Assembly (NCBI GenBank): GCA_964304625.1
Contig: OZ199839.1
Span: 7,835,166-7,899,165 of the forward strand
DNA length: 64,000 nucleotides
Origin: Kudoa neothunni
Lineage: Eukaryota; Animalia; Cnidaria
Reading direction: 5' to 3'
Shown here: positions 1 to 64,000 of the stretch, piece after piece
Position numbering within the stretch: the first letter of the stretch is position 1
Layout: every line of letters begins with the position of its first letter
Program-made: the position numbers and the translations under genes
The notes under the pieces: model-generated
Told to the model about the DNA's origin: nothing
Database searches by the model: none
The model's input: the letters and a program-made list of their open reading frames with translations, nothing else

Positions 1-442
1 CGGTGATGTTTTTGTAACTAGTTTTTTTTCTTATGTTGAATATGATTTCCAACTGTTTTTTCTCGAATGCTTGTTATATTTGTTATTAGCTCGAAATTAT
101 GGCTCTGTTTAATTTCCTGTTGTGTATCTTGTAAAGTGTATAGCTGGTTTAATAGATTGATTGATTAATAGCATTAAAAAATTACGAAATGGAGTTGTAC
201 ACTGAATCGTTTCAATTTTTACATACGCATCATGTTCATTAATTCTACCTTGGTTTTCTGTACTACTCTATATCTTTTGGATTGATGTAAAAGCGCATAT
301 GTTCTTTAGTTATATTATTTCAATAAGTTAGAAAGAAAACACGACGTTATTTGTAATTCTATTAAATAGTTAGTGTGAGCTGCCTAGCTTAGTTCAGTTG
401 GGATTTGAGATATTTGATTGTATAACTTGTAGAAGTTATTAA

Positions 443-2647
443 CCTTCCAACTATACCAACAACGACCGACTGACTGACTACTATACATCAAGCCGGGCGC
501 ATCTTTGGGGTCCAGGAGGAGCCCAGATTTTTATCTCCTATTTTGATACACAATATTATGAGATACAATTATATTCTTTTAAAAAGTTTTCTACTCGAAC
601 GATAACAACATAATCATAATTTACTTGCGTTCCGATCCCAGTCGATATCTCTCGAACACTTATTTATTAATTTATTTATTTTACGTGTTCAAATATTAAT
701 GAAATTACATTTTAATATACCATGTGACGTTTTCACAATATTATCTAGATACGATAAGAATGGTAGAATTTATCAAAATTCTTATAATATCTGAGAATAC
801 CTATGTTCACTTGTGACAACATGATTCTGATTTTACCGATTCTTGTAATTTTTAAATAAAATTTTTTAAAATGATATAAAGTACAATATTACCGAACTGA
901 TATTCATAAAAAAATTAGGCACATTTACCGTCGCGAACTCACATAGTGGACAATCATTCAATCATTCATAATAAAATATGGATTAATATATTCCTTAACT
1001 TAGCTGAAAAGCCTCAAAATTAATAATAATTAAAAATACAATATACAACTAAGTAACTAACTTTTACTGGTTATTTTTTGTTTCCGTCTGTAACAAATAA
1101 TTCTCGAATGTTTGTTGCAACGATGTTCGGAGAAATTATAACATTTATTCTTTATTTTTATATCAGAGAATCGAGCCCATTAAATACACCCTTTTTCATA
1201 GTGGACGGGATAGTACCTACCGTATCCACACATCCTTAGTTTTGTTATAATCGACAATAGTTTGGAGATTTTTCTCTGATCATCGCACAAATTAACATTG
1301 TTTGAGAACGTTGCCAATGAAGTGACCGCGTTGGCCTTTTTAGGTAAGTTTAACTAAACAACTCCCTCTACTCCTTGGTTTTAAGAATTAATGAGATATC
1401 CCGATTATTATGCCATGCCAGATAGTCTCCAGAAGGGTTAAACCTAGGTTAAGAAGTTGGTTTGTCAACGGAATCGAAGTGGAAAAATTATCGCAAAAAA
1501 TGTTTCTACTAGTCTTTTCAAGTGCGAAAAGAGTTTTAAAACAATCCTTTCACCAACCCGTTTAGTAATCTAGTCATTGCTTCTTCCAACATCAATGAAA
1601 ATATTACGTGTATTATTACTGGTAGGAGGGTTAGTTAGAAGAAAAAACTTAAGGACATTAACCGAAAGTTTTGAGGGAGTATACTGCGTAAAGGGACACC
1701 TGCCTCTCAATGAAACTAACTGTTCATCAACAGTAAGATGATTAGAGGGAATTAGACACACCGGCAAAATACTTTTCCACTTATTGAAAACTTCGATTAC
1801 CGGGAAAAACTTATCGACTCCTCGTCGTCAACTCTTGTCTCGCAATCATCAAAGTGTACCTTTCTGTTTATTTGGATGAATCTATAAAGCAGCGTGATTC
1901 TACGAAGTATATGATGTCCTTTATTCAAGCACTACAATTTCTTAATAGACTCCATTTAGATCTATAGATTTACATATATTTAATAATTCCTATGTATAGT
2001 TTATATTTCACTATATTTAGATTTTCCATTTGCATCCGTAATGAAAAACACCAAGTTTATTAATGTGAGTAATGGCAGAATTGAAAAACTATCCTATAAA
2101 TTGTAAACTCGGGATGTCACAAATGCAATCAGACCTAGAGGTTTGTTTAAGATGTTTTCTTTCTTGATTTTTGTATTTGAAGACTATAACACATTGTTTT
2201 TGTCTCTATACGTGTTGGTGATGTCATAATCATTTAAACTATCACAGTGAGATCAAGAGAAACACTCTTCAGTAACATCTTCCATTTCTAACTGCCGCCA
2301 ATTATCGGCATCATTCGTCCAACAACGGGGAAATAAAACTTGATTTTTCTCAATATCTAATGGATGTAACCTTTTGAAATCAAAATATTTTATTTTTTAT
2401 AATTTTATAAAAGTTTTTAAGAAATAAAAACGTGGGGGTCCATCTGGACCCTAAAACCGCTTGGTGTAAGTGTTCGATGTAAAATCGTAGAAAACAAAAA
2501 AGTCATAATTTTAAAAATAAATTATGAATGTATAGAAACTTCTAAAAGAATAATGATTGGATCCGGCCAATTTAACGTTTTCAGTGAGCAACGAATTGAG
2601 ATTAAGTCGGTCTGGGGTCCATTTTGACTCCAAAAGTGCTTGGAGGG
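443..2647 (-). mobile_element. piggyBac-family DNA transposon, decayed
   Basis: ORF 1570-1767(-) reads LTVDEQLVSLRGRCPFTQYTPSK, matching the piggyBac transposase core (xDEQLxxFRGRCPFxQYxPSKP). The right end GGAGGG|TTAA is at 2647/2648-2651 and a degenerate left end TTAA|CCTTCCAA is at 439-450. Subterminal GGGGTCCA..GAC(C/T)C motifs occur at 2435-2464 and 2614-2643, with an inverted copy at ~497-527. Many stops and frameshifts. Confidence 0.8.
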
Positions 2648-5499
2648 TTAAATTAAACATTGTTTAACGCGTTTTATTTTAAAAGACTGTGATAAACAAG
2701 ATTAAAATTAAGATAATAAAATATATAAAACTATAGGGATTGAAGAAAACCTACAAAAACTAACGATTATTGCTCAAATTAACCATCGCGGGATCAAACG
2801 GAGTCATTCGTTCCGTTCCCTTAATTTTGATATTTAAATCTTTTTGGTATGATAGAGCGTAAGTACGTCGGATGAATAACGTTTGCGGGCACAGGTAGGA
2901 ACAACAAATACAACCATAAGATTACATGTAATGATTATAATTTTTAAAGGCGGAGGTTAGCGATACGATAAATTTTAATCCTAAACTGCATATACGCTTG
3001 CGTAACAATTTTTTTTATCCACTAACTCTTATCACAAAACAATATGCAAATCTAATCATTAATAATATTCAAGTGCGTAATGATAAGCCAGAAATAAATT
3101 TATATAACGGATTCGAAAACGCCACCTACTTATATGAATTTTAAATAGTAGTTATTTTGATTATAATATGCGAAAGTGAGAGTTAACATATCTTTTAGGG
3201 CGGTGTCTTCAAAACTTGGGTCATGAAAAATTTTCCCCTAGTTTTTGACGGCGCAGGAAAACATCGGCTGATATTGTGTTTTCCTACCTCGAGCTAAAAT
3301 ATGTTTGTCGAAGTTTGGGAATCGAGATATATTTATCCAACCAAAGTATTATACTGGCTAAAATTACATATTGTGGTTTTAAGAGTAACAACAAATTACG
3401 ATGTGAAAAATGATAATAATCTTACCCTCCCATACGACACCGAAATGATTAACACTTGTGTCTAATCATGCAGTGCTCATTGTTATGTTCGTTTGTGTTT
3501 GTATGCACATGAAAAATTCTTCATTTTAAAAATCTACCACAGACGTCGTGAATTACTCTTTCTGGCGGTGAGATGTAAGACACAAAACTCGGACGAAGCC
3601 ATTCGTTCATTTCTTAAGTCTATTTCATTTCGTGGCACATATCAGTTTGACTCCCTATTTTTTTATTTTTATTTACTCAATAGTTCATAAATTATTCATT
3701 AAATATTTATATGTAGCAATCGTATTTAGGAGGTATACTGCAGATTAAAAATAGCTATTAAAATTTGAAGATATAGCCAACACTTCAGTTCTCTCGCAGC
3801 ATTAATAATTATAATCCAGATAGTGACAGCATTATTCATCTGTAAATCTCCCACAAAGTGAACTTAATTAGTTGACAACATCAAACTTTATGAAAACAAA
3901 GATTTTCATCGCAAAAAGTGGTGCGACCAGTAGTCATTTCATGAAATATATGTCGCGCGTGCCCTGGTTTATATTTATTCTATCGTTCTTATATATCGGT
4001 CATATTATTTAGAATCATCGAAATAGATCTTTTCAATAATTTCACAAACAACAGAAAATTATCGTCAAATTCAATTTGCCACTACATTTTATTACGAGAG
4101 CAAAGGTATTTACGCATCATATTTTTAATTTGATTGAAATATCAGTTATTTTTAAATTACAGAAATGTTTACAACAAATAATTTGGTGGCCATTTAAACT
4201 ATATATATTTTATATATACGAAAATCAAATTTTCGATTTGTAAAAATTTACTTAACAAATACAAAAAAATAATCATGACAATATATGGAGAAATAGTTGG
4301 TTAAAATTGTTATTTTAACACCAAAATTTATATAAAAAAACAGAAAACTAAAAAATGTGGTTTACTTTTAAATTAGAATATTAATTGTATATTATTATAA
4401 GAATAAAATACATTTTACACAAAGAAACCAGTATCTGTAAATGAAACATGTGCAGTTGTATTAAGTATAGTTAACATGTTATATGTTATTATACAGAAAT
4501 AGCGCTGTTTAAAAAACATTCAAAGCTTCATTTGGATATTTTTAAAATTAACTGTTGATGAATGTTCAAAAATCCGAAATGTTGTTATTCGGAAAGAACA
4601 TCGCTGGCCCAAGTAAAAACAGAAAATTAGAGTTTCGCTGTATAACAATTTAAACGAATAATAGAGATTAAAAAATTATTAATAAAAAATTAGTTTAAAC
4701 ATATATAAATTAACAATTTAAATGTTTAATAAAACTACTTTTGAACCTACATAGACAATTTAATTAAAAACGTACATTTTATACAAGAAGAGAATAATAC
4801 TTATTTGAGGGTATGGCATTTGATTTTATTCCGAATTATGTTAATATTTTTCTCAAATTAAGTTTAACTATTTTAGAAGGTAATTTTTTTTAATTAAATG
4901 AAAAATATACATTATTTTAAATATGTTTCAAAAATTATATTGGTAGAATAGTTGGTGCGAGAAGATTACACGTGTCTATGTTTAAAATTTATATTCCATG
5001 AGATCAACCTTATTGAATAATTTTTAATATAATTAAAGCCATATTAAACTACATCTGGATCGGAATATGATATAACAAATTGTTGTGTTATTTGTTTATG
5101 TGACCACTCATTCTTTTCCCTATAGGAACTAGAACTATATAATATTTTATTCTTCCTTATATTAATTTCTTAAATATCGAGTTAAATATTTCAAATTAAT
5201 ATATTTCAACAAAAGACTTTTTAATTTATAATATATAAAACAATATTTTATATATTTAGGTACTAATTTTTTATAATTAAAAAAGTTATTACCTAGAATA
5301 TATTATTTTTAAACGACAAAAATAGTGAAAGGCATGATTTTTAGTGACGGCGAGTTATATAATGAAAAACGTTTGGCACACATGTTACTTTTAAATTTTT
5401 TAAATTTACCGAAAATATGCTATAATGTATTTTATAATTTTTGAACTAAGATTCATTGTAAATGAAAATATATATGTACTAAAACGAGATCTGCCGGAT

Positions 5500-6955
5500 G
5501 TATTTGTATCGAATTTAGGCAGCGACTATTGGCGCAGTAAAGTTTAATCGTTAGCATTGTGTACATTTGCACAACAAAAGGTTTAATCTCACCAACTCTG
5601 CTAAATTAAATTCGGATATATAAACAAACGCTTCAATAAACTAACCACGGTAATCAAATAATAATATATAATTATAATGTCGCATGAAGATATATCTGTA
5701 ATATTATTCAATGATTTAAATAATAGGGCAAATACTCTTTTTTTGCCAGCAGAACTAGTTGAAAGACGTACTTGTTCGGAAGTGTCGTTTTTAAATTAAC
5801 TTGTAAAATCTTAGTAAGTTTCTATAATTGTCATATATTTAGAAACTGGTTGACGATAATTATGATATCTCACATGTAGCTAAAATTATATAAGCTCAAC
5901 ATATATGAATATTCTACCATATTTAATATAATTCTTATGCATGTTTAGATATAAATATGTTAAACTACTTTGCTGCTTGACCAAATGAAATATTTGTATG
6001 TTAAGCATCGTGAAATCTTTGATTCAAAAATATAACATTTTACGCAAGGATATGACGTTTCGATAATATAACCGTGAAAATCTTGATGCTATCCCTTTCT
6101 AAATAAGGTCTTCCTACATATTCTTCAATGAACCAGTATTACCGGGTATGTTTAGCGTTTAAATGTTATTTCTAATGTTAAATTTAATGATATAGTCACA
6201 TAAAGTAAAATTATAAAATACGCGGTACTTTTCTGTCGGGCCAATAGATGCTGCCTTAATTTTAATACGGCCTGCGTTAAGCATAACAACTTATGTTTGT
6301 TTGGTCTATCTTTCAAAAAGGTTGTCGACCTTTTCTTGCAAAAAAGTTCCGTACCCCCTCTTCGAAAATGTTGATTTATTTTACATAAAACTCCCTCAAG
6401 CATTAAAATTTGATATAAATTAATATATATTTATTTTCTTGTTAAAATTACAATGTATTGGATCAGATCTAATGTAGTTTATCGACGGACCTTAAAAATT
6501 AACATCATTAGTTTTTTATCGTCCAAAGCGGCGTTCAATGAAACTTGTGCAAATCCAACTTTCATTCGGAAAGACTTTAGTGGATATGGGGCTGATAAAC
6601 AATATAAATATAAAATTAATCAATATTTTATTAGGATTAATCATAAAAAGGGGTATTCGATTCTAAATGAGACAGGATTGAGATCAAACCATTTTGATTC
6701 TATTCAGGCGAAGGACACGTTAAATATTATCGCTAATTTTTATATAACTCGTCATTGTTGTTTGTATTTTTATGTTAATCGTCACTTAAAAATAAGCGAT
6801 ATCGGTTTCAAAGTACGTCATACTGTCTAATTATCTCATCAATATCCATGTCACACCAATACTCAGGATTTTCCGCGTCACACCAGAGCAGTTCATTAAA
6901 CGCTTCGAAATTTTCATGCCTCACCAAAATTTTTCACTCCCCACGTTGAGAAATA
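5500..6955 (+). mobile_element. Probable hAT (Buster/Charlie-like) transposase relic
   Basis: Fragmentary similarity only. WLTI..SHM..KLYKLNI (~5845-5905) resembles WLxxLAYLxDxFxKLNxLN, and KDFS..KYKIN / HFDSIQAK (~6570-6720) resemble the Buster C-terminus. The hAT-like end CCCCACGTTGAGAAA is at ~6939-6953. Confidence 0.35.
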
Positions 6956-7811
6956 TTTTTCGAAAACAACAAAGCTCAGAATAATGGTAAACAATTTTAA
7001 TTTATAAATTGGTGATTAAATTATGATGATTTTTATTGTATCAATTACTATATATTTATACTTTTATATTAAATTTATTAATTGGGAAAAAGATTTTTTA
7101 TAAATAAAATGAAAAGAAATTTATAAAAAAATTATAAATTAACAGAAACGTTTAAATATACTTAAATATTACTGTGTTCTAGCAAAAGTAACGAGTATGA
7201 TAATGTATAAATATAGTTATTCCCATTTACTCAATAAAAATGTATATATATACATATATACTTTACCAACCTTTTACGTTTTACGTTTTGCGTAAGAATT
7301 TAGTTATTAAATACCGGAGAAATCAAAAATTAAAAAAATGGTTTTTTTAATTGTTGCTTGAATCTAAATATTTGTGGTAAAATTCGAAATCCATGTGACA
7401 TGGAGTGTGTTTTCGCTGATCCACTCTGAAATTGACCCTAAGTATACATTCTATTTTAACGCAATTTTATAGAAAATTATTTTAATAGTATATAAGTTTT
7501 TAAATCAAAGCTAACAAATTATTTTCAAATGCTAGGGTGGACTAGGAGTAAAATTTTAAGGGTGCTTCACCACCTACCCGCGATATAATGAGGAACGCAT
7601 TCCTCAGGAATACGTGGGTTTACTGTAAACATATTAATTACTGAAAGAATACATATTGCTGGTAATTAATAAATAAATATGCGCAATAAAAAAAATTTAT
7701 CAAACAAAGCTACAATAATAAAAAAGCGATAATCGTCGATAAAACTGTACACGATGTTACAAATGAAAATGATAGGCACCAATTTTGGTTGAATGATTGT
7801 AGAGATTGGAG

Positions 7812-10800
7812 TTATTGTTTTTTGGTGGCATAATGAAAGATGGCAGGCCATAGAAAAAGTTTATGGAGAAAATCTTCTATTTGTTTCAAAGAGGGGTCAT
7901 TTTTGCTTTCAAGTCGTGTGACGAAATTAGAGAGTTGATGTTGTTCTCTAAGAAAGAAGGAATTTGAATTTTCTAGTTGGTTGCTATAGGCGAGGAGTTT
8001 CTCGAAAGAACTCAATGTGAAAACATTTGGCGGGATATAATCAGTATCCAACAGTTGATCAGAGCAGTCATATTCATTTAGTTCAGAGGGTGTTGATGGT
8101 AACAAATTTGAAATGAACGAACAATCATCCGACGGATATGGAACATAACGTGGAGAATTGTTGGAATGATTTTCTCCAATTTTGTTAATACTATGAGGAT
8201 TGAAATTTACAAAATGGGAACAATCGGAGAGTATCAATAGACAATCATTATGATAGAGTAGACGATCGATACAGCTTATTTGATTGTCTACTATAGTTGA
8301 AGTAGGTTTGGATTCGTTAACTGGGTTGTTTATATCCATCAATGATGGCAAACTATTTATCGACGCAAACCGCGATATTTTATTGTGATAACTATCGCTG
8401 GTAAGTGTAGATTCACTGTCGTTAAGATTGTTTTCATCAGAGATTCGAATTTCATTCAAAAGATAACCAAAATAGTGTCCAATCACCTTATCAATGTTCA
8501 CGTTATCTTCACGTGAAATATCTGTTTGAATTATAACAGTTGGGTCGAAGTAGAGGGTGTTGAAGGAATTTTCATCACTCCCCTCGGAATTTGTATCCAT
8601 TTGATTGAAATTCTGGACGATGGTTTCGTAACTTTTAAATTGAAAGTGTGTCAATCGTTCTATCAGAGCGAATTTAAAATTTGTTTGTGTGTCTTCCCGT
8701 TTATAAGGATGGAAATAATTGATGAGAATGCTGAGAGAGTTGTGCAGCTGAAACAATATGGCAAACGCTACATTTTCAGGCAGTTGATCATAATCCTTTT
8801 TGATTTGTTCATAAAATGAGGATATTTGTTTTATGTACATAAAAAATTTTTCAGCAAGATACTTAATCTATCAATGAATAATATTAACTACTTTAAATTG
8901 AACGTATTTTCAAATACTTGATTGGCATTATAAAAGAATAGAGGACTACCGCCAATGCTGGAGTTTGATTGGTTTAATACGCCAAGTTGGGATGAGTCGT
9001 ATTGATGATCCTGTAACTGTTGAACCTGAATAAAAAAAGTCAATATTATAATTTTAAACAAGATCTAACAACCTGCTGAATTTTTATCTGTTGAAACACA
9101 GTTTTAGTATCAAGTCGGTAGCATTTAGGTTTCATCTTGTCTAATATGTCAATTCTTATATTAGTGCCAGTGTTGGTGGTTGGAAGTAGATGATTTTTGA
9201 TTAGGAAAAAATAAAAATTTTTAATATCATTAACACTTTTCCCACTGATAATATTATTCAAATCTTCGTCATCTAAAACTAATAATAAAATCGTATAAAA
9301 ATCATATCATAAAAATCATGTTGGCGAGAATTTACCTTCAAACGAATTCTCGCTGAAAAAGTCAATGAGTATTCGTTGTTCATCCTCGGTGAAATTGATT
9401 ACATTCCTATCCAGGCTCAAAAAATATTCATATCTAGATCACAATAATCATCAATTCATTTACATCGAAAAGTTCACCTATTTTGGCATTGTTTTGCAGA
9501 TTTGTTGGTGTTCAGTCTGGATGCTATCGCTTTCCAACTCATTCCTGGATTCCATTGTTTTAAATAATAAAGTTGCTATGATAACAATATTAATTTGTTC
9601 CATGTCAAAATACTAACCGAATCCATTTGACAACTCCATGATCTGGGCTTGACGTTTTCGGCCAATGTGCAAACTGTGGATTGTAAGGTTTTAAGACTTT
9701 TGTTTGGAAGAAATGGGTAAACTATATCATATATTGTTGTTTTTAAAAACAAGACTCTAAAAACCTACTATAACGATACACAAAACTGATATCAATATTT
9801 TCGGGGTCATCGGAAAAGTATTGAAACTCTGAATTCTTTTTCATCAAAATCTCATTAATAAGTCTAATATCTTCGGGTGATAGATCACTATAGGTTTTTA
9901 AATTAAAGTGGTAATATAGCCTTTTTGTCTGTTATCTAACAGAAATACCCTTCAGCGAGTTTTGCGTCCAGTTTACTGCTGTATTGTACTAAACATTGGA
10001 TAGGAGACTTGCCATTCTAAATTGTGCCCGCAATTTAGTAAATAAATTTATTAATATCTTGAAAGCTGTGTTACATTCATGTCTTTGGAGATGATATCCC
10101 AATTTTTTTCAGAAAATTTTTCGCCTAGCTCTTTCAATTTGAGATTCTCACTGTAGAGCCATTCATTGTGGTTGACATAGGGATGCTCGTGAGTTATCCA
10201 CCGTAACTGGCAACGAATAGGACTAACTTTAGGCAGCTATACACATACGCACATATTTGTTAGTAACGCCGACTAATACCAAGTACATACATATTTGGAA
10301 GAGATTTTATTGAAATCAAGTCCAACCAAATTTAATTTAAGCTCACGATCAGATGTTTTTCTTAAGGAAGTGTTTGTTTAGATTTATAAAATATATGAAT
10401 ATGAATGCCTAAGAAATATTCCACCTTATCATATCAACGTTAGCTTTTATTGTGTTGGCGTCTTCGATATCCTTGCTGATTATAGACTTTTTTCGACTAA
10501 TTCTTTTAAGACTAATATCATTGAAGAAAACGATTAATAGCTTCTTGTTTGTACTTATTAATATTTGGTACTTATCTAGAAATGGTGCAAGCTTCAATTT
10601 TAAATTCTGGCTTTTCACTCCATTGTTCAGACACGCAACAGTTTTATTGTTCCCTATTTTTTTAGAAGGGTTATTTTAGCGGTCACTCACACAGATGGAA
10701 AATATTCGGTGATATGCGGTTTCACATACAATAAAATGTAGCACCCAATATTTCTTTCATATTATCCACCAAACTAATCACATTATTTTTGGGCAAAATT

Positions 10801-11190
10801 TTTTGATAGAACTCAGAGGGAAAATAATTTTTGTAATAGATGCGATTCGAACGAATATTTTCATCGTGAGAATACATCTAGAACATAAATGTCTTGTAAA
10901 TCTTCGATAAATCTAATTCCATAAAATACGAAGTCACTTGGAACTTTCTGTTGTTCTATTAGAAGGTCAATCCAAGCAATGTATTGTTTTAATTGATCCT
11001 ATAAATTATCAATAAACTTCCACAATTAAAACCATGATGCTTGTAATGATTGGTTAAATTTGAGACATCTACGAATTTCTTTCCTTATGTCAACTTTTTT
11101 AACATTCTTCTTTGCATCTATAATTCAATAAGCGGCGATTAGACAATAATTATGATAAATAAAATTCAAATTACAGTATCTCTTAAGCAT
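7812..11190 (-). CDS. SNAPC4: snRNA-activating protein complex subunit 4 (SNAP190), multi-exon, tandem Myb repeats
   Basis: Manual splicing with phase-consistent GT-AG introns across the Myb region gives IRRCLKFNQSLQ (cf. SNAPC4 N-terminal CLQLN..YQ) and LDFNKISSKY|LPKVSPIRCQLRWITHEHPYVNHNEWLYSENLKLKELGEKFSEKNWDIISKDMN|NGKSPIQCLVQY (cf. human FWQNSEHPSINKQEW...WQKIAEELGTSRSAFQCL). It continues SWSCQMDS|QLYYLKQWNPGMSWKAIASRLNTNKSAKQCQNR|YEYFL. The final large exon (ORF 7812-8840) ends LFLWPAIF. ORFs 9046-9261 and 10409-10618 are internal exons. The start ATG at 11190 is the best candidate, not certain. Confidence 0.85.
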
Positions 11191-12199
11191 ATTTTAACCT
11201 CAGAAAATGCCCAACGCTTACTCTAATGTTTTGAGATATAGACAAGCTCACCCAATGTAGCAATGTGTAGAATTCCTTAAATTTTGGGTGACTAAATCTC
11301 GTAGATCTTCGAAAATAGTCGGGTCTAAAAAAATCAGTTCGAGCTAATTTTTATTAATCTGTTAAAAGCTTGTTTTGGTTATAAAAACCAAATATTTGTA
11401 AATAGAATTACATTATGTTGCATATAGCGTGTAATTAATTTTGTATTTTTTATAATTAGTATAAAACAGCAGGGATCGTAAGTGCGCGGTCAGGGAACTG
11501 TCCTCATTCAACCCGCGAGGAGGTTAGTGATAAAGTTAAATTGTTTTTATACAAGACGGTATTTTTATGATCGATCTTTTCTGCACATAAAGACACTTAA
11601 TAAAAATAGAGACGAAGTTAATTATTATCCCCTATTTCTAAATATTAATGTGAAAAAAAGTAAATATTAAAGTATTTCCTAAACAAATTTTGTATTTATT
11701 ATTTATTATTACTGATTCTATGATACTGGTTTTATCTTATTGTGACTTTAAAGAACGTTTAATTATTTTTCTTTGCGATTTCTAACCATTATTTAATTAT
11801 ATTAAATTTAATATTAATAAAATCAGGTAAATTTTGAAATAAAAAATTATATGAAACCGGCGATTTCCTCGGAAAAAATGTCGAGGGTTCGTAATGTTTA
11901 TCTCGTATTACAATCGACTTTTTTAGATATATCAAAATTCAATTTATACGTGGGAAATTAATGAGAATAAAGATTATGCACAGCAATGAAGGGGTACGAC
12001 GCACTTTATGATATTATGGCAATGATCCCCAATGAAAATACACAATTTTGTTATTTATAATAATAAACACTCAAAAATATTTAATCAAGCAGAATTATTA
12101 TCAAAAATATAAGCCTGAGTCAGAGAAAATTTGGCTGCATACTTACTGCGATCTAAAAATTCCCCAATTACATCCAACGACATGGTTAGTACGCAGTTG

Positions 12200-13670
12200 A
12201 GAAACCTGATAAAGTATCGATGGTTAGATGGTAAAGTTAAAATAATAAACTGTTAAGATGATATAAAAAAGTTTAGTGGCTCAAAAGCTAAAACCGCTGA
12301 GAAATTTGAACTGGAATCGATATGTTCCTTGAACAACATACCATTAAAAAAGAACAGTATTCTGAAAGATAATAACATCAAGAAAACCTTAAGAAAAGGT
12401 GATTTCAACATTTTATATTCTAAGTTTAATGAGTGGAGGATTGAGCTAATGAGATCACGTAATATCGATCTCTCTGAGGACGATATAATTAGAAGGGCCG
12501 ACGATTATTCATATGAAATTAGACACAATTGCTAAGGCTGGCAGAGCCCGGTAGAGGTTGGTTTTAAGGATTTTCTTCGATAGTTGGGTTGAAAATAACA
12601 AATTCATAGATGAATCCAGGAATGCCGTTTTTGAAATAATTTCCTCTTGGAAAGATCAACTGTTAAATTGATCGAAAATTATGATCGAAAAGATATTTTT
12701 AATTTGGATGAAACTGGACTATTTTACCGGCGAAGAAAACGTAAAATATCATTTAAATTTACATCGCTATGTGACATTTAATGTATGGTTATACATTTAA
12801 AATGGAAGAAAACTTGCGTGGTTATAAAAAATCCAGAGAGAGTAACAATTGCTGCAGCCTATTCGATCGATGCTAGAAGAAAAAGACCCTTATTAATAAT
12901 TCGCAATCATGAAAAACTTTGGCGCATCCGTGAAATAAAAGACGCCTCATTGCCCTATTAAACTAAAAAGAAGACTATTTTTTCAAATATAAAATGTTAC
13001 ATTAAGCTGAAACTTCTTAATGTAAGAGAAGAATCATATGATTTGGTAAAAATTTCCCAGCTCATCCTGCGCTAAATTTTTCAAATATTCAACTCTATTT
13101 TACCCCACAAGAAACAACCAGCGTATTGCAACAATCAAATCAAGGAATTATTATTCGATAAATAAAATTACTGTTAATTCCATGAATATTTTAAATAACA
13201 ATTTAAATAATGATCCACCAAAGTTGCTTGATGATATGTACATGATAAAAGAAGGGTGGAAATTAGTGAGTGAAGAAACAATCAAATGCTGTTTTAAAAA
13301 ATCATTCTTGTTAATAATTGTGGATCAAGAGGCATTAATTATCCTTTCGACTGGAAGTAAATCCTTAGAAAAATCAAACTGAAGGTCAGGGTAATATAGA
13401 AGAAATTAGTTCATTTTGGAAAATATGGTTACTCAATAAATAATGAAGTCGTCACAATGAATAAATCGTTTACTGATAAAAATTATGAAAAAACTAACAT
13501 CATTAGTTCCATTAATGAAGTCATTGGGCATTTAAATAAATTAAGAGAAAATATTTTTGCTCATGATTTACCTGTGTTATAAAATAAAACAAAATTGAAC
13601 TTTTCCATCTGGAAAATAAGACACGGTTCGTAAAAGAATGATAGAATAGCTGACTATTTAAAAAAAATCC
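12200..13670 (+). mobile_element. pogo/Tigger (CENP-B-like, DDE_1) transposase pseudogene, copy 1
   Basis: IFNLDETGLFYR at ~12694-12730, RVTIAAA at ~12838, FPAHP and QGII remnants at 13050-13155, and MIKEGWKLVSEETIKCCFKKS (ORF 13182). Frameshifted; ends not resolved. Confidence 0.8.
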
Positions 13671-13854
13671 ACATATTTTCGAATAATTATAATGTATTTA
13701 TTGGCTTTTGTTTAACATTTAATTTTTTCTAAATATATGCGAGTTATCATTAATTTAAGAATGAAAATGTAATTGTTAAATGCAAAATACGACAGCGCGT
13801 CACTATCATCTATGTGACATGATGTGCGGGCGAGCATGGATACTGCGTACTGCA

Positions 13855-13960
13855 GGGGTACTACTAGGGCTTCAAAAGATCGAGGACTCTCGACCCTTGA
13901 AAATTCTCCAAACCCTCGAAATTTCGAGGCTATAGGGATTATCCTCTAGGTCGAAGAGAT
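13855..13960. repeat. Isolated DNA-transposon terminus-like segment
   Basis: GC-richer island starting CAGGGG..TAGGGCTTCAAA, with repeated CTCGA/TCGAG motifs typical of hAT-like subterminal repeats. No partner end found. Confidence 0.3.
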
Positions 13961-15164
13961 TAATTCAATGTATTAACAAGATTGTGTGATTCGCCCATAG
14001 TGGATTTTTGTAATCAATGTTAGGAGAAATTTTCTTGTCAAAATTCAACAGTGCATTATTTTTTGGAATAAACTATTTTATTTCTTTTAAAATATCAGCT
14101 AAACTACAGTATTTGTGTAGAATTTCGGCGGTGTCGCATACAAAATTGGAAATAAAGTCGTTTCCTACAATTCGGCCTGCTAGTTCATTGCTTTTTCAAA
14201 ATTTTTTTCATTTTTGTTCTTATCAAAAAAAATTACATTATGTAGTTAAATTCAGATAAAAAAGAATTGACCTATTAACTGGAAATAAATTTTAAGTAGA
14301 GCACGTTCGGAATCAAGTGGAATCTCTATGTTGTTGATAAATACATCAAAAAATTATTATTTTTCTATAATTTTCACAAATCCGAAATAGTCAATTGTTC
14401 ACTGGATCTTTTTATTTGTATCTGTTAGTAATAAGTTTGTAAATGTTCAATCTTGACTTGGTATTTTAAAAATAGAACTTTCTGATGTATTCTATTCAAA
14501 ATTAGAATGAAGATATTTCAATCTAACGATAGCATTTTTTAATGAGGGTTTTAATTTATAAATTTTTCCGAGTAGTTTATTTACGATTAAAAAAAATTTA
14601 TAACAATATTTGTTCCAAAATTCAAATATGAAAAGTTTTAGTTTATTTTATTGAGTTATCTTTAAATTTATACTCATTAAATAACAAATAAATATTCAAT
14701 AATTATTTTTTAATTAAAATTAACTTCAAAATAAAATCGTTGTCAATTCATAATATAAGATTTTTAAGCATTTTAAATGAAATCAATCATGTATGTTAAT
14801 ACGCCCAAAGCATTTTTTTACCACTTACCTCAACAATATAAAAATGGTGTAAAACCTAAAAATAAATATTTATTACCTTGTTTTTGAATGTACAATGAAA
14901 TATCACGTCATATTTCAGAATCTACTCGAATATTTTTATGTGATTGAATGTTTAAAGCGTTTTAACCTAATGTAATTAATTTACTGAGAAGTTTTATCTA
15001 TCAAAATGTTTGTAAAAATTAGTAACAATCACAAAACGTTGGAAACATGAAATCCCTATCCGAATCCTTAATCTTAATAATCCTCGCTTCAACATACAAT
15101 CACCCTTGTTTTTTAAAAAATTTTCATCGACCCACGATTTTTTAAAGGTCTAGATACTACGAAC

Positions 15165-16370
15165 CAACGTTGCCAACCCAAATCGGACATCCGGCAAAAA
15201 TTTGGACGGACAAAATCAGAATTTGTTGTAAAAGCAGAACTAATATTTAATTATATGTATAAATATTACGTTAATTTCTGATTAACTCAGTAACTTCAAA
15301 TATATGACATCATTTGGTTGATGTGTTGAAAAATTTTATCATTCGAATAAGATCATCTAATGTAGTGCACACATTCTATTTCTTCTTATGTTTTCGATAT
15401 TTCCGGAAAAGCATTAATCAGAGTTAGTTAAAGTAAAGATGTTCTATATTTTCGGATGGAATTAAAATTATTTTGCCGATAAACAATGCTCAAAAGGCGA
15501 TTATTGATAATTTAATTAAACGAACTTTGTTTTTTAGCCTGTTCAATAATTTTTGTTTCGAACAATTGTTTACAGTCTCGTTTGAATTTTGAATTACGCA
15601 TAACGACTGTACCTAGATGAGGTTATATTTGTATGTACGACTATTCATCCGCTAAATTAAGAAAAATTAGTCAAGTAGATAATATTTAGTTAAATTTTAA
15701 TTTATTTTGGTTTTAAATAAAATGAACATTTCTTGGAAATTGATAACAAACGCTTGTAATGATGACATAGCATTGGATATCACCAACATCAGAGTCCTTT
15801 TCTAATAGTCAAGCATTTAGAATTCCAACACAAAAAACTCTTCGTGATAATTCCAAAATGGTTCCTGGTCATGATAAACTAAGTCTTATCGCTAATACTG
15901 ATGAAAAAAATCCAAAACCTTGGTCTTAACAGGAGCATAACATTTTAAAATGTGTTTATTTTCATAAATTTTTGGAATGTTTATGTTCTTAACTTTTGTA
16001 TTACATGGATTTTCAGAATTATTATAATGTATAATTGTAACTTGCCTTTGGTGAACTTTTATAGCAGACATTTTAATTTGAAATAAAGAATTGTTCCAAG
16101 TATACAGTTATTTACTCGAAGGTTATTCGTAATGAAATAAACAACAATTTTTTTCAATTATTTGTGAATTTGCAATAATTTCTCACTTTTTAAACATTGT
16201 TTCACGATTATTCAGTCTTGCGAAGAACAAGAGTGAAAAAATCTGACAAATTTGAGTTGATTTGTTCCAAAAAAATGCATAGTATCCCTGCACTACTGTA
16301 TATTCTGACCCGCCTACTATTTAGCACAACTATCCGGCCCCAACCCGATCGAGTTGCTGACCCTTGATAT
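15165..16370 (-). mobile_element. Possible hAT-like relic
   Basis: Terminus-like CAACGTTGCCAAC followed by CGGACA repeats at 15165-15215. The minus-strand peptide NSKFKRDCKQLFETKIIEQAKKQSSFN* (~15515-15595) loosely resembles hAT-family C-termini. A GC-rich ACCCG-repeat end is at 16307-16367. Confidence 0.3.
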
Positions 16371-17897
16371 CAAATATCTTCCGAAATAATAATCGAAAAA
16401 AATAATTTGTAAGTTTGAACTAAATAGCACTTATCTGATATTGTTAAGTTATACAATTTCAACGTAAAACGTGATACACCAAGAGGATAGCAAGTTACAT
16501 AAATAAGTTTATTCAATAACCGAGAAAATAAATATTCGTCTTTTAATCAGCGCGAAACCACTACTTTGGCTAGCTTTGAGTACAGTGGATAGCGAGTAAT
16601 AAGTAATTCTTTTGGGAAGGGACGAAAAAGTGCGTATTAGCCAAGAGAGAGTTTAAATTTGAAAGTGGCTATTGGCACGGATCATAATACCCATGTAGGT
16701 TTAATTAGATACAACAGATTATAAAAAATAAACTATATCGATCCACTATAAACAGGAGATACCGTGATTAAAAATGGTCATCGGGCAAGTGTATTTGCCA
16801 TTTTTAATTAATAATTTCCATATCAATAGCCAGTGCATTTAAATTTCTTAATGTTATTATATTTTTAGACCTTAAACTCACCTAAATTAAGTTTATAAAG
16901 ATCAGCTCAACAAATGTAAAATTTTCTATGAAATAACGAAAGTAAGAATTAATCGCCACCCACGGTGGTTGCTTCAATTATTTTGGTTGATATTGGATAA
17001 CATTAATTTTCCTAAGTTTCCGTTTCCATCCAGCGACATATAATTTTTTTATGATCCCCCTACAAAAATATTAATTTAACTTCTACAAATAACGATCATC
17101 CAAAGTGAATTATTCTAATTTAATACCTTATATAGATAAATTGAAAGTTTTCGGGTAACCTTTGAATATTTTAAATTCTTCCATGCCAAAAGTTCATTTA
17201 ATTGAAAAGGAAAAAAATGCACATCCATAGCGCTCTATTTCGGATAGTTTCTCCAAAATAACATTAAAGTTTTTTGGTGATTTTTATATATTTAAAGACA
17301 GATTGTAGGTAGTTTAAATGAATTAAAACATTAGAATACGCTTAAAAAATTTGAACTAGTCCATTATAAACAATATAATTTATGTAAATGCATATTCGTA
17401 GTATATTTTATTAAGTTTTTTATTTAAAAATTTTTTACATGAATTATCTAATAAATCTCTACTGCAATTATTTATAATTATATCTACTTCACAGAAAAAA
17501 ATATGTATACGAAAAATCAATTTGTCGTAAAAAATATTAAAAGATTCAGCTTTAAGTATTCTTAAGTATGGAATAGAAATCTATTGTATCTCATTTTCCT
17601 GTAATTTCACGATATTGGCTGCCAATTTTTTATCATTTTAACAAATAACCATTTTTTGTAATATATGATCTTCAAAACGGAGAAAAAATATTAAGAGATA
17701 TTTCATCGTGGATTATTCCCGATCGTGGGCGAAGACGGACAATTTGAGTTAGTTTTAAATAAAGCAATACATATTCGACTATAATTCTCTGCATTTGTGT
17801 ATAATCAAATATATTTTGCAATAAAAACATCGAATAAGTCAATGTGATTGCCACATTGAGTCTAGCTAATAGTTTTGTGAACCATTGAGGGATTCCA

Positions 17898-18402
17898 CAT
17901 AATGATGGATTAATTTTAAATGGCCACATAATAAGAATGAATAACTTAATGAGGTGTACGAATTATGTTGGATTAATTTTAAATGGCCACATAATAAGAA
18001 TGAATAACTTAATGAGGTGTACGAATTATGTTGGATTAATTTTAAATGGCCACATAATAAGAATGAATAACTTAATGAGGTGTACGAATTATGTTGGATT
18101 AATTTTAAATGTTCTCGTAATAAGAATGAATGACTTAATGAGGTGTAAGAATTATGATGGATTAATTCTAAATGTTCTCGTAATAAGAATGAATGACTTA
18201 ATGAGGTGTAAGAATTATGATGGATTAATTCTAAATGTTCTCGTAATAAGAATGAATGACTTAATGAGGTGTAAGAATTATGATGGATTAATTCTAAATG
18301 TTCTCGTAATAAGAATGAATGACTTAATGAGGTGTAAGAATTATGATGGATTAATTCTAAATGTTCTCGTAATAAGAATGAATGACTTAATGTGGTGTAA
18401 AA
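17898..18402. repeat. 63-bp minisatellite, about 8 tandem copies
   Basis: ATGAAT(A/G)ACTTAATG recurs at 17937, 18000, 18063, 18126, 18189, 18252, 18315 and 18378 (period 63). The ORF track shows 21-aa repeats on both strands. Confidence 0.97.
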
Positions 18403-18749
18403 GTTGCAATGAGAATATACAGTCAATCGGCTCTATATTTAAAATTATTTTTAAAATTAATTACTTTGTTATTAACTACAGATAGCCTCAATATTACCTC
18501 AGACTATATTTATTTTTCGTAGTAAAACGCAATATTCCGTCCTAGCGTTATCCATTAACTTCCCTGAAATATATTTTGCCCAGTGTAAACTGTAAACTGT
18601 GAGCTTCGTTGAAAATTGTTGTTTTCAAATTTTAAACCGATTAGATATCACATCTTAAAAAAAGAATGCGATAAATAGGTATATTATTGAATTCGGAAAA
18701 GTTTGAAAGAACTCTAATAATTGCAGGCTAATTAGAACGATTTTGAATG

Positions 18750-19450
18750 GCACATATTAAGACTCGGTCGGTAAACCCGAATTTCTCCTGAAGCCCAAAT
18801 GATAGCTATAGCTTTAGCACGTTTGAAATTTCGAATAGGTGTGCACTAATGCAAATCACATGGACTGGTTTGTTTATGCGTGTACACAATTATACGATTA
18901 GGGGTGACACCACTTTTAAATATTTGCAGTTTGGTTCACTTTAGATCCATAGAATCTGATCTAACTCTAAATTTATTGTTGGTCGACCATCCAAGAATAT
19001 AACAATATTATCTCAGGCTGAATTGATTACAATAATTTCACTGATTTAATTCTTGAATTCATCTAGATTAATTCAACATAATTATTAATTTTCCCTATCT
19101 AATAATGTAAATTATTAATGAGTTTAAAAGCTGCAGCAATGTGTAACACTCTCAAATCGTATAGCACGAGTGTGAAATTAATGCGTTTATGGCGTTCGCC
19201 CACACCGCACAAACAATATTCATTGCGATAACATTAATCTTCGATTGTTTTGATTAGATGGATCAAAGTGGTATTATAGTTGGTTTGTAGAGCACACCCA
19301 TGAAATAATGTAAATAGACATCCGCAAAAGTGGGTTCAGTATTTGAAAATTATTTGGTTTGATTATTTTTGGCTGATGGTGAACTAAACAATTGATTTGA
19401 CCTTTGTAGTCCGAACTCTCACAATGTAATTATCGCGCACCAACTCCCAA
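18750..19450 (-). mobile_element. Possible Penelope-like reverse transcriptase relic
   Basis: Minus-strand fragments occur in the expected order: PTFADVYLHYF (~19295-19335), DNIVIFLD (~18985-19012), KYL..CHP (~18900-18925) and IRNFKRAKAI (~18805-18836). Heavily decayed. Confidence 0.35.
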
Positions 19451-20390
19451 TATACGAATGTGTATTTAATTATTGTCACTATTTTGATAGATTAAAAAAT
19501 TGCGATCACTAACAATAAATTTATTGAACAATTCCATAGGAAAAGTCAGATCATTAATCAAAATAAACGCATATTATCATGATCACCTACCGCATAATCC
19601 TCTTTGCATTAGGCCAAAAGATAGGGCGCAGTTATTTAAACAATCTCCGAGTAATCGATGGGGTTTTTGTTAGAGTTTTCAGCTGTACACAAACTTCGAA
19701 ATTAAAATTAACAATATCATGATGATTCACCTATAAAAATTATTGACTCAAATTTTAAAAATTCGCTCCCAACGAGCACAAAAATAAACACGCTTACTGT
19801 AATAACTGCCTACTAATAGAGGGGGTGTTATCACGAGTCGCCACAATTCATAGTGATCATTAGAGATACTGGTGACGAGTGTTATTCAAAGAACGAATAA
19901 GTTGGTACGATTTTTATTCTTTAAAACCATATACCCACAGCAAATCATAGTAATCTATATTATAATGGTTGATAATGTATGCAATTAACCTGCGATCCAC
20001 CTTCACAGACAATCTACTATCTTCACTCAACTAATCTAATAGTTGAGATGAAGTGAGCCAACATTTCAACGGTTGATTTCTCACGACAGCTACTACACCT
20101 AAAGATTTAGATCGTAGTTAACACTTTTCTCAAGTACGTTGTTGTTATTGTGATAGTGAGGGGTAGTAGTTTGAAATGTTGGCAACCATCTGTTGACGTG
20201 GTCAGACAGTGGTCTGTGGCACGGGTTGGATTGTTGAAATTCATTTTTGCAGCTATCAACCAACCATGACAACATAATTATTTTAATTGTAACTTGTATA
20301 TGTGAAAAATAATAATCTTGTGCATTTTGAAAGCTTTGTTGTCAACCGTTCTAATCGATCAATCAATAATATAGAGCATTAATTCAAAAA

Positions 20391-22681
20391 ATGGACGAGC
20401 TCAAACAAGAACCACTTTTGACAAACGCCGATAAAGCAGGTAAAATTTTAGCTAAACGCCGATCGCATATATCATTAAATATATTTGTGTAGTAACCAAC
20501 AATAACGATGTGGAAATGGAGGTGAACGTTACCACCCCAGATACTGGAAGTAGTAGCAAACAACCCATAAGAAACAGCACATTCGAATTCCAATCACAAA
20601 AACTTAACCACCCTGCAAATGCATTAGCATCAGTACTTTTAACGGCGCCATTAATTATGGGAATATGTATCAATGCACTAGGCCATAAATCTGTACTTTG
20701 TGTTGTTTACACACAACCAATGAGATTATGTCATTATTTAGTCGATTGACAACATTCTATCGGGTGAAGACACAGATCGAATAGCTTATCTACAAGGATT
20801 ACGACCTTGGGATTGTTTGTTCCCCATAGGTGGTCTTATTGCTGCACCATCGTGCTCGTATATCTGTAGCAAATATGGCAAGTAACTTTCTACAACGATA
20901 TAATTCGAGCTTGACTATTAATTATTCGCGTGAGAAGTTAACAGATAATTGTCATCAGCTGAGGTTGATCCAATCACGAATGAGTTGTATTATGAATACT
21001 TCACTCATCAAATACAAACCAGTTCGATCAACACATATTTTAGTAATTAAATCTGTTGGATTTAAAATCTCAAAAATATTCTCATAATTTAGATTATAAT
21101 CAACAAATAGCTCATCAAACGTTAAAGCAGATAATTTTTCAACTCGAAATAACCACCTTAATAAATTATATTAATAAATAACCGCAATTCACTTGATATA
21201 AAAATAAAATAAATTTTTTCATTTTAAAACGAAAAAACTGCAGAAAATTATCGTGTTACTAATTAATGTCAAATTCGAAATAGTTTGTGTTTGTGAGCGT
21301 TCAGCAAATAATATCATATTTTATTGTGTAGGAAAATTCCAACTATAATATTCTATGTTGCCTCCCTGGTAGGATTCATCTTTAAATTTTGTGCTATGTA
21401 CACACCCTTCGAAGTGATTTTCCTTGGAAGATTTTTCGATGGAATAGCATCGGGAGGTTTAATGGTGGCAGGAGTGAGTTGGATGTTCGATTTGATCGCA
21501 AGAAGAATCCATCAAATCCATAAAGCGCTCATCCAAATCTTCATCAACCTAGGAATTCTACTCATTGCAATATTCTCGTTAGTTCAGGTACGACGAGATT
21601 ATTGGAGTTTTTCATACCTTCTGCAATTGGTGATGACAATAGCTGGGCTGGTTGCTTGTGTATTACTACCGGAAAGTCATGTCTATCTATACAACAAGAA
21701 TAGTGATCAAACAGCTCTAACACAAGCACTAAAACGCCTACGAGGAGTGGGATTCGATCAAGCAGAAGTGGATGAACTAGCCGATAGTATCGATAGAGAC
21801 TCGAATATTAGACAGGTGACTATGATGGAATTTTTCAAAGAGAGACGTTACCTTGTGGCCCTTATCACTACTATACTGATGAACATCTTCCAACAGATCA
21901 GCGGAATTAATGTGGTGGTCGCATTTACCGCAAAATTATTGACAGGAGCCGATGTAAAAACAGGCTCAGTTGGTGGCTCGACAAACCCCCGACAACTAAC
22001 CAAATTAGAGATTAAGGCCATCGCTGAATACTCCATCTATATCCTAATTGTAGGAGTACTTGGATCAGTTATTGCAGCTCCGTTTGTTGGCAGATTCCGC
22101 AGAAAAGTTATGTTAATGGTTGGATTTGGAGGAATGACCTTAAGCTTTCTATGCGCCAACTTCATACAAGCTTTCGATTTGGATAAAAATGCCCTTATCA
22201 CGGTTTTCTCGATATTTTTTTTCATCTTCCAATTCGGCCCAGGTGAGCTATAAAATTCGATTTAGAATCTTAAGCATCTAAGGTTCAGGTTCAGATTCAG
22301 ATGTTTTAGATTTAGACACTCTGATTGATCTAACATTTATTCGATCGATTGTAGGACCGTTGGTGTGGTTCATCTGTATCGAAATTTTCCCTCCCGACGC
22401 CGTCAGCTCCGCTCAAGGTGTATCCACCGTGGCCAACTGGTTCGCCAACTCTTGTGTGTATCTACTCTACCCTATTGTTTCGGTATGCTTTTTTGGTAAT
22501 ATTTTTTTGATTTACTTTACAGGACGAAATCGGATACAAAGCTGGATTCATATTCACCGTTATTAACGCGATCGCCTTCTTCTACATCACCTTCTGTGTG
22601 ATTGAAACCAACAAAAAGAAAAGTGATCAAATACTCAAGGAGTACAACCGAAAATACTCATGGCTCACGAAGCGCTTCTGA
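20391..22681 (+). CDS. Facilitated sugar transporter (SLC2A/GLUT-like, MFS sugar porter), paralogue 1, 528 aa
   Basis: Exons 20391-20439, 20493-20692, 20742-20881, 21332-22242, 22355-22482 and 22523-22681 sum to 1587 nt in frame. Motifs: FPIGGLIAA, LGRFFDG, LPES, QQISGIN, FQFGPG|PLVW, EIFP, ANW and IET. Confidence 0.93.
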
Positions 22682-25600
22682 AACTGATCAAAATGGCCGA
22701 CATATTGTCTTAATTAATGATACTAATGCATATTATCCCCACATTATTACATTCTATTTTTTCTTCCTGTTATACTATTCTGTGTTATGTTATACTTTAT
22801 CTGCCTTCTGAATGTGTTTCTATTGTTTTTGCGCTAAAAAATACGTCTTATCATAATATCATGAGTTAGCGCGAAAGGAATGCATCTATATAATCTTTAA
22901 AATTCTCTCGTTGTAGTACTCAATAATATTAAGTTGAATTTTTGGGGAGCTGTATTGGCTATGAAGAGCCACAATTTTACCAACTAGGGAGTTACGTCCT
23001 AATAGATGATGCAAGAATCACCTGAAAGTTAATATCAAAATAGTTTAGCTTTAAATTATTTTTTGTGACTTTGAATTCGTTGATTTCCGTTAAATTGGCA
23101 AATGGCTTATATTAGATATTCAATTTTTGGAGGTGTTTACATAATATTTTCCGATAAAAATACATCGATATAAAACTTGGAAATTATTAAAATAATGTGT
23201 TTTCAATCAACAAGGTGCAATCTTTTGAAGTACTTTTCGAAAAACGGAGAGAATAAGAAAATCAGGGAATTAAACAAAATATTATGCGGAATTATTGGTT
23301 TAAATGTTTTTTTGCAAATCTGAGTATAATTTTCTCTATCTTTTTAATTAATCCATTTAATTTAATTAAAAAAATAATTATGTTTTGTATAACATTGTTG
23401 CTTAAACTTTTTGTGAATAGATGATTGTTGGCTATGTTTCTCAATAAGCTAAATTTATGTTGGAATTATCATGATCAAATATTTTAATGATGGAAACATT
23501 TTTGAATAAAAATACGTATATTATGTACGTAACGACATGAGAAAATAATGTGTAATTGCTTATTTTATTAATATTTCGGATAATTACATCAGTCATACTT
23601 ATCTATTAAACAACTTCCATTTAATATATAAATTTAACGAATCATTTTAAAAAATCAATTGAGTTTTTCGATAGAGTTATTTGTTTATATCCAAAATCAG
23701 CATTAGACATTAGATGTGTAATTAATGGTGTTTTTTTTAATGGGGATGCAGGAATAAAATATTTACGAAACCAATAATTTAAGGCATCCAATATTCGATT
23801 TATATCGATTTTTATTGACTTTAGTTTAGTCGTCGATTATATTGATTGAGATTTGATATATGCTTTTCCAGACTGTTCCGAAAACGCCTGCTAATGGGCG
23901 CGCGAAGGAAAAGCATGATTTGGAGGGTTATACGGTAGAGACGGTTGATTAAGAAACCATTCAAAAGAAATTATCTTACAAATGCTGTAAATGAAAATGA
24001 CACAAATACATCGCACAGGATACAAACAAAATTGAGAATAAATGGATAATTATGTAATGATCAGTTTAATCTACTGGTATAATTTATAATACCATATTAA
24101 TAAATAAAAACCAATATAGCTATTTCGTCTCATATATCAAGGAATGATAAATAATATTTTTTATTTAATTTTGTTTTGACCATAATAACTATTGGTAAGA
24201 ATATTTTGTACTATCATTGAATTATTTGAGTAATTGAGCTCAAACAAATAAACTAAAATTTATTAAATAGTCATTATCAAAAACAATTATTATGCTTAGC
24301 GTTACAATTATGGTTAAATAATTAAGTTTTTTATATTTTCACAATGTTAATATATATCATCTTTAAATCTACTTCACAACTGTAAAGTAAACTTAACTTC
24401 AATAATAAATTTTGTTGAAAATTTTTATATTTATCTACATTCTCTATTAACGTAAATCTGAATCATAATTATTTAAGAAATTCGCCATATTCCATCAACA
24501 GTTCAACTTGTACGTGACTAAAATGTATGTGCATTAATTCGTCATTAAAATCATAAACATTGTTCATTATTTTATTTATTTATTTAAATTATAAATTTAT
24601 TGATTTGTGACGATGTATTAAAAAATTTGTAACGCATTTAAATTTCTTTTTGTTTTATTTACTCATCTTTATATCAGATTTCAATATTATATGCTGCTTA
24701 TCATAGCAAAATATTTGCTATATATGACTACAATCTACGATTAATGTGTATTTTCAGTAAAAAACTAAAAACGGATTTTGTGATTTCATAAACTTTTATA
24801 TCAGTTTTTACAAGTGTAATCATGATATTTTAGTTTCGTTTATTAAATATCATTTTTAGAATGTATTATTTTCCGAGATATCAATGAAACATTGATTAAA
24901 AGTTAGTCTTTGATATAAAAATCAGGATGAGTGGGTTTTTTCTCGAACTAATATAGCATACGATCTCAATTTAATTACTCGTAACTAAATATTCATCCAA
25001 TGGGCAAATACATTTCAAGCATAAATTAAAAAATGTTTCATAAGATTTAGTATCACAATATATTGCTTTAATATGTTCAAGAAGGGTTTATAATGGAATT
25101 CATCACAAACGAGTCGAAAAAGAGAACGAGATTTGTTCAATAAAAATGCCGTATATCCCCAAAATAAGTTATTATTTTAAATATATGTTTTTAGGTTATG
25201 CATATTTTACAAAAAAAATTAATCCTATATTTTATATATGACCAATCTGACTTTACTTAACTATCAAAAAATAAAAATGATAAAATTAAGTTTTACAATT
25301 GATTCAGAAATTTTTTTAAATAAACGTGTATTTTAATAACAATTCACTTAAACGTTTATAGAAATTATCACAGAACTGTAGTCATAGATCAAGTGCGGAA
25401 ACACCTCGATCCATTATCCAATAGCCAGTCGGATCCTCACTCAATTGTTGTGATATATGCCAATTTCATAAAATATTCGAAATTCATATTTTATTTTATT
25501 GCGATTTGAGTTTTCAAATATTTGAAAGTATGATCTAAACATTTATTATAGGCATTGGCTATTGTGACAAGGAAGTTTTTGACCCAAACTGACAACTATG

Positions 25601-25877
25601 CTTCCGCATTTTCCATTTCAAATCCCGGAAACTCCTATTTAGACTTGATCTATAAAGTTTATTTTTCATAATTAACTACAGTCAAAACTTTCATACCTGG
25701 ATATTATGATAGTGTCGATAGCCACTTCCTTTATTATATTGCCGCTTGGAGTTTTTAAGGATCGAATTATGGCCTGAAGTTAAAAGGTTAATGCAGCTTT
25801 GTATTAAAACTACATTAAAATTTCCGTAATTATCCATCTAGTATCAAAAATAATTGTTTTTCTTATCGTTTAAGTTA

Positions 25878-25962
25878 GGGTTTCTACGGGGGCCGTTTCA
25901 CGCGCTTTCGCATCACGCTTTTCCATCACGTTCACGTTTTTCCGAAACTGTAGAACTAACCC
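25878..25962. mobile_element. Tiny PIF/Harbinger-like non-autonomous element
   Basis: TTA|GGGTTTCTAC ... GTAGAACTAACCC|TAA inverted termini with TWA flanks, plus internal TCACG repeats. Confidence 0.4.
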
Positions 25963-27095
25963 TAAAACATTAGAGCAGTATGTCAACTTTATTCATGCTT
26001 AGAATATTTAACCAACAAATAAAATGATTTCTACAAATAGACGATAGTAGTTTGACTAAACGGATAAAATAACGACATTGATGATTTTTAAATAAGCTCT
26101 TATATAAGAAGAATTTTTGGGCTTACGTTAAGAAAATTAATTCCATAAATGAATTGAATGATAAGGAACTAACGATTTTCCCATTGTATAACAAGAAAAT
26201 TTAAAATAAATTTTGGTTTATAGCCCTAAAAAGATCAAGTTTACCAATATATTTTGGATAATTTCGATCAGAAATATTTTTTTAACACAAGGGTTTCCTT
26301 TATTGCATTATAACAAATTCATAAAACCATTTAATATTAATATCCATCATTTTTTAAGAATTGATATTTTTTATTGTAATATATTTAAAATTAATTATGC
26401 CTACAAGAAATTACTTGGTCAACTATAAAATAACGAAAGATAGACTTGTAGAACTTAAACATTATTTTCTGTTTCGAAACGTGTTCGCCTGTAATTTAGT
26501 TTACTTTTCATGATATTTCTATTAATCATTTTATCCAGTCCTCCAACAAATATGCTATACATGTTGTTAAATATATCTATAAAAAAACTTTTCTAAGAAG
26601 ATAGGATTAATTATAAAAGCTATAATTAAGGTCCACACGCAGTCAGAAGGTAGAGTTAAAACTTTTCTCATTTGCTTTTACGCGTGGAAGAAACTACATT
26701 AATGTTCATCGTAACATTTCTAATATACATTGTATGATTAAAAAAGATAATTATTTGAAAAAATACTGATGGAATGAGCATGGCTATGTCTCATTAATTA
26801 GGATCCTTTAATCATACTTTCAAACAAGTGAATACAGGAAAAGATAGAGAATCAAGTTCAATCTATGAAAAATTTGGGCTATTTCATTGGAATACTAATA
26901 TTGTATTTGATTTTAACTTTTTATTTTCATGACTTTTATATTAAATTGTCGATAAATAATACCTTTTATAAAGGATTTCCTAAAATTATATTGATAAACA
27001 TGAATTATGAATTATACGTCTATTCATTACAAACAAACACTTAAATTCTCCCTGAATAAAACGGAAGTTTTCGTTTCTAGATTGTTTAAATCAAA

Positions 27096-29377
27096 ATGAA
27101 GAGCATCACCTATTCAATAGGAATAATATTTATTTTTATTTGTGAATTCTTTTATTGTTACGATATTTTTTAATAGACTATAGCGAAGTCAACTCTGCAA
27201 ACTGATGAAGGATCTTCACCATCACCTCAACCTCCAGCTGCTTCAACAAACTCTCTCACCTATAAAGTTGTGGAGCACGAGAGTAATATGAAAGTTCAAT
27301 TAAAATTTACTGGCAGTGCTTATTCGGATTCTAAACATTGTTATATTAAAAAATCAAACGTGGTTGGTGAAGCCTACGAAGAAATTAATTCATGTACTGG
27401 AGATGGCCGTACGAATCAAAATGGCAAATGTGTGATGGCGTGCACTGGAGATCAAAATAAACTTAGTTTCGATATATTTTCTCCAAGGACTAAATATATT
27501 GCAGTTTTTGTAGCTGCTAGTTCCACAGAAGCCGCTGCAAAAACTACGGATGGAACAGTTTTTGGATTTGAAATACGTAATTTTCCTATATTAGAATATT
27601 CATATAAATTTTTTTAGCTTTATTGGTTAATCCAAAAGTGGCTATAAGCACTACGCACAATCAAAAATTGAAACTGTGTGCGAAAACTTGGATGGGTGCC
27701 GCATGCCCCATTTATTACAAGGATGTTAGATACGCCGAAGGAATTATTCTAAGTGATTGTACTTCAGATGATCATGATAATGAAGTCGAATTTGATTTGA
27801 TGATTCCTCATTATGAAATGAAATGCTTGGGTTATCCGAGTTTCTTTTATAAGCTTCAAAATAAATATACTTTAATGGAGACTGACGTTTACGTACCACA
27901 ATATTATGTGAAATATAATAATAAAGAGAAAACCAAATACCTACTTAAATTTACAAATAAATTTCCTTTCGAAATTTGTCGATTTGGTATAAAAGAGGAA
28001 TCAGCTACGATTACAGCTGAAGTTAAAAAAGATTATGCTTCAAATTGTGGAGGAAGTGGTAAAGATTGCTATGCACCGTGCGATAATGTTGAGCTCACAT
28101 TAACAAAATCAATAAGAGTGGTTCAAGTCTTGATACAATCCAGACATTTTAAATTAGAAAAAACCGGATCTACTTATGATGGATATACACAGAAAAAATT
28201 TGGTACTTATTATGCATTGAGATTCCAAAAATATTAGCTATTTAGTTGTCACTGAAACTAATTCTGGTCAACCCGAAGCTAAACTAATATCAGCTCATAC
28301 AGCTGCTAGCGTTACGTTAGATGTACGTCTGTTTAAACCAACTGATAATCCAAGGTTTTTGTCATGCACAGTAAAGTATTATGCTGCCAATAAGCCTAGG
28401 CCCGATACTGTCCATGAAAGAGCGAACTGTGACTCAGGAAATCAAAACTGCGTTGAAACGTGTGCTGAAACATTAACAATAACCCGACTCGATGGGGGAA
28501 AACCCTATATTCTTGAGATATCAGCTGCAGCGGTTCCAGGAGAACGCAATATTATTCCAGCACGTTTTAAAGAGCATATATTTTTCCGAACAAGTGAACT
28601 AACAAAATTCAAATTAATTGTAAATTAATATCTAGATAATGCTGGTACATCAATATTCTCCAATGTAAACGCCACAATGCGTGAGACAAGTCTATCTATC
28701 AAAGCAATTTCTGGCGATGAAGAGATTACTAGAAATGATATCACATGTGCCTACTACCTTAGTCCTCGAGGGAAGGATAGATATGTTTGTGCAATGTGCG
28801 TAAATAGTTATCCATGCAGAGGATATTGCAAAGAATTTCAAAATATTGTGGGTTTAATTCCAGGAACCGAATATGATCTCAAGATTGTTGCACATAAAGA
28901 TTATGGTTCCATAGTTCATCCAATAAGAACAGGTATCAAATATATTAATAATCAAGTAATAATTATATTTTCAGCAATTCTAACACTTGCACTTGAACAA
29001 GAATTTTTGGACAAGGGCTTCAAAGTAATGGGCACTTTGTCTACACCATATTCGGAAGCTATTTGTCATTATAAAGTAAAAGTAAAGAAAGGCGAATCTT
29101 TCGATATGGTTTATGAATGCCCAGTGTCATCTCCATCAGATAGCATCGGAAATCCCTCTGTCAAATCAACACCCCTCAGAAGCGGAGTAGCCAGATCAGC
29201 CGGTCAACAATCAACAAATGTAACACCATCAACTAAAACTACAGTCTCATCATGTCAATCTCCACCATTGTGCAGCAGTATTATATTTAGTGAAGGATAT
29301 GAAGCAGACAAAGAGTATCAAGTTTTAGTGACTGCTATAGGGAGGTCGGATGAAACCCCAATAAATATACCTAAAAG

Positions 29378-29414
<37 letters not shown>

Positions 29415-30138
29415 CAAGACTTTACAGTTTAAAATTTATTGCGTAAATTTATTAATAAATAAAGGAAGCTAGAATTATAAAAATATTTATTGAATTTATC
29501 ATTTGAATGTTTTTAGAACCCTTGCCTACACCACCTGAGGACCCTAACATGGTGATAACGATAGTGATTACACGTGATGATAAGATCCTGAATATTCAAA
29601 CGACATTGCCTCCGGGGGTTGACCAAAATTCTTTATGCAAATGGAAATTGACGAATTCGGAAGATCCATCAAATCCAATTGTACAAAAATGTATGGTAGT
29701 TGGTGAAGGTTGCAATGTGTTTCCTACCTGCAAGGAATTCACCATTTCCGATGTCGAAGATACAAACAACTATCACTTAGTCGTATATTATAGTGAGGAT
29801 GAACGTATCTCTGGAACTGGGGAAATTAACAGAGGTAAACAATGTCATTTCTTTCAGCATTTTGATTTGTTATAATAGGTGAAATTTCGAACAAATCCAC
29901 GTAAAGTTTAATTTTTAAAATCTCTTTCTAAATCTGTTTAGATCAAAAAGCACAATGTATTTTAATAATACAAGTGGTGGTTACGGTTTTAATTTTTCTA
30001 TTTAGAATTGTTTATGTTATCGTTCCATTAGCTATAGCCGTTATTGGAATAGGATTCTATTTCGGTTACTGGAAGAATAAAAGTTAGATATATTTTGATA
30101 AGAAAATTACTTAGCGTGGCTACAATCCTTTTCTTAGA
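27096..30138 (+). CDS. Type I membrane protein with signal peptide, about 7 Cys-containing FN3-like domains, one TM helix and a very short tail (~840 aa)
   Basis: Exon 1 encodes MKSITYSIGIIFIFI (signal peptide). ORFs 27270, 27623, 28359, 28677 and 29507 join through GT-AG introns. FN3 tyrosine-corner motifs include GLIPGTEYDLKIVA, LDGGKPYILEISA and YEADKEYQVLVTA. Microexons 29879-29900 and 29942-29956 lead in frame to TM IVYVIVPLAIAVIGIGFYFGYWKNK (30007-30081). The last exon is ambiguous: stop at 30087 if unspliced, ~30137 if spliced. Confidence 0.85.
29381..29412. repeat. (TA)n microsatellite in an intron
   Basis: About 16 uninterrupted AT dinucleotides just after the donor GT at 29377. Confidence 0.95.
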
Positions 30139-31899
30139 TTTGAATAATTACAATAATATGACCTTATTTTAACTATCATCTATTTATTAAATAAATGTAT
30201 TTTTTATGAAACTCTCTAATTAAACAAACTTTCCTTGACTTCTTAAATAACTAAATTTAATTTATATTAATATCAAATATTTTGAACGATATTAAAAAAA
30301 ATAAAAAAGTTTAGAATTATTAATATAACATTACATAGATAAAATTGATATTCAATGTTAATAATTGTTTAGATTAAGCGTCGAATACCAAATATTTACT
30401 TGTTTATTTTAAGTTATTTTATATTTATGTGAAATTCTGTCTGTAGTAACTTGTTCGTGATCACTTTCGTAAAAATTTTTAATTACTCTTAATATCATTA
30501 AATTTGATATTTATACGAATTCATAAAAAGGAAAGCAAATTCTAAAATTCTGTTTTATTCTCAGAAATACTAATTATAGGTGACTTTTATCCGTATTAAA
30601 GTGATTGGAGTTAATAAAAAAATATTAATAATACATAACTAGAACATTTGATTTTTATTTTTTTATTTGGGGACAAAGTATCAGGATTCGAATGATTATT
30701 TTGTATTATTGTATCGCAATACGATCTCAGTCTTACGACAAAATATTGATCGAAAAATATTTCTCCAATTAAATATGAAAATATTAAAGTTGTATTATAA
30801 TATTTACTATTAGTAATAATTATTAATATTAATTATTGATTTGAGCATGATGCGACTTTTCAACAATTAAATAAAGATGGACTTCAAAGAATAATTTTAT
30901 TGATATTTTTGTGATTTTACGATAATTAGACTATTGAAAAGTTGGATTCGATGTTTAATTTGTCAGAATTCAATAAATATAACGCTGTGATTATTTCTAG
31001 GCATATTTCAGAGTTTATGTTAAAATTACAGAATAGACGAAATAATTGTTTAGCTTTATAATTTTTAGGACTTTTTCAATATTACTGTCTTTTAAAAATA
31101 TTATCAGAATCTATTTTTTATCAGTTTGACTTATATATCAATAACAAAAACTATTAGACATAATTTTTCAATTATACAAATTTCCCCTTAAATTATTTAA
31201 GCTACTAAGAATACTAAGAATGGCGAAATTTCCTCAATTTATTTATATTTATCTTCTTCAAATAAGAATATTTGTGGGTTAAAGCTAATCCGAGGGCATA
31301 TCTGCGAGCACACAATGATTTATTATTATACATTAGTCGATCATTTGGTTGACTATGCTATTGAAAATTTTGCTGTAAGATTAAAAATTATAATTAATCT
31401 ATACATATATTCACCTAAAAAATTGATTTTATATTAAATTGATGGATGTTGATTTTTTTTTAATTTAATTAAAAATTTCCTAAAGATAAAGTTAATGGAA
31501 ATAAGCAAAAATGCGTCATTTAACTCTTTAGATATAAGTATATACGAATAATCTGTGAATTTTATATTGAAAAATAGGATTCAACATTACAAAAATAAAA
31601 ATGATGATAAGACTTAAACCTTACCCCTACTGCCTGCCAAAAAATTAAGTGTGTGCTCGCTCGAGTTATTTGTCGTACCCCACGAAAAATTTACCTTAAT
31701 GAGTTTTAAATTCCCTAAAACTCCAAATAAATTAAATAAACATATAAAAGTGTTCAATAAAGTTCAAATTAATTAGATTTTCCAGTTTCCTTAATGTAGA
31801 GAACGAGAATATTGGATTGGATTCGGTAAATGGGTCCCTAAGCCCGATGCGGTTAAAATACAGATAAAATTAAATCTACATGGAGTTTGTAAAAGAAAG

Positions 31900-33000
31900 T
31901 TTTCGTCATATAACGAATAAATCCCCGCGAGACGTATACCTTCATATTATTAGGAGATATATTAATAGAAAATTTAATAATAACGTGCTAAAAAATTTGT
32001 TAAATCAAACTGGAGTCATGTAAACCGTTTAAAGATCTTGATTTGTTGTTGCAACCACGCGCATCGTGCATAAACCCCCGCAGACATTAGCTATTAGCAC
32101 CTTTGAAATGGTTGACCTTAATATGGACACAACCATTTACGATTATGCCATTATGAGGATCTTATTTGATATTTTATATTCTGCCTTTAAATCTTTTTTT
32201 GGAGATAGTGACTGAAATGTCGACATTTTTTATCTACATAGAATAACTTTTTTTCCATTAAGAAATTTCATCCCATTATCGTCAATTTTATGTACACACA
32301 ACCGAACACTTTCGTTCTTAATTTTGTATATCTTCGTTTGTGTACTTCTCTATATTAATTATATAAAAATAAGGATGATACAATTCATTATTACTGAATG
32401 AGACATTGTGAATTAGACTTTGTACGGAAAATTTTCAGCCTAACTTTCATTTTCCTAGCTTTTAAATTGTGGTGAAAAATTATTGTTAACACAGATTCTT
32501 TTATGCTTTTCGTGTATTAATTGATAAAAAAACATTGTTTTTTTTGCAGTTCCAACATCTCCACTGTAATATCTTCCCGGTTATTTGCTCGTTTCCCATG
32601 AAGAATGCATTCATCAGTTTTTATAAGATTACCTTCTTTGTCATATTTATCACTTTCTTCAATGTTTGATAGGCAGATGACGCGAATTTTGTTGAAACAT
32701 TTGAACGGCATAAAATTGTCATTTAAATAATTTCCGCAACAACTTCATTCATCGACCAATAATAAATTAATCAAAATTATTGGTGTTTAGATGTCTGGGT
32801 CACTTTCTAATACTAGAAGACGAAGAAAAGATTCAATTTTGGTTTTAAAGTCATTTTCACACTTAGAGAAGTCATAAAAGATATTATATAATAAATGTAT
32901 ACTTTCTGCGTAAACATTTGAGAGTGTTGCGTTTTTATTATACTTTTTGAATGCGTATAGACTCCAATGATCAATTCATAACAGCCCCCGAAAAACTAAT
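31900..33000 (-). mobile_element. Merlin/ISXO2-like (IS1595 family) transposase relic, copy 1
   Basis: IKTDECILHGKRANNR in ORF 32517-32711 matches VEIDECLLHGKRKSNRGR of the element at 44 kb. GCVHIKVNHF at ~32105-32137 matches HxTVNH. Boundaries approximate. Confidence 0.7.
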
Positions 33001-33599
33001 TTATTTTTGTATGACACAAGTCAATATCTCCTAGGTTTATTTTAATGAAGCACAATGAATAATTGTTGGAGTGATTTAAAGTACATGCGTTGAAATATGC
33101 AGAAAGTAGAGATGTGTTAAATGTTTTATAAACAAATGATGACCATCTTTATGCTTTAACTCGCTCGAATTGAAATTGGTCAGTATTCAGAAATTACTTT
33201 CATTGATTCATTCTGTGTTATTTTTATGCTTTATTGTAATAAATAGTTGTGGAATTATTTGAGGTTAAAACCTGTGGGAAAGTAGTTTTCCAGCTGTAGC
33301 AGGATTCTCCATGATGAAAAAATTAATCTGTTGTCTCATAGGGTTTGGTAAGCCGCAATTAATGATATCTTATGAGAAGTAAAGCGTGTTTTAAACTTGT
33401 AACAATTTACTAGGTTTATACAAAGTGGTAAACGAAATAAAATCGAGCCGATTAGGGTGATATTATTTGTTTCAAACTAGAAAAACAGACGTATGACAAG
33501 ACGAAAAACGGATGCGTGTAACGAGGTCTTTTGTTATTCAATCTATGAACTACGCATCTTGTTGTTCATAATAATCGTTATCGACAAAACTCCTCTAAA

Positions 33600-34450
33600 A
33601 TGGTTTTACGAAAAGTCAATTTCCGGGAGGTATATTTGAGCGAGGACGTTTTGAGGTTTTACGGTTGGTTGCCAAATTTTTTGATTGCCGATCTCTATAA
33701 GATAATGTGACTCTTGAATATTTCAACAGTTTCCACAATTCTTCATGTTAATTTTGAGCCTTCATCTTTTACAATGACAATAACATTAACCTTTGATGCT
33801 CTACCGTTGTTCTTGTTAATATCAAGAACATCATTATATTTCTCATTTATGATAAATAGATGTTCTCGTTTCCATTGATTATTAAATATAGATAATAACT
33901 TGCAATATCATATATCTACTATCAACTATATACATAAAGCTGAAGTGTCCATGTGTGTCAAAATTTTCTTAAAATCACAATGTTTCAAAAAATTTTTAAA
34001 TCGGTTTCACACCACTAAATGTCCCAAAAAATGTTTAAAAAATGATGATTTTGTCGATTCAAAGTTTGTTAAACGGATTACTTGAGTTCAACACTAAGAT
34101 TAACACCTGTTATGTCATGGTAATGATCGGTTGAAGTTAACTTTCCTCCTTATATACCCTATCAAATGTAAATTTAGTGATAGCATCTGACTTTTTTATA
34201 TAATGCTGACCTGCTCCTTTTGGTGTTTGCGCTAATATACTCTCTATGTCGGGAGTTTTACGTATATTTGACTTGATAAACACATTTTGAAGGTTCTACT
34301 AATGGTTTTGGACATGATAAAAAATCTATATATGTTTCATGTATATCGAATTAGTGAAGAACGTTAGAATTACATTGATTAAAGCAGTATAATGGAAATA
34401 CTTTGTTTGTAGGTTCCATTGAAATCGTCTGCTAAGTTTAACATTACGTG
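33600..34450 (-). mobile_element. BEL/Pao LTR-retrotransposon integrase / C-terminal domain relic
   Basis: Minus strand reads FNNQWKREHLFIINEKY (cf. FWxRWxxEYLxxLRER), then IVIVKDEG...RSAIKKFG...KRPRSNI (cf. GDIVIVKDE...VRSAxIK...RP). Confidence 0.6.
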
Positions 34451-34859
34451 ATTAAATTCCGTATAGTCAGTGTATTTTTATTCCATTTTATTATTTACAA
34501 TATTTTGGTTTATGTTGATGCGATTTGTGCACGTTTTCGAGAAAGAGCGAATTAAAGTTTATGTCGGGTCAAGGTATAATAATTTGAGTAATAAAAATCA
34601 ATTTTCGTTGACATTCCTCTAGCTCCATATCTTTTTCTATTTATTTGTCTCCCCGAAACCGCGGTGCATAAACTTTCTGAGACGGGAAAAACAAATAACG
34701 TTTCAGATACCACTTTAAGGCAATATAAATAATTTTAGAATGCATACAAATATAACGCGGACCCTAAATTAGTTAAAGTTGGTGCCGGGCCACGAAATCG
34801 TTAGTTGAACGCCGGGGTTTGTATATCCCTGCACTGAAGTGATCAGAATTTAAATTTCA

Positions 34860-35500
34860 AAATCCAAGTCGTTAATTATGATGCTTTAATTCTTGTTGGT
34901 TTTACTGCTTCTATAGGTTAATTTGAAACATTAGTAGATTTTAGGAATGGAATTAAGAAACGTCTCTATGCGAAATCGTTCCCAAGCAACGCTGGGCAAT
35001 TCGCTTTAGTTTTATAAGATTATCTCTCTTTATATCATAGTCGAATGAATCTAATTCATTCTTTCTTTTTAATGTTTTTAAATAATTAGGGTTCTCATTT
35101 AGGTTATAAATTCAGAGATAATTTGGTGTTATTGGTTTTATCATAAAACCAACATCAGTATAAGAGGTCTATTTTTGATAAAACGTTCAGTTTTTGATTA
35201 ACAGAGTTGGTAATCGATAGTTTAACACTTTTTTGTTAATGGACGCCTGAAAGCAATTTTTTAACGTTCCCAATCTATCTTTCATAAACCCCACCCTTCC
35301 AGGGAGCAAAAGAAGGTGTAAACTTCCAAGAAGCTTCATTTTTGATGAGATAATATTTAATAAAGGCACCAGCCAATGAAAAATATGTAGCGTTGCGAAA
35401 GATCGTTTCCGTCGATCGTCCTCTACGGAAAATAAACCTTCTGTGACCAAGAAAAAATTCTTCAGTTGATAAATTGTATATTTTATAATAAAGTTAACCT
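34860..35500 (-). mobile_element. BEL/Pao integrase core relic (second fragment)
   Basis: 35251-35310(-) translates FAPWKGGVYER*IGNVKKLL (cf. APWWGGFYERLIGxVK), followed by TERFIKNRPL (cf. EAxLNSRPL). Confidence 0.75.
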
Positions 35501-36248
35501 TATTGCACAAAACTGGATGTATTACATATAATTTTTCGAGCTATTTGATTAAAAAATTTTAAAAAATATCATAATTTTTTGTTATATTTAAAACTTAATT
35601 TATTCATTGAGAATTATTTATACCGCGTCAAATTTACAAAGAAAATCCTAATCTAATATTAGAATACATCCCGGAAAAATCATTTTTCTTTATTAAATTA
35701 ATATATTGTTAGTTTCTGTGATTCAATGATTTGTGGAAATATGTACTTATTTCGCTAGATTATAATTTTTCGTTATTTTATCTCCTAAAAGTATTACTCC
35801 AATATAAAGGAAGATTATAATTTAAAATAATTTTTTTTGTTTTTATTGAACTTTCTGTATTGCATGTGATGTGTTAATGTTGATTTCTCTACAATAATTG
35901 AATAATATAAATAATTGAATATTAACGAAACCATATTTGTTTGTTATTTGAATAAAAATAATGAAGAAATTAAACATATGTATACGTTTAAGTTTGTTAT
36001 CTATTTAATTAAGCTTCCAGCCACTATCCACATCTAGTAACATTATATCCGTACCTCACCTCAAATAATTGCTGAGTGCTGATTTACACCAGTTACAATT
36101 TATGGCAAGAGAGATTATCACACTGTTACACCCCTAATCGTAAATATTTATAAGATGACGCGTTGGTGAGAAATAGATATTAACGATAATACTGTAACAA
36201 CTGGCAAAAGAACTATTATCAACAAGGATATTTCTTTAGTAATACACG

Positions 36249-38238
36249 ATGGCAGGAAAAAATTTGGATAATATCCAAGACCACGATACACGGGGTAATC
36301 GAGTGTTCTTTATTTAAAATATTGATTTCAATCAAATAAATCCCGAACAACATATAGAATCAGTTGAAGAAATCTCTTCCATAGGTGGTGTAGATCCCAA
36401 GGATGTACTAGTTGGTAAATAATGCACTAACCAACACTCCTGAAATCATTAAAATGCCGTATAGTTAGTACGCTTCCAAATACGCCTCAGGATACTTACG
36501 ATCATCCCGTCGAAGATCATGATACATCAGCCAATGCTGCCGATGAGCACCCTTCCAGTCGCAGAGTCAAGAAAGCATCGATAGGAAAGTTATTCTGGAT
36601 GACATTGTTACTACTCGGTCCATTCCTTATGGGGATAACTATATCCATTGGAGATGATCAATCTGTATGTGTTGTGTCTACTTATGGATTCATTATATCG
36701 ATGCGAATTAATGCTTACCTAATAGATAATAATGTCAGCATTTAATTTAACAGGTTACACCCCTAGAAATTTGTACACGCTTAATTGTGTCTATCCAATA
36801 TGTGGTATACTTGGATCGTTGTTTAGCGCAATGGCATCAAATGTGTGTGGAAGGTTGCTGTTAACGTGATACAATAATTGTGAGATTTTTGTAGACGATA
36901 CACCACACTGTTCTCATCCCAATTGGTTATTATATCGTGTTGTTTGATTTTTATTTCTTATCAAACTTCCCTCACTTTATTATATGTTTCGAGGGGGATC
37001 GATGGATTTGCAGTTAGCTCACTGATTGTTTCATCGACCGTTTGGATGATGGAAGTTGTTCCAGCCCGCAGCTTGAAATTTTACAAAGTGTTTATACAGG
37101 TTTCTATCAACCTGGGTATTCTAACAATTAATGCGATTGATTTTCCTCTGAAAAAACACAAAACCTGGGACTTAATTTGCTTTGTGCCGGTAGCGTTTGG
37201 TATACTGCTATCTGTGGCAACATTTTTTGTTTTTGAAAGTCACAAGTTTATATATGTTCGCACCAAAAACATAGAGCTAACTAGGAATGCGTTGGAAAAT
37301 TTACGAGGGACATCCAATGTTGATTGGGAATTGGAAAGAGTTATTGGCGAGATAGAAAACCAAAAGGATGCCACCAACATTCACATCGAAAAGTTTCTAT
37401 CAAACAAACGCTACGTTGCTTGTGTGGCTAGTTGGTGTATAGTGAGCTTTTTCAAGCATACTTCTGGAATCAATGTGTTCATTGGTTTTACTCGTTATTT
37501 TTTGAGTGATGACGAATCTACTATCCAAGCATATGTGGCTATTATAGTAGGATGTGTTGCATTTTTTAGTTCGGTTTGGTTTGTATGTTTATGTTTTTTT
37601 CAGTTTTTCGGACGATTGAGTGTCACTCATTCATAAATTTATATTTAGTACGGATGGAATGTATACGCTCCTAGAAAAATACAAATCGAATTGTCATTTG
37701 TATTACTAACTGTGGTGTGTGCTGTGACATCGATTGCTTGTGCATGGGATATTTCGTATATTGGCTTGGTAGCATTTACATCTTTATTTATTAGTGCGTT
37801 TCAGCTAGGCATAGGTGTGTGAGATAGCTTAAAATTTTTGTTGTAATTTTATCTTAAATGTTCTATAGGACCAACAACCTGGTATATCTGTCAAGAAATA
37901 TTTCCGTCCAATTATTTGGCCGTGGCACAAGGTTTCTTGGCAATGTTTGGATGGATTGGTGATTCTCTTATCTATTTAATTCTACCGAGTTTATACGTAT
38001 ATTATGTTGCTTACACCCCATTGCGTTAACCTATTCGAGATTTTAGCTTAAGCTTGATACCCGTACGTTCTACGTATTTACAGCAATCAATTTGGTGGCA
38101 GTGATCTTTGTTTCTTTAATTATCGAAGAAACGTTACATAAACCTATTCAAGAAATTCAACAAGCTTACTTACGCCGATGGCAACACGTTTGTTTTGGGC
38201 TAAATATTGGCATCCATGTGACCGATTTTGGTTTCTAA
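36249..38238 (+). CDS. SLC2A/GLUT-like transporter, paralogue 2 (most divergent)
   Basis: The spliced model runs MAGKNLD...LLLGPFLMG...CVYPICGILGS...VCGR|RY...SRGIDG...FESH...KHTSGIN...FQLGIG|PTTW..QEIFP...EETLHK...DFGF*. Core introns sit at positions homologous to the other paralogues. Confidence 0.9.
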
Positions 38239-39113
38239 CCCTAACCTAATTACTGCTGCAATGAGATATGATAGAAGAGTTGGATCGATTCAATATAAAA
38301 TTTATGCTACTTTCCAAATATAAAAGTCATGATTTAAAGAATAATTATGTTTTTATCTGCTACTGTTGTTATCCTATTGAAAAAATAATTTATACTATAT
38401 AATTTAAAGCTTTAAAATCTCGATGTCACTTTTTATACATTTCACAAAAACGTATTGAATTAAAAAATCAAACTTATTACACAATTTACGCACCTATTTT
38501 TCTTATTCTTCACGTAAACCATAATTCATACACTACAACATTCATCTTAATCAGAAAATTAATCATCCAAAAATTATAATGCTATATTAAATAAATGTGT
38601 TTATTATAACATTATTTCACAGCTTAAGAGAATTTTAAAATTAGTTTGTATATTTCTCATTCTATATAATAAAGTGGGTAAGGTATTGTTTTGATCATTT
38701 TTGATATGTTTATTTAAAAATTATAAAATCATTAATAAACTACATATTAATATAGTTTTCTTGAAGGTGTTTTAGTTAATTATAAATAACCTTTTGTGTT
38801 TTTCTCGATTTGCATATATTAGCATATTCTTAGTAAGTTGTTTAAAATCTAAATTAAAATCTAAATTATATGTATTATCATTTAGAAATAAAGAAGAAAA
38901 TTTAAATTATATTAGGTATTTTTTAGAAAAATATAATTAAACAAATACTATTAAATTACAACTACGTATGGGGCAATTAAAATCGAATAAAACTTTTATT
39001 ACTTCGCCAGTTTCTTCTCTTTGTATATAATGCAAAAGTAATAATATAGCTGGGTTTTTAAGAGTTTTTTTGATTAGAAAATAAATTTCAAAAAAGTATA
39101 GAATGAAGAATTA

Positions 39114-39337
39114 CAGTAGTTAACCGATTTTCCGCACTTTCATCGATACCACGTAATCAAAGTTTATATTTTGCTTGAAACGTTTGATAATATTTTTGTG
39201 ATTGGAAAAAGATAAAAGTCTTAAAAATATTATTGAATTAAACTAGGAAATTACCAATCTGTTGTATCACGTGACTAATTTTTAATACGCACTTTTTTAT
39301 GGTCCTGAGGGGATTTCGTATTATCGGTTGTCTACTG
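39114..39337. mobile_element. Tc1/pogo-type MITE
   Basis: TA|CAGTAGTTAACCGAT ... ATCGGTTGTCTACTG|TA: imperfect 15-bp terminal inverted repeats (TIRs) with TA flanks, no ORF. Confidence 0.75.
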
Positions 39338-39759
39338 TATATCGAATAGCTTAAAAATGGATAATTTATACGCATTTATGATTTTGAGGTTTCATCATTC
39401 ATCTAAACTCACAAAAGCAATTTCGCTTGAAAAGATAAAATGTCATTGCTTATCCAACTTATGGCGATTTTTATGGTTTTCTATAAACTGCCAATTCGAA
39501 GCCCGTCAACTTTATTGTTAAGATTGGCTGTGTTGATGTTAATTATCTTCCCGAGTTGAAAATAATTATTAAAAATTTTAAGTAAAATTATTGAATGCTG
39601 CCTAGGTTATTCGCTCCTTTCAACAACAACTTAATGAATTTTCATTGCGAAAACAAGATTGTTTTTATTTCCTCAGGCGAAACTGGTAAGTGACGCTTAA
39701 ATCAGCCTCTAATTAACACAAAAATAGTAGGTTTAATTGTTATGGAACTTTATTAAATA

Positions 39760-39992
39760 CAGTGGAACAGGGCTCGTAAGTAATGAGTCGAGAAATGCAA
39801 TCTTATTATGTAGAATCGCTGCATTACATACGAGTCATATTTTTAATTTATTTTATTTTACGGTAAATGAACGTTTGCTGTTTTTATTTATTCGATAACT
39901 AAGAACATTGTCTTTATCATAATTGGGAATTAGAAAGGTTAAATTTATATTTGTGAAAAAAATGGCGATTATATATGACCCCTGTTGCGCTC
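39760..39992. mobile_element. MITE, internal-deletion relative of the 49229-50628 element
   Basis: The left end TA|CAGTGGAACAGGGCTCGTAAGTAAT, internal GTAGAATCGCTGCATTAC and right end GCGATTATATATGACCCCTGTTGCGC all match the longer copy. Confidence 0.8.
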
Positions 39993-41705
39993 ACATATTA
40001 CACCGAAACTATAATCACACAGATTTGATTGTTAATTTTAAACACGTTAATAAAAATTTTCACTTCTTTGTAATAGCAAAAATGTAAATTTTGTTGCTGT
40101 ATTAATCTGTGAATTACTTCTCACAGATATTTTTTACAATTCAATATATAAACCATTTAGAATGTATAATTTTGATTTTTCCATAACGTAGGTATGATTG
40201 GGAGATGAGAGCTGATTAGAGTTAACCAAGAAAATTTTTCGCAAATTTACCTAAGATATCTTTTAAAGTGTTTTTAATTCTACTTTTTACAAATTTTATT
40301 TAATAAATATAATTATATTTGAAAAAAAACAAAAAAATTAATCGATTTAATGAGTTATATACTTTATAATTATAAACAATATATTAATAAAAATAATATT
40401 TATAATAATTGTGAGATTTTTGAAATGTGGATAAATAGAATAAACCATGAATCTAAGTTTAAGTAAATATTTTCGATGTTCAATGTAAAAGAAATAAAAT
40501 AATCGTTATAATAAATCCAAAATGAATTTAGTTATTAAAATAATAAATTTGTAATAAAACTTTAAAAAAGTTTAGATTCAAAAATTTTTTGACAAGCGAA
40601 GAACCACGACATCATCCGACTAGTGAAATGAGACATTAATCCATAATTTTTATGTTACGTTCATGCTATATTTCTATATTATTTCATTCATTGTCTATTA
40701 TTATTATTATTGGATACCTAAATTCGACTGTGTGAAATTGAAATAAGAATTTAAGTCGAACTTTTGAAATAAATTTTGAAGGGTTAAATTTTATTATTTG
40801 TTGAATCTTTAAATATTTTTCCGTTTTTAAAGACATTCACATATAATGGTATGAGTTATTTGGCGAGCAGATTTGATTATAATATTAAAAATATATTTTT
40901 TTGTCACGCAGATTTAACACAAAGCACAAAGACAAAAATTAACGTAGGATCATAACAGATAAACGTTAAGCTCAATATGAGTAACAACTAAGTACAACAC
41001 TCACGTTTTCCGTGATCAAGATCTTTTCTGAGAAGACTCCGACAAATTATTTCCTCCGACGTTTGAGATATATTTTTAAAGCTAGAATAAACGATTCATT
41101 ATTTAAAATACATCTTATAATTATATTGCAATGGTTATTAAAAAAAATAAAATTATCTATGGAGAATTCAATGTACAATGGTAGTGATTAATAAGTTGTA
41201 AAGAACCTTAAGAGATTAATAGTTACAGAGAGGAGCGCATAGGTAAAAATCCATCGATCAGTTAATTAATTAAAATTATTACTCCACCTCTAAAGATATC
41301 AATAATTATATGTCTATTATGAGTTGGAACAAATTCATCAAGAGTTAATAAATGTATAAATATTTAATAAAGGAGATTAGAAAGAAAGTTCCGGAAGTCG
41401 GACCAATGTCACAAATGCAAAGCTAAAACATTTGTCAGACATCCTCTAAAATTTTTATTCCCTTCAAATTAATTTGATTTGTAAAAATACTCCTTTTAAT
41501 TCGTTCTTATATCAAGCATTTAACCAAATTTATATCTTTTATGATGATTTAGCGAAATTCATGAAACTTTTAGTAACCTTTACCCAGTTAAATAATTAAC
41601 ATCGCATTTGTATGAGTAGATTAGGATTTTAAGTGTTTTATCCACGCGAAACTTTATCAAATCTAGTCAACTGGTTAAAATTTGTAATCCTCAAAATTGT
41701 CAAGT

Positions 41706-43953
41706 ATGGAGTTAACAGAAATTTACGAAACAGAAGAACGAGCTCCCAAACGTATGTTACATTATACATATATTGAAATCATTTCCTATTAATAATAAAC
41801 GGATATTACTATTCATCAATTAACGGACCCAGAGTATACATTTTTCTAATGAAATTATTGCTCTTATAAGCAGCGATATTTATTAAACCCCCCAAAAAAT
41901 ATGCTTAATGTTATTTCAATTTCAAAACTACCTTCAATAATCAAAAATAAATTGTATATAAAATATTTCCTTGTTGAGGCTTAGAATTCAAGAGTTAATG
42001 CTTAATTCTCGTTATATTGAAATCTGTATAGTTGATTGTAGCTGATTGACTTGAAACAATATAATTAATCACATTTTAAAGGTCAACGGTAGTGATTTTT
42101 GGGATAAAGTTTCTACCATAACACGCTGTTTGATCATCGATTTTAACATTATTTTTGTTTGCTTGATGATTACGTCCGTTTGATCATGATGTTATTTTAG
42201 AAAGAGGAGACACTACTGTTCCCTTCTATGCTCCTAAACAACCATTGAACTGTTATTATGTTTTTGTTTCATCCTTCATCATCTTGGGTCCCTTCCTAAT
42301 GGGATGTATGATCAACGCATTAGCTAATGAACACGTATAATAATTTTAATTATGTAAAATTAAAATTACTCATTAATTGGGAAGTTTAGTTAATACTTTC
42401 GCAATTTGTCAAACTGAAATACAAAGAAGGAAATGAGACTGAATATGAACATTTAAAAAAAACACTACCAATAGGAGGACTTTTTCCACTTGGTGGTCTC
42501 GTTGGAGCTTTTCTTGGTGGTCTACTTGTCGACAAGTGTGGGAGGTAATTCACATAACTTAATCTATTTTTGAAAAAGACCATTAATTAAACAAAATTAC
42601 AGAAAGTACAGCACAATTTTTCTTACACAATTAATGATACTCGGAAACATTCTCAAGGTCATCTCTTTTTCATATAATATTTGGATATTATATGCTGGAA
42701 GATTATTTGATGGTATTGCTTCTGGAGGGTTAATGGTATCTTGTGTGAATTGGCTTCTTGAAATGCAGCCCACTAGATTACACTCTACTATTAAACCAAT
42801 CATTCAAATCCTTATTAATACAGGCATATTGGTGTTTGGATGTTTGATGACTGATTTCGCCTTTAACACCCAATGGTTTCTTGTGTATTGGGTTGCCATT
42901 GCTTTCTCACTGATATTAACAATCGCATCGTTTATACTACCTGAAAGCTACCAATTCATCTATCAGAAAACTCGAGACGAAAATACTGCTAGAGAGTATC
43001 TACAAAAAATTCGTGGTAGTGGCTATATGGAAGAGGAGTTGTTGAGTGTAGTCAATCAAGTCAAGAGTGCCAGCAGTGTTAAAAAAATGTCCATGATGAC
43101 ATTTATTAAAACTAAAAAATTCCGACCTGGCATAATCAGTGGAATCTATATCAACCTTGCCCAACAAATTACCGGTATCAACGCTATTGCAGCATTCACT
43201 GGAACCATTATTGAAAGTCTGCGAACACCTGAGGAAAATAAAGAAATTTCTAGCAAGCCTAATAGTGAACTAAGTGGCTCATTAATAGCCCAAAAATACA
43301 TCGGTTTACTCATTTTAGCTAGTGGTTTCTTGGGCTCTGTGATTTTTGTATTCGATAATAATTCAAGTTTTGTATATTATTTATAAATTTTAGGCAAAAT
43401 TTGTTTCAAACTATAGAAGAAAAATGATGTTGATCATTGGTTTTGCTGGTATGACTATTAGTTTTTCACTTACAATGTTACTCAACGCATGGGGTGCAAG
43501 TCCTATTGCTACTGGTGTTTGCCTGGCATCATTCTTCTTAATTTTCCAAGTTGGACCAGGTAATTCTGAAAACTTTAACTACAAATCCACACTCATTATT
43601 ATAACTATTTTAGGTCCTCTCGTTTGGTTTATCACCTCGGAAATGTTCCCAGCCGAAACGCACACCTCTGCTTTGAGTTTGACCACTGTAGCAAATTGGA
43701 TTGGAAACTCTTGTGTGTTTTTCCTTTTCCCAGTTGTAAAGGTATGTATATTATCTTTAATACTAATAATTTCGTATATGCATTTTGATATATTTTGGTA
43801 TTTTAGGGAATTATTGGAATAAAGTCACTTTACATTTTCATCGCGTTCAATGTTCTGACTCTATTCTTCCTCTCATTCTTGATGGAAGAAACCCTCGGCA
43901 AATCTCCAGATGAGGTTATTGCAAGCTACCAAAAACGCTGGCATATGTCATAA
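41706..43953 (+). CDS. SLC2A/GLUT-like transporter, paralogue 3
   Basis: Probable exon 1 MELTEIYETEERAPK|GTATGT (from 41706) is phase-compatible with the acceptor at 42200. Motifs: LGPFLMG, FPLGGLVG, DKCGR|K, AGRLFDG, LPES, QQITGIN, FQVGPG|PLVW, SEMFP, ANW and EETLGKS. Stop TAA at 43951-43953. Confidence 0.93.
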
Positions 43954-44039
43954 CCATCCGAATATTCGTTTCACTAAAATTATCACTATGATATACTATA
44001 TCTATATTTGGAAAAATTTTTGAGTAATTTAAAATTTTT

Positions 44040-46606
44040 GGTAATTATAAAGCTGGTGATACCTGAAAAACACCCCTTCGCGCATCTTTTTTGTCGCCGA
44101 TTTTTTTACGATTCTTATTAATAAAATAAATAAATAAATATGGAGAGCAAAATTGTCTCCACGTGTAATCTCTTTTTGTTTACAAAAACTTGCCAGTTTC
44201 ATTCTTTGCCACATATTTTAATATGTTGGTTGTATTAAATCACTTAAATTATTTTTTTACATTAAGAAATAAACGGATTTGCTAATGCCGCATTTTTTTA
44301 ACATGTGCTAATCCAAAATAGAGTCGTTAAGTTTTAAAGGCGATGATGACTTTTATTCGGTCATCAATGATTACAAAAAGTTCTAACATGTATTTGTTGT
44401 TAAGTTTTATCTACAAAAAGCTCCAACTCGCTAAAGCAATTGCAGGAATTCCAATTGCTTCACCCTTAGAAATCGCAAATTAAATGTTATCAGGTCAATA
44501 ACTGAACAGTCCGCGTAAGACAGAAATAACGGCCATTATTCTTTCACATAATATGTAAAAAATAACAGTTTATCTCAAGTCGCTGATTTTAAAAACAATA
44601 CGTGTAAAACTACTTTTTCCCCCCGAAATGGAACATTTTTCTCAAACTCTCTTATACTCGATCCGTCCCAGAACCTAACATTGAAAAAAATTTGAAAAAT
44701 ATTATATCGCTGGTGTATGGACGAAACTATTTTAAATACAACCAAAAAAGATAAGTCAAGTATGGCTAATGTTTCAGCGTACTTCAAAAAAATCCGACCA
44801 CTCTACAAATCACTACTCGAGAACAGAAATAAACTTTGTGGAGAAGGTTTCATTGTAGAAATTGATGAATGCCTCCTCCACGGAAAAAGGAAAAGTAACA
44901 GAGGTAGATATTATAAAGGAAACGTATGGAAAACTTCTCAAAATAAAGAATTTTTAAAGCTAGGTAATAAATCTAAAATTTGATATAATTCTTTATATAA
45001 CGTATTTCTTTCATTTAATAGATGCCGACGATGGAAGTGGTAGCGATTATTTCCCCACAGAAGTCGAATTTTTTGATGAATCCTTCGACAGTATTTTATG
45101 ATGTCATTACTTTATTAAATAATGTAAATAGACGCTGCACTAAGAAGAGGAAAATATAATGGAAGGTTTGACGTTCCTTGGATTTTTGGATCGGCTCAGT
45201 GTAAACTTGACGACATGGGAAAGAGGACTCTCGTATAAGTGAGGTACTTCTACGTAGAGAAGCGGAATTCGACGACACTTATGCCCATCATCGAAACGGG
45301 AATCCACAAAGGGTAAACCATATCCAGTGACGAATGGCCTCTCTATAATGGTATACGTGAGCTTGGCTATGATTATGCTAAGGTCAGCCACTTGCAGGGA
45401 TACGTGCAGAATGGTGCCCATACAAATATTATCGAAGGATGCTGGGGGAGGCGAAAAACAAAATTTCTTCGCATAAAACAAAGGGGGTATCATTCTCAAA
45501 TCTTTAGAATACCTTATTGAAGAATGGTACTGATTTATCATGGGCGAAGAAATAAATCTTCTCAACATTATAAGAACAATTTATCTTTGTTTTAATTAGA
45601 TTATTGTACATTTGTTTCTGAAAATATTCATATTTTAGTATTTTTTTGATGTTTAAAAAGTAGATTTCAACATAAATGGACAAATAAACTATTCCAATAA
45701 CGATAGGTTAGTTATTTAAGAATTCATTATATAAACTAATATTTACCACACAACATTTTTTGAATTTAGTTAAGGCAAAATTTTAATTTAATAATTTATA
45801 TATAAAAATAATTAAATGCTTGTGTACACTTAGCAAATTTGTTATAGCAGAAGAATTGTTCTTTTTAATTCACTAACAAGGAGATTTTGAAATCAGATAA
45901 GGATTATTTGACGAGAAATTCAAAAAATTGTAAAGTTCATTTATGGTAATTGAATAATTCTATATTCACATTCTCGATAAAATATTATATTTACATAAAA
46001 TAAGTTAGTAAATGTTAATAAAAAATGTTTTTTTCAACGTTTCAGATTTTTTACATTTACTCAAATGGAATAGTCCAGAAAATTGTGTATAACACTTTTT
46101 TATCTTTATTAGCTCATTTAAATATTTTTAAAAAATCGTATGTTTTAAATTTTGATATCTGCTGAATTATATTTATTATTTTATGACAAATATAACAGTT
46201 TATAATTTTTTTAGAAGATAACGGACACATTAAAATGCCAACTTTCAAAGTTAAATAATATAACTTTATCCAGTAAATATAAATTTACGAAAAAATATTA
46301 TAAACTAAACATCATGTTTTAATATAATAAATAGAAATGAGATTTACATTTCACCATTATAATGAGCACTTAAACTATCTTTTTAGTCAAATAATTATCT
46401 TAAAAAATAATTTCAGTGATTTAATATAACTAATATGTGACAAATAATGAAACTAAAAAGTTTTTGTAAACAAAAGGGAGATTACACGTGGGGACGATTT
46501 TTCTCTCCATATTTATTTATTTTATTAATAAGAATCGTAAAAAAATCAGCGACAAAAAAGATGCGCGAAGGGATGTTTTTCAGGTATCACCAGCTTTATA
46601 ATTGCC
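44040..46606 (+). mobile_element. Merlin/ISXO2-like DNA transposon with ~210-bp TIRs and a decayed transposase
   Basis: The TIR GGTAATTATAAAGCTGGTGATACCTGAAAAAC... (44040-~44255) is mirrored at ~46400-46606. Transposase motifs include CGEGFIVEIDECLLHGKRKSNRGR, WIFG, VEKRNSTTLMPII, SDEWPLYNG and HTNIIEGCWG, with stops and frameshifts. No clean target-site duplication (TSD). Confidence 0.92.
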
Positions 46607-47600
46607 GTTTTTATATAATAATGAATTATTTATAACCTAAAGAAAATTTAATATTGGTTTGAATATTAACGTGGAAGTTTAAAAGTAGAAAATAATCAGG
46701 TTTATGGGATCTTAAGCATTACTTCAAAATTATCTCATCAAATATAGAAAATTATTGAATTAATTATGCCAGTTGATTCGCAGGAAGTTTTAGGAAAATC
46801 ATAAAATCAGTAATAACCCCTAAGAAATATAGTTTCGATCGCAATCGTTAGATTTGATATAATTTTTTTTACAATTCAATCATTTTGATTAACTTTAATT
46901 TTCATTTAAAAACTTTAACAAACATTGAATTATATGAAAACTTTACATACATCTTACATCGGTTATAGAATGCGTATAGTCAAATCAAATTATTCAATGT
47001 AGGCAACAATTTATAATTATATATTTTATTTAAAAAGATCATAATCTTTTTTTGCTTAAATTTGTTCATAGCGCATGAAAAATGAATTTACACCTTAAAA
47101 ATTGTTATGGTCTCCACATTTTTAGGGAAAGGCATCATATATTGATATCTTTCAATTAATTTATTATTTACCTTCGAAACAAGGTTTACTGGTTGCTTTT
47201 GTTATCAGAGTTTTTATCAAACGAAAGAATATATCAAACATCTAGTTTATAAATGTATTATTCGAATGTCTCCTAACAATCCAAAGCATCACAGAATAAA
47301 AAATGTAGAAAGGTTAGCATTTATTCTATACTGAGATTATGCTGAATTTCTTTAGGATGAATAATTAAAAAGGCAGAACAAACAATTTATTATCGTATCG
47401 ATTTCTTCGATATAACAAATTTGAATTATTTATTTAATATAGAATTATTAAACAATGAAATGATTTGGGTGTTTAGTATATTAACTTACTATACTCAACA
47501 AGGATTAATCATGTCGTGAATGAATTAAACATTCAATAACAATGTTTACACACACATCGCCAAAAAGCGCTTATAAGAACTAATTATATTATTCATTGAT

Positions 47601-48983
47601 ATGTTCATTGCTTTAATATTTATTGCTTTATTAGAACTAGTATCTTTAGGTAATTACATATATGATATCATATTTTTATAAAATAAAAATAGAAAAAGCT
47701 TTGGATTCCTACGAAAACGATGTCGGAGCGGCTCCAGTTTGGATGGATGCAGAGAAAAAAAAGGCAGCTGTAGTTGAGAGATGGTATGTCGACAAAGCTA
47801 CCGCTAAGTGCAAAAAATTCCAATATTTGGGTTCTCTAGGAAATTTTAACAATTTCGTGTCAAAAGCTGTTTGCCAATATCATCGTAAATCGTAATATTT
47901 AAACTTCTTTAACTTCATTATTAGTAAAATTCACACCCGAAGAGCAATCCAAAGCGTGTGAATTACCTAAAAAAGTAGGTGTCTGCACAGTGGCTGAAGC
48001 AAATAGAGAAGAGAGGTGGTATTTTTCCAAAAATGCGGTTGGTACAGATACAGTGACGAATAAATGCCACAGTTTTAAATACTCTGGTTGCGGAGGAAAT
48101 GCCAATAATTTTATGACTGAACAGGAATGCAAAAATGCTTGTCAAAGTAAACAACTTTGAATCATTTTTTTTATAATATAATATTAAAAAATAAATGAAC
48201 TTGCTTTAGATAACAAGAATGGGAAAGTAGATGCCAGTGTTGACATTAACACTCTTACTGCAACTCCTAATAAGTTTGACTGCCTGTTTGCTGCTGAAGT
48301 AGATAATGCTACTCCCAAAATGGGAGTTGTACTACACAAAGACAAAAATAGATGTGTTTATGCTGCTGTTGGTCAAGATTCAACAAGAGGATTTTTTGAG
48401 GAACTACCAAAATGCGTAGAAACATGCATAAGTATTAAATTGTAATGATAAGAATGTGGTTATAATGGTAATCATTAGCGGATTTTGTTGCTGCTTGTGA
48501 TGCAACTGAACCATACCAAGAACCATCTAATACTGCTATAAGCAATGAAGAAAATGTTCAAGAATACTATTATTTTGACAAAAAAGACAAAGTATGTCGT
48601 CCCTTCTACTCAAAAAAAGAACGTGGAGAATCAGTTAAACTTGACGATGGCTCGAAAAATATATTTAGTTCTGTAGAGATATGTGCTAGTTTTTGTCCTG
48701 CGAGTACATTAATTATCTTTTTAATATTAATGTTTATTCGAATTTAGCTGGTCATCTTGGGGATTTGAAAGCGGTTGAAGCGTGTAAACAACCAAAAGTT
48801 GGTGAATGGACAAATGACGATAAATACAAATTACCTAGATTTTATTATGATACAACAACAACAACACCACCTGCTTGCAAATCGTTTGATTTCAACGGGA
48901 AGAAAATGAATTTGAATAACTTTAAAAACATTGGCGCCTGTCAGGCTATTTGCGGGACACCTTTAACTGCTGGTGGTGCATAA
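47601..48983 (+). CDS. Secreted five-domain Kunitz/BPTI-type protein, 381 aa
   Basis: Exons 47601-47649 (signal MFIALIFIALLELVSL), 47693-47884, 47925-48146, 48210-48431, 48479-48703 and 48748-48983 sum to 1146 nt, with all introns in phase 1. Domain 2 is canonical: CELPKKVGVC...RWYF...CHSFKYSGCGGNANNFMTEQECKNAC. The other domains keep (W/F)Y(Y/F)D, NNF and/or CxxxC remnants. Confidence 0.92.
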
Positions 48984-49228
48984 TTTGATGAGATATTTTC
49001 GCTTCAAGTCACAAATTATAAAGAACAGATATACATTAAATTGAATTGAATGATTTTTAATTTACTACTTTTTTCTCTGTTTGTATTTAAATATGTAGTA
49101 TTTTTCGATCAAGTTGCAAGCCGCTCACATATTTTGCCGTTATAATCAATTAGCCGTAGAAATTTTTCGTCTACATGATAGATTTTTGCGAAATTAAAAA
49201 TATTCTCCAACCGGCCTGACAAAAAATA

Positions 49229-50628
49229 CAGCCCAACAGGGCTCGGACGTAATAGGTCGGGAATGGGGTCTCATTAGTTAGAATCGCTGCATTACGTACG
49301 AGCCCTACATATGCACTGATGTTTTTCGGAAATTTTTATTGAGCCTTAATCATTGCTTTATGCATACTTAACTGATATAAATAAATGTTGGCATTATTGC
49401 GTATATTTTTATATTGAACGAATCGATAGTCTATTCGTGATCCAAAAAATTCTAAAGGAATTATGAAATGGACGGAGTAATTATGAAATTTCGAAAAATA
49501 CAAATAAATGGTAACAACTATTCTTATGCAATAAAATGTTTTTTTACTGTTTCTCGCTTGTTTGACTCTAGTATCTCATTATGAATTCACGTTATCCAAT
49601 TTATAAATATTTTTAAGAAATCAAATTTTTGGCGTCGTTCTTGAATTGATTATAATATTATGAACCTCCTTTCCGACACCAAAAATGCATTCAACTCGGG
49701 TCGAATTTGTTTGCTTTAATAACTTAAATATACTTAATATTCGAGAGCATGATTAAATGAAATAGATGGATTGACAATTTCCGATTAATCTTCATCAGAT
49801 GTGTTGCTATCATCTGTTTAATTGTTTTCCACACCCTTAATCAATTTTGAAACATTTTTTTAAAAATTCTTAGACAACCACTTTTCAAGAACATCATGAA
49901 GTTTCTCATTCCATCCAGAGCATGTTTTAGCAGGAAAGCTTCCAGCCTCAACATGAAACATAACATATTTTAAGTTAGCCTTATCTTTAAACCCTTTAAA
50001 CCTTCTACAGTTAAAATGATCGTTATTATTGTTACATTCCTTTGGAGTGAATCTTCTCGACATTGTAATGGTATTATCATTGTAAATATATCGCCATTCA
50101 CTCTTGTTTAAAATATCCATTTATAGATTTTGTTTTCAACATCACGGTTGAGGTTTATTTACAGTTTTTCGATAATTTTTCAAAAGTTCTAAACCTACTG
50201 ATTTAAAAATTACATCTATTATTAGAATCCCATTCAATGTTGACATTCTTTTCAGGCAATATTGACCCATAGTCATTTTTTTTAAATTTCTCAACTCGTG
50301 TACTGAATCGTAATATTGAATTAAAATTAATTTATATTTCTCAGAAAAGTTTTTGTAATTTCGATGTTAGATATATTTTGTTATATACGCGATTACACAC
50401 GAACCACACAAAGTGTACTTTCAGGTACAATTTCCATTACGTAGAATCGCTGCATTACGTACGAGCCATGTTTTTGATTTATTTTTTTACGGTGATCAAT
50501 ATTTTGTTTATTTACATTTATATCATATTTAAGAGTATTTTCTTTATTATAAGTAAGAACTAGATAGAAAATTCAAATTCAGTTTAGGATAAAAAAAGTC
50601 GCGATTACGTACGAGCCCTGTTGCATTG
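49229..50628. mobile_element. TA-flanked TIR element (~1.4 kb) with unassigned decayed coding cargo
   Basis: The left end TA|CAGCCCAACAGGGCTCGGACGTAAT pairs with the right end ATTACGTACGAGCCCTGTTGCATTG|TA. Internal copies of AGAATCGCTGCATTACGTACGAGCC are at ~49280 and ~50443. It contains ORF 49860-50120(-). Confidence 0.8.
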
Positions 50629-51108
50629 TAACTAAAAATCTGCACGCTCCAAAAAAATTCAAACATGAACATTTTCTTTTTGAATAACTACAAAAAAATA
50701 AGACTTGAACTTTTTTAGATAATTTTGACAACATGACGAAATTTTCTCTGGGCATTTCTCAGTGCATTCAATAAAGCTTTCGAATTTTTGATTATCTTTT
50801 TTATTACAGATATAAGTTGAGGAAAAGCTTCTTCGATAGAATTAAAAAACAGCGAATATGGAAGAAGAATCAATAATTTTTATTCGCTGTCTTCAATGAG
50901 CGTTCCCACAATTTCAGCTTATTGTGATTCTTCACCCAACGTGATAATGTAACGCGCAAGTGACTTGCAACTTGATCGAGAAATACTAATACTGTGCAGT
51001 GGGATCGTTTTTCAGTAATTCCAGGGGGACATAGAGAAGTTTTTGAAAATGTAACGTAGGTATATTTTCTGTAGTCACATACAAGCGCGGAAATATAAAA
51101 CACAACTA

Positions 51109-53518
51109 CAGTAGGAAATAGATTTTTCGAAATAATTCAGGTATTGAGAAAATTACGTAAAATCCGCAACGATAACTTTTTCGTATTTTAAACAACTTAT
51201 TTTTGTTTTGAAATTATTTAAACTGAATTTTAATATTATATTCTAACATTAAATTTTTACTTTTACACAGAGTTTGAGAGCAAATGAGAAACCAGAAGTT
51301 AAAAAATATGAAAATTCGATTGTCCATGGTATTATAAAAATCGTTAATATAAATAAGAGAAAAAAGTGCAGTCTGTATATGTGTGCTTGTTTCCTTATAC
51401 AATATAAAGTGGTTGACGGTTTCTACGTAGAACAGATTTAAGCACTTTTTATATAGACATTCATTGGTGTAAAAATTATACAAACCAGATGATAGGTAGT
51501 TTATTCGTTAATATTTCTTCGAATTCTTATTTAAAAAATTTTTCCAGGATTAATAGAAAAACCAAAAATACATGAAATTGGTATGACCGATTTTAGGTAC
51601 TTTTTTAAAACACGTTGGGTACGTTTTCTGCTCCTTTCGTGGACTCTGGAATGGCTAAAACTAAAAAAAACAACGAACATTAAAAGATAAACTCCATATC
51701 ATAAAATATTATGATACGCTACCGAAAAAAGGAGCGAAAGCAGCCACAATTAAAAAATTTATTCACCCACAATATCATCCTTGAATAGCATTCTCGATAA
51801 AGGGCAAGAAATTGAGACGAACGACGAGTCTGGTCTAATTTCGTCGAAAAGAAAAAATTAAAAACTGTGAAAAGAGAATGATATCGATGAAGCTGTTTTT
51901 AACTGGTTTAATGTTATGAGGAGCAAAAACGCTGAACTATCCATATACGATATTATTTCTAAACGAAACAATATCGCCAAATTGAGGGGCGGTAATTCTA
52001 CTGCTACCACAGGTTGGTTCAGAGGATTTAAAACTCGCTTCAAACTGAGAAGGGTTACCTTCCATGGTGAATCTGCCTCGGTAGATCCAACGGTTGTAGA
52101 TAATTGGAAGTTACGTTTAGCTGATGTTTCATTCGGTTTCTCTCCTGATTACGTATACAGTTTAGACGAAACGGCACTTTATTACCAACGGCAGAGAGGT
52201 AAACAATTAATAATTAAATATTAATAAATATTCCACAGGTAAAAGCTATGTTGCTTCTAATGAACGAAATAACGGATGCCTAAAAAAATCAAAAAAAAGA
52301 GTGACCATTTTATTTGGTGCTTCCATGACTGGTGAAAAGCTTGATCCGCTCTTAATATGTAATTGGTCATTTTTGTAAACCTCGATTTTTTAAAAATGTG
52401 CCTAATTTACCAGTCACTTAGGAACATTCAAAAAAAGCTTGGATGAATGGAACCATCTTTAGGAGATATCTGTTATAATTGAATAATTTTTTCAAGAGTA
52501 AAAACAAAAAAGTGCTCCTATCCGTCGACAATGCAAGTTGCCGTATTCATTCCAACCTAAGTAATATCACTCTCGAGTATCTACCCAAGAATAGCACGAG
52601 TGTTGCAGCCCCTTGATCAAGGAATTATTCGTTCCTTTAAGGTTTCGTACATTTCAAAATTGATACAAAGGAATTATTACGTATGTTGAAGCGGAAATAA
52701 CTACTAACCCTCCAGACCTTCTAGATGCTCTGATGATGATAAAAAATGCTTGGCATGATGTTAATCAACAGACTGTCATTAATTGTTTTGAAAAATCTGG
52801 TTTTATCAAACAAGATACATATATTTTAAATGAAGTCAACATCACTCAAACAAGTGAAAGGATAGAGCCTGAATTGTCTTTGGAAATCGACGAAATAATG
52901 AATGAGGAAGATCAGTAACAAAATAAAGCTGATTTTGAAGATCGCGAACAATATCCTGATAAACTGGATAATAAATCAGATGAGGAATTCCAACTCGAAG
53001 TCGACGAGAGCGTCATTTCAAAATGCGCATTAGAATGTATAAATAAATTGAAAACCTATTTTAGAAATAATAGACTTGAATATTATGGACTTCTTTTGAA
53101 TATTATAGGAAATGATGTTGGAAATATAAATAAAAAATTTAGTTCAAATTAAAATAACAAACTTCTTCCTCAAAATATCGGATAAATCGTAGTATAGTTT
53201 TTTTTATTTTGTGTATTTATTGGAGATAATAAATGTGGTTTAAATGAGTATTTTCGAATGTATATTTAAAGAGTGAGGCCAACTAAATTAAGTGAAATTA
53301 CGCATTAAATTTTTACAATCTCATCGTGAATATTCAAATGATTTCCGATCATACTCAATAATAGTTGGAATTTTTAAATTAGGTCTTCATCAGATAGTTA
53401 CGATAATGCATTGAAATTCACGGAATTTTTGTATAGGGATAGAAAAAAAATCAAATATATAAATGAAGAAGATAAATATACGTATGCGCACAACGTACGT
53501 AAAATCCGCCACTCACTG
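51109..53518 (+). mobile_element. pogo/Tigger transposon, copy 2, near full length, pseudogenised
   Basis: CENP-B HTH: DIDEAVFNWF..MRSKN...TGWFRGFKTRF. DDE motifs: SLDETALYY, RVTILFGASMTGEKL, KKAWMNG, VDNASC, YLPKNSTS and PLDQGIIRSFK. Probable ends are TA|CAGT at 51109 and ACTG|TA at 53518 (TIR match is weak). Confidence 0.9.
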
Positions 53519-54299
53519 TATTTTTATCTAAAAATTAAGGTTAATAAACAATTAAATAATGTGACGAAAATTTCAACATTATTTTTGGAAAAACCTTTGG
53601 ATAAGTTTTCATTATCTATTAATTAATCTTTAGTTTGGTATATTGTAGTATCAAAGTACAATGTTCAAAAAGTCTGGATTTTCTAAATCATTTTGAATTA
53701 TAGTCGATGATACGTTTTCCACGCATGATTTAAAGTTTAAATAAAACCAAAATGATATACTTAATTAAATTTGAATTATCCATATTTATTACGTTGCACT
53801 CTTCGTATCGTAATGAAATTTTTTTAAAATTAATTCCAAATCTATTTTTAAATTATACGAACCAACCGTTATAACCGATAAATTTGTCAATAACAATGGA
53901 TTTAGCGATACTTGTTGTCTTTCAACAATTAAGTAAGCAGGAACAACCTTTTTTTCATTTTTCATTTTAGTTATTCATGTATAAAATAAATTAACTAACT
54001 CTACGTATTTTTTCTTCTTTCATTCTATTTTTTGAAGCCGAAATAACATAATTAACAATATCGTTTTGAGTAGCTAAAATTCCTTTAATAGTAGAATGTC
54101 TTGAAAATATATTATATTGGGATTAGTTAATTTTATATTATTAGATGGCATAGGTAGTTTAAAAGTCATTCTTTTTTCTTCTTTGGGTGATTTAATCGAA
54201 TTATAATCGATTATTTCAATCTTTTCAGCCACTGGTCGCTGATTCCTTACCATTTTAGTTTCGCAGAATTAAAAAAGAAAATTAATTGAGTATTAAACT

Positions 54300-55700
54300 G
54301 AACAAAATTTTACACAGTAGCGAGATTTTAGTTTTAGCACACTATCTTGAATTTATACTTCTTTAATAAAAACTTTTTATCTTCTCTTGCTCAGTTAACT
54401 TTAATCTAAATAATATAAAAGCAAAGTTTGAGTAAAAAATTTAAAATATCCTTTATATTTCAAAGAACTTGTGAAATTACGCAATATCCCCCCAGGTTCG
54501 ACTGTACTTCGAAATTAATTGGGAGCAAATTGCAGAAGAATGGACAATGTGTCTTAGCAACGCCATAAATTTTTATAATAACTGTACGAATAATCAATTA
54601 GAAGCAATAAACTCGAAATTAAAGATACAATAAATAAATTTTCACCTCTAGAGAACTTTTTAGGAAGGTTTTTTAAAATTATATGTTCTATGAGAATTGA
54701 AATAAATGTAAAAATCACAAATGATCTCTTAAAACAAGATTCATCAGATATAACAAGCGCCGTGAAAAAATTGTCTTTTAATTTACTAACACCTTTTGTC
54801 TTCTCAATCGTTGAAAAAGAATTTTCTTCACTGGATAATGGAATCATAGAACATACAAACTTGTTAAATAAATGTAACTGCATAATTAACCGAACTTTTA
54901 GTTTACCTTGTGCGGCATATTTTTTGCCGTAAAACATTTCTTTTGGAAGAACTATACCAACCTTCACCTTGTGGTAAAAGATGAACTAGGGAATATGCAA
55001 ATGAATATATACATAATAATTCTCCATTCGATAATAATGTCAAACCTAAACATCATGAACAAGTATAAACTATTCCAAAGGAATCCCTGAAAACTTACTT
55101 AAGACGCTTAAAAAATTCATTGGTCTATACAAACTAACTTAGATCAACTTCGGCAGAATATTGCGATGAATTTTACCATAGATCAATCGCTGCACTGCCA
55201 TCAAAGGAATAGAGGCTGTTTTAAGAGATTTTATTGTTTTAAAATTAGAAAAAAAATATTAAAAATTTGTATAAAATGTATATAACTATTTTTTTGTAAA
55301 AAATAAAACTATTATTCATAATTCGCAGCGTGATAATCACGTAGAAAATGACGAGCCCATTGAAGGAAGAAACGGCGTTAATATAAGTATAATTTATTCA
55401 GATAAATATTAGATATCAAATTTCGAAGGAAGAAGCGGGTGTAAATGAAATTGCTGAAGCATCCCCACCTAAATTATTTATAATGACTCGTTAAGACTTG
55501 TATAATGTGCATAGTGACCTGAAGACAGATGGGTTTGAAATCGATAAAAATTACAGAAGTTAAATAATCATATCAAACTTTTTATTAAATTTATATAGAT
55601 TTAAAATTCCCCTCTAAAGTACGAGCGTTAGGACGACCTAAAAAAAAGACGACGAGAAATTTAAATCCATATATAAGCATTAAAACGATATTATCTTCTA
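54300..55700 (+). mobile_element. Mutator/MULE transposase pseudogene with SWIM zinc finger
   Basis: Plus strand from ~54505 reads YFEINWEQIAEEWTMCLSNAINFYNNCTNNQLEAINSKLK (cf. MULE YFxxNW...TNNxxESxNxxLK). SWIM motif KCNC...LPC/RHIFAV is frameshifted at ~54870-54930, and an AT-hook-like GRPKKK is at ~55631. Confidence 0.8.
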
Positions 55701-58700
55701 AAAAATATATATCATAATAATATATCCATCATATACAAATTTTTGTTTTTGTTTTTAAAATAAGAAAATAGGTTAAAAATCACAATTATTTGATCCTAAA
55801 AACAGTTATATCCGTTTTATAATATAAATAAATTGAGGAAAGTATTACTCCTTGTTTTTTACCTATGTTTTATTAGAAACATATGATAGAATGGACAGGT
55901 ACAATGGGACGCCTTAGAGAATTTTTTAGCATTCACGCTCACTCTCTCATCAAATACATCGTTCCTCGTAGTTTCTTATGGAAATTACGATACCTATATT
56001 CGAGGTTACTTAGAATCAAACTTAAATATAAATTCTTGAGAGATATTTCTGCCTAATTCATGCGTTATTGGCTAATTTATAGGTAAAAGGCCAACTAAGT
56101 TGATTTTTTCTGAAAATTTACCTAATGATAGTTCATTCATTGTTATATGTATTTATGAAATTAAAATTTTAATACGAGTGCTATTTTAAGAGATATTCCC
56201 ATCCGTTGCAATAGCCACTTCCAAATATAAAAGTTAATCCAAAAGAGTTAAATTTCTTATAAATGGAAAGATGTGGCTATAAAATTTTAGAAATCATAAT
56301 CTAATTATGTTATCGATTGGCAGTTTGTTGCTCTTTTTGTAAACTCCCCTTAATTATTTGACTTTGAAAGTATAAAATTTAGTTTTCTAATGTTTCATAT
56401 ACATTTTTTCTAAAAATATATCTATTTAATTTAAAAAAATTTAAAAAACGATGTAAAAATAATGTTTAGCAAACCTGGTTTATAGATTTTTGTATTTTAC
56501 TTATATAAATTTGAGAAATAAAATTTTATCTGACGAATCCTCTACGTGATGACCTTTTCTAAATATCCATAAAATATTGGATTAGGATGAGAAAAGTAAG
56601 AACTAATAAAATAGACATTTGATAAAATAAGAGCAAATATAAAGTGAGTTAAGTAATGTGATTTTTCTACTACGAGAATAAAGATTCTAGTGTCAACATT
56701 TCCTACAATAAACAGACCCCTTATGTTTTATAAAGAGTTAATCTGATTACATCAACGTGTTCAAAAGTTCCAATCGAATTGGGTAAAATTTGTGACTAAC
56801 ATTTAACCTTATTGAATTTTTTTGGACTAAATCAAATTTTAACATAAGTAGATATAAAAGTTTAAAATTTTTGATTAAATTATGATTTTATTAATTTCTG
56901 TGTTATTATACTTCCACAATCGAGGAAAATTTCCCCAATCTTATAGGTTTACATAAATTACTATTTTAGATTCGGTTAACAAATATTCAATGAGTTTGTA
57001 GAATATTTTTGGGATTGTCTCTATACGAAATGATATTTGGGGTCAGTGCGTGTAATTTTTAATTCTTCTTTTTATAAGGTTGAAAAATATTTAAAAATAT
57101 AATTGAGATAAACTGATGTGATTTTGAATTTTCTGACATTTAATTAAAATTACAGAGCAATTATTAAATAAAAATACAAGCACACATTTTTTGCTCAATT
57201 AGTCATTTTGTGTAGAAACGGGTCCAAACAAACAGGTATGACCACAGCTACTCTACATTTTACATGTAAATTGAAAACTTTTAAGGCGCTGCGTTAAGAA
57301 ACTTTCCAAAACTAAATAAATTTTTTAAATATGAAATGATCTAGGGTAGACATACAGCCAATGAACGGTAGGATAAATTTTTAGGAGTTATATACCAAAA
57401 AATGTGGCAGGATTACGCATATAGTAATTGTACAAAATCACCTGTAGGAAGGTTCTAAACTGTGATCATCACTAAACACATACTATGAGGGGAAATTAAA
57501 AATATTTTTTCACTAAAATCAAACCTTCAATAATTAAGATCCTCAAAAAATTCCGAAATCATACTCCTTTAAAATCCTCTTTGTACCAGTGAGTTGCAAC
57601 CAATGATGAAAAGATGACGAAAAATATAGATAGTATTTAAGAGATATGAGAAATAAGTATTAATATGTAAAATCTCATCAATTTCTTAAAGGAATATTTA
57701 GATATTAATATTAATATTTGTCAAGAACAGTATATTTCGGAGAATTTATTGGAAGGAAAAGAATAACCTGCCTTAAGAGGATGCAAATAGTTATTTTGAT
57801 TTATTAATGATAAAACATTAAATATCTCTTCATTTGATTTTTAATCAATATCATACATATGGTGAAAGAATTATTCCGAAAGAATACCTGTTACCAATTA
57901 AGAATATAATATATAGGTAGAGTATTCATAAAAAGTTTATCTACACAAAATTACTACGAAAATTATATTGATATATGATCATTCGTAATAAATAAATTTT
58001 TAACATCCAATATTATTAAAAAAAATAATATTTAATATGTTAATACCCTATATATATATTATCACCTTAAAATATCCATGGATTAATGTTATAATTATTT
58101 ATCCCCTCAAAGGCAGAGGGAACTCAATAAATATTTTCCAACCAATTATTTTTCTTAATTTTTTACAAGCATGAAGTTGGCTGAAGTTACAAGTTTTCGA
58201 ACTAATGATCATTCCAAAAGTAATAAGCGATTTATTATATTTTGTTAATTATTAAATAATAAAAAAATTATCTAATTGATTCATCAGTTATGTATTCTTT
58301 AACTAAAGAATTTATCTCCAAATATAAATAGATATTAATGAAATATTTAAATTAATGTCAAATTTATTGGATTAAATACATTTACAATTATTTATTAAAT
58401 AATTGATTTGATTGGAATTTTCTAAAATAATTTTCGAATATTGATATTACATAATAATTCAATAATTTATAAAAAAAGATATTCTCAAATTCCTTAAGTT
58501 GTAATATGATCGGTCATTATTGTTATTGTCATCAGGGCAGATAAAATATGTGGTATAGTTTTAAACTGTGGATCCATAAATAACCCCACATTTTTTTGCT
58601 GTAATTGTGTTAATGGGCTTTAAATCCTCAAATAAAATAATTGATAGAACGAAAGTTCATTATTATATTTGAGGCGTCCTCAGTAACAGTACGATACAGA

Positions 58701-59065
58701 GGGTAGGCTCTAATAAGTTGTTCGATTGGTCGAGAACGCCTTAAACCAGTAAAATTGTTGTTTAACCAAATCTACTGCTCTTAATGATATTATTTTTAAC
58801 AAGTGAGAAATCCAAGATGACAATGTTTATAGAGTAGTACTATACAACCTCAAAAAGATAAACGCGAAAAACGTTACTTCTCTCAACGGTAATAGCGTGT
58901 ATGATGCTTGTCTGACAAACCAGAATCTCTACGAATTAATAACTTTCCTAAGTTTTTTTTCTATCACTCGATAACAATATATTTTTATCAATAGTTTGAA
59001 ACAATAAATCTCATATTTATAAATTTAATATATTGATTTTGAGTCATTAAACATATTTGTCATAA

Positions 59066-60831
59066 ATGTACTTTGGTATTATTCATTATTTTCGGGTTAT
59101 GATACTTTTTTTAGAAGACGATACAATTTCATTTTGTACTCGAAATAATGTATCGAATAGAAACTATAACTTTGTTTCGTGGTTTATCATGTTGGGGCCA
59201 TTCATAATTGGTTGCATGGTCAACGCCTTAGGTGACAACAGTGTATAATTATCAATATAAAATAAGAAAATAATTGATAAATATAGTTAATACTAAAAAG
59301 GTTTCTCTTATTGAAAAATCAGGAAGCGAATCAGACCGAATACGATGCACTCAAAAAAACATTAACACTAGGAGGACTTTTTCCACTTGGTGGCCTCATT
59401 GGCGCTTATTTCGGTGGTGTGCTTGTTGACAAGTGTGGGAGGTAATTCAAATCCCTTAATCTATTCTTAAAAACAACCATTAATTAAATATAAATTTAGA
59501 AAGTACACCACAATTTTTCTCACACAAATCATGATATTAGGGAACGCTCTCAAGGTTTTATCATTTTCGATGAATATTTGGATATTCTATAGTGGGAGAT
59601 TATTGGATGGTATTGGTTCTGGGGGCTTAATGGTGACATGTGTGAACTGGCTTCTTGAAATGCAGCCCGCTAAATTACACCCAATCATCAAGCCGCTCAT
59701 TTACATAAGTTTGAACGCAGGTGTGTTAGTTTTTGGAATTTTGATTAGTGGCTTCGGCTTTAATACCGAATGGTATCTCGCCTATTGGGTTGCGATTTTT
59801 GCTGCTGAGCTGCTTACAATTGTATCGGGGTTACTGCCTGAAAGCTACAAATTCATCTACCAGAAAACTAATGATGTAAATGTTGCTAGAGAGTATCTGC
59901 AAAAGATTCATGGTGATGGTTATATGGAAGAGGAATTTCTGGATGTAATCAATCCAGTCACAAGTACCAGCAGTGTTAAACAAGTTTCCATTACAGATTT
60001 GTATAAGAGTAGGAGATTCCAGCCTGCAATTATCACTGGAATCTATATCTACCTTGCGCAGCAAATTACTGGTATCAATGCTATTGTAGCATTCACCGAA
60101 AATATTATTAAAAGTCTGCGATCAACTTCTGGTAATAAACAAGTTGATACCAACTCGTTAAATTATTCAGAAAGCCCGCAAAAATACATCTCTCTACTTA
60201 TAATAGCCAGTGGATTATTGGGATCTGTGATTTTTGTATTTGATAACAATTCAAGCTTTAAATTATTTAGAAATTTTAGGCAAAATTTATTGCAAAATAC
60301 AGACGAAAAATGATGCTCCTAATTGGATATGCTGGTATGACTATTAGTCTCTCACTTACCATGTTGCTTTATGTATGGGGTGCAAGTCCTATCGTTACTG
60401 GCATTTGTTTGGGATCGTTCGTTTTAGTCCATCAGATTGGACCAGGTAACTCTTACAAGCCGAAATCCAAATGCACGCTCGTTGTTAATGATATTTTAGG
60501 TCCTTTTGTGTGGTTCATCATACTAGAAATGCTCCCAGCCGAGACACACGCAGCAGCTTTGAGTTTAACAACTATCGCCAATTGGCTTGCACAAGCTTTG
60601 GTCTATTTCCTTTTCCCCATAGTTGAGGTATACACAACACTTTCTATGGTGGTATTATGTCGTTATTATTTTCACTTTATTCAGTATCATATTGGAATTA
60701 AATCGCTTTACATTTTTATCGGTTCAAACGTTCTGACCCTGTTCTTCCTTTGCTTTTTGATGGAAGAAACTCTCGGCAAATCTCCACACGAGGTCATCGC
60801 TAACTATCAAAAACGTTGGGGTAGACAATGA
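59066..60831 (+). CDS. SLC2A/GLUT-like transporter, paralogue 4 (closest to paralogue 3)
   Basis: Motifs: LGPFIIG, FPLGGLIG, DKCGR|K, SGRLLDG, LPES, QQITGIN, HQIGPG|PFVW, ANW and EETLGKS; stop TGA at the end of ORF 60310-60831. The true start is uncertain: either the in-frame ATG at 59066 or an upstream exon (~58830-58872) spliced to the acceptor near 59114. Confidence 0.9.
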
Positions 60832-61303
60832 ACATCACAATACCTACTTCACTAATATTTTCGCTATTCAATAATATTACTTAATCATTTTTGTGGATTG
60901 TTGGCTGTAAAGTATAATTATTTATACATATAGTTCGGTATATTAAAATTTAGATTAATTTAACAAAATATGGCGACGAGTTTATAATGAACTGCCAGAA
61001 ATAAGCTTTATTATTCATAGTACCTTAATAATCTAACGCGGAACTAACAAGCTCTTGAAATTACTGCAAAGGTTCTTCTTTTAGCTTATCATTATTCCAC
61101 TTATTCTAAATTACTTTTCGTATTATATGTGTTATTCTATTTACGCATATCTGTGCGCTACCCGTGTTTGGCTTATTGGAGATCAACAAGACCTCTAGAG
61201 TCCTTTTGAATAAATCTAATTACACACGAAATTTGTTGATATATATGCCTGAATAAACAAATTAAAATGTGTTTTTAAATGCAATGTCAAAAATTTTTCA
61301 TAT

Positions 61304-61597
61304 GGTAGTGTCTATTTTGCCGGACGGGCTTTTTCTCTTAAAATAATAATTCAACCATTATCATTTTTTCCAAAAAATATCTTATAAATTCAGAATATAA
61401 AATCATATTCATTTATTTTTTAGTTAACAGTTAGACATTCAAATGCATCAGGGATATTTTCTCATATAAGTATCTATACAAAATACTTTAAGTTTACAAG
61501 TAAGTCTGCAGTTATAAAAGATATTTTTTGGAAAAAATGATCATGGTTGAATTATTATTTTAAGAGAAAAAGCCCGTCCGGCAAAATAGACACAACC
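61304..61597. mobile_element. MITE with ~85-bp TIRs and a perfect 9-bp TSD (Mutator- or Merlin-type)
   Basis: TTTTCATAT|GGTAGTGTCTATTTTGCCGGACGGGCTTTTTCTCTTAAAA ... TTTTAAGAGAAAAAGCCCGTCCGGCAAAATAGACACAACC|TTTTCATAT. Confidence 0.93.
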
Positions 61598-64000
61598 TTT
61601 TCATATTACATAATGAAGAATTATTCGTAGGTTAGTTTGTGCATTACCACGTACACGTGATCAATTGAAGTAAAAAAAGAAAGTAACTATTGACATGACT
61701 CGTATAATCTATGTTAGTATAAGTATCGCAGATTCTATCCAATAAAAACTTTATACATTAAATATTAAAATTTTCTTGTTAATATTTATTAAAATTTTGA
61801 ATAAACAAGAGAAAAATTTTCCGCTTCTTGGCGCTCCATTTTGGATATTTTATCAAAAATAGTTTCTAAATGTTATAGTAATTTATAACTACCTCGAAGC
61901 AAATTAAAAATAATGTGAATGAATTAAACATTAGAGTATGCATTCGAAAATATGAAATGTCACCATTTAAAACAGTGTAATTGATTATTATGTATGCATG
62001 TAATATATTCAATAAGATTGTTGGTAAAATGCAATTTGTCATAATTTAAAATATTCATATATATTTGTAAAATTTTTTAATTTCATAAAGTTATACAGAG
62101 ATTATTGTCGCGTATTATCTAATAAATCATTATTGCCCTCATTTATAATTCAAAGATATATATAATTCAATAGAAAAAAATATATATATTAGAACTCAAT
62201 TGGTTCTATATTTTCTTAAAAGTTTTAAATATTTCGGCATATTTAATAGTTTTGAACATGCGAAGTTACTGACAATATTGGCGGGCATGCACAAAAAAAA
62301 TTGATCGATGTAAGCATATTGATTATATTAGGCCATTGCTTGAAAATAAACTAAAAAATAAAATTCCTACACATTTTAAAGATAAAATGAAATTTTTACA
62401 TCATTTTGATACATACAAATAGGTTTTTTATCTAATTTTCATTTTCATTGTAATTTGATGATAATGACTGACAGAAATTTTTTTATCATTTTCATCACTT
62501 AATCTAACCATTTTTACGTAATATATTATTTTCGGACGGAAAAAAAAAGATTCGATATAAAAGAGTTAATAGGAATTGTTGGGACTAAAAATGGGTATCG
62601 CAGAGGCGTTATACCATTTAATACTCAAAATATTTATAGAGACAGCCATTATTAATTAATAATTGTCATTAAAAGGTAAACGAGACATAAAAGAAAGGAT
62701 TTAGTTTTACTTTTATAAATAAATGTAAAATAACTAATCCTAAAATATTTACAAACAAATGTATGTAACCATTTCTATTGAGTTTAATGGCCTTGAATAA
62801 TAAACGCTTCAAACAACGCTATGTTCGCAACAAATCACACTGTGTAAACAACCTTTATTGAATTTTGATGTTGCTTAATTACCCCTTACGTAGAAGATAG
62901 ATAATGCAATTTGGACAATATTTAATTTTATCATGAAACAAGAAAATTTTCATTTATTCTACGGATACATAATGTTTGAAACCTTATGAGAAAGAAATTC
63001 TTAAAAAAATCAAAACCAATAAAACGCCGATCATTAATCATTAAATCGATAAAAAGGTAAAGTTATAAAGCACAAACAGCTTTCTTCGAAGTATTTTTCT
63101 AGCGAGGCCAAATGAGTAACGATAGTTGATTATTGGTTCCAATAGGGTTGGGGTTATTTTGAGAGTGAGACAACATTTTTTTTCTTAAAATAACGTTAGG
63201 CTGGTGTAACTAAGAAACATAATTATACCTTATCAATGGTCGACGATATAGACAAATGATTGCAAGCAAGGAGCAAATGTTTCTTCTCAATCTCGCTTAG
63301 GTCATCTGGAAGATTAAGCTGGCTGATTTGGGGAGCATTTTTAAATTTACTTTAAAAATAAATTCTAAAAATGGAATAATAACATGAAGCATATTACTAT
63401 AATTTTTGATGAAAATGATCGTAAAGATCCTGACGATACATCGAGGTTTGGGCGAAACGCTCCAATTCGATTTTGTCACATTCTGAATCTATTCATCCAA
63501 ATGTTGTACATGTTAAAAATAAATTTAAAGGTTAAATTAAATTTCAGTTTACCAGTCACTCCAAACATTTTTTTAGTAAAATCCTTCAAATGCTTATTAC
63601 AGACTCCCATAAGTCTAGACAAACATCCATCAAGCTACATGAAAATTATTCTATCAAACATACGCATCGAGAGCTTTGAGTTCGTTGCACACGCCTACAT
63701 TGTTAGGAGAAAGTTCTAGACATTTGTTCAGATGAGATCTTGCTTTATCAAAATCTATTATGGATTTATATGCCTAATAATTTTTGAGAATTAAAACCCC
63801 TTCACCACAACAACAAATTACCTGACCAAGACGAAAGTGAGCTTTCATATTATCAGAGTCCATACTGAGAACCTAAAGTATATTTACACAATGTTCAACC
63901 AATATAACTAAAGGGGAAAAATATAATCATCAATTATTGATTATTTCAATAGAGCTTTAAGATATACTGTGTAATTTTTTAGATCAACGATTATTACATA

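Follow-up and report, generated by a model that had tools for sequence, protein, structure and literature searches.

The question raised by this locus is whether the open frames that follow one another from position 27096 of the window (the whole stretch of 64,000 nucleotides of Kudoa neothunni DNA analysed here) form a single working gene, what kind of protein such a gene would encode, and whether that protein stands alone. The original prediction, drawn from the letters of the sequence, was of an orphan surface protein with a signal peptide, about seven repeats of some 100 residues, a transmembrane (TM) helix and a tail of about ten residues or fewer, the repeats being a variant of the fibronectin type III (FN3) domain that displays a disulfide-pinned variable loop.

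Gene model and protein architecture

The locus contains an intact gene of ten exons on the forward (+) strand (27096-30087), the spliced model of which encodes a predicted type I membrane protein of 835 residues; the stop codon occupies 30085-30087, which shortens the gene from the 30138 to which it had been drawn. All nine introns have GT..AG boundaries. Eight are 41-49 nt in length and one is 140 nt, the seven bounding the large exons 1-7 being in phase 1 and the two following the micro-exons in phase 2. The GC content of the exons is 36.9%, and scans of the window for tRNAs and Rfam families gave no match. The predicted expression and splicing of the gene rely on comparative evidence only; the 0 reads obtained from three metatranscriptome runs have no bearing on them.

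Exon 1 (27096-27141) begins with the ATG at 27096 and encodes a hydrophobic leader resembling a signal peptide, MKSITYSIGIIFIFI; it finishes in phase 1 and is 87% identical to that of the closest paralogue, L009. A Ser/Pro-rich linker and the first module, D1, at the tip of the predicted ectodomain, are encoded by exon 2 (27184-27576), and exon 3 (27618-28202), where the family described below is most conserved, carries both D2 and D3. The remaining modules each have an exon of their own: D4 in exon 4 (28246-28593), D5, which is conserved and has a classic LxPGTEYxhxhxA motif, in exon 5 (28636-28932), D6 in exon 6 (28975-29376) and D7, nearest the membrane, in exon 7 (29517-29834). Micro-exon 8 (29879-29900; 22 nt, entered in phase 1 and left in phase 2) and micro-exon 9 (29942-29956; 15 nt, in phase 2 at both ends) contribute the juxtamembrane stalk pieces GEISNKS and TSKST, and exon 10 (30006-30087) encodes the TM helix, IIVYVIVPLAIAVIGIGFYFGYW, the tail KNKS and a TAG stop. 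The order along the protein is therefore much as originally sketched, with a signal peptide, a Ser/Pro linker, seven modules of ~100 residues, a Ser/Thr/Lys stalk, one TM helix and a basic tail of four residues.

The 3' end is where the model departs from that sketch, in which the two micro-exons were not described. They are included because both pieces, together with their GT/AG sites, are kept in 12 aligned paralogues, and because paralogues have stop codons in the stretch between them; micro-exon 8 is, in addition, required for an open frame. A single last exon running from 29942 (giving 844 residues and a stretch of ~40 hydrophobic residues) was considered and rejected, since it would run into stops in paralogues and the frame is accounted for by the two conserved micro-exons. 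The TM segment (residues 806-828) has the highest hydropathy of the protein, and in the paralogues its end is conserved as GxGFYFGYWKN[KR][NSG] followed by the stop codon, with stops just upstream of the segment in several of them. Exposure at the cell surface is predicted from the signal peptide and the TM helix, and the type I topology and short tail agree with the non-signalling surface architecture that had been proposed.

Searches and folding were carried out exon by exon, the joined translation being used only for length, cysteine spacings and motifs. On recomputation from the spliced model, the spacings between cysteines are 17/11/3 in D1, 8/17/21 in D2, 22/6/3 in D3, 20/6/3 in D4, 13/2/5/3 in D5 (equivalent to 16/5/3 with one extra, non-conserved cysteine), 17/44/5 in D6 and 17/6/5 in D7. 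The values listed originally for D1 and D3-D7 are hence exact, but the six repeats said to share a four-cysteine pattern have to be joined by D2, the four cysteines of which had gone uncounted. The four cysteines of each module are invariant or almost so across 33-41 aligned paralogues, so the pattern is not a product of chance. Overall, 29 of the 835 residues (3.5%) are cysteines, with a single CxxC. The 44-residue Ser/Thr/Pro-rich insert of D6, between its second and third cysteines, is variable in length, exon 6 ranging from 333 to 486 nt among paralogues; counted with its two flanking cysteines, it is 50% Ser, Thr or Pro. Tyrosine-corner-like motifs are present in the exon translations of D1 and D4-D7, and include all five strings cited previously. 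Tryptophan is absent from strand B, and there are three in the whole protein, so that of these two hallmarks of FN3 domains the modules show one and lack the other. The case for common descent of the seven modules is made by their shared cysteine register and their fold, not by sequence statistics: an hhalign comparison of the D4 and D3 profiles aligns the four cysteines in register with an E value of 0.072, which is suggestive, not significant.

Predicted fold of the modules

AlphaFold (AF2) models were built from paralogue alignments for D2, D3 and D4; D1 and D5-D7 are counted as putative modules on the strength of their four-cysteine register, their tyrosine-corner strings and weak FN3 matches. 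The D4 model (pLDDT 84.5, pTM 0.75) is a clear FN3 fold, with a seven-strand sandwich of sheets A-B-E and C-C'-F-G. Essentially all of the top Foldseek matches listed for it are FN3 domains, mostly monobodies and adnectins; those to 10FN3 and monobodies have a probability of 1.0 and TM-scores by target of 0.54-0.69 (0.67 for 1fna). In VIA it superposes on FN3 domains with Z scores of 8.3-9.0 and an rmsd of 2.6-3.0 Å over 82-89 residues. The exon 3 model (pLDDT 80.7) consists of two all-beta domains. Its neighbours in the PDB by Foldseek are tandem FN3 receptors, the best being IL-17RA, the common gamma chain, IL-7Ralpha and gp130 at TM-scores of only ~0.3 and rmsd of 11-14 Å, while its neighbours in the ESM Atlas are fn3 clusters (TM 0.44-0.54). 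Taken singly, D3 gives VIA Z scores of 6.1-6.5 to FN3 domains and D2 gives 6.3-6.7 to Ig-like sandwiches, both of which are middling ranges. In these models D3 appears FN3-like, and D2 seems to be a generic Ig-like sandwich and not FN3 proper.

Sequence profiles hardly recognise these predicted FN3/Ig-like beta-sandwiches. Neither the exons of the window nor the paralogues match Pfam fn3 (PF00041) at the gathering score. Exon 5 of the window reaches E values of 0.23 for fn3 (12.1 bits against a cutoff of 25) and 0.02 for FN3_DSCAM, and exon 2 one of 0.043 for the NDNF FN3 domain, all sub-threshold; fn3 matches in six of 38 D4 paralogues are also below threshold (best E 0.0039). Against the PDB, the D4 profile finds titin FN3 at an E value of only 0.022 and the exon 3 profile finds no match. 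The folding and Foldseek check suggested with the original prediction thus yields FN3/Ig-like sandwiches for D2-D4, and the reading of the repeats as FN3 variants holds for the models of D4 and D3, but not for the generic Ig-like D2, nor at the level of Pfam thresholds.

Compared with canonical FN3 domains, D4 and D3 share the predicted seven-strand sandwich, with FN3 domains heading their Foldseek and VIA lists, and the protein has an E-F motif like the tyrosine corner (LxxGxxYxhxhxA) and a bead-string arrangement in which each domain has its own phase 1-1 exon, apart from D2 and D3, which share one. The Kudoa modules differ in having four conserved cysteines, in lacking the strand-B Trp, and in a C'-E region that is enlarged and predicted to be stapled. 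The disulfide-bearing FN3-type modules of IL-17RA, of class I cytokine receptors and of CD45 (d1-d4) are the nearest solved neighbours of D2-D3, yet the Kudoa protein has no sequence relationship with them.

The paralogue family and its constraint

The description of the protein as an orphan does not survive a search of its own genome. In K. neothunni it belongs to a set of at least ~235 colinear full-length paralogues, most of them intact, and it is only the family as a whole that is without named relatives. The search for a family that had been recommended produces hundreds of candidate copies: 474 for exon 3, of which 150 were scored, all with E<1e-47 and only five with stop codons among these best copies. 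The motif C[YF]APC occurs 249 times, compared with 14 in the control. Exons 2-7 are colinear in all 40 paralogues sampled; in 37 of these, splicing in phase 1 leaves the frames open, the median intron lengths being 41-47 nt. The window gene belongs to this family, having the colinear exons 2-7, four cysteines per module, the TM segment with a basic tail of four or five residues, and all of the hallmarks of D2-D3 (IPxYEMxC..YPSFFY, EICxF, CGG..KxC[YF]APCxNVEL and IQxRH).

Paralogues are both scattered and clustered over all three chromosomes, with many copies in arrays, some of which lie near chromosome ends (C3 at 0.07-0.38 Mb and 10.8-11.03 Mb of 11.05 Mb; C1 at 16.3-16.9 Mb of 17.15 Mb). The sister of the window gene in the family tree (support 100/98) is L009, on another chromosome (G000:C3:3385400-3390300). 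By local blastn, the two are 79% identical over a block at 26591-30425 (+), so that similarity extends ~500 bp upstream and ~340 bp downstream of the CDS, whereas similarity to the other paralogues is limited to the CDS. Carriage of the gene by a transposon was considered and rejected, as the similarity to all copies except the sister ends at the CDS.

Outside the K. neothunni genome, only 14 relatives were found, all unnamed fragments. No named relative was found in the database searches and no relative in JGI metagenome contigs; the ESM Atlas searched by sequence features gave no usable match, and a profile word-index search gave one match, unnamed. Neither the literature nor the named protein databases seem to contain the family, and no orthology of the gene to a known receptor emerged.

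In every exon omega is 0.27-0.40 relative to L009, which implies that the gene is under constraint. This constraint is unevenly spread. In D4, strands C, F and G have an entropy of 0.6-1.3 bits, which rises to 2.2-2.3 bits in the cysteine and FG loops, and omega across 11 independent paralogue pairs is 0.66 in the loops and 0.26 in the core. The proposed dN/dS check thus points to loops that are relaxed relative to the core; positive selection is not demonstrated. The cysteine loop is variable in D1 (one of the two most variable modules), D4, D6 and D7, but in D3 and D5 it is among the most conserved parts, such that a pinned variable loop can be claimed for those four modules and not, as was originally supposed, for each domain. 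The strong conservation of D2-D3 and of the TM segment could reflect a conserved partner and a role other than the display of diversity, which would count against the reading preferred below. Synonymous divergence from L009 is also uneven, with dS of 0.31-0.38 in exons 3 and 5-7 and of 0.81-0.83 in exons 2 and 4 (0.81 in exon 2), and this suggests a mosaic history with exchange between copies.

Possible roles at the parasite surface

The reading preferred here, to which a probability of about 0.6 is given, is that the locus is an intact gene whose product, a membrane-anchored rod built from FN3-like modules, acts through its ectodomain as a binding or coat protein. The rod would stand on the parasite plasma membrane, with an estimated length of ~25 nm if each module adds ~3.5 nm. 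Because a four-residue tail cannot signal, the ectodomain alone would act, at a parasite-host or parasite-parasite interface. D2-D3 and D5 might then serve as a constant scaffold or common binding unit, with family diversity placed in D1 at the tip and in D4, D6 and D7, and concentrated within these variable modules in the C'-E loop, under a putative Cys2-Cys4 staple, and in the FG loop; FN3 topology would put both loops at the pole away from the membrane. Copies may diversify through relaxed constraint on the loops combined with segmental exchange between paralogues.

Taeniid oncosphere antigens (EG95, TSOL18 and To45W), to which the protein might be compared, also combine an FN3 fold with a secretory signal and with a hydrophobic anchor at the C-terminus, but each has one FN3 domain and no four-cysteine staple, and their families are small; coming from a different phylum and showing no sequence relationship in any search, they are an analogy only. 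The same applies to the Toxoplasma SRS/SAG and Plasmodium 6-Cys s48/45 proteins, which also combine tandem beta-sandwiches, a fixed cysteine pattern and variable loops. Their modules have six cysteines each and belong to another fold subtype, most of the proteins are GPI-anchored, and the exons of the window have no Pfam match to either family.

A more specific possibility is an archive of variant surface antigens, of which one or a few copies would be expressed at a time and the coat changed to escape fish antibodies. A large type I family in which the ectodomain loops vary while the TM segment and a very short basic tail are conserved fits such an archive, as do the mosaic dS values and the arrays near chromosome ends, yet the reading is considered unlikely. 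The loop omega is not above 1, and the most conserved part of the protein, D2-D3, is in the distal half of the ectodomain instead of adjoining the membrane. The plasmodia of Kudoa grow inside muscle fibres and should meet little antibody pressure there. There is a claimed precedent in another myxozoan, Sphaerospora molnari, for which VSP-, RIFIN- and STEVOR-like families have been put forward (bioRxiv 10.64898/2026.02.11.705288). The Kudoa family resembles the Giardia VSPs and the VSP-like proteins of S. molnari in being large and made up of cysteine-containing type I proteins that have one TM helix and end in a very short, conserved basic tail. However, VSPs are defined by a cysteine content above 10%, numerous CXXC motifs and a conserved tail of the CRGKA type (bioRxiv 10.64898/2026.02.11.705288), whereas the present protein has 3.5% cysteine, one CxxC and the tail KNKS; VSPs are not FN3 proteins and have no sequence similarity to the family. 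It is similarly doubtful that Kudoa uses its FN3 repertoire as protozoa use VSG, VSP or var genes, with few copies expressed and loops reshuffled by gene conversion for coat variation or tissue matching, although, if true, a variant-surface system would have evolved independently in a cnidarian, with disulfide-stapled FN3 modules as its scaffold and loops resembling CDRs. The proteins might instead serve adhesion and recognition within the parasite itself, in contacts among its primary and secondary, valvogenic and capsulogenic cells or in the coat of the spore or plasmodium, replacing lost metazoan adhesion molecules. Adhesion molecules are commonly built as FN3 rods with short tails, the strongly conserved D2-D3 and D5 might bind homophilically or to a partner, and the gene repertoire is reduced (5,316 predicted proteins), but hundreds of diverged copies far exceed the needs of structural adhesion, and this reading too is judged improbable.

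The remaining alternatives concern the anchor, the receptor-like fold and the standing of the gene. Were the C-terminal hydrophobic stretch a GPI signal, cut at a small residue of the stalk, the mature protein would have no TM helix. Many parasite coat families are GPI-anchored, and here a small-residue stalk (SNKSTSKST) adjoins a 23-residue hydrophobic end with only four residues beyond it; however, the two lysines past that stretch better fit a stop-transfer anchor, and conservation of a Pro, GxG and FYFGYW would be pointless in a peptide that is removed, which makes a GPI anchor quite improbable. Signalling in the manner of a cytokine receptor, or orthology to a known FN3 receptor, is suggested by the Foldseek matches of D2-D3, and is very unlikely and largely refuted: those matches are distant by TM-score and rmsd, PDB profile searches give no sequence match to solved receptors, the WSxWS motif of class I receptors is absent from the 835 residues, and the KNKS tail leaves no space for box1/box2 motifs or a kinase. 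That the locus is no working gene, but a repeat family or a set of decaying copies that merely looks coding, is hardly credible. The missing RNA support counts in favour of it, as does the possibility that so large a family was treated as a repeat in the published annotation, in which repeats were masked. It is opposed by the low omega, the frame held open over ten exons, the splice sites, phases and frames kept in the sampled paralogues, the invariant cysteines, and the fact that most copies resemble one another only within the CDS and share no terminal repeats.

That annotation applied RepeatModeler masking before gene calling, and reported 45.6% repeats and 5,316 predicted proteins (PMC12239612), so we infer that masking hid the family. 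Its at least ~235 mostly intact genes would equal ~4% of the gene complement. Myxozoans are economically important parasites of fish, the host-interface molecules of which are barely known, and while the FN3 fold is itself familiar, this family of predicted surface proteins is previously undescribed. Should it be the main surface repertoire, its members would be of use as candidates in diagnostics and in work on tissue tropism and immune evasion, and would provide a natural instance of the design of engineered monobodies, an FN3 scaffold with disulfide-stapled variable loops; it would also warn that the 'reduced' gene counts of myxozoans are underestimates. The assembly itself amounts to 40.26 Mb, in chromosomes of 17.15, 12.04 and 11.05 Mb and one contig of ~18 kb, with (TAAACC)n at one chromosome end only.

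Gene structure and encoded protein

The window is AT-rich eukaryotic DNA (GC about 30%), in which scans for tRNA and Rfam families gave no matches. A spliced frame on the + strand starts at the ATG at 27096 and is assembled from ten exons: 27096-27141, 27184-27576, 27618-28202, 28246-28593, 28636-28932, 28975-29376, 29517-29834, two micro-exons at 29879-29900 (22 nt) and 29942-29956 (15 nt), and 30006-30087. All nine introns are GT..AG, with lengths, in order, of 42, 41, 43, 42, 42, 140, 44, 41 and 49 nt, and the predicted product is 835 aa. An initial eight-exon model was dropped, as the supposed start of its last exon carries stop codons in several paralogues. The 3' end was corrected by comparison with paralogues, the micro-exons being kept with flanking AG and GT in all twelve that were aligned; the end originally predicted, 30138, lies 51 nt past the stop codon. 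By eye, the micro-exons and their splice sites seem more conserved in DNA than the neighbouring large exons of this paralogue alignment, which may reflect splicing constraints. A (TA)n microsatellite at 29384-29413 lies inside intron 6, the sole long intron, where Logan contigs break; 29366-29420 was left out of the read comparison as a repeat.

The introns that delimit the large exons are all in phase 1, as is typical of extracellular modules spread by exon shuffling. From N to C terminus, the protein has a leader of hydrophobic residues, a Ser/Pro linker, the seven modules D1-D7, a stalk (GEISNKSTSKST), a TM helix (IIVYVIVPLAIAVIGIGFYFGYW) and the tail KNKS. Exon 3 holds both D2 and D3, while exons 2 and 4-7 encode D1 and D4-D7 respectively. 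The cysteine spacings of the original prediction all agree with the exon translations or the spliced model, and its tyrosine-corner strings are likewise correct throughout; D2, which it omitted, also has four cysteines.

A family of paralogues within the genome

Although proposed to be an orphan, the gene is an ordinary member of a large four-cysteine FN3-like family in its own genome. Searches, like the fold predictions, were run exon by exon rather than with the joined spliced protein. Exon 3 gave 474 candidates, the best 150 of which were scored, all with E<1e-47 and 44-77% identity; stops were found in only five of these 150 copies. The D4 exon gave at least 150 scored matches among 294 candidates (33-61% identity). 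A degenerate nucleotide pattern encoding C[YF]APC matched 249 times, compared with 14 for the reversed control, implying at least about 235 copies. Each of the three large contigs carries copies, many of them arrayed; the window gene is a singleton amid sugar-transporter genes, and an array starts about 94 kb downstream of it. In the exon-3 tree, which is deeply structured and often places sister copies on different chromosomes, it is sister to L009, its closest paralogue, which lies on another chromosome (support 100/98). These two are 79% similar in DNA, and the similarity continues past the CDS by about 500 bp on the upstream side and 340 bp on the downstream side; with the other copies it ends at the CDS. 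This argues for a gene family, and the alternative of a transposon was therefore rejected.

Matches to exons 2-7 are colinear in all 40 sampled paralogues, in 37 of which all five junctions allow phase-1 splicing, the frames staying open and the intron sizes similar. Relative to L009, dN/dS is 0.27-0.40 in every exon, demonstrating purifying selection, and each module's four cysteines vary little or not at all among 33-41 aligned sequences. The comparative support for the window gene being real and constrained is strong, and a non-functional repeat is essentially excluded. Sequencing runs containing the gene are all of DNA, and three metatranscriptomes labelled with the same species yielded no reads for it, a result that carries no weight for or against expression. 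Divergence from L009 is itself a mosaic, dS being 0.31-0.38 in exons 3 and 5-7 and 0.81-0.83 in exons 2 and 4, a pattern suggesting that copies have exchanged segments by gene conversion. In X1, a DNA sequencing run, contig word depth rises from about 5 to 30-70 over 27749-27962, where exon 3 is most conserved (IPHYEM..YPSFFY), as would be expected from k-mers common to many paralogues.

Fold, variability and proposed role

Pfam detects FN3 only below threshold, on the tyrosine-corner stretches. The AlphaFold2 model of D4, based on a 38-sequence paralogue alignment (pLDDT 84.5, pTM 0.75), has FN3 domains as nearly all of its top Foldseek matches, including 1fna and many monobodies (TM 0.54-0.69 by target), and VIA-align gives Z scores of 8.3-9.0 with an rmsd of 2.6-3.0 A over 82-89 residues. 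Exon 3, modelled from 41 sequences (pLDDT 80.7), is predicted to form two all-beta domains, with tandem FN3 receptor ectodomains and fn3 clusters in the ESM Atlas as neighbours. Taken alone, D3 finds its structural matches among FN3 domains (Z 6.1-6.5) and D2 among generic Ig-like sandwiches (Z 6.3-6.7); on the tool's own scale, these two ranges are middling. An hhalign comparison of D4 with D3 places all four cysteines in register without being significant (E 0.072). For D1 and D5-D7, FN3-likeness is suggested by a cysteine register in common with the other modules, by the tyrosine-corner motif and by weak Pfam matches.

Conservation, scored as the frequency of the commonest residue in each alignment column and averaged per module, is lowest in D1 (0.48) and D4 (0.52), and highest in D2-D3 (0.67) and D5 (0.66). 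Entropy within D4 has two maxima: 2.26 bits in the Cys2-Cys4 (C'-E) segment, despite the three invariant cysteines inside it, and 2.18 bits in the FG loop. Values for strands C, F and G are 0.6-1.3 bits. The FN3 topology places both loops at the domain's N-terminal pole, which is the face that engineered monobodies use; by the same topology, this pole would point away from the membrane. Across eleven independent paralogue pairs, omega is 0.66 in the D4 loops and 0.26 in the core, which shows relaxed constraint on the loops; positive selection in them is not evident from this value. D6 carries a Ser/Thr/Pro-rich insert of 44 residues, variable in length. The hypothesised disulfide-pinned variable loop on each domain consequently fits D1, D4, D6 and D7, where variability sits in the cysteine-stapled loops, but not D3 and D5, in which the loop is highly conserved.

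The protein would form a seven-module rod displayed at the parasite's membrane. D2-D3 and D5 would be its constant scaffold or a shared binding unit, and each copy would owe its individuality to the loops of D1, D4, D6 and D7. As the tail is only four residues long, the protein itself would not signal, and hence would act through ectodomain binding or as a coat; a cytokine-receptor-like role is essentially excluded. The TM segment, with its conserved Pro, GxG and FYFGYW, may function in sorting or in engaging a membrane partner. A GPI anchor in place of the helix is a rival reading. Rivals to binding or coating in general are a true antigenic-variation system and adhesion intrinsic to the parasite.

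Wider relatives and genomic setting

Used as a phmmer query on 1.84 billion representative proteins, exon 3 returned 14 matches; 13 are unnamed singleton fragments (123-333 aa) in ENA or Logan assemblies. P0010, an unnamed ENA protein of 3501 aa from a 116-kb contig, matches only along 48 aa around the D3 cysteine loop (27%, E 7.5e-08); much larger proteins may also be made from the four-cysteine module. Two of the contigs behind these matches, from other public runs, contain diverged members with the same exon order: L049 (a Logan contig, 4611 bp, 16.6% GC) and L050 (2166 bp, 29.4% GC), save that in the latter exons 2 and 3 are one open frame through intron loss. This implies that relatives exist in other AT-rich organisms. 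Profile searches of a word-indexed protein database, JGI metagenome contigs and the PDB found no further relatives, and on these sequence searches the family is an orphan outside its own genome.

The genome totals 40.26 Mb: three contigs of 17.15, 12.04 and 11.05 Mb and one of about 18 kb, with (TAAACC)n at exactly one contig end (G000:C2:12039536-12040069, the tip of contig 2), the single assembled telomere; exon GC is 36.9%. The published K. neothunni assembly, derived from yellowfin tuna data, is 40.2 Mb (N50 12.0 Mb) and comprises three chromosomes and a circular mitochondrial genome, with exonic GC of 36.84%, genomic GC of 30.41%, an intron length of 49 bp, one (TAAACC)n telomere and almost no usable RNA reads (PMC12239612). 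Its annotation followed RepeatModeler masking (45.6% repeats), predicted 5,316 proteins and makes no mention of a fibronectin-like family (PMC12239612). The present family may largely have been masked as repeat. In the literature library searched, Kudoa and fibronectin type III occurred together in no paper, and the myxozoan papers examined describe no such family. The fold and general design are already known. What appears to be undescribed is the FN3 variant with four cysteines, the conserved D2-D3 unit and the occurrence, in a myxozoan, of such a family with several hundred genes.

On either side of the surface-protein gene lie sugar-transporter paralogues in a run, seen as four open-frame pieces on the + strand with Sugar_tr / MFS_1 matches, at 21324-22253, 36923-37636, 42634-43386 and 59531-60831 (Pfam E 4e-32 to 1.5e-08). 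An open frame on the - strand at 17866-18426 matches PheRS DNA-binding domain 2 (E 1e-07), and is probably part of a phenylalanyl-tRNA synthetase gene.
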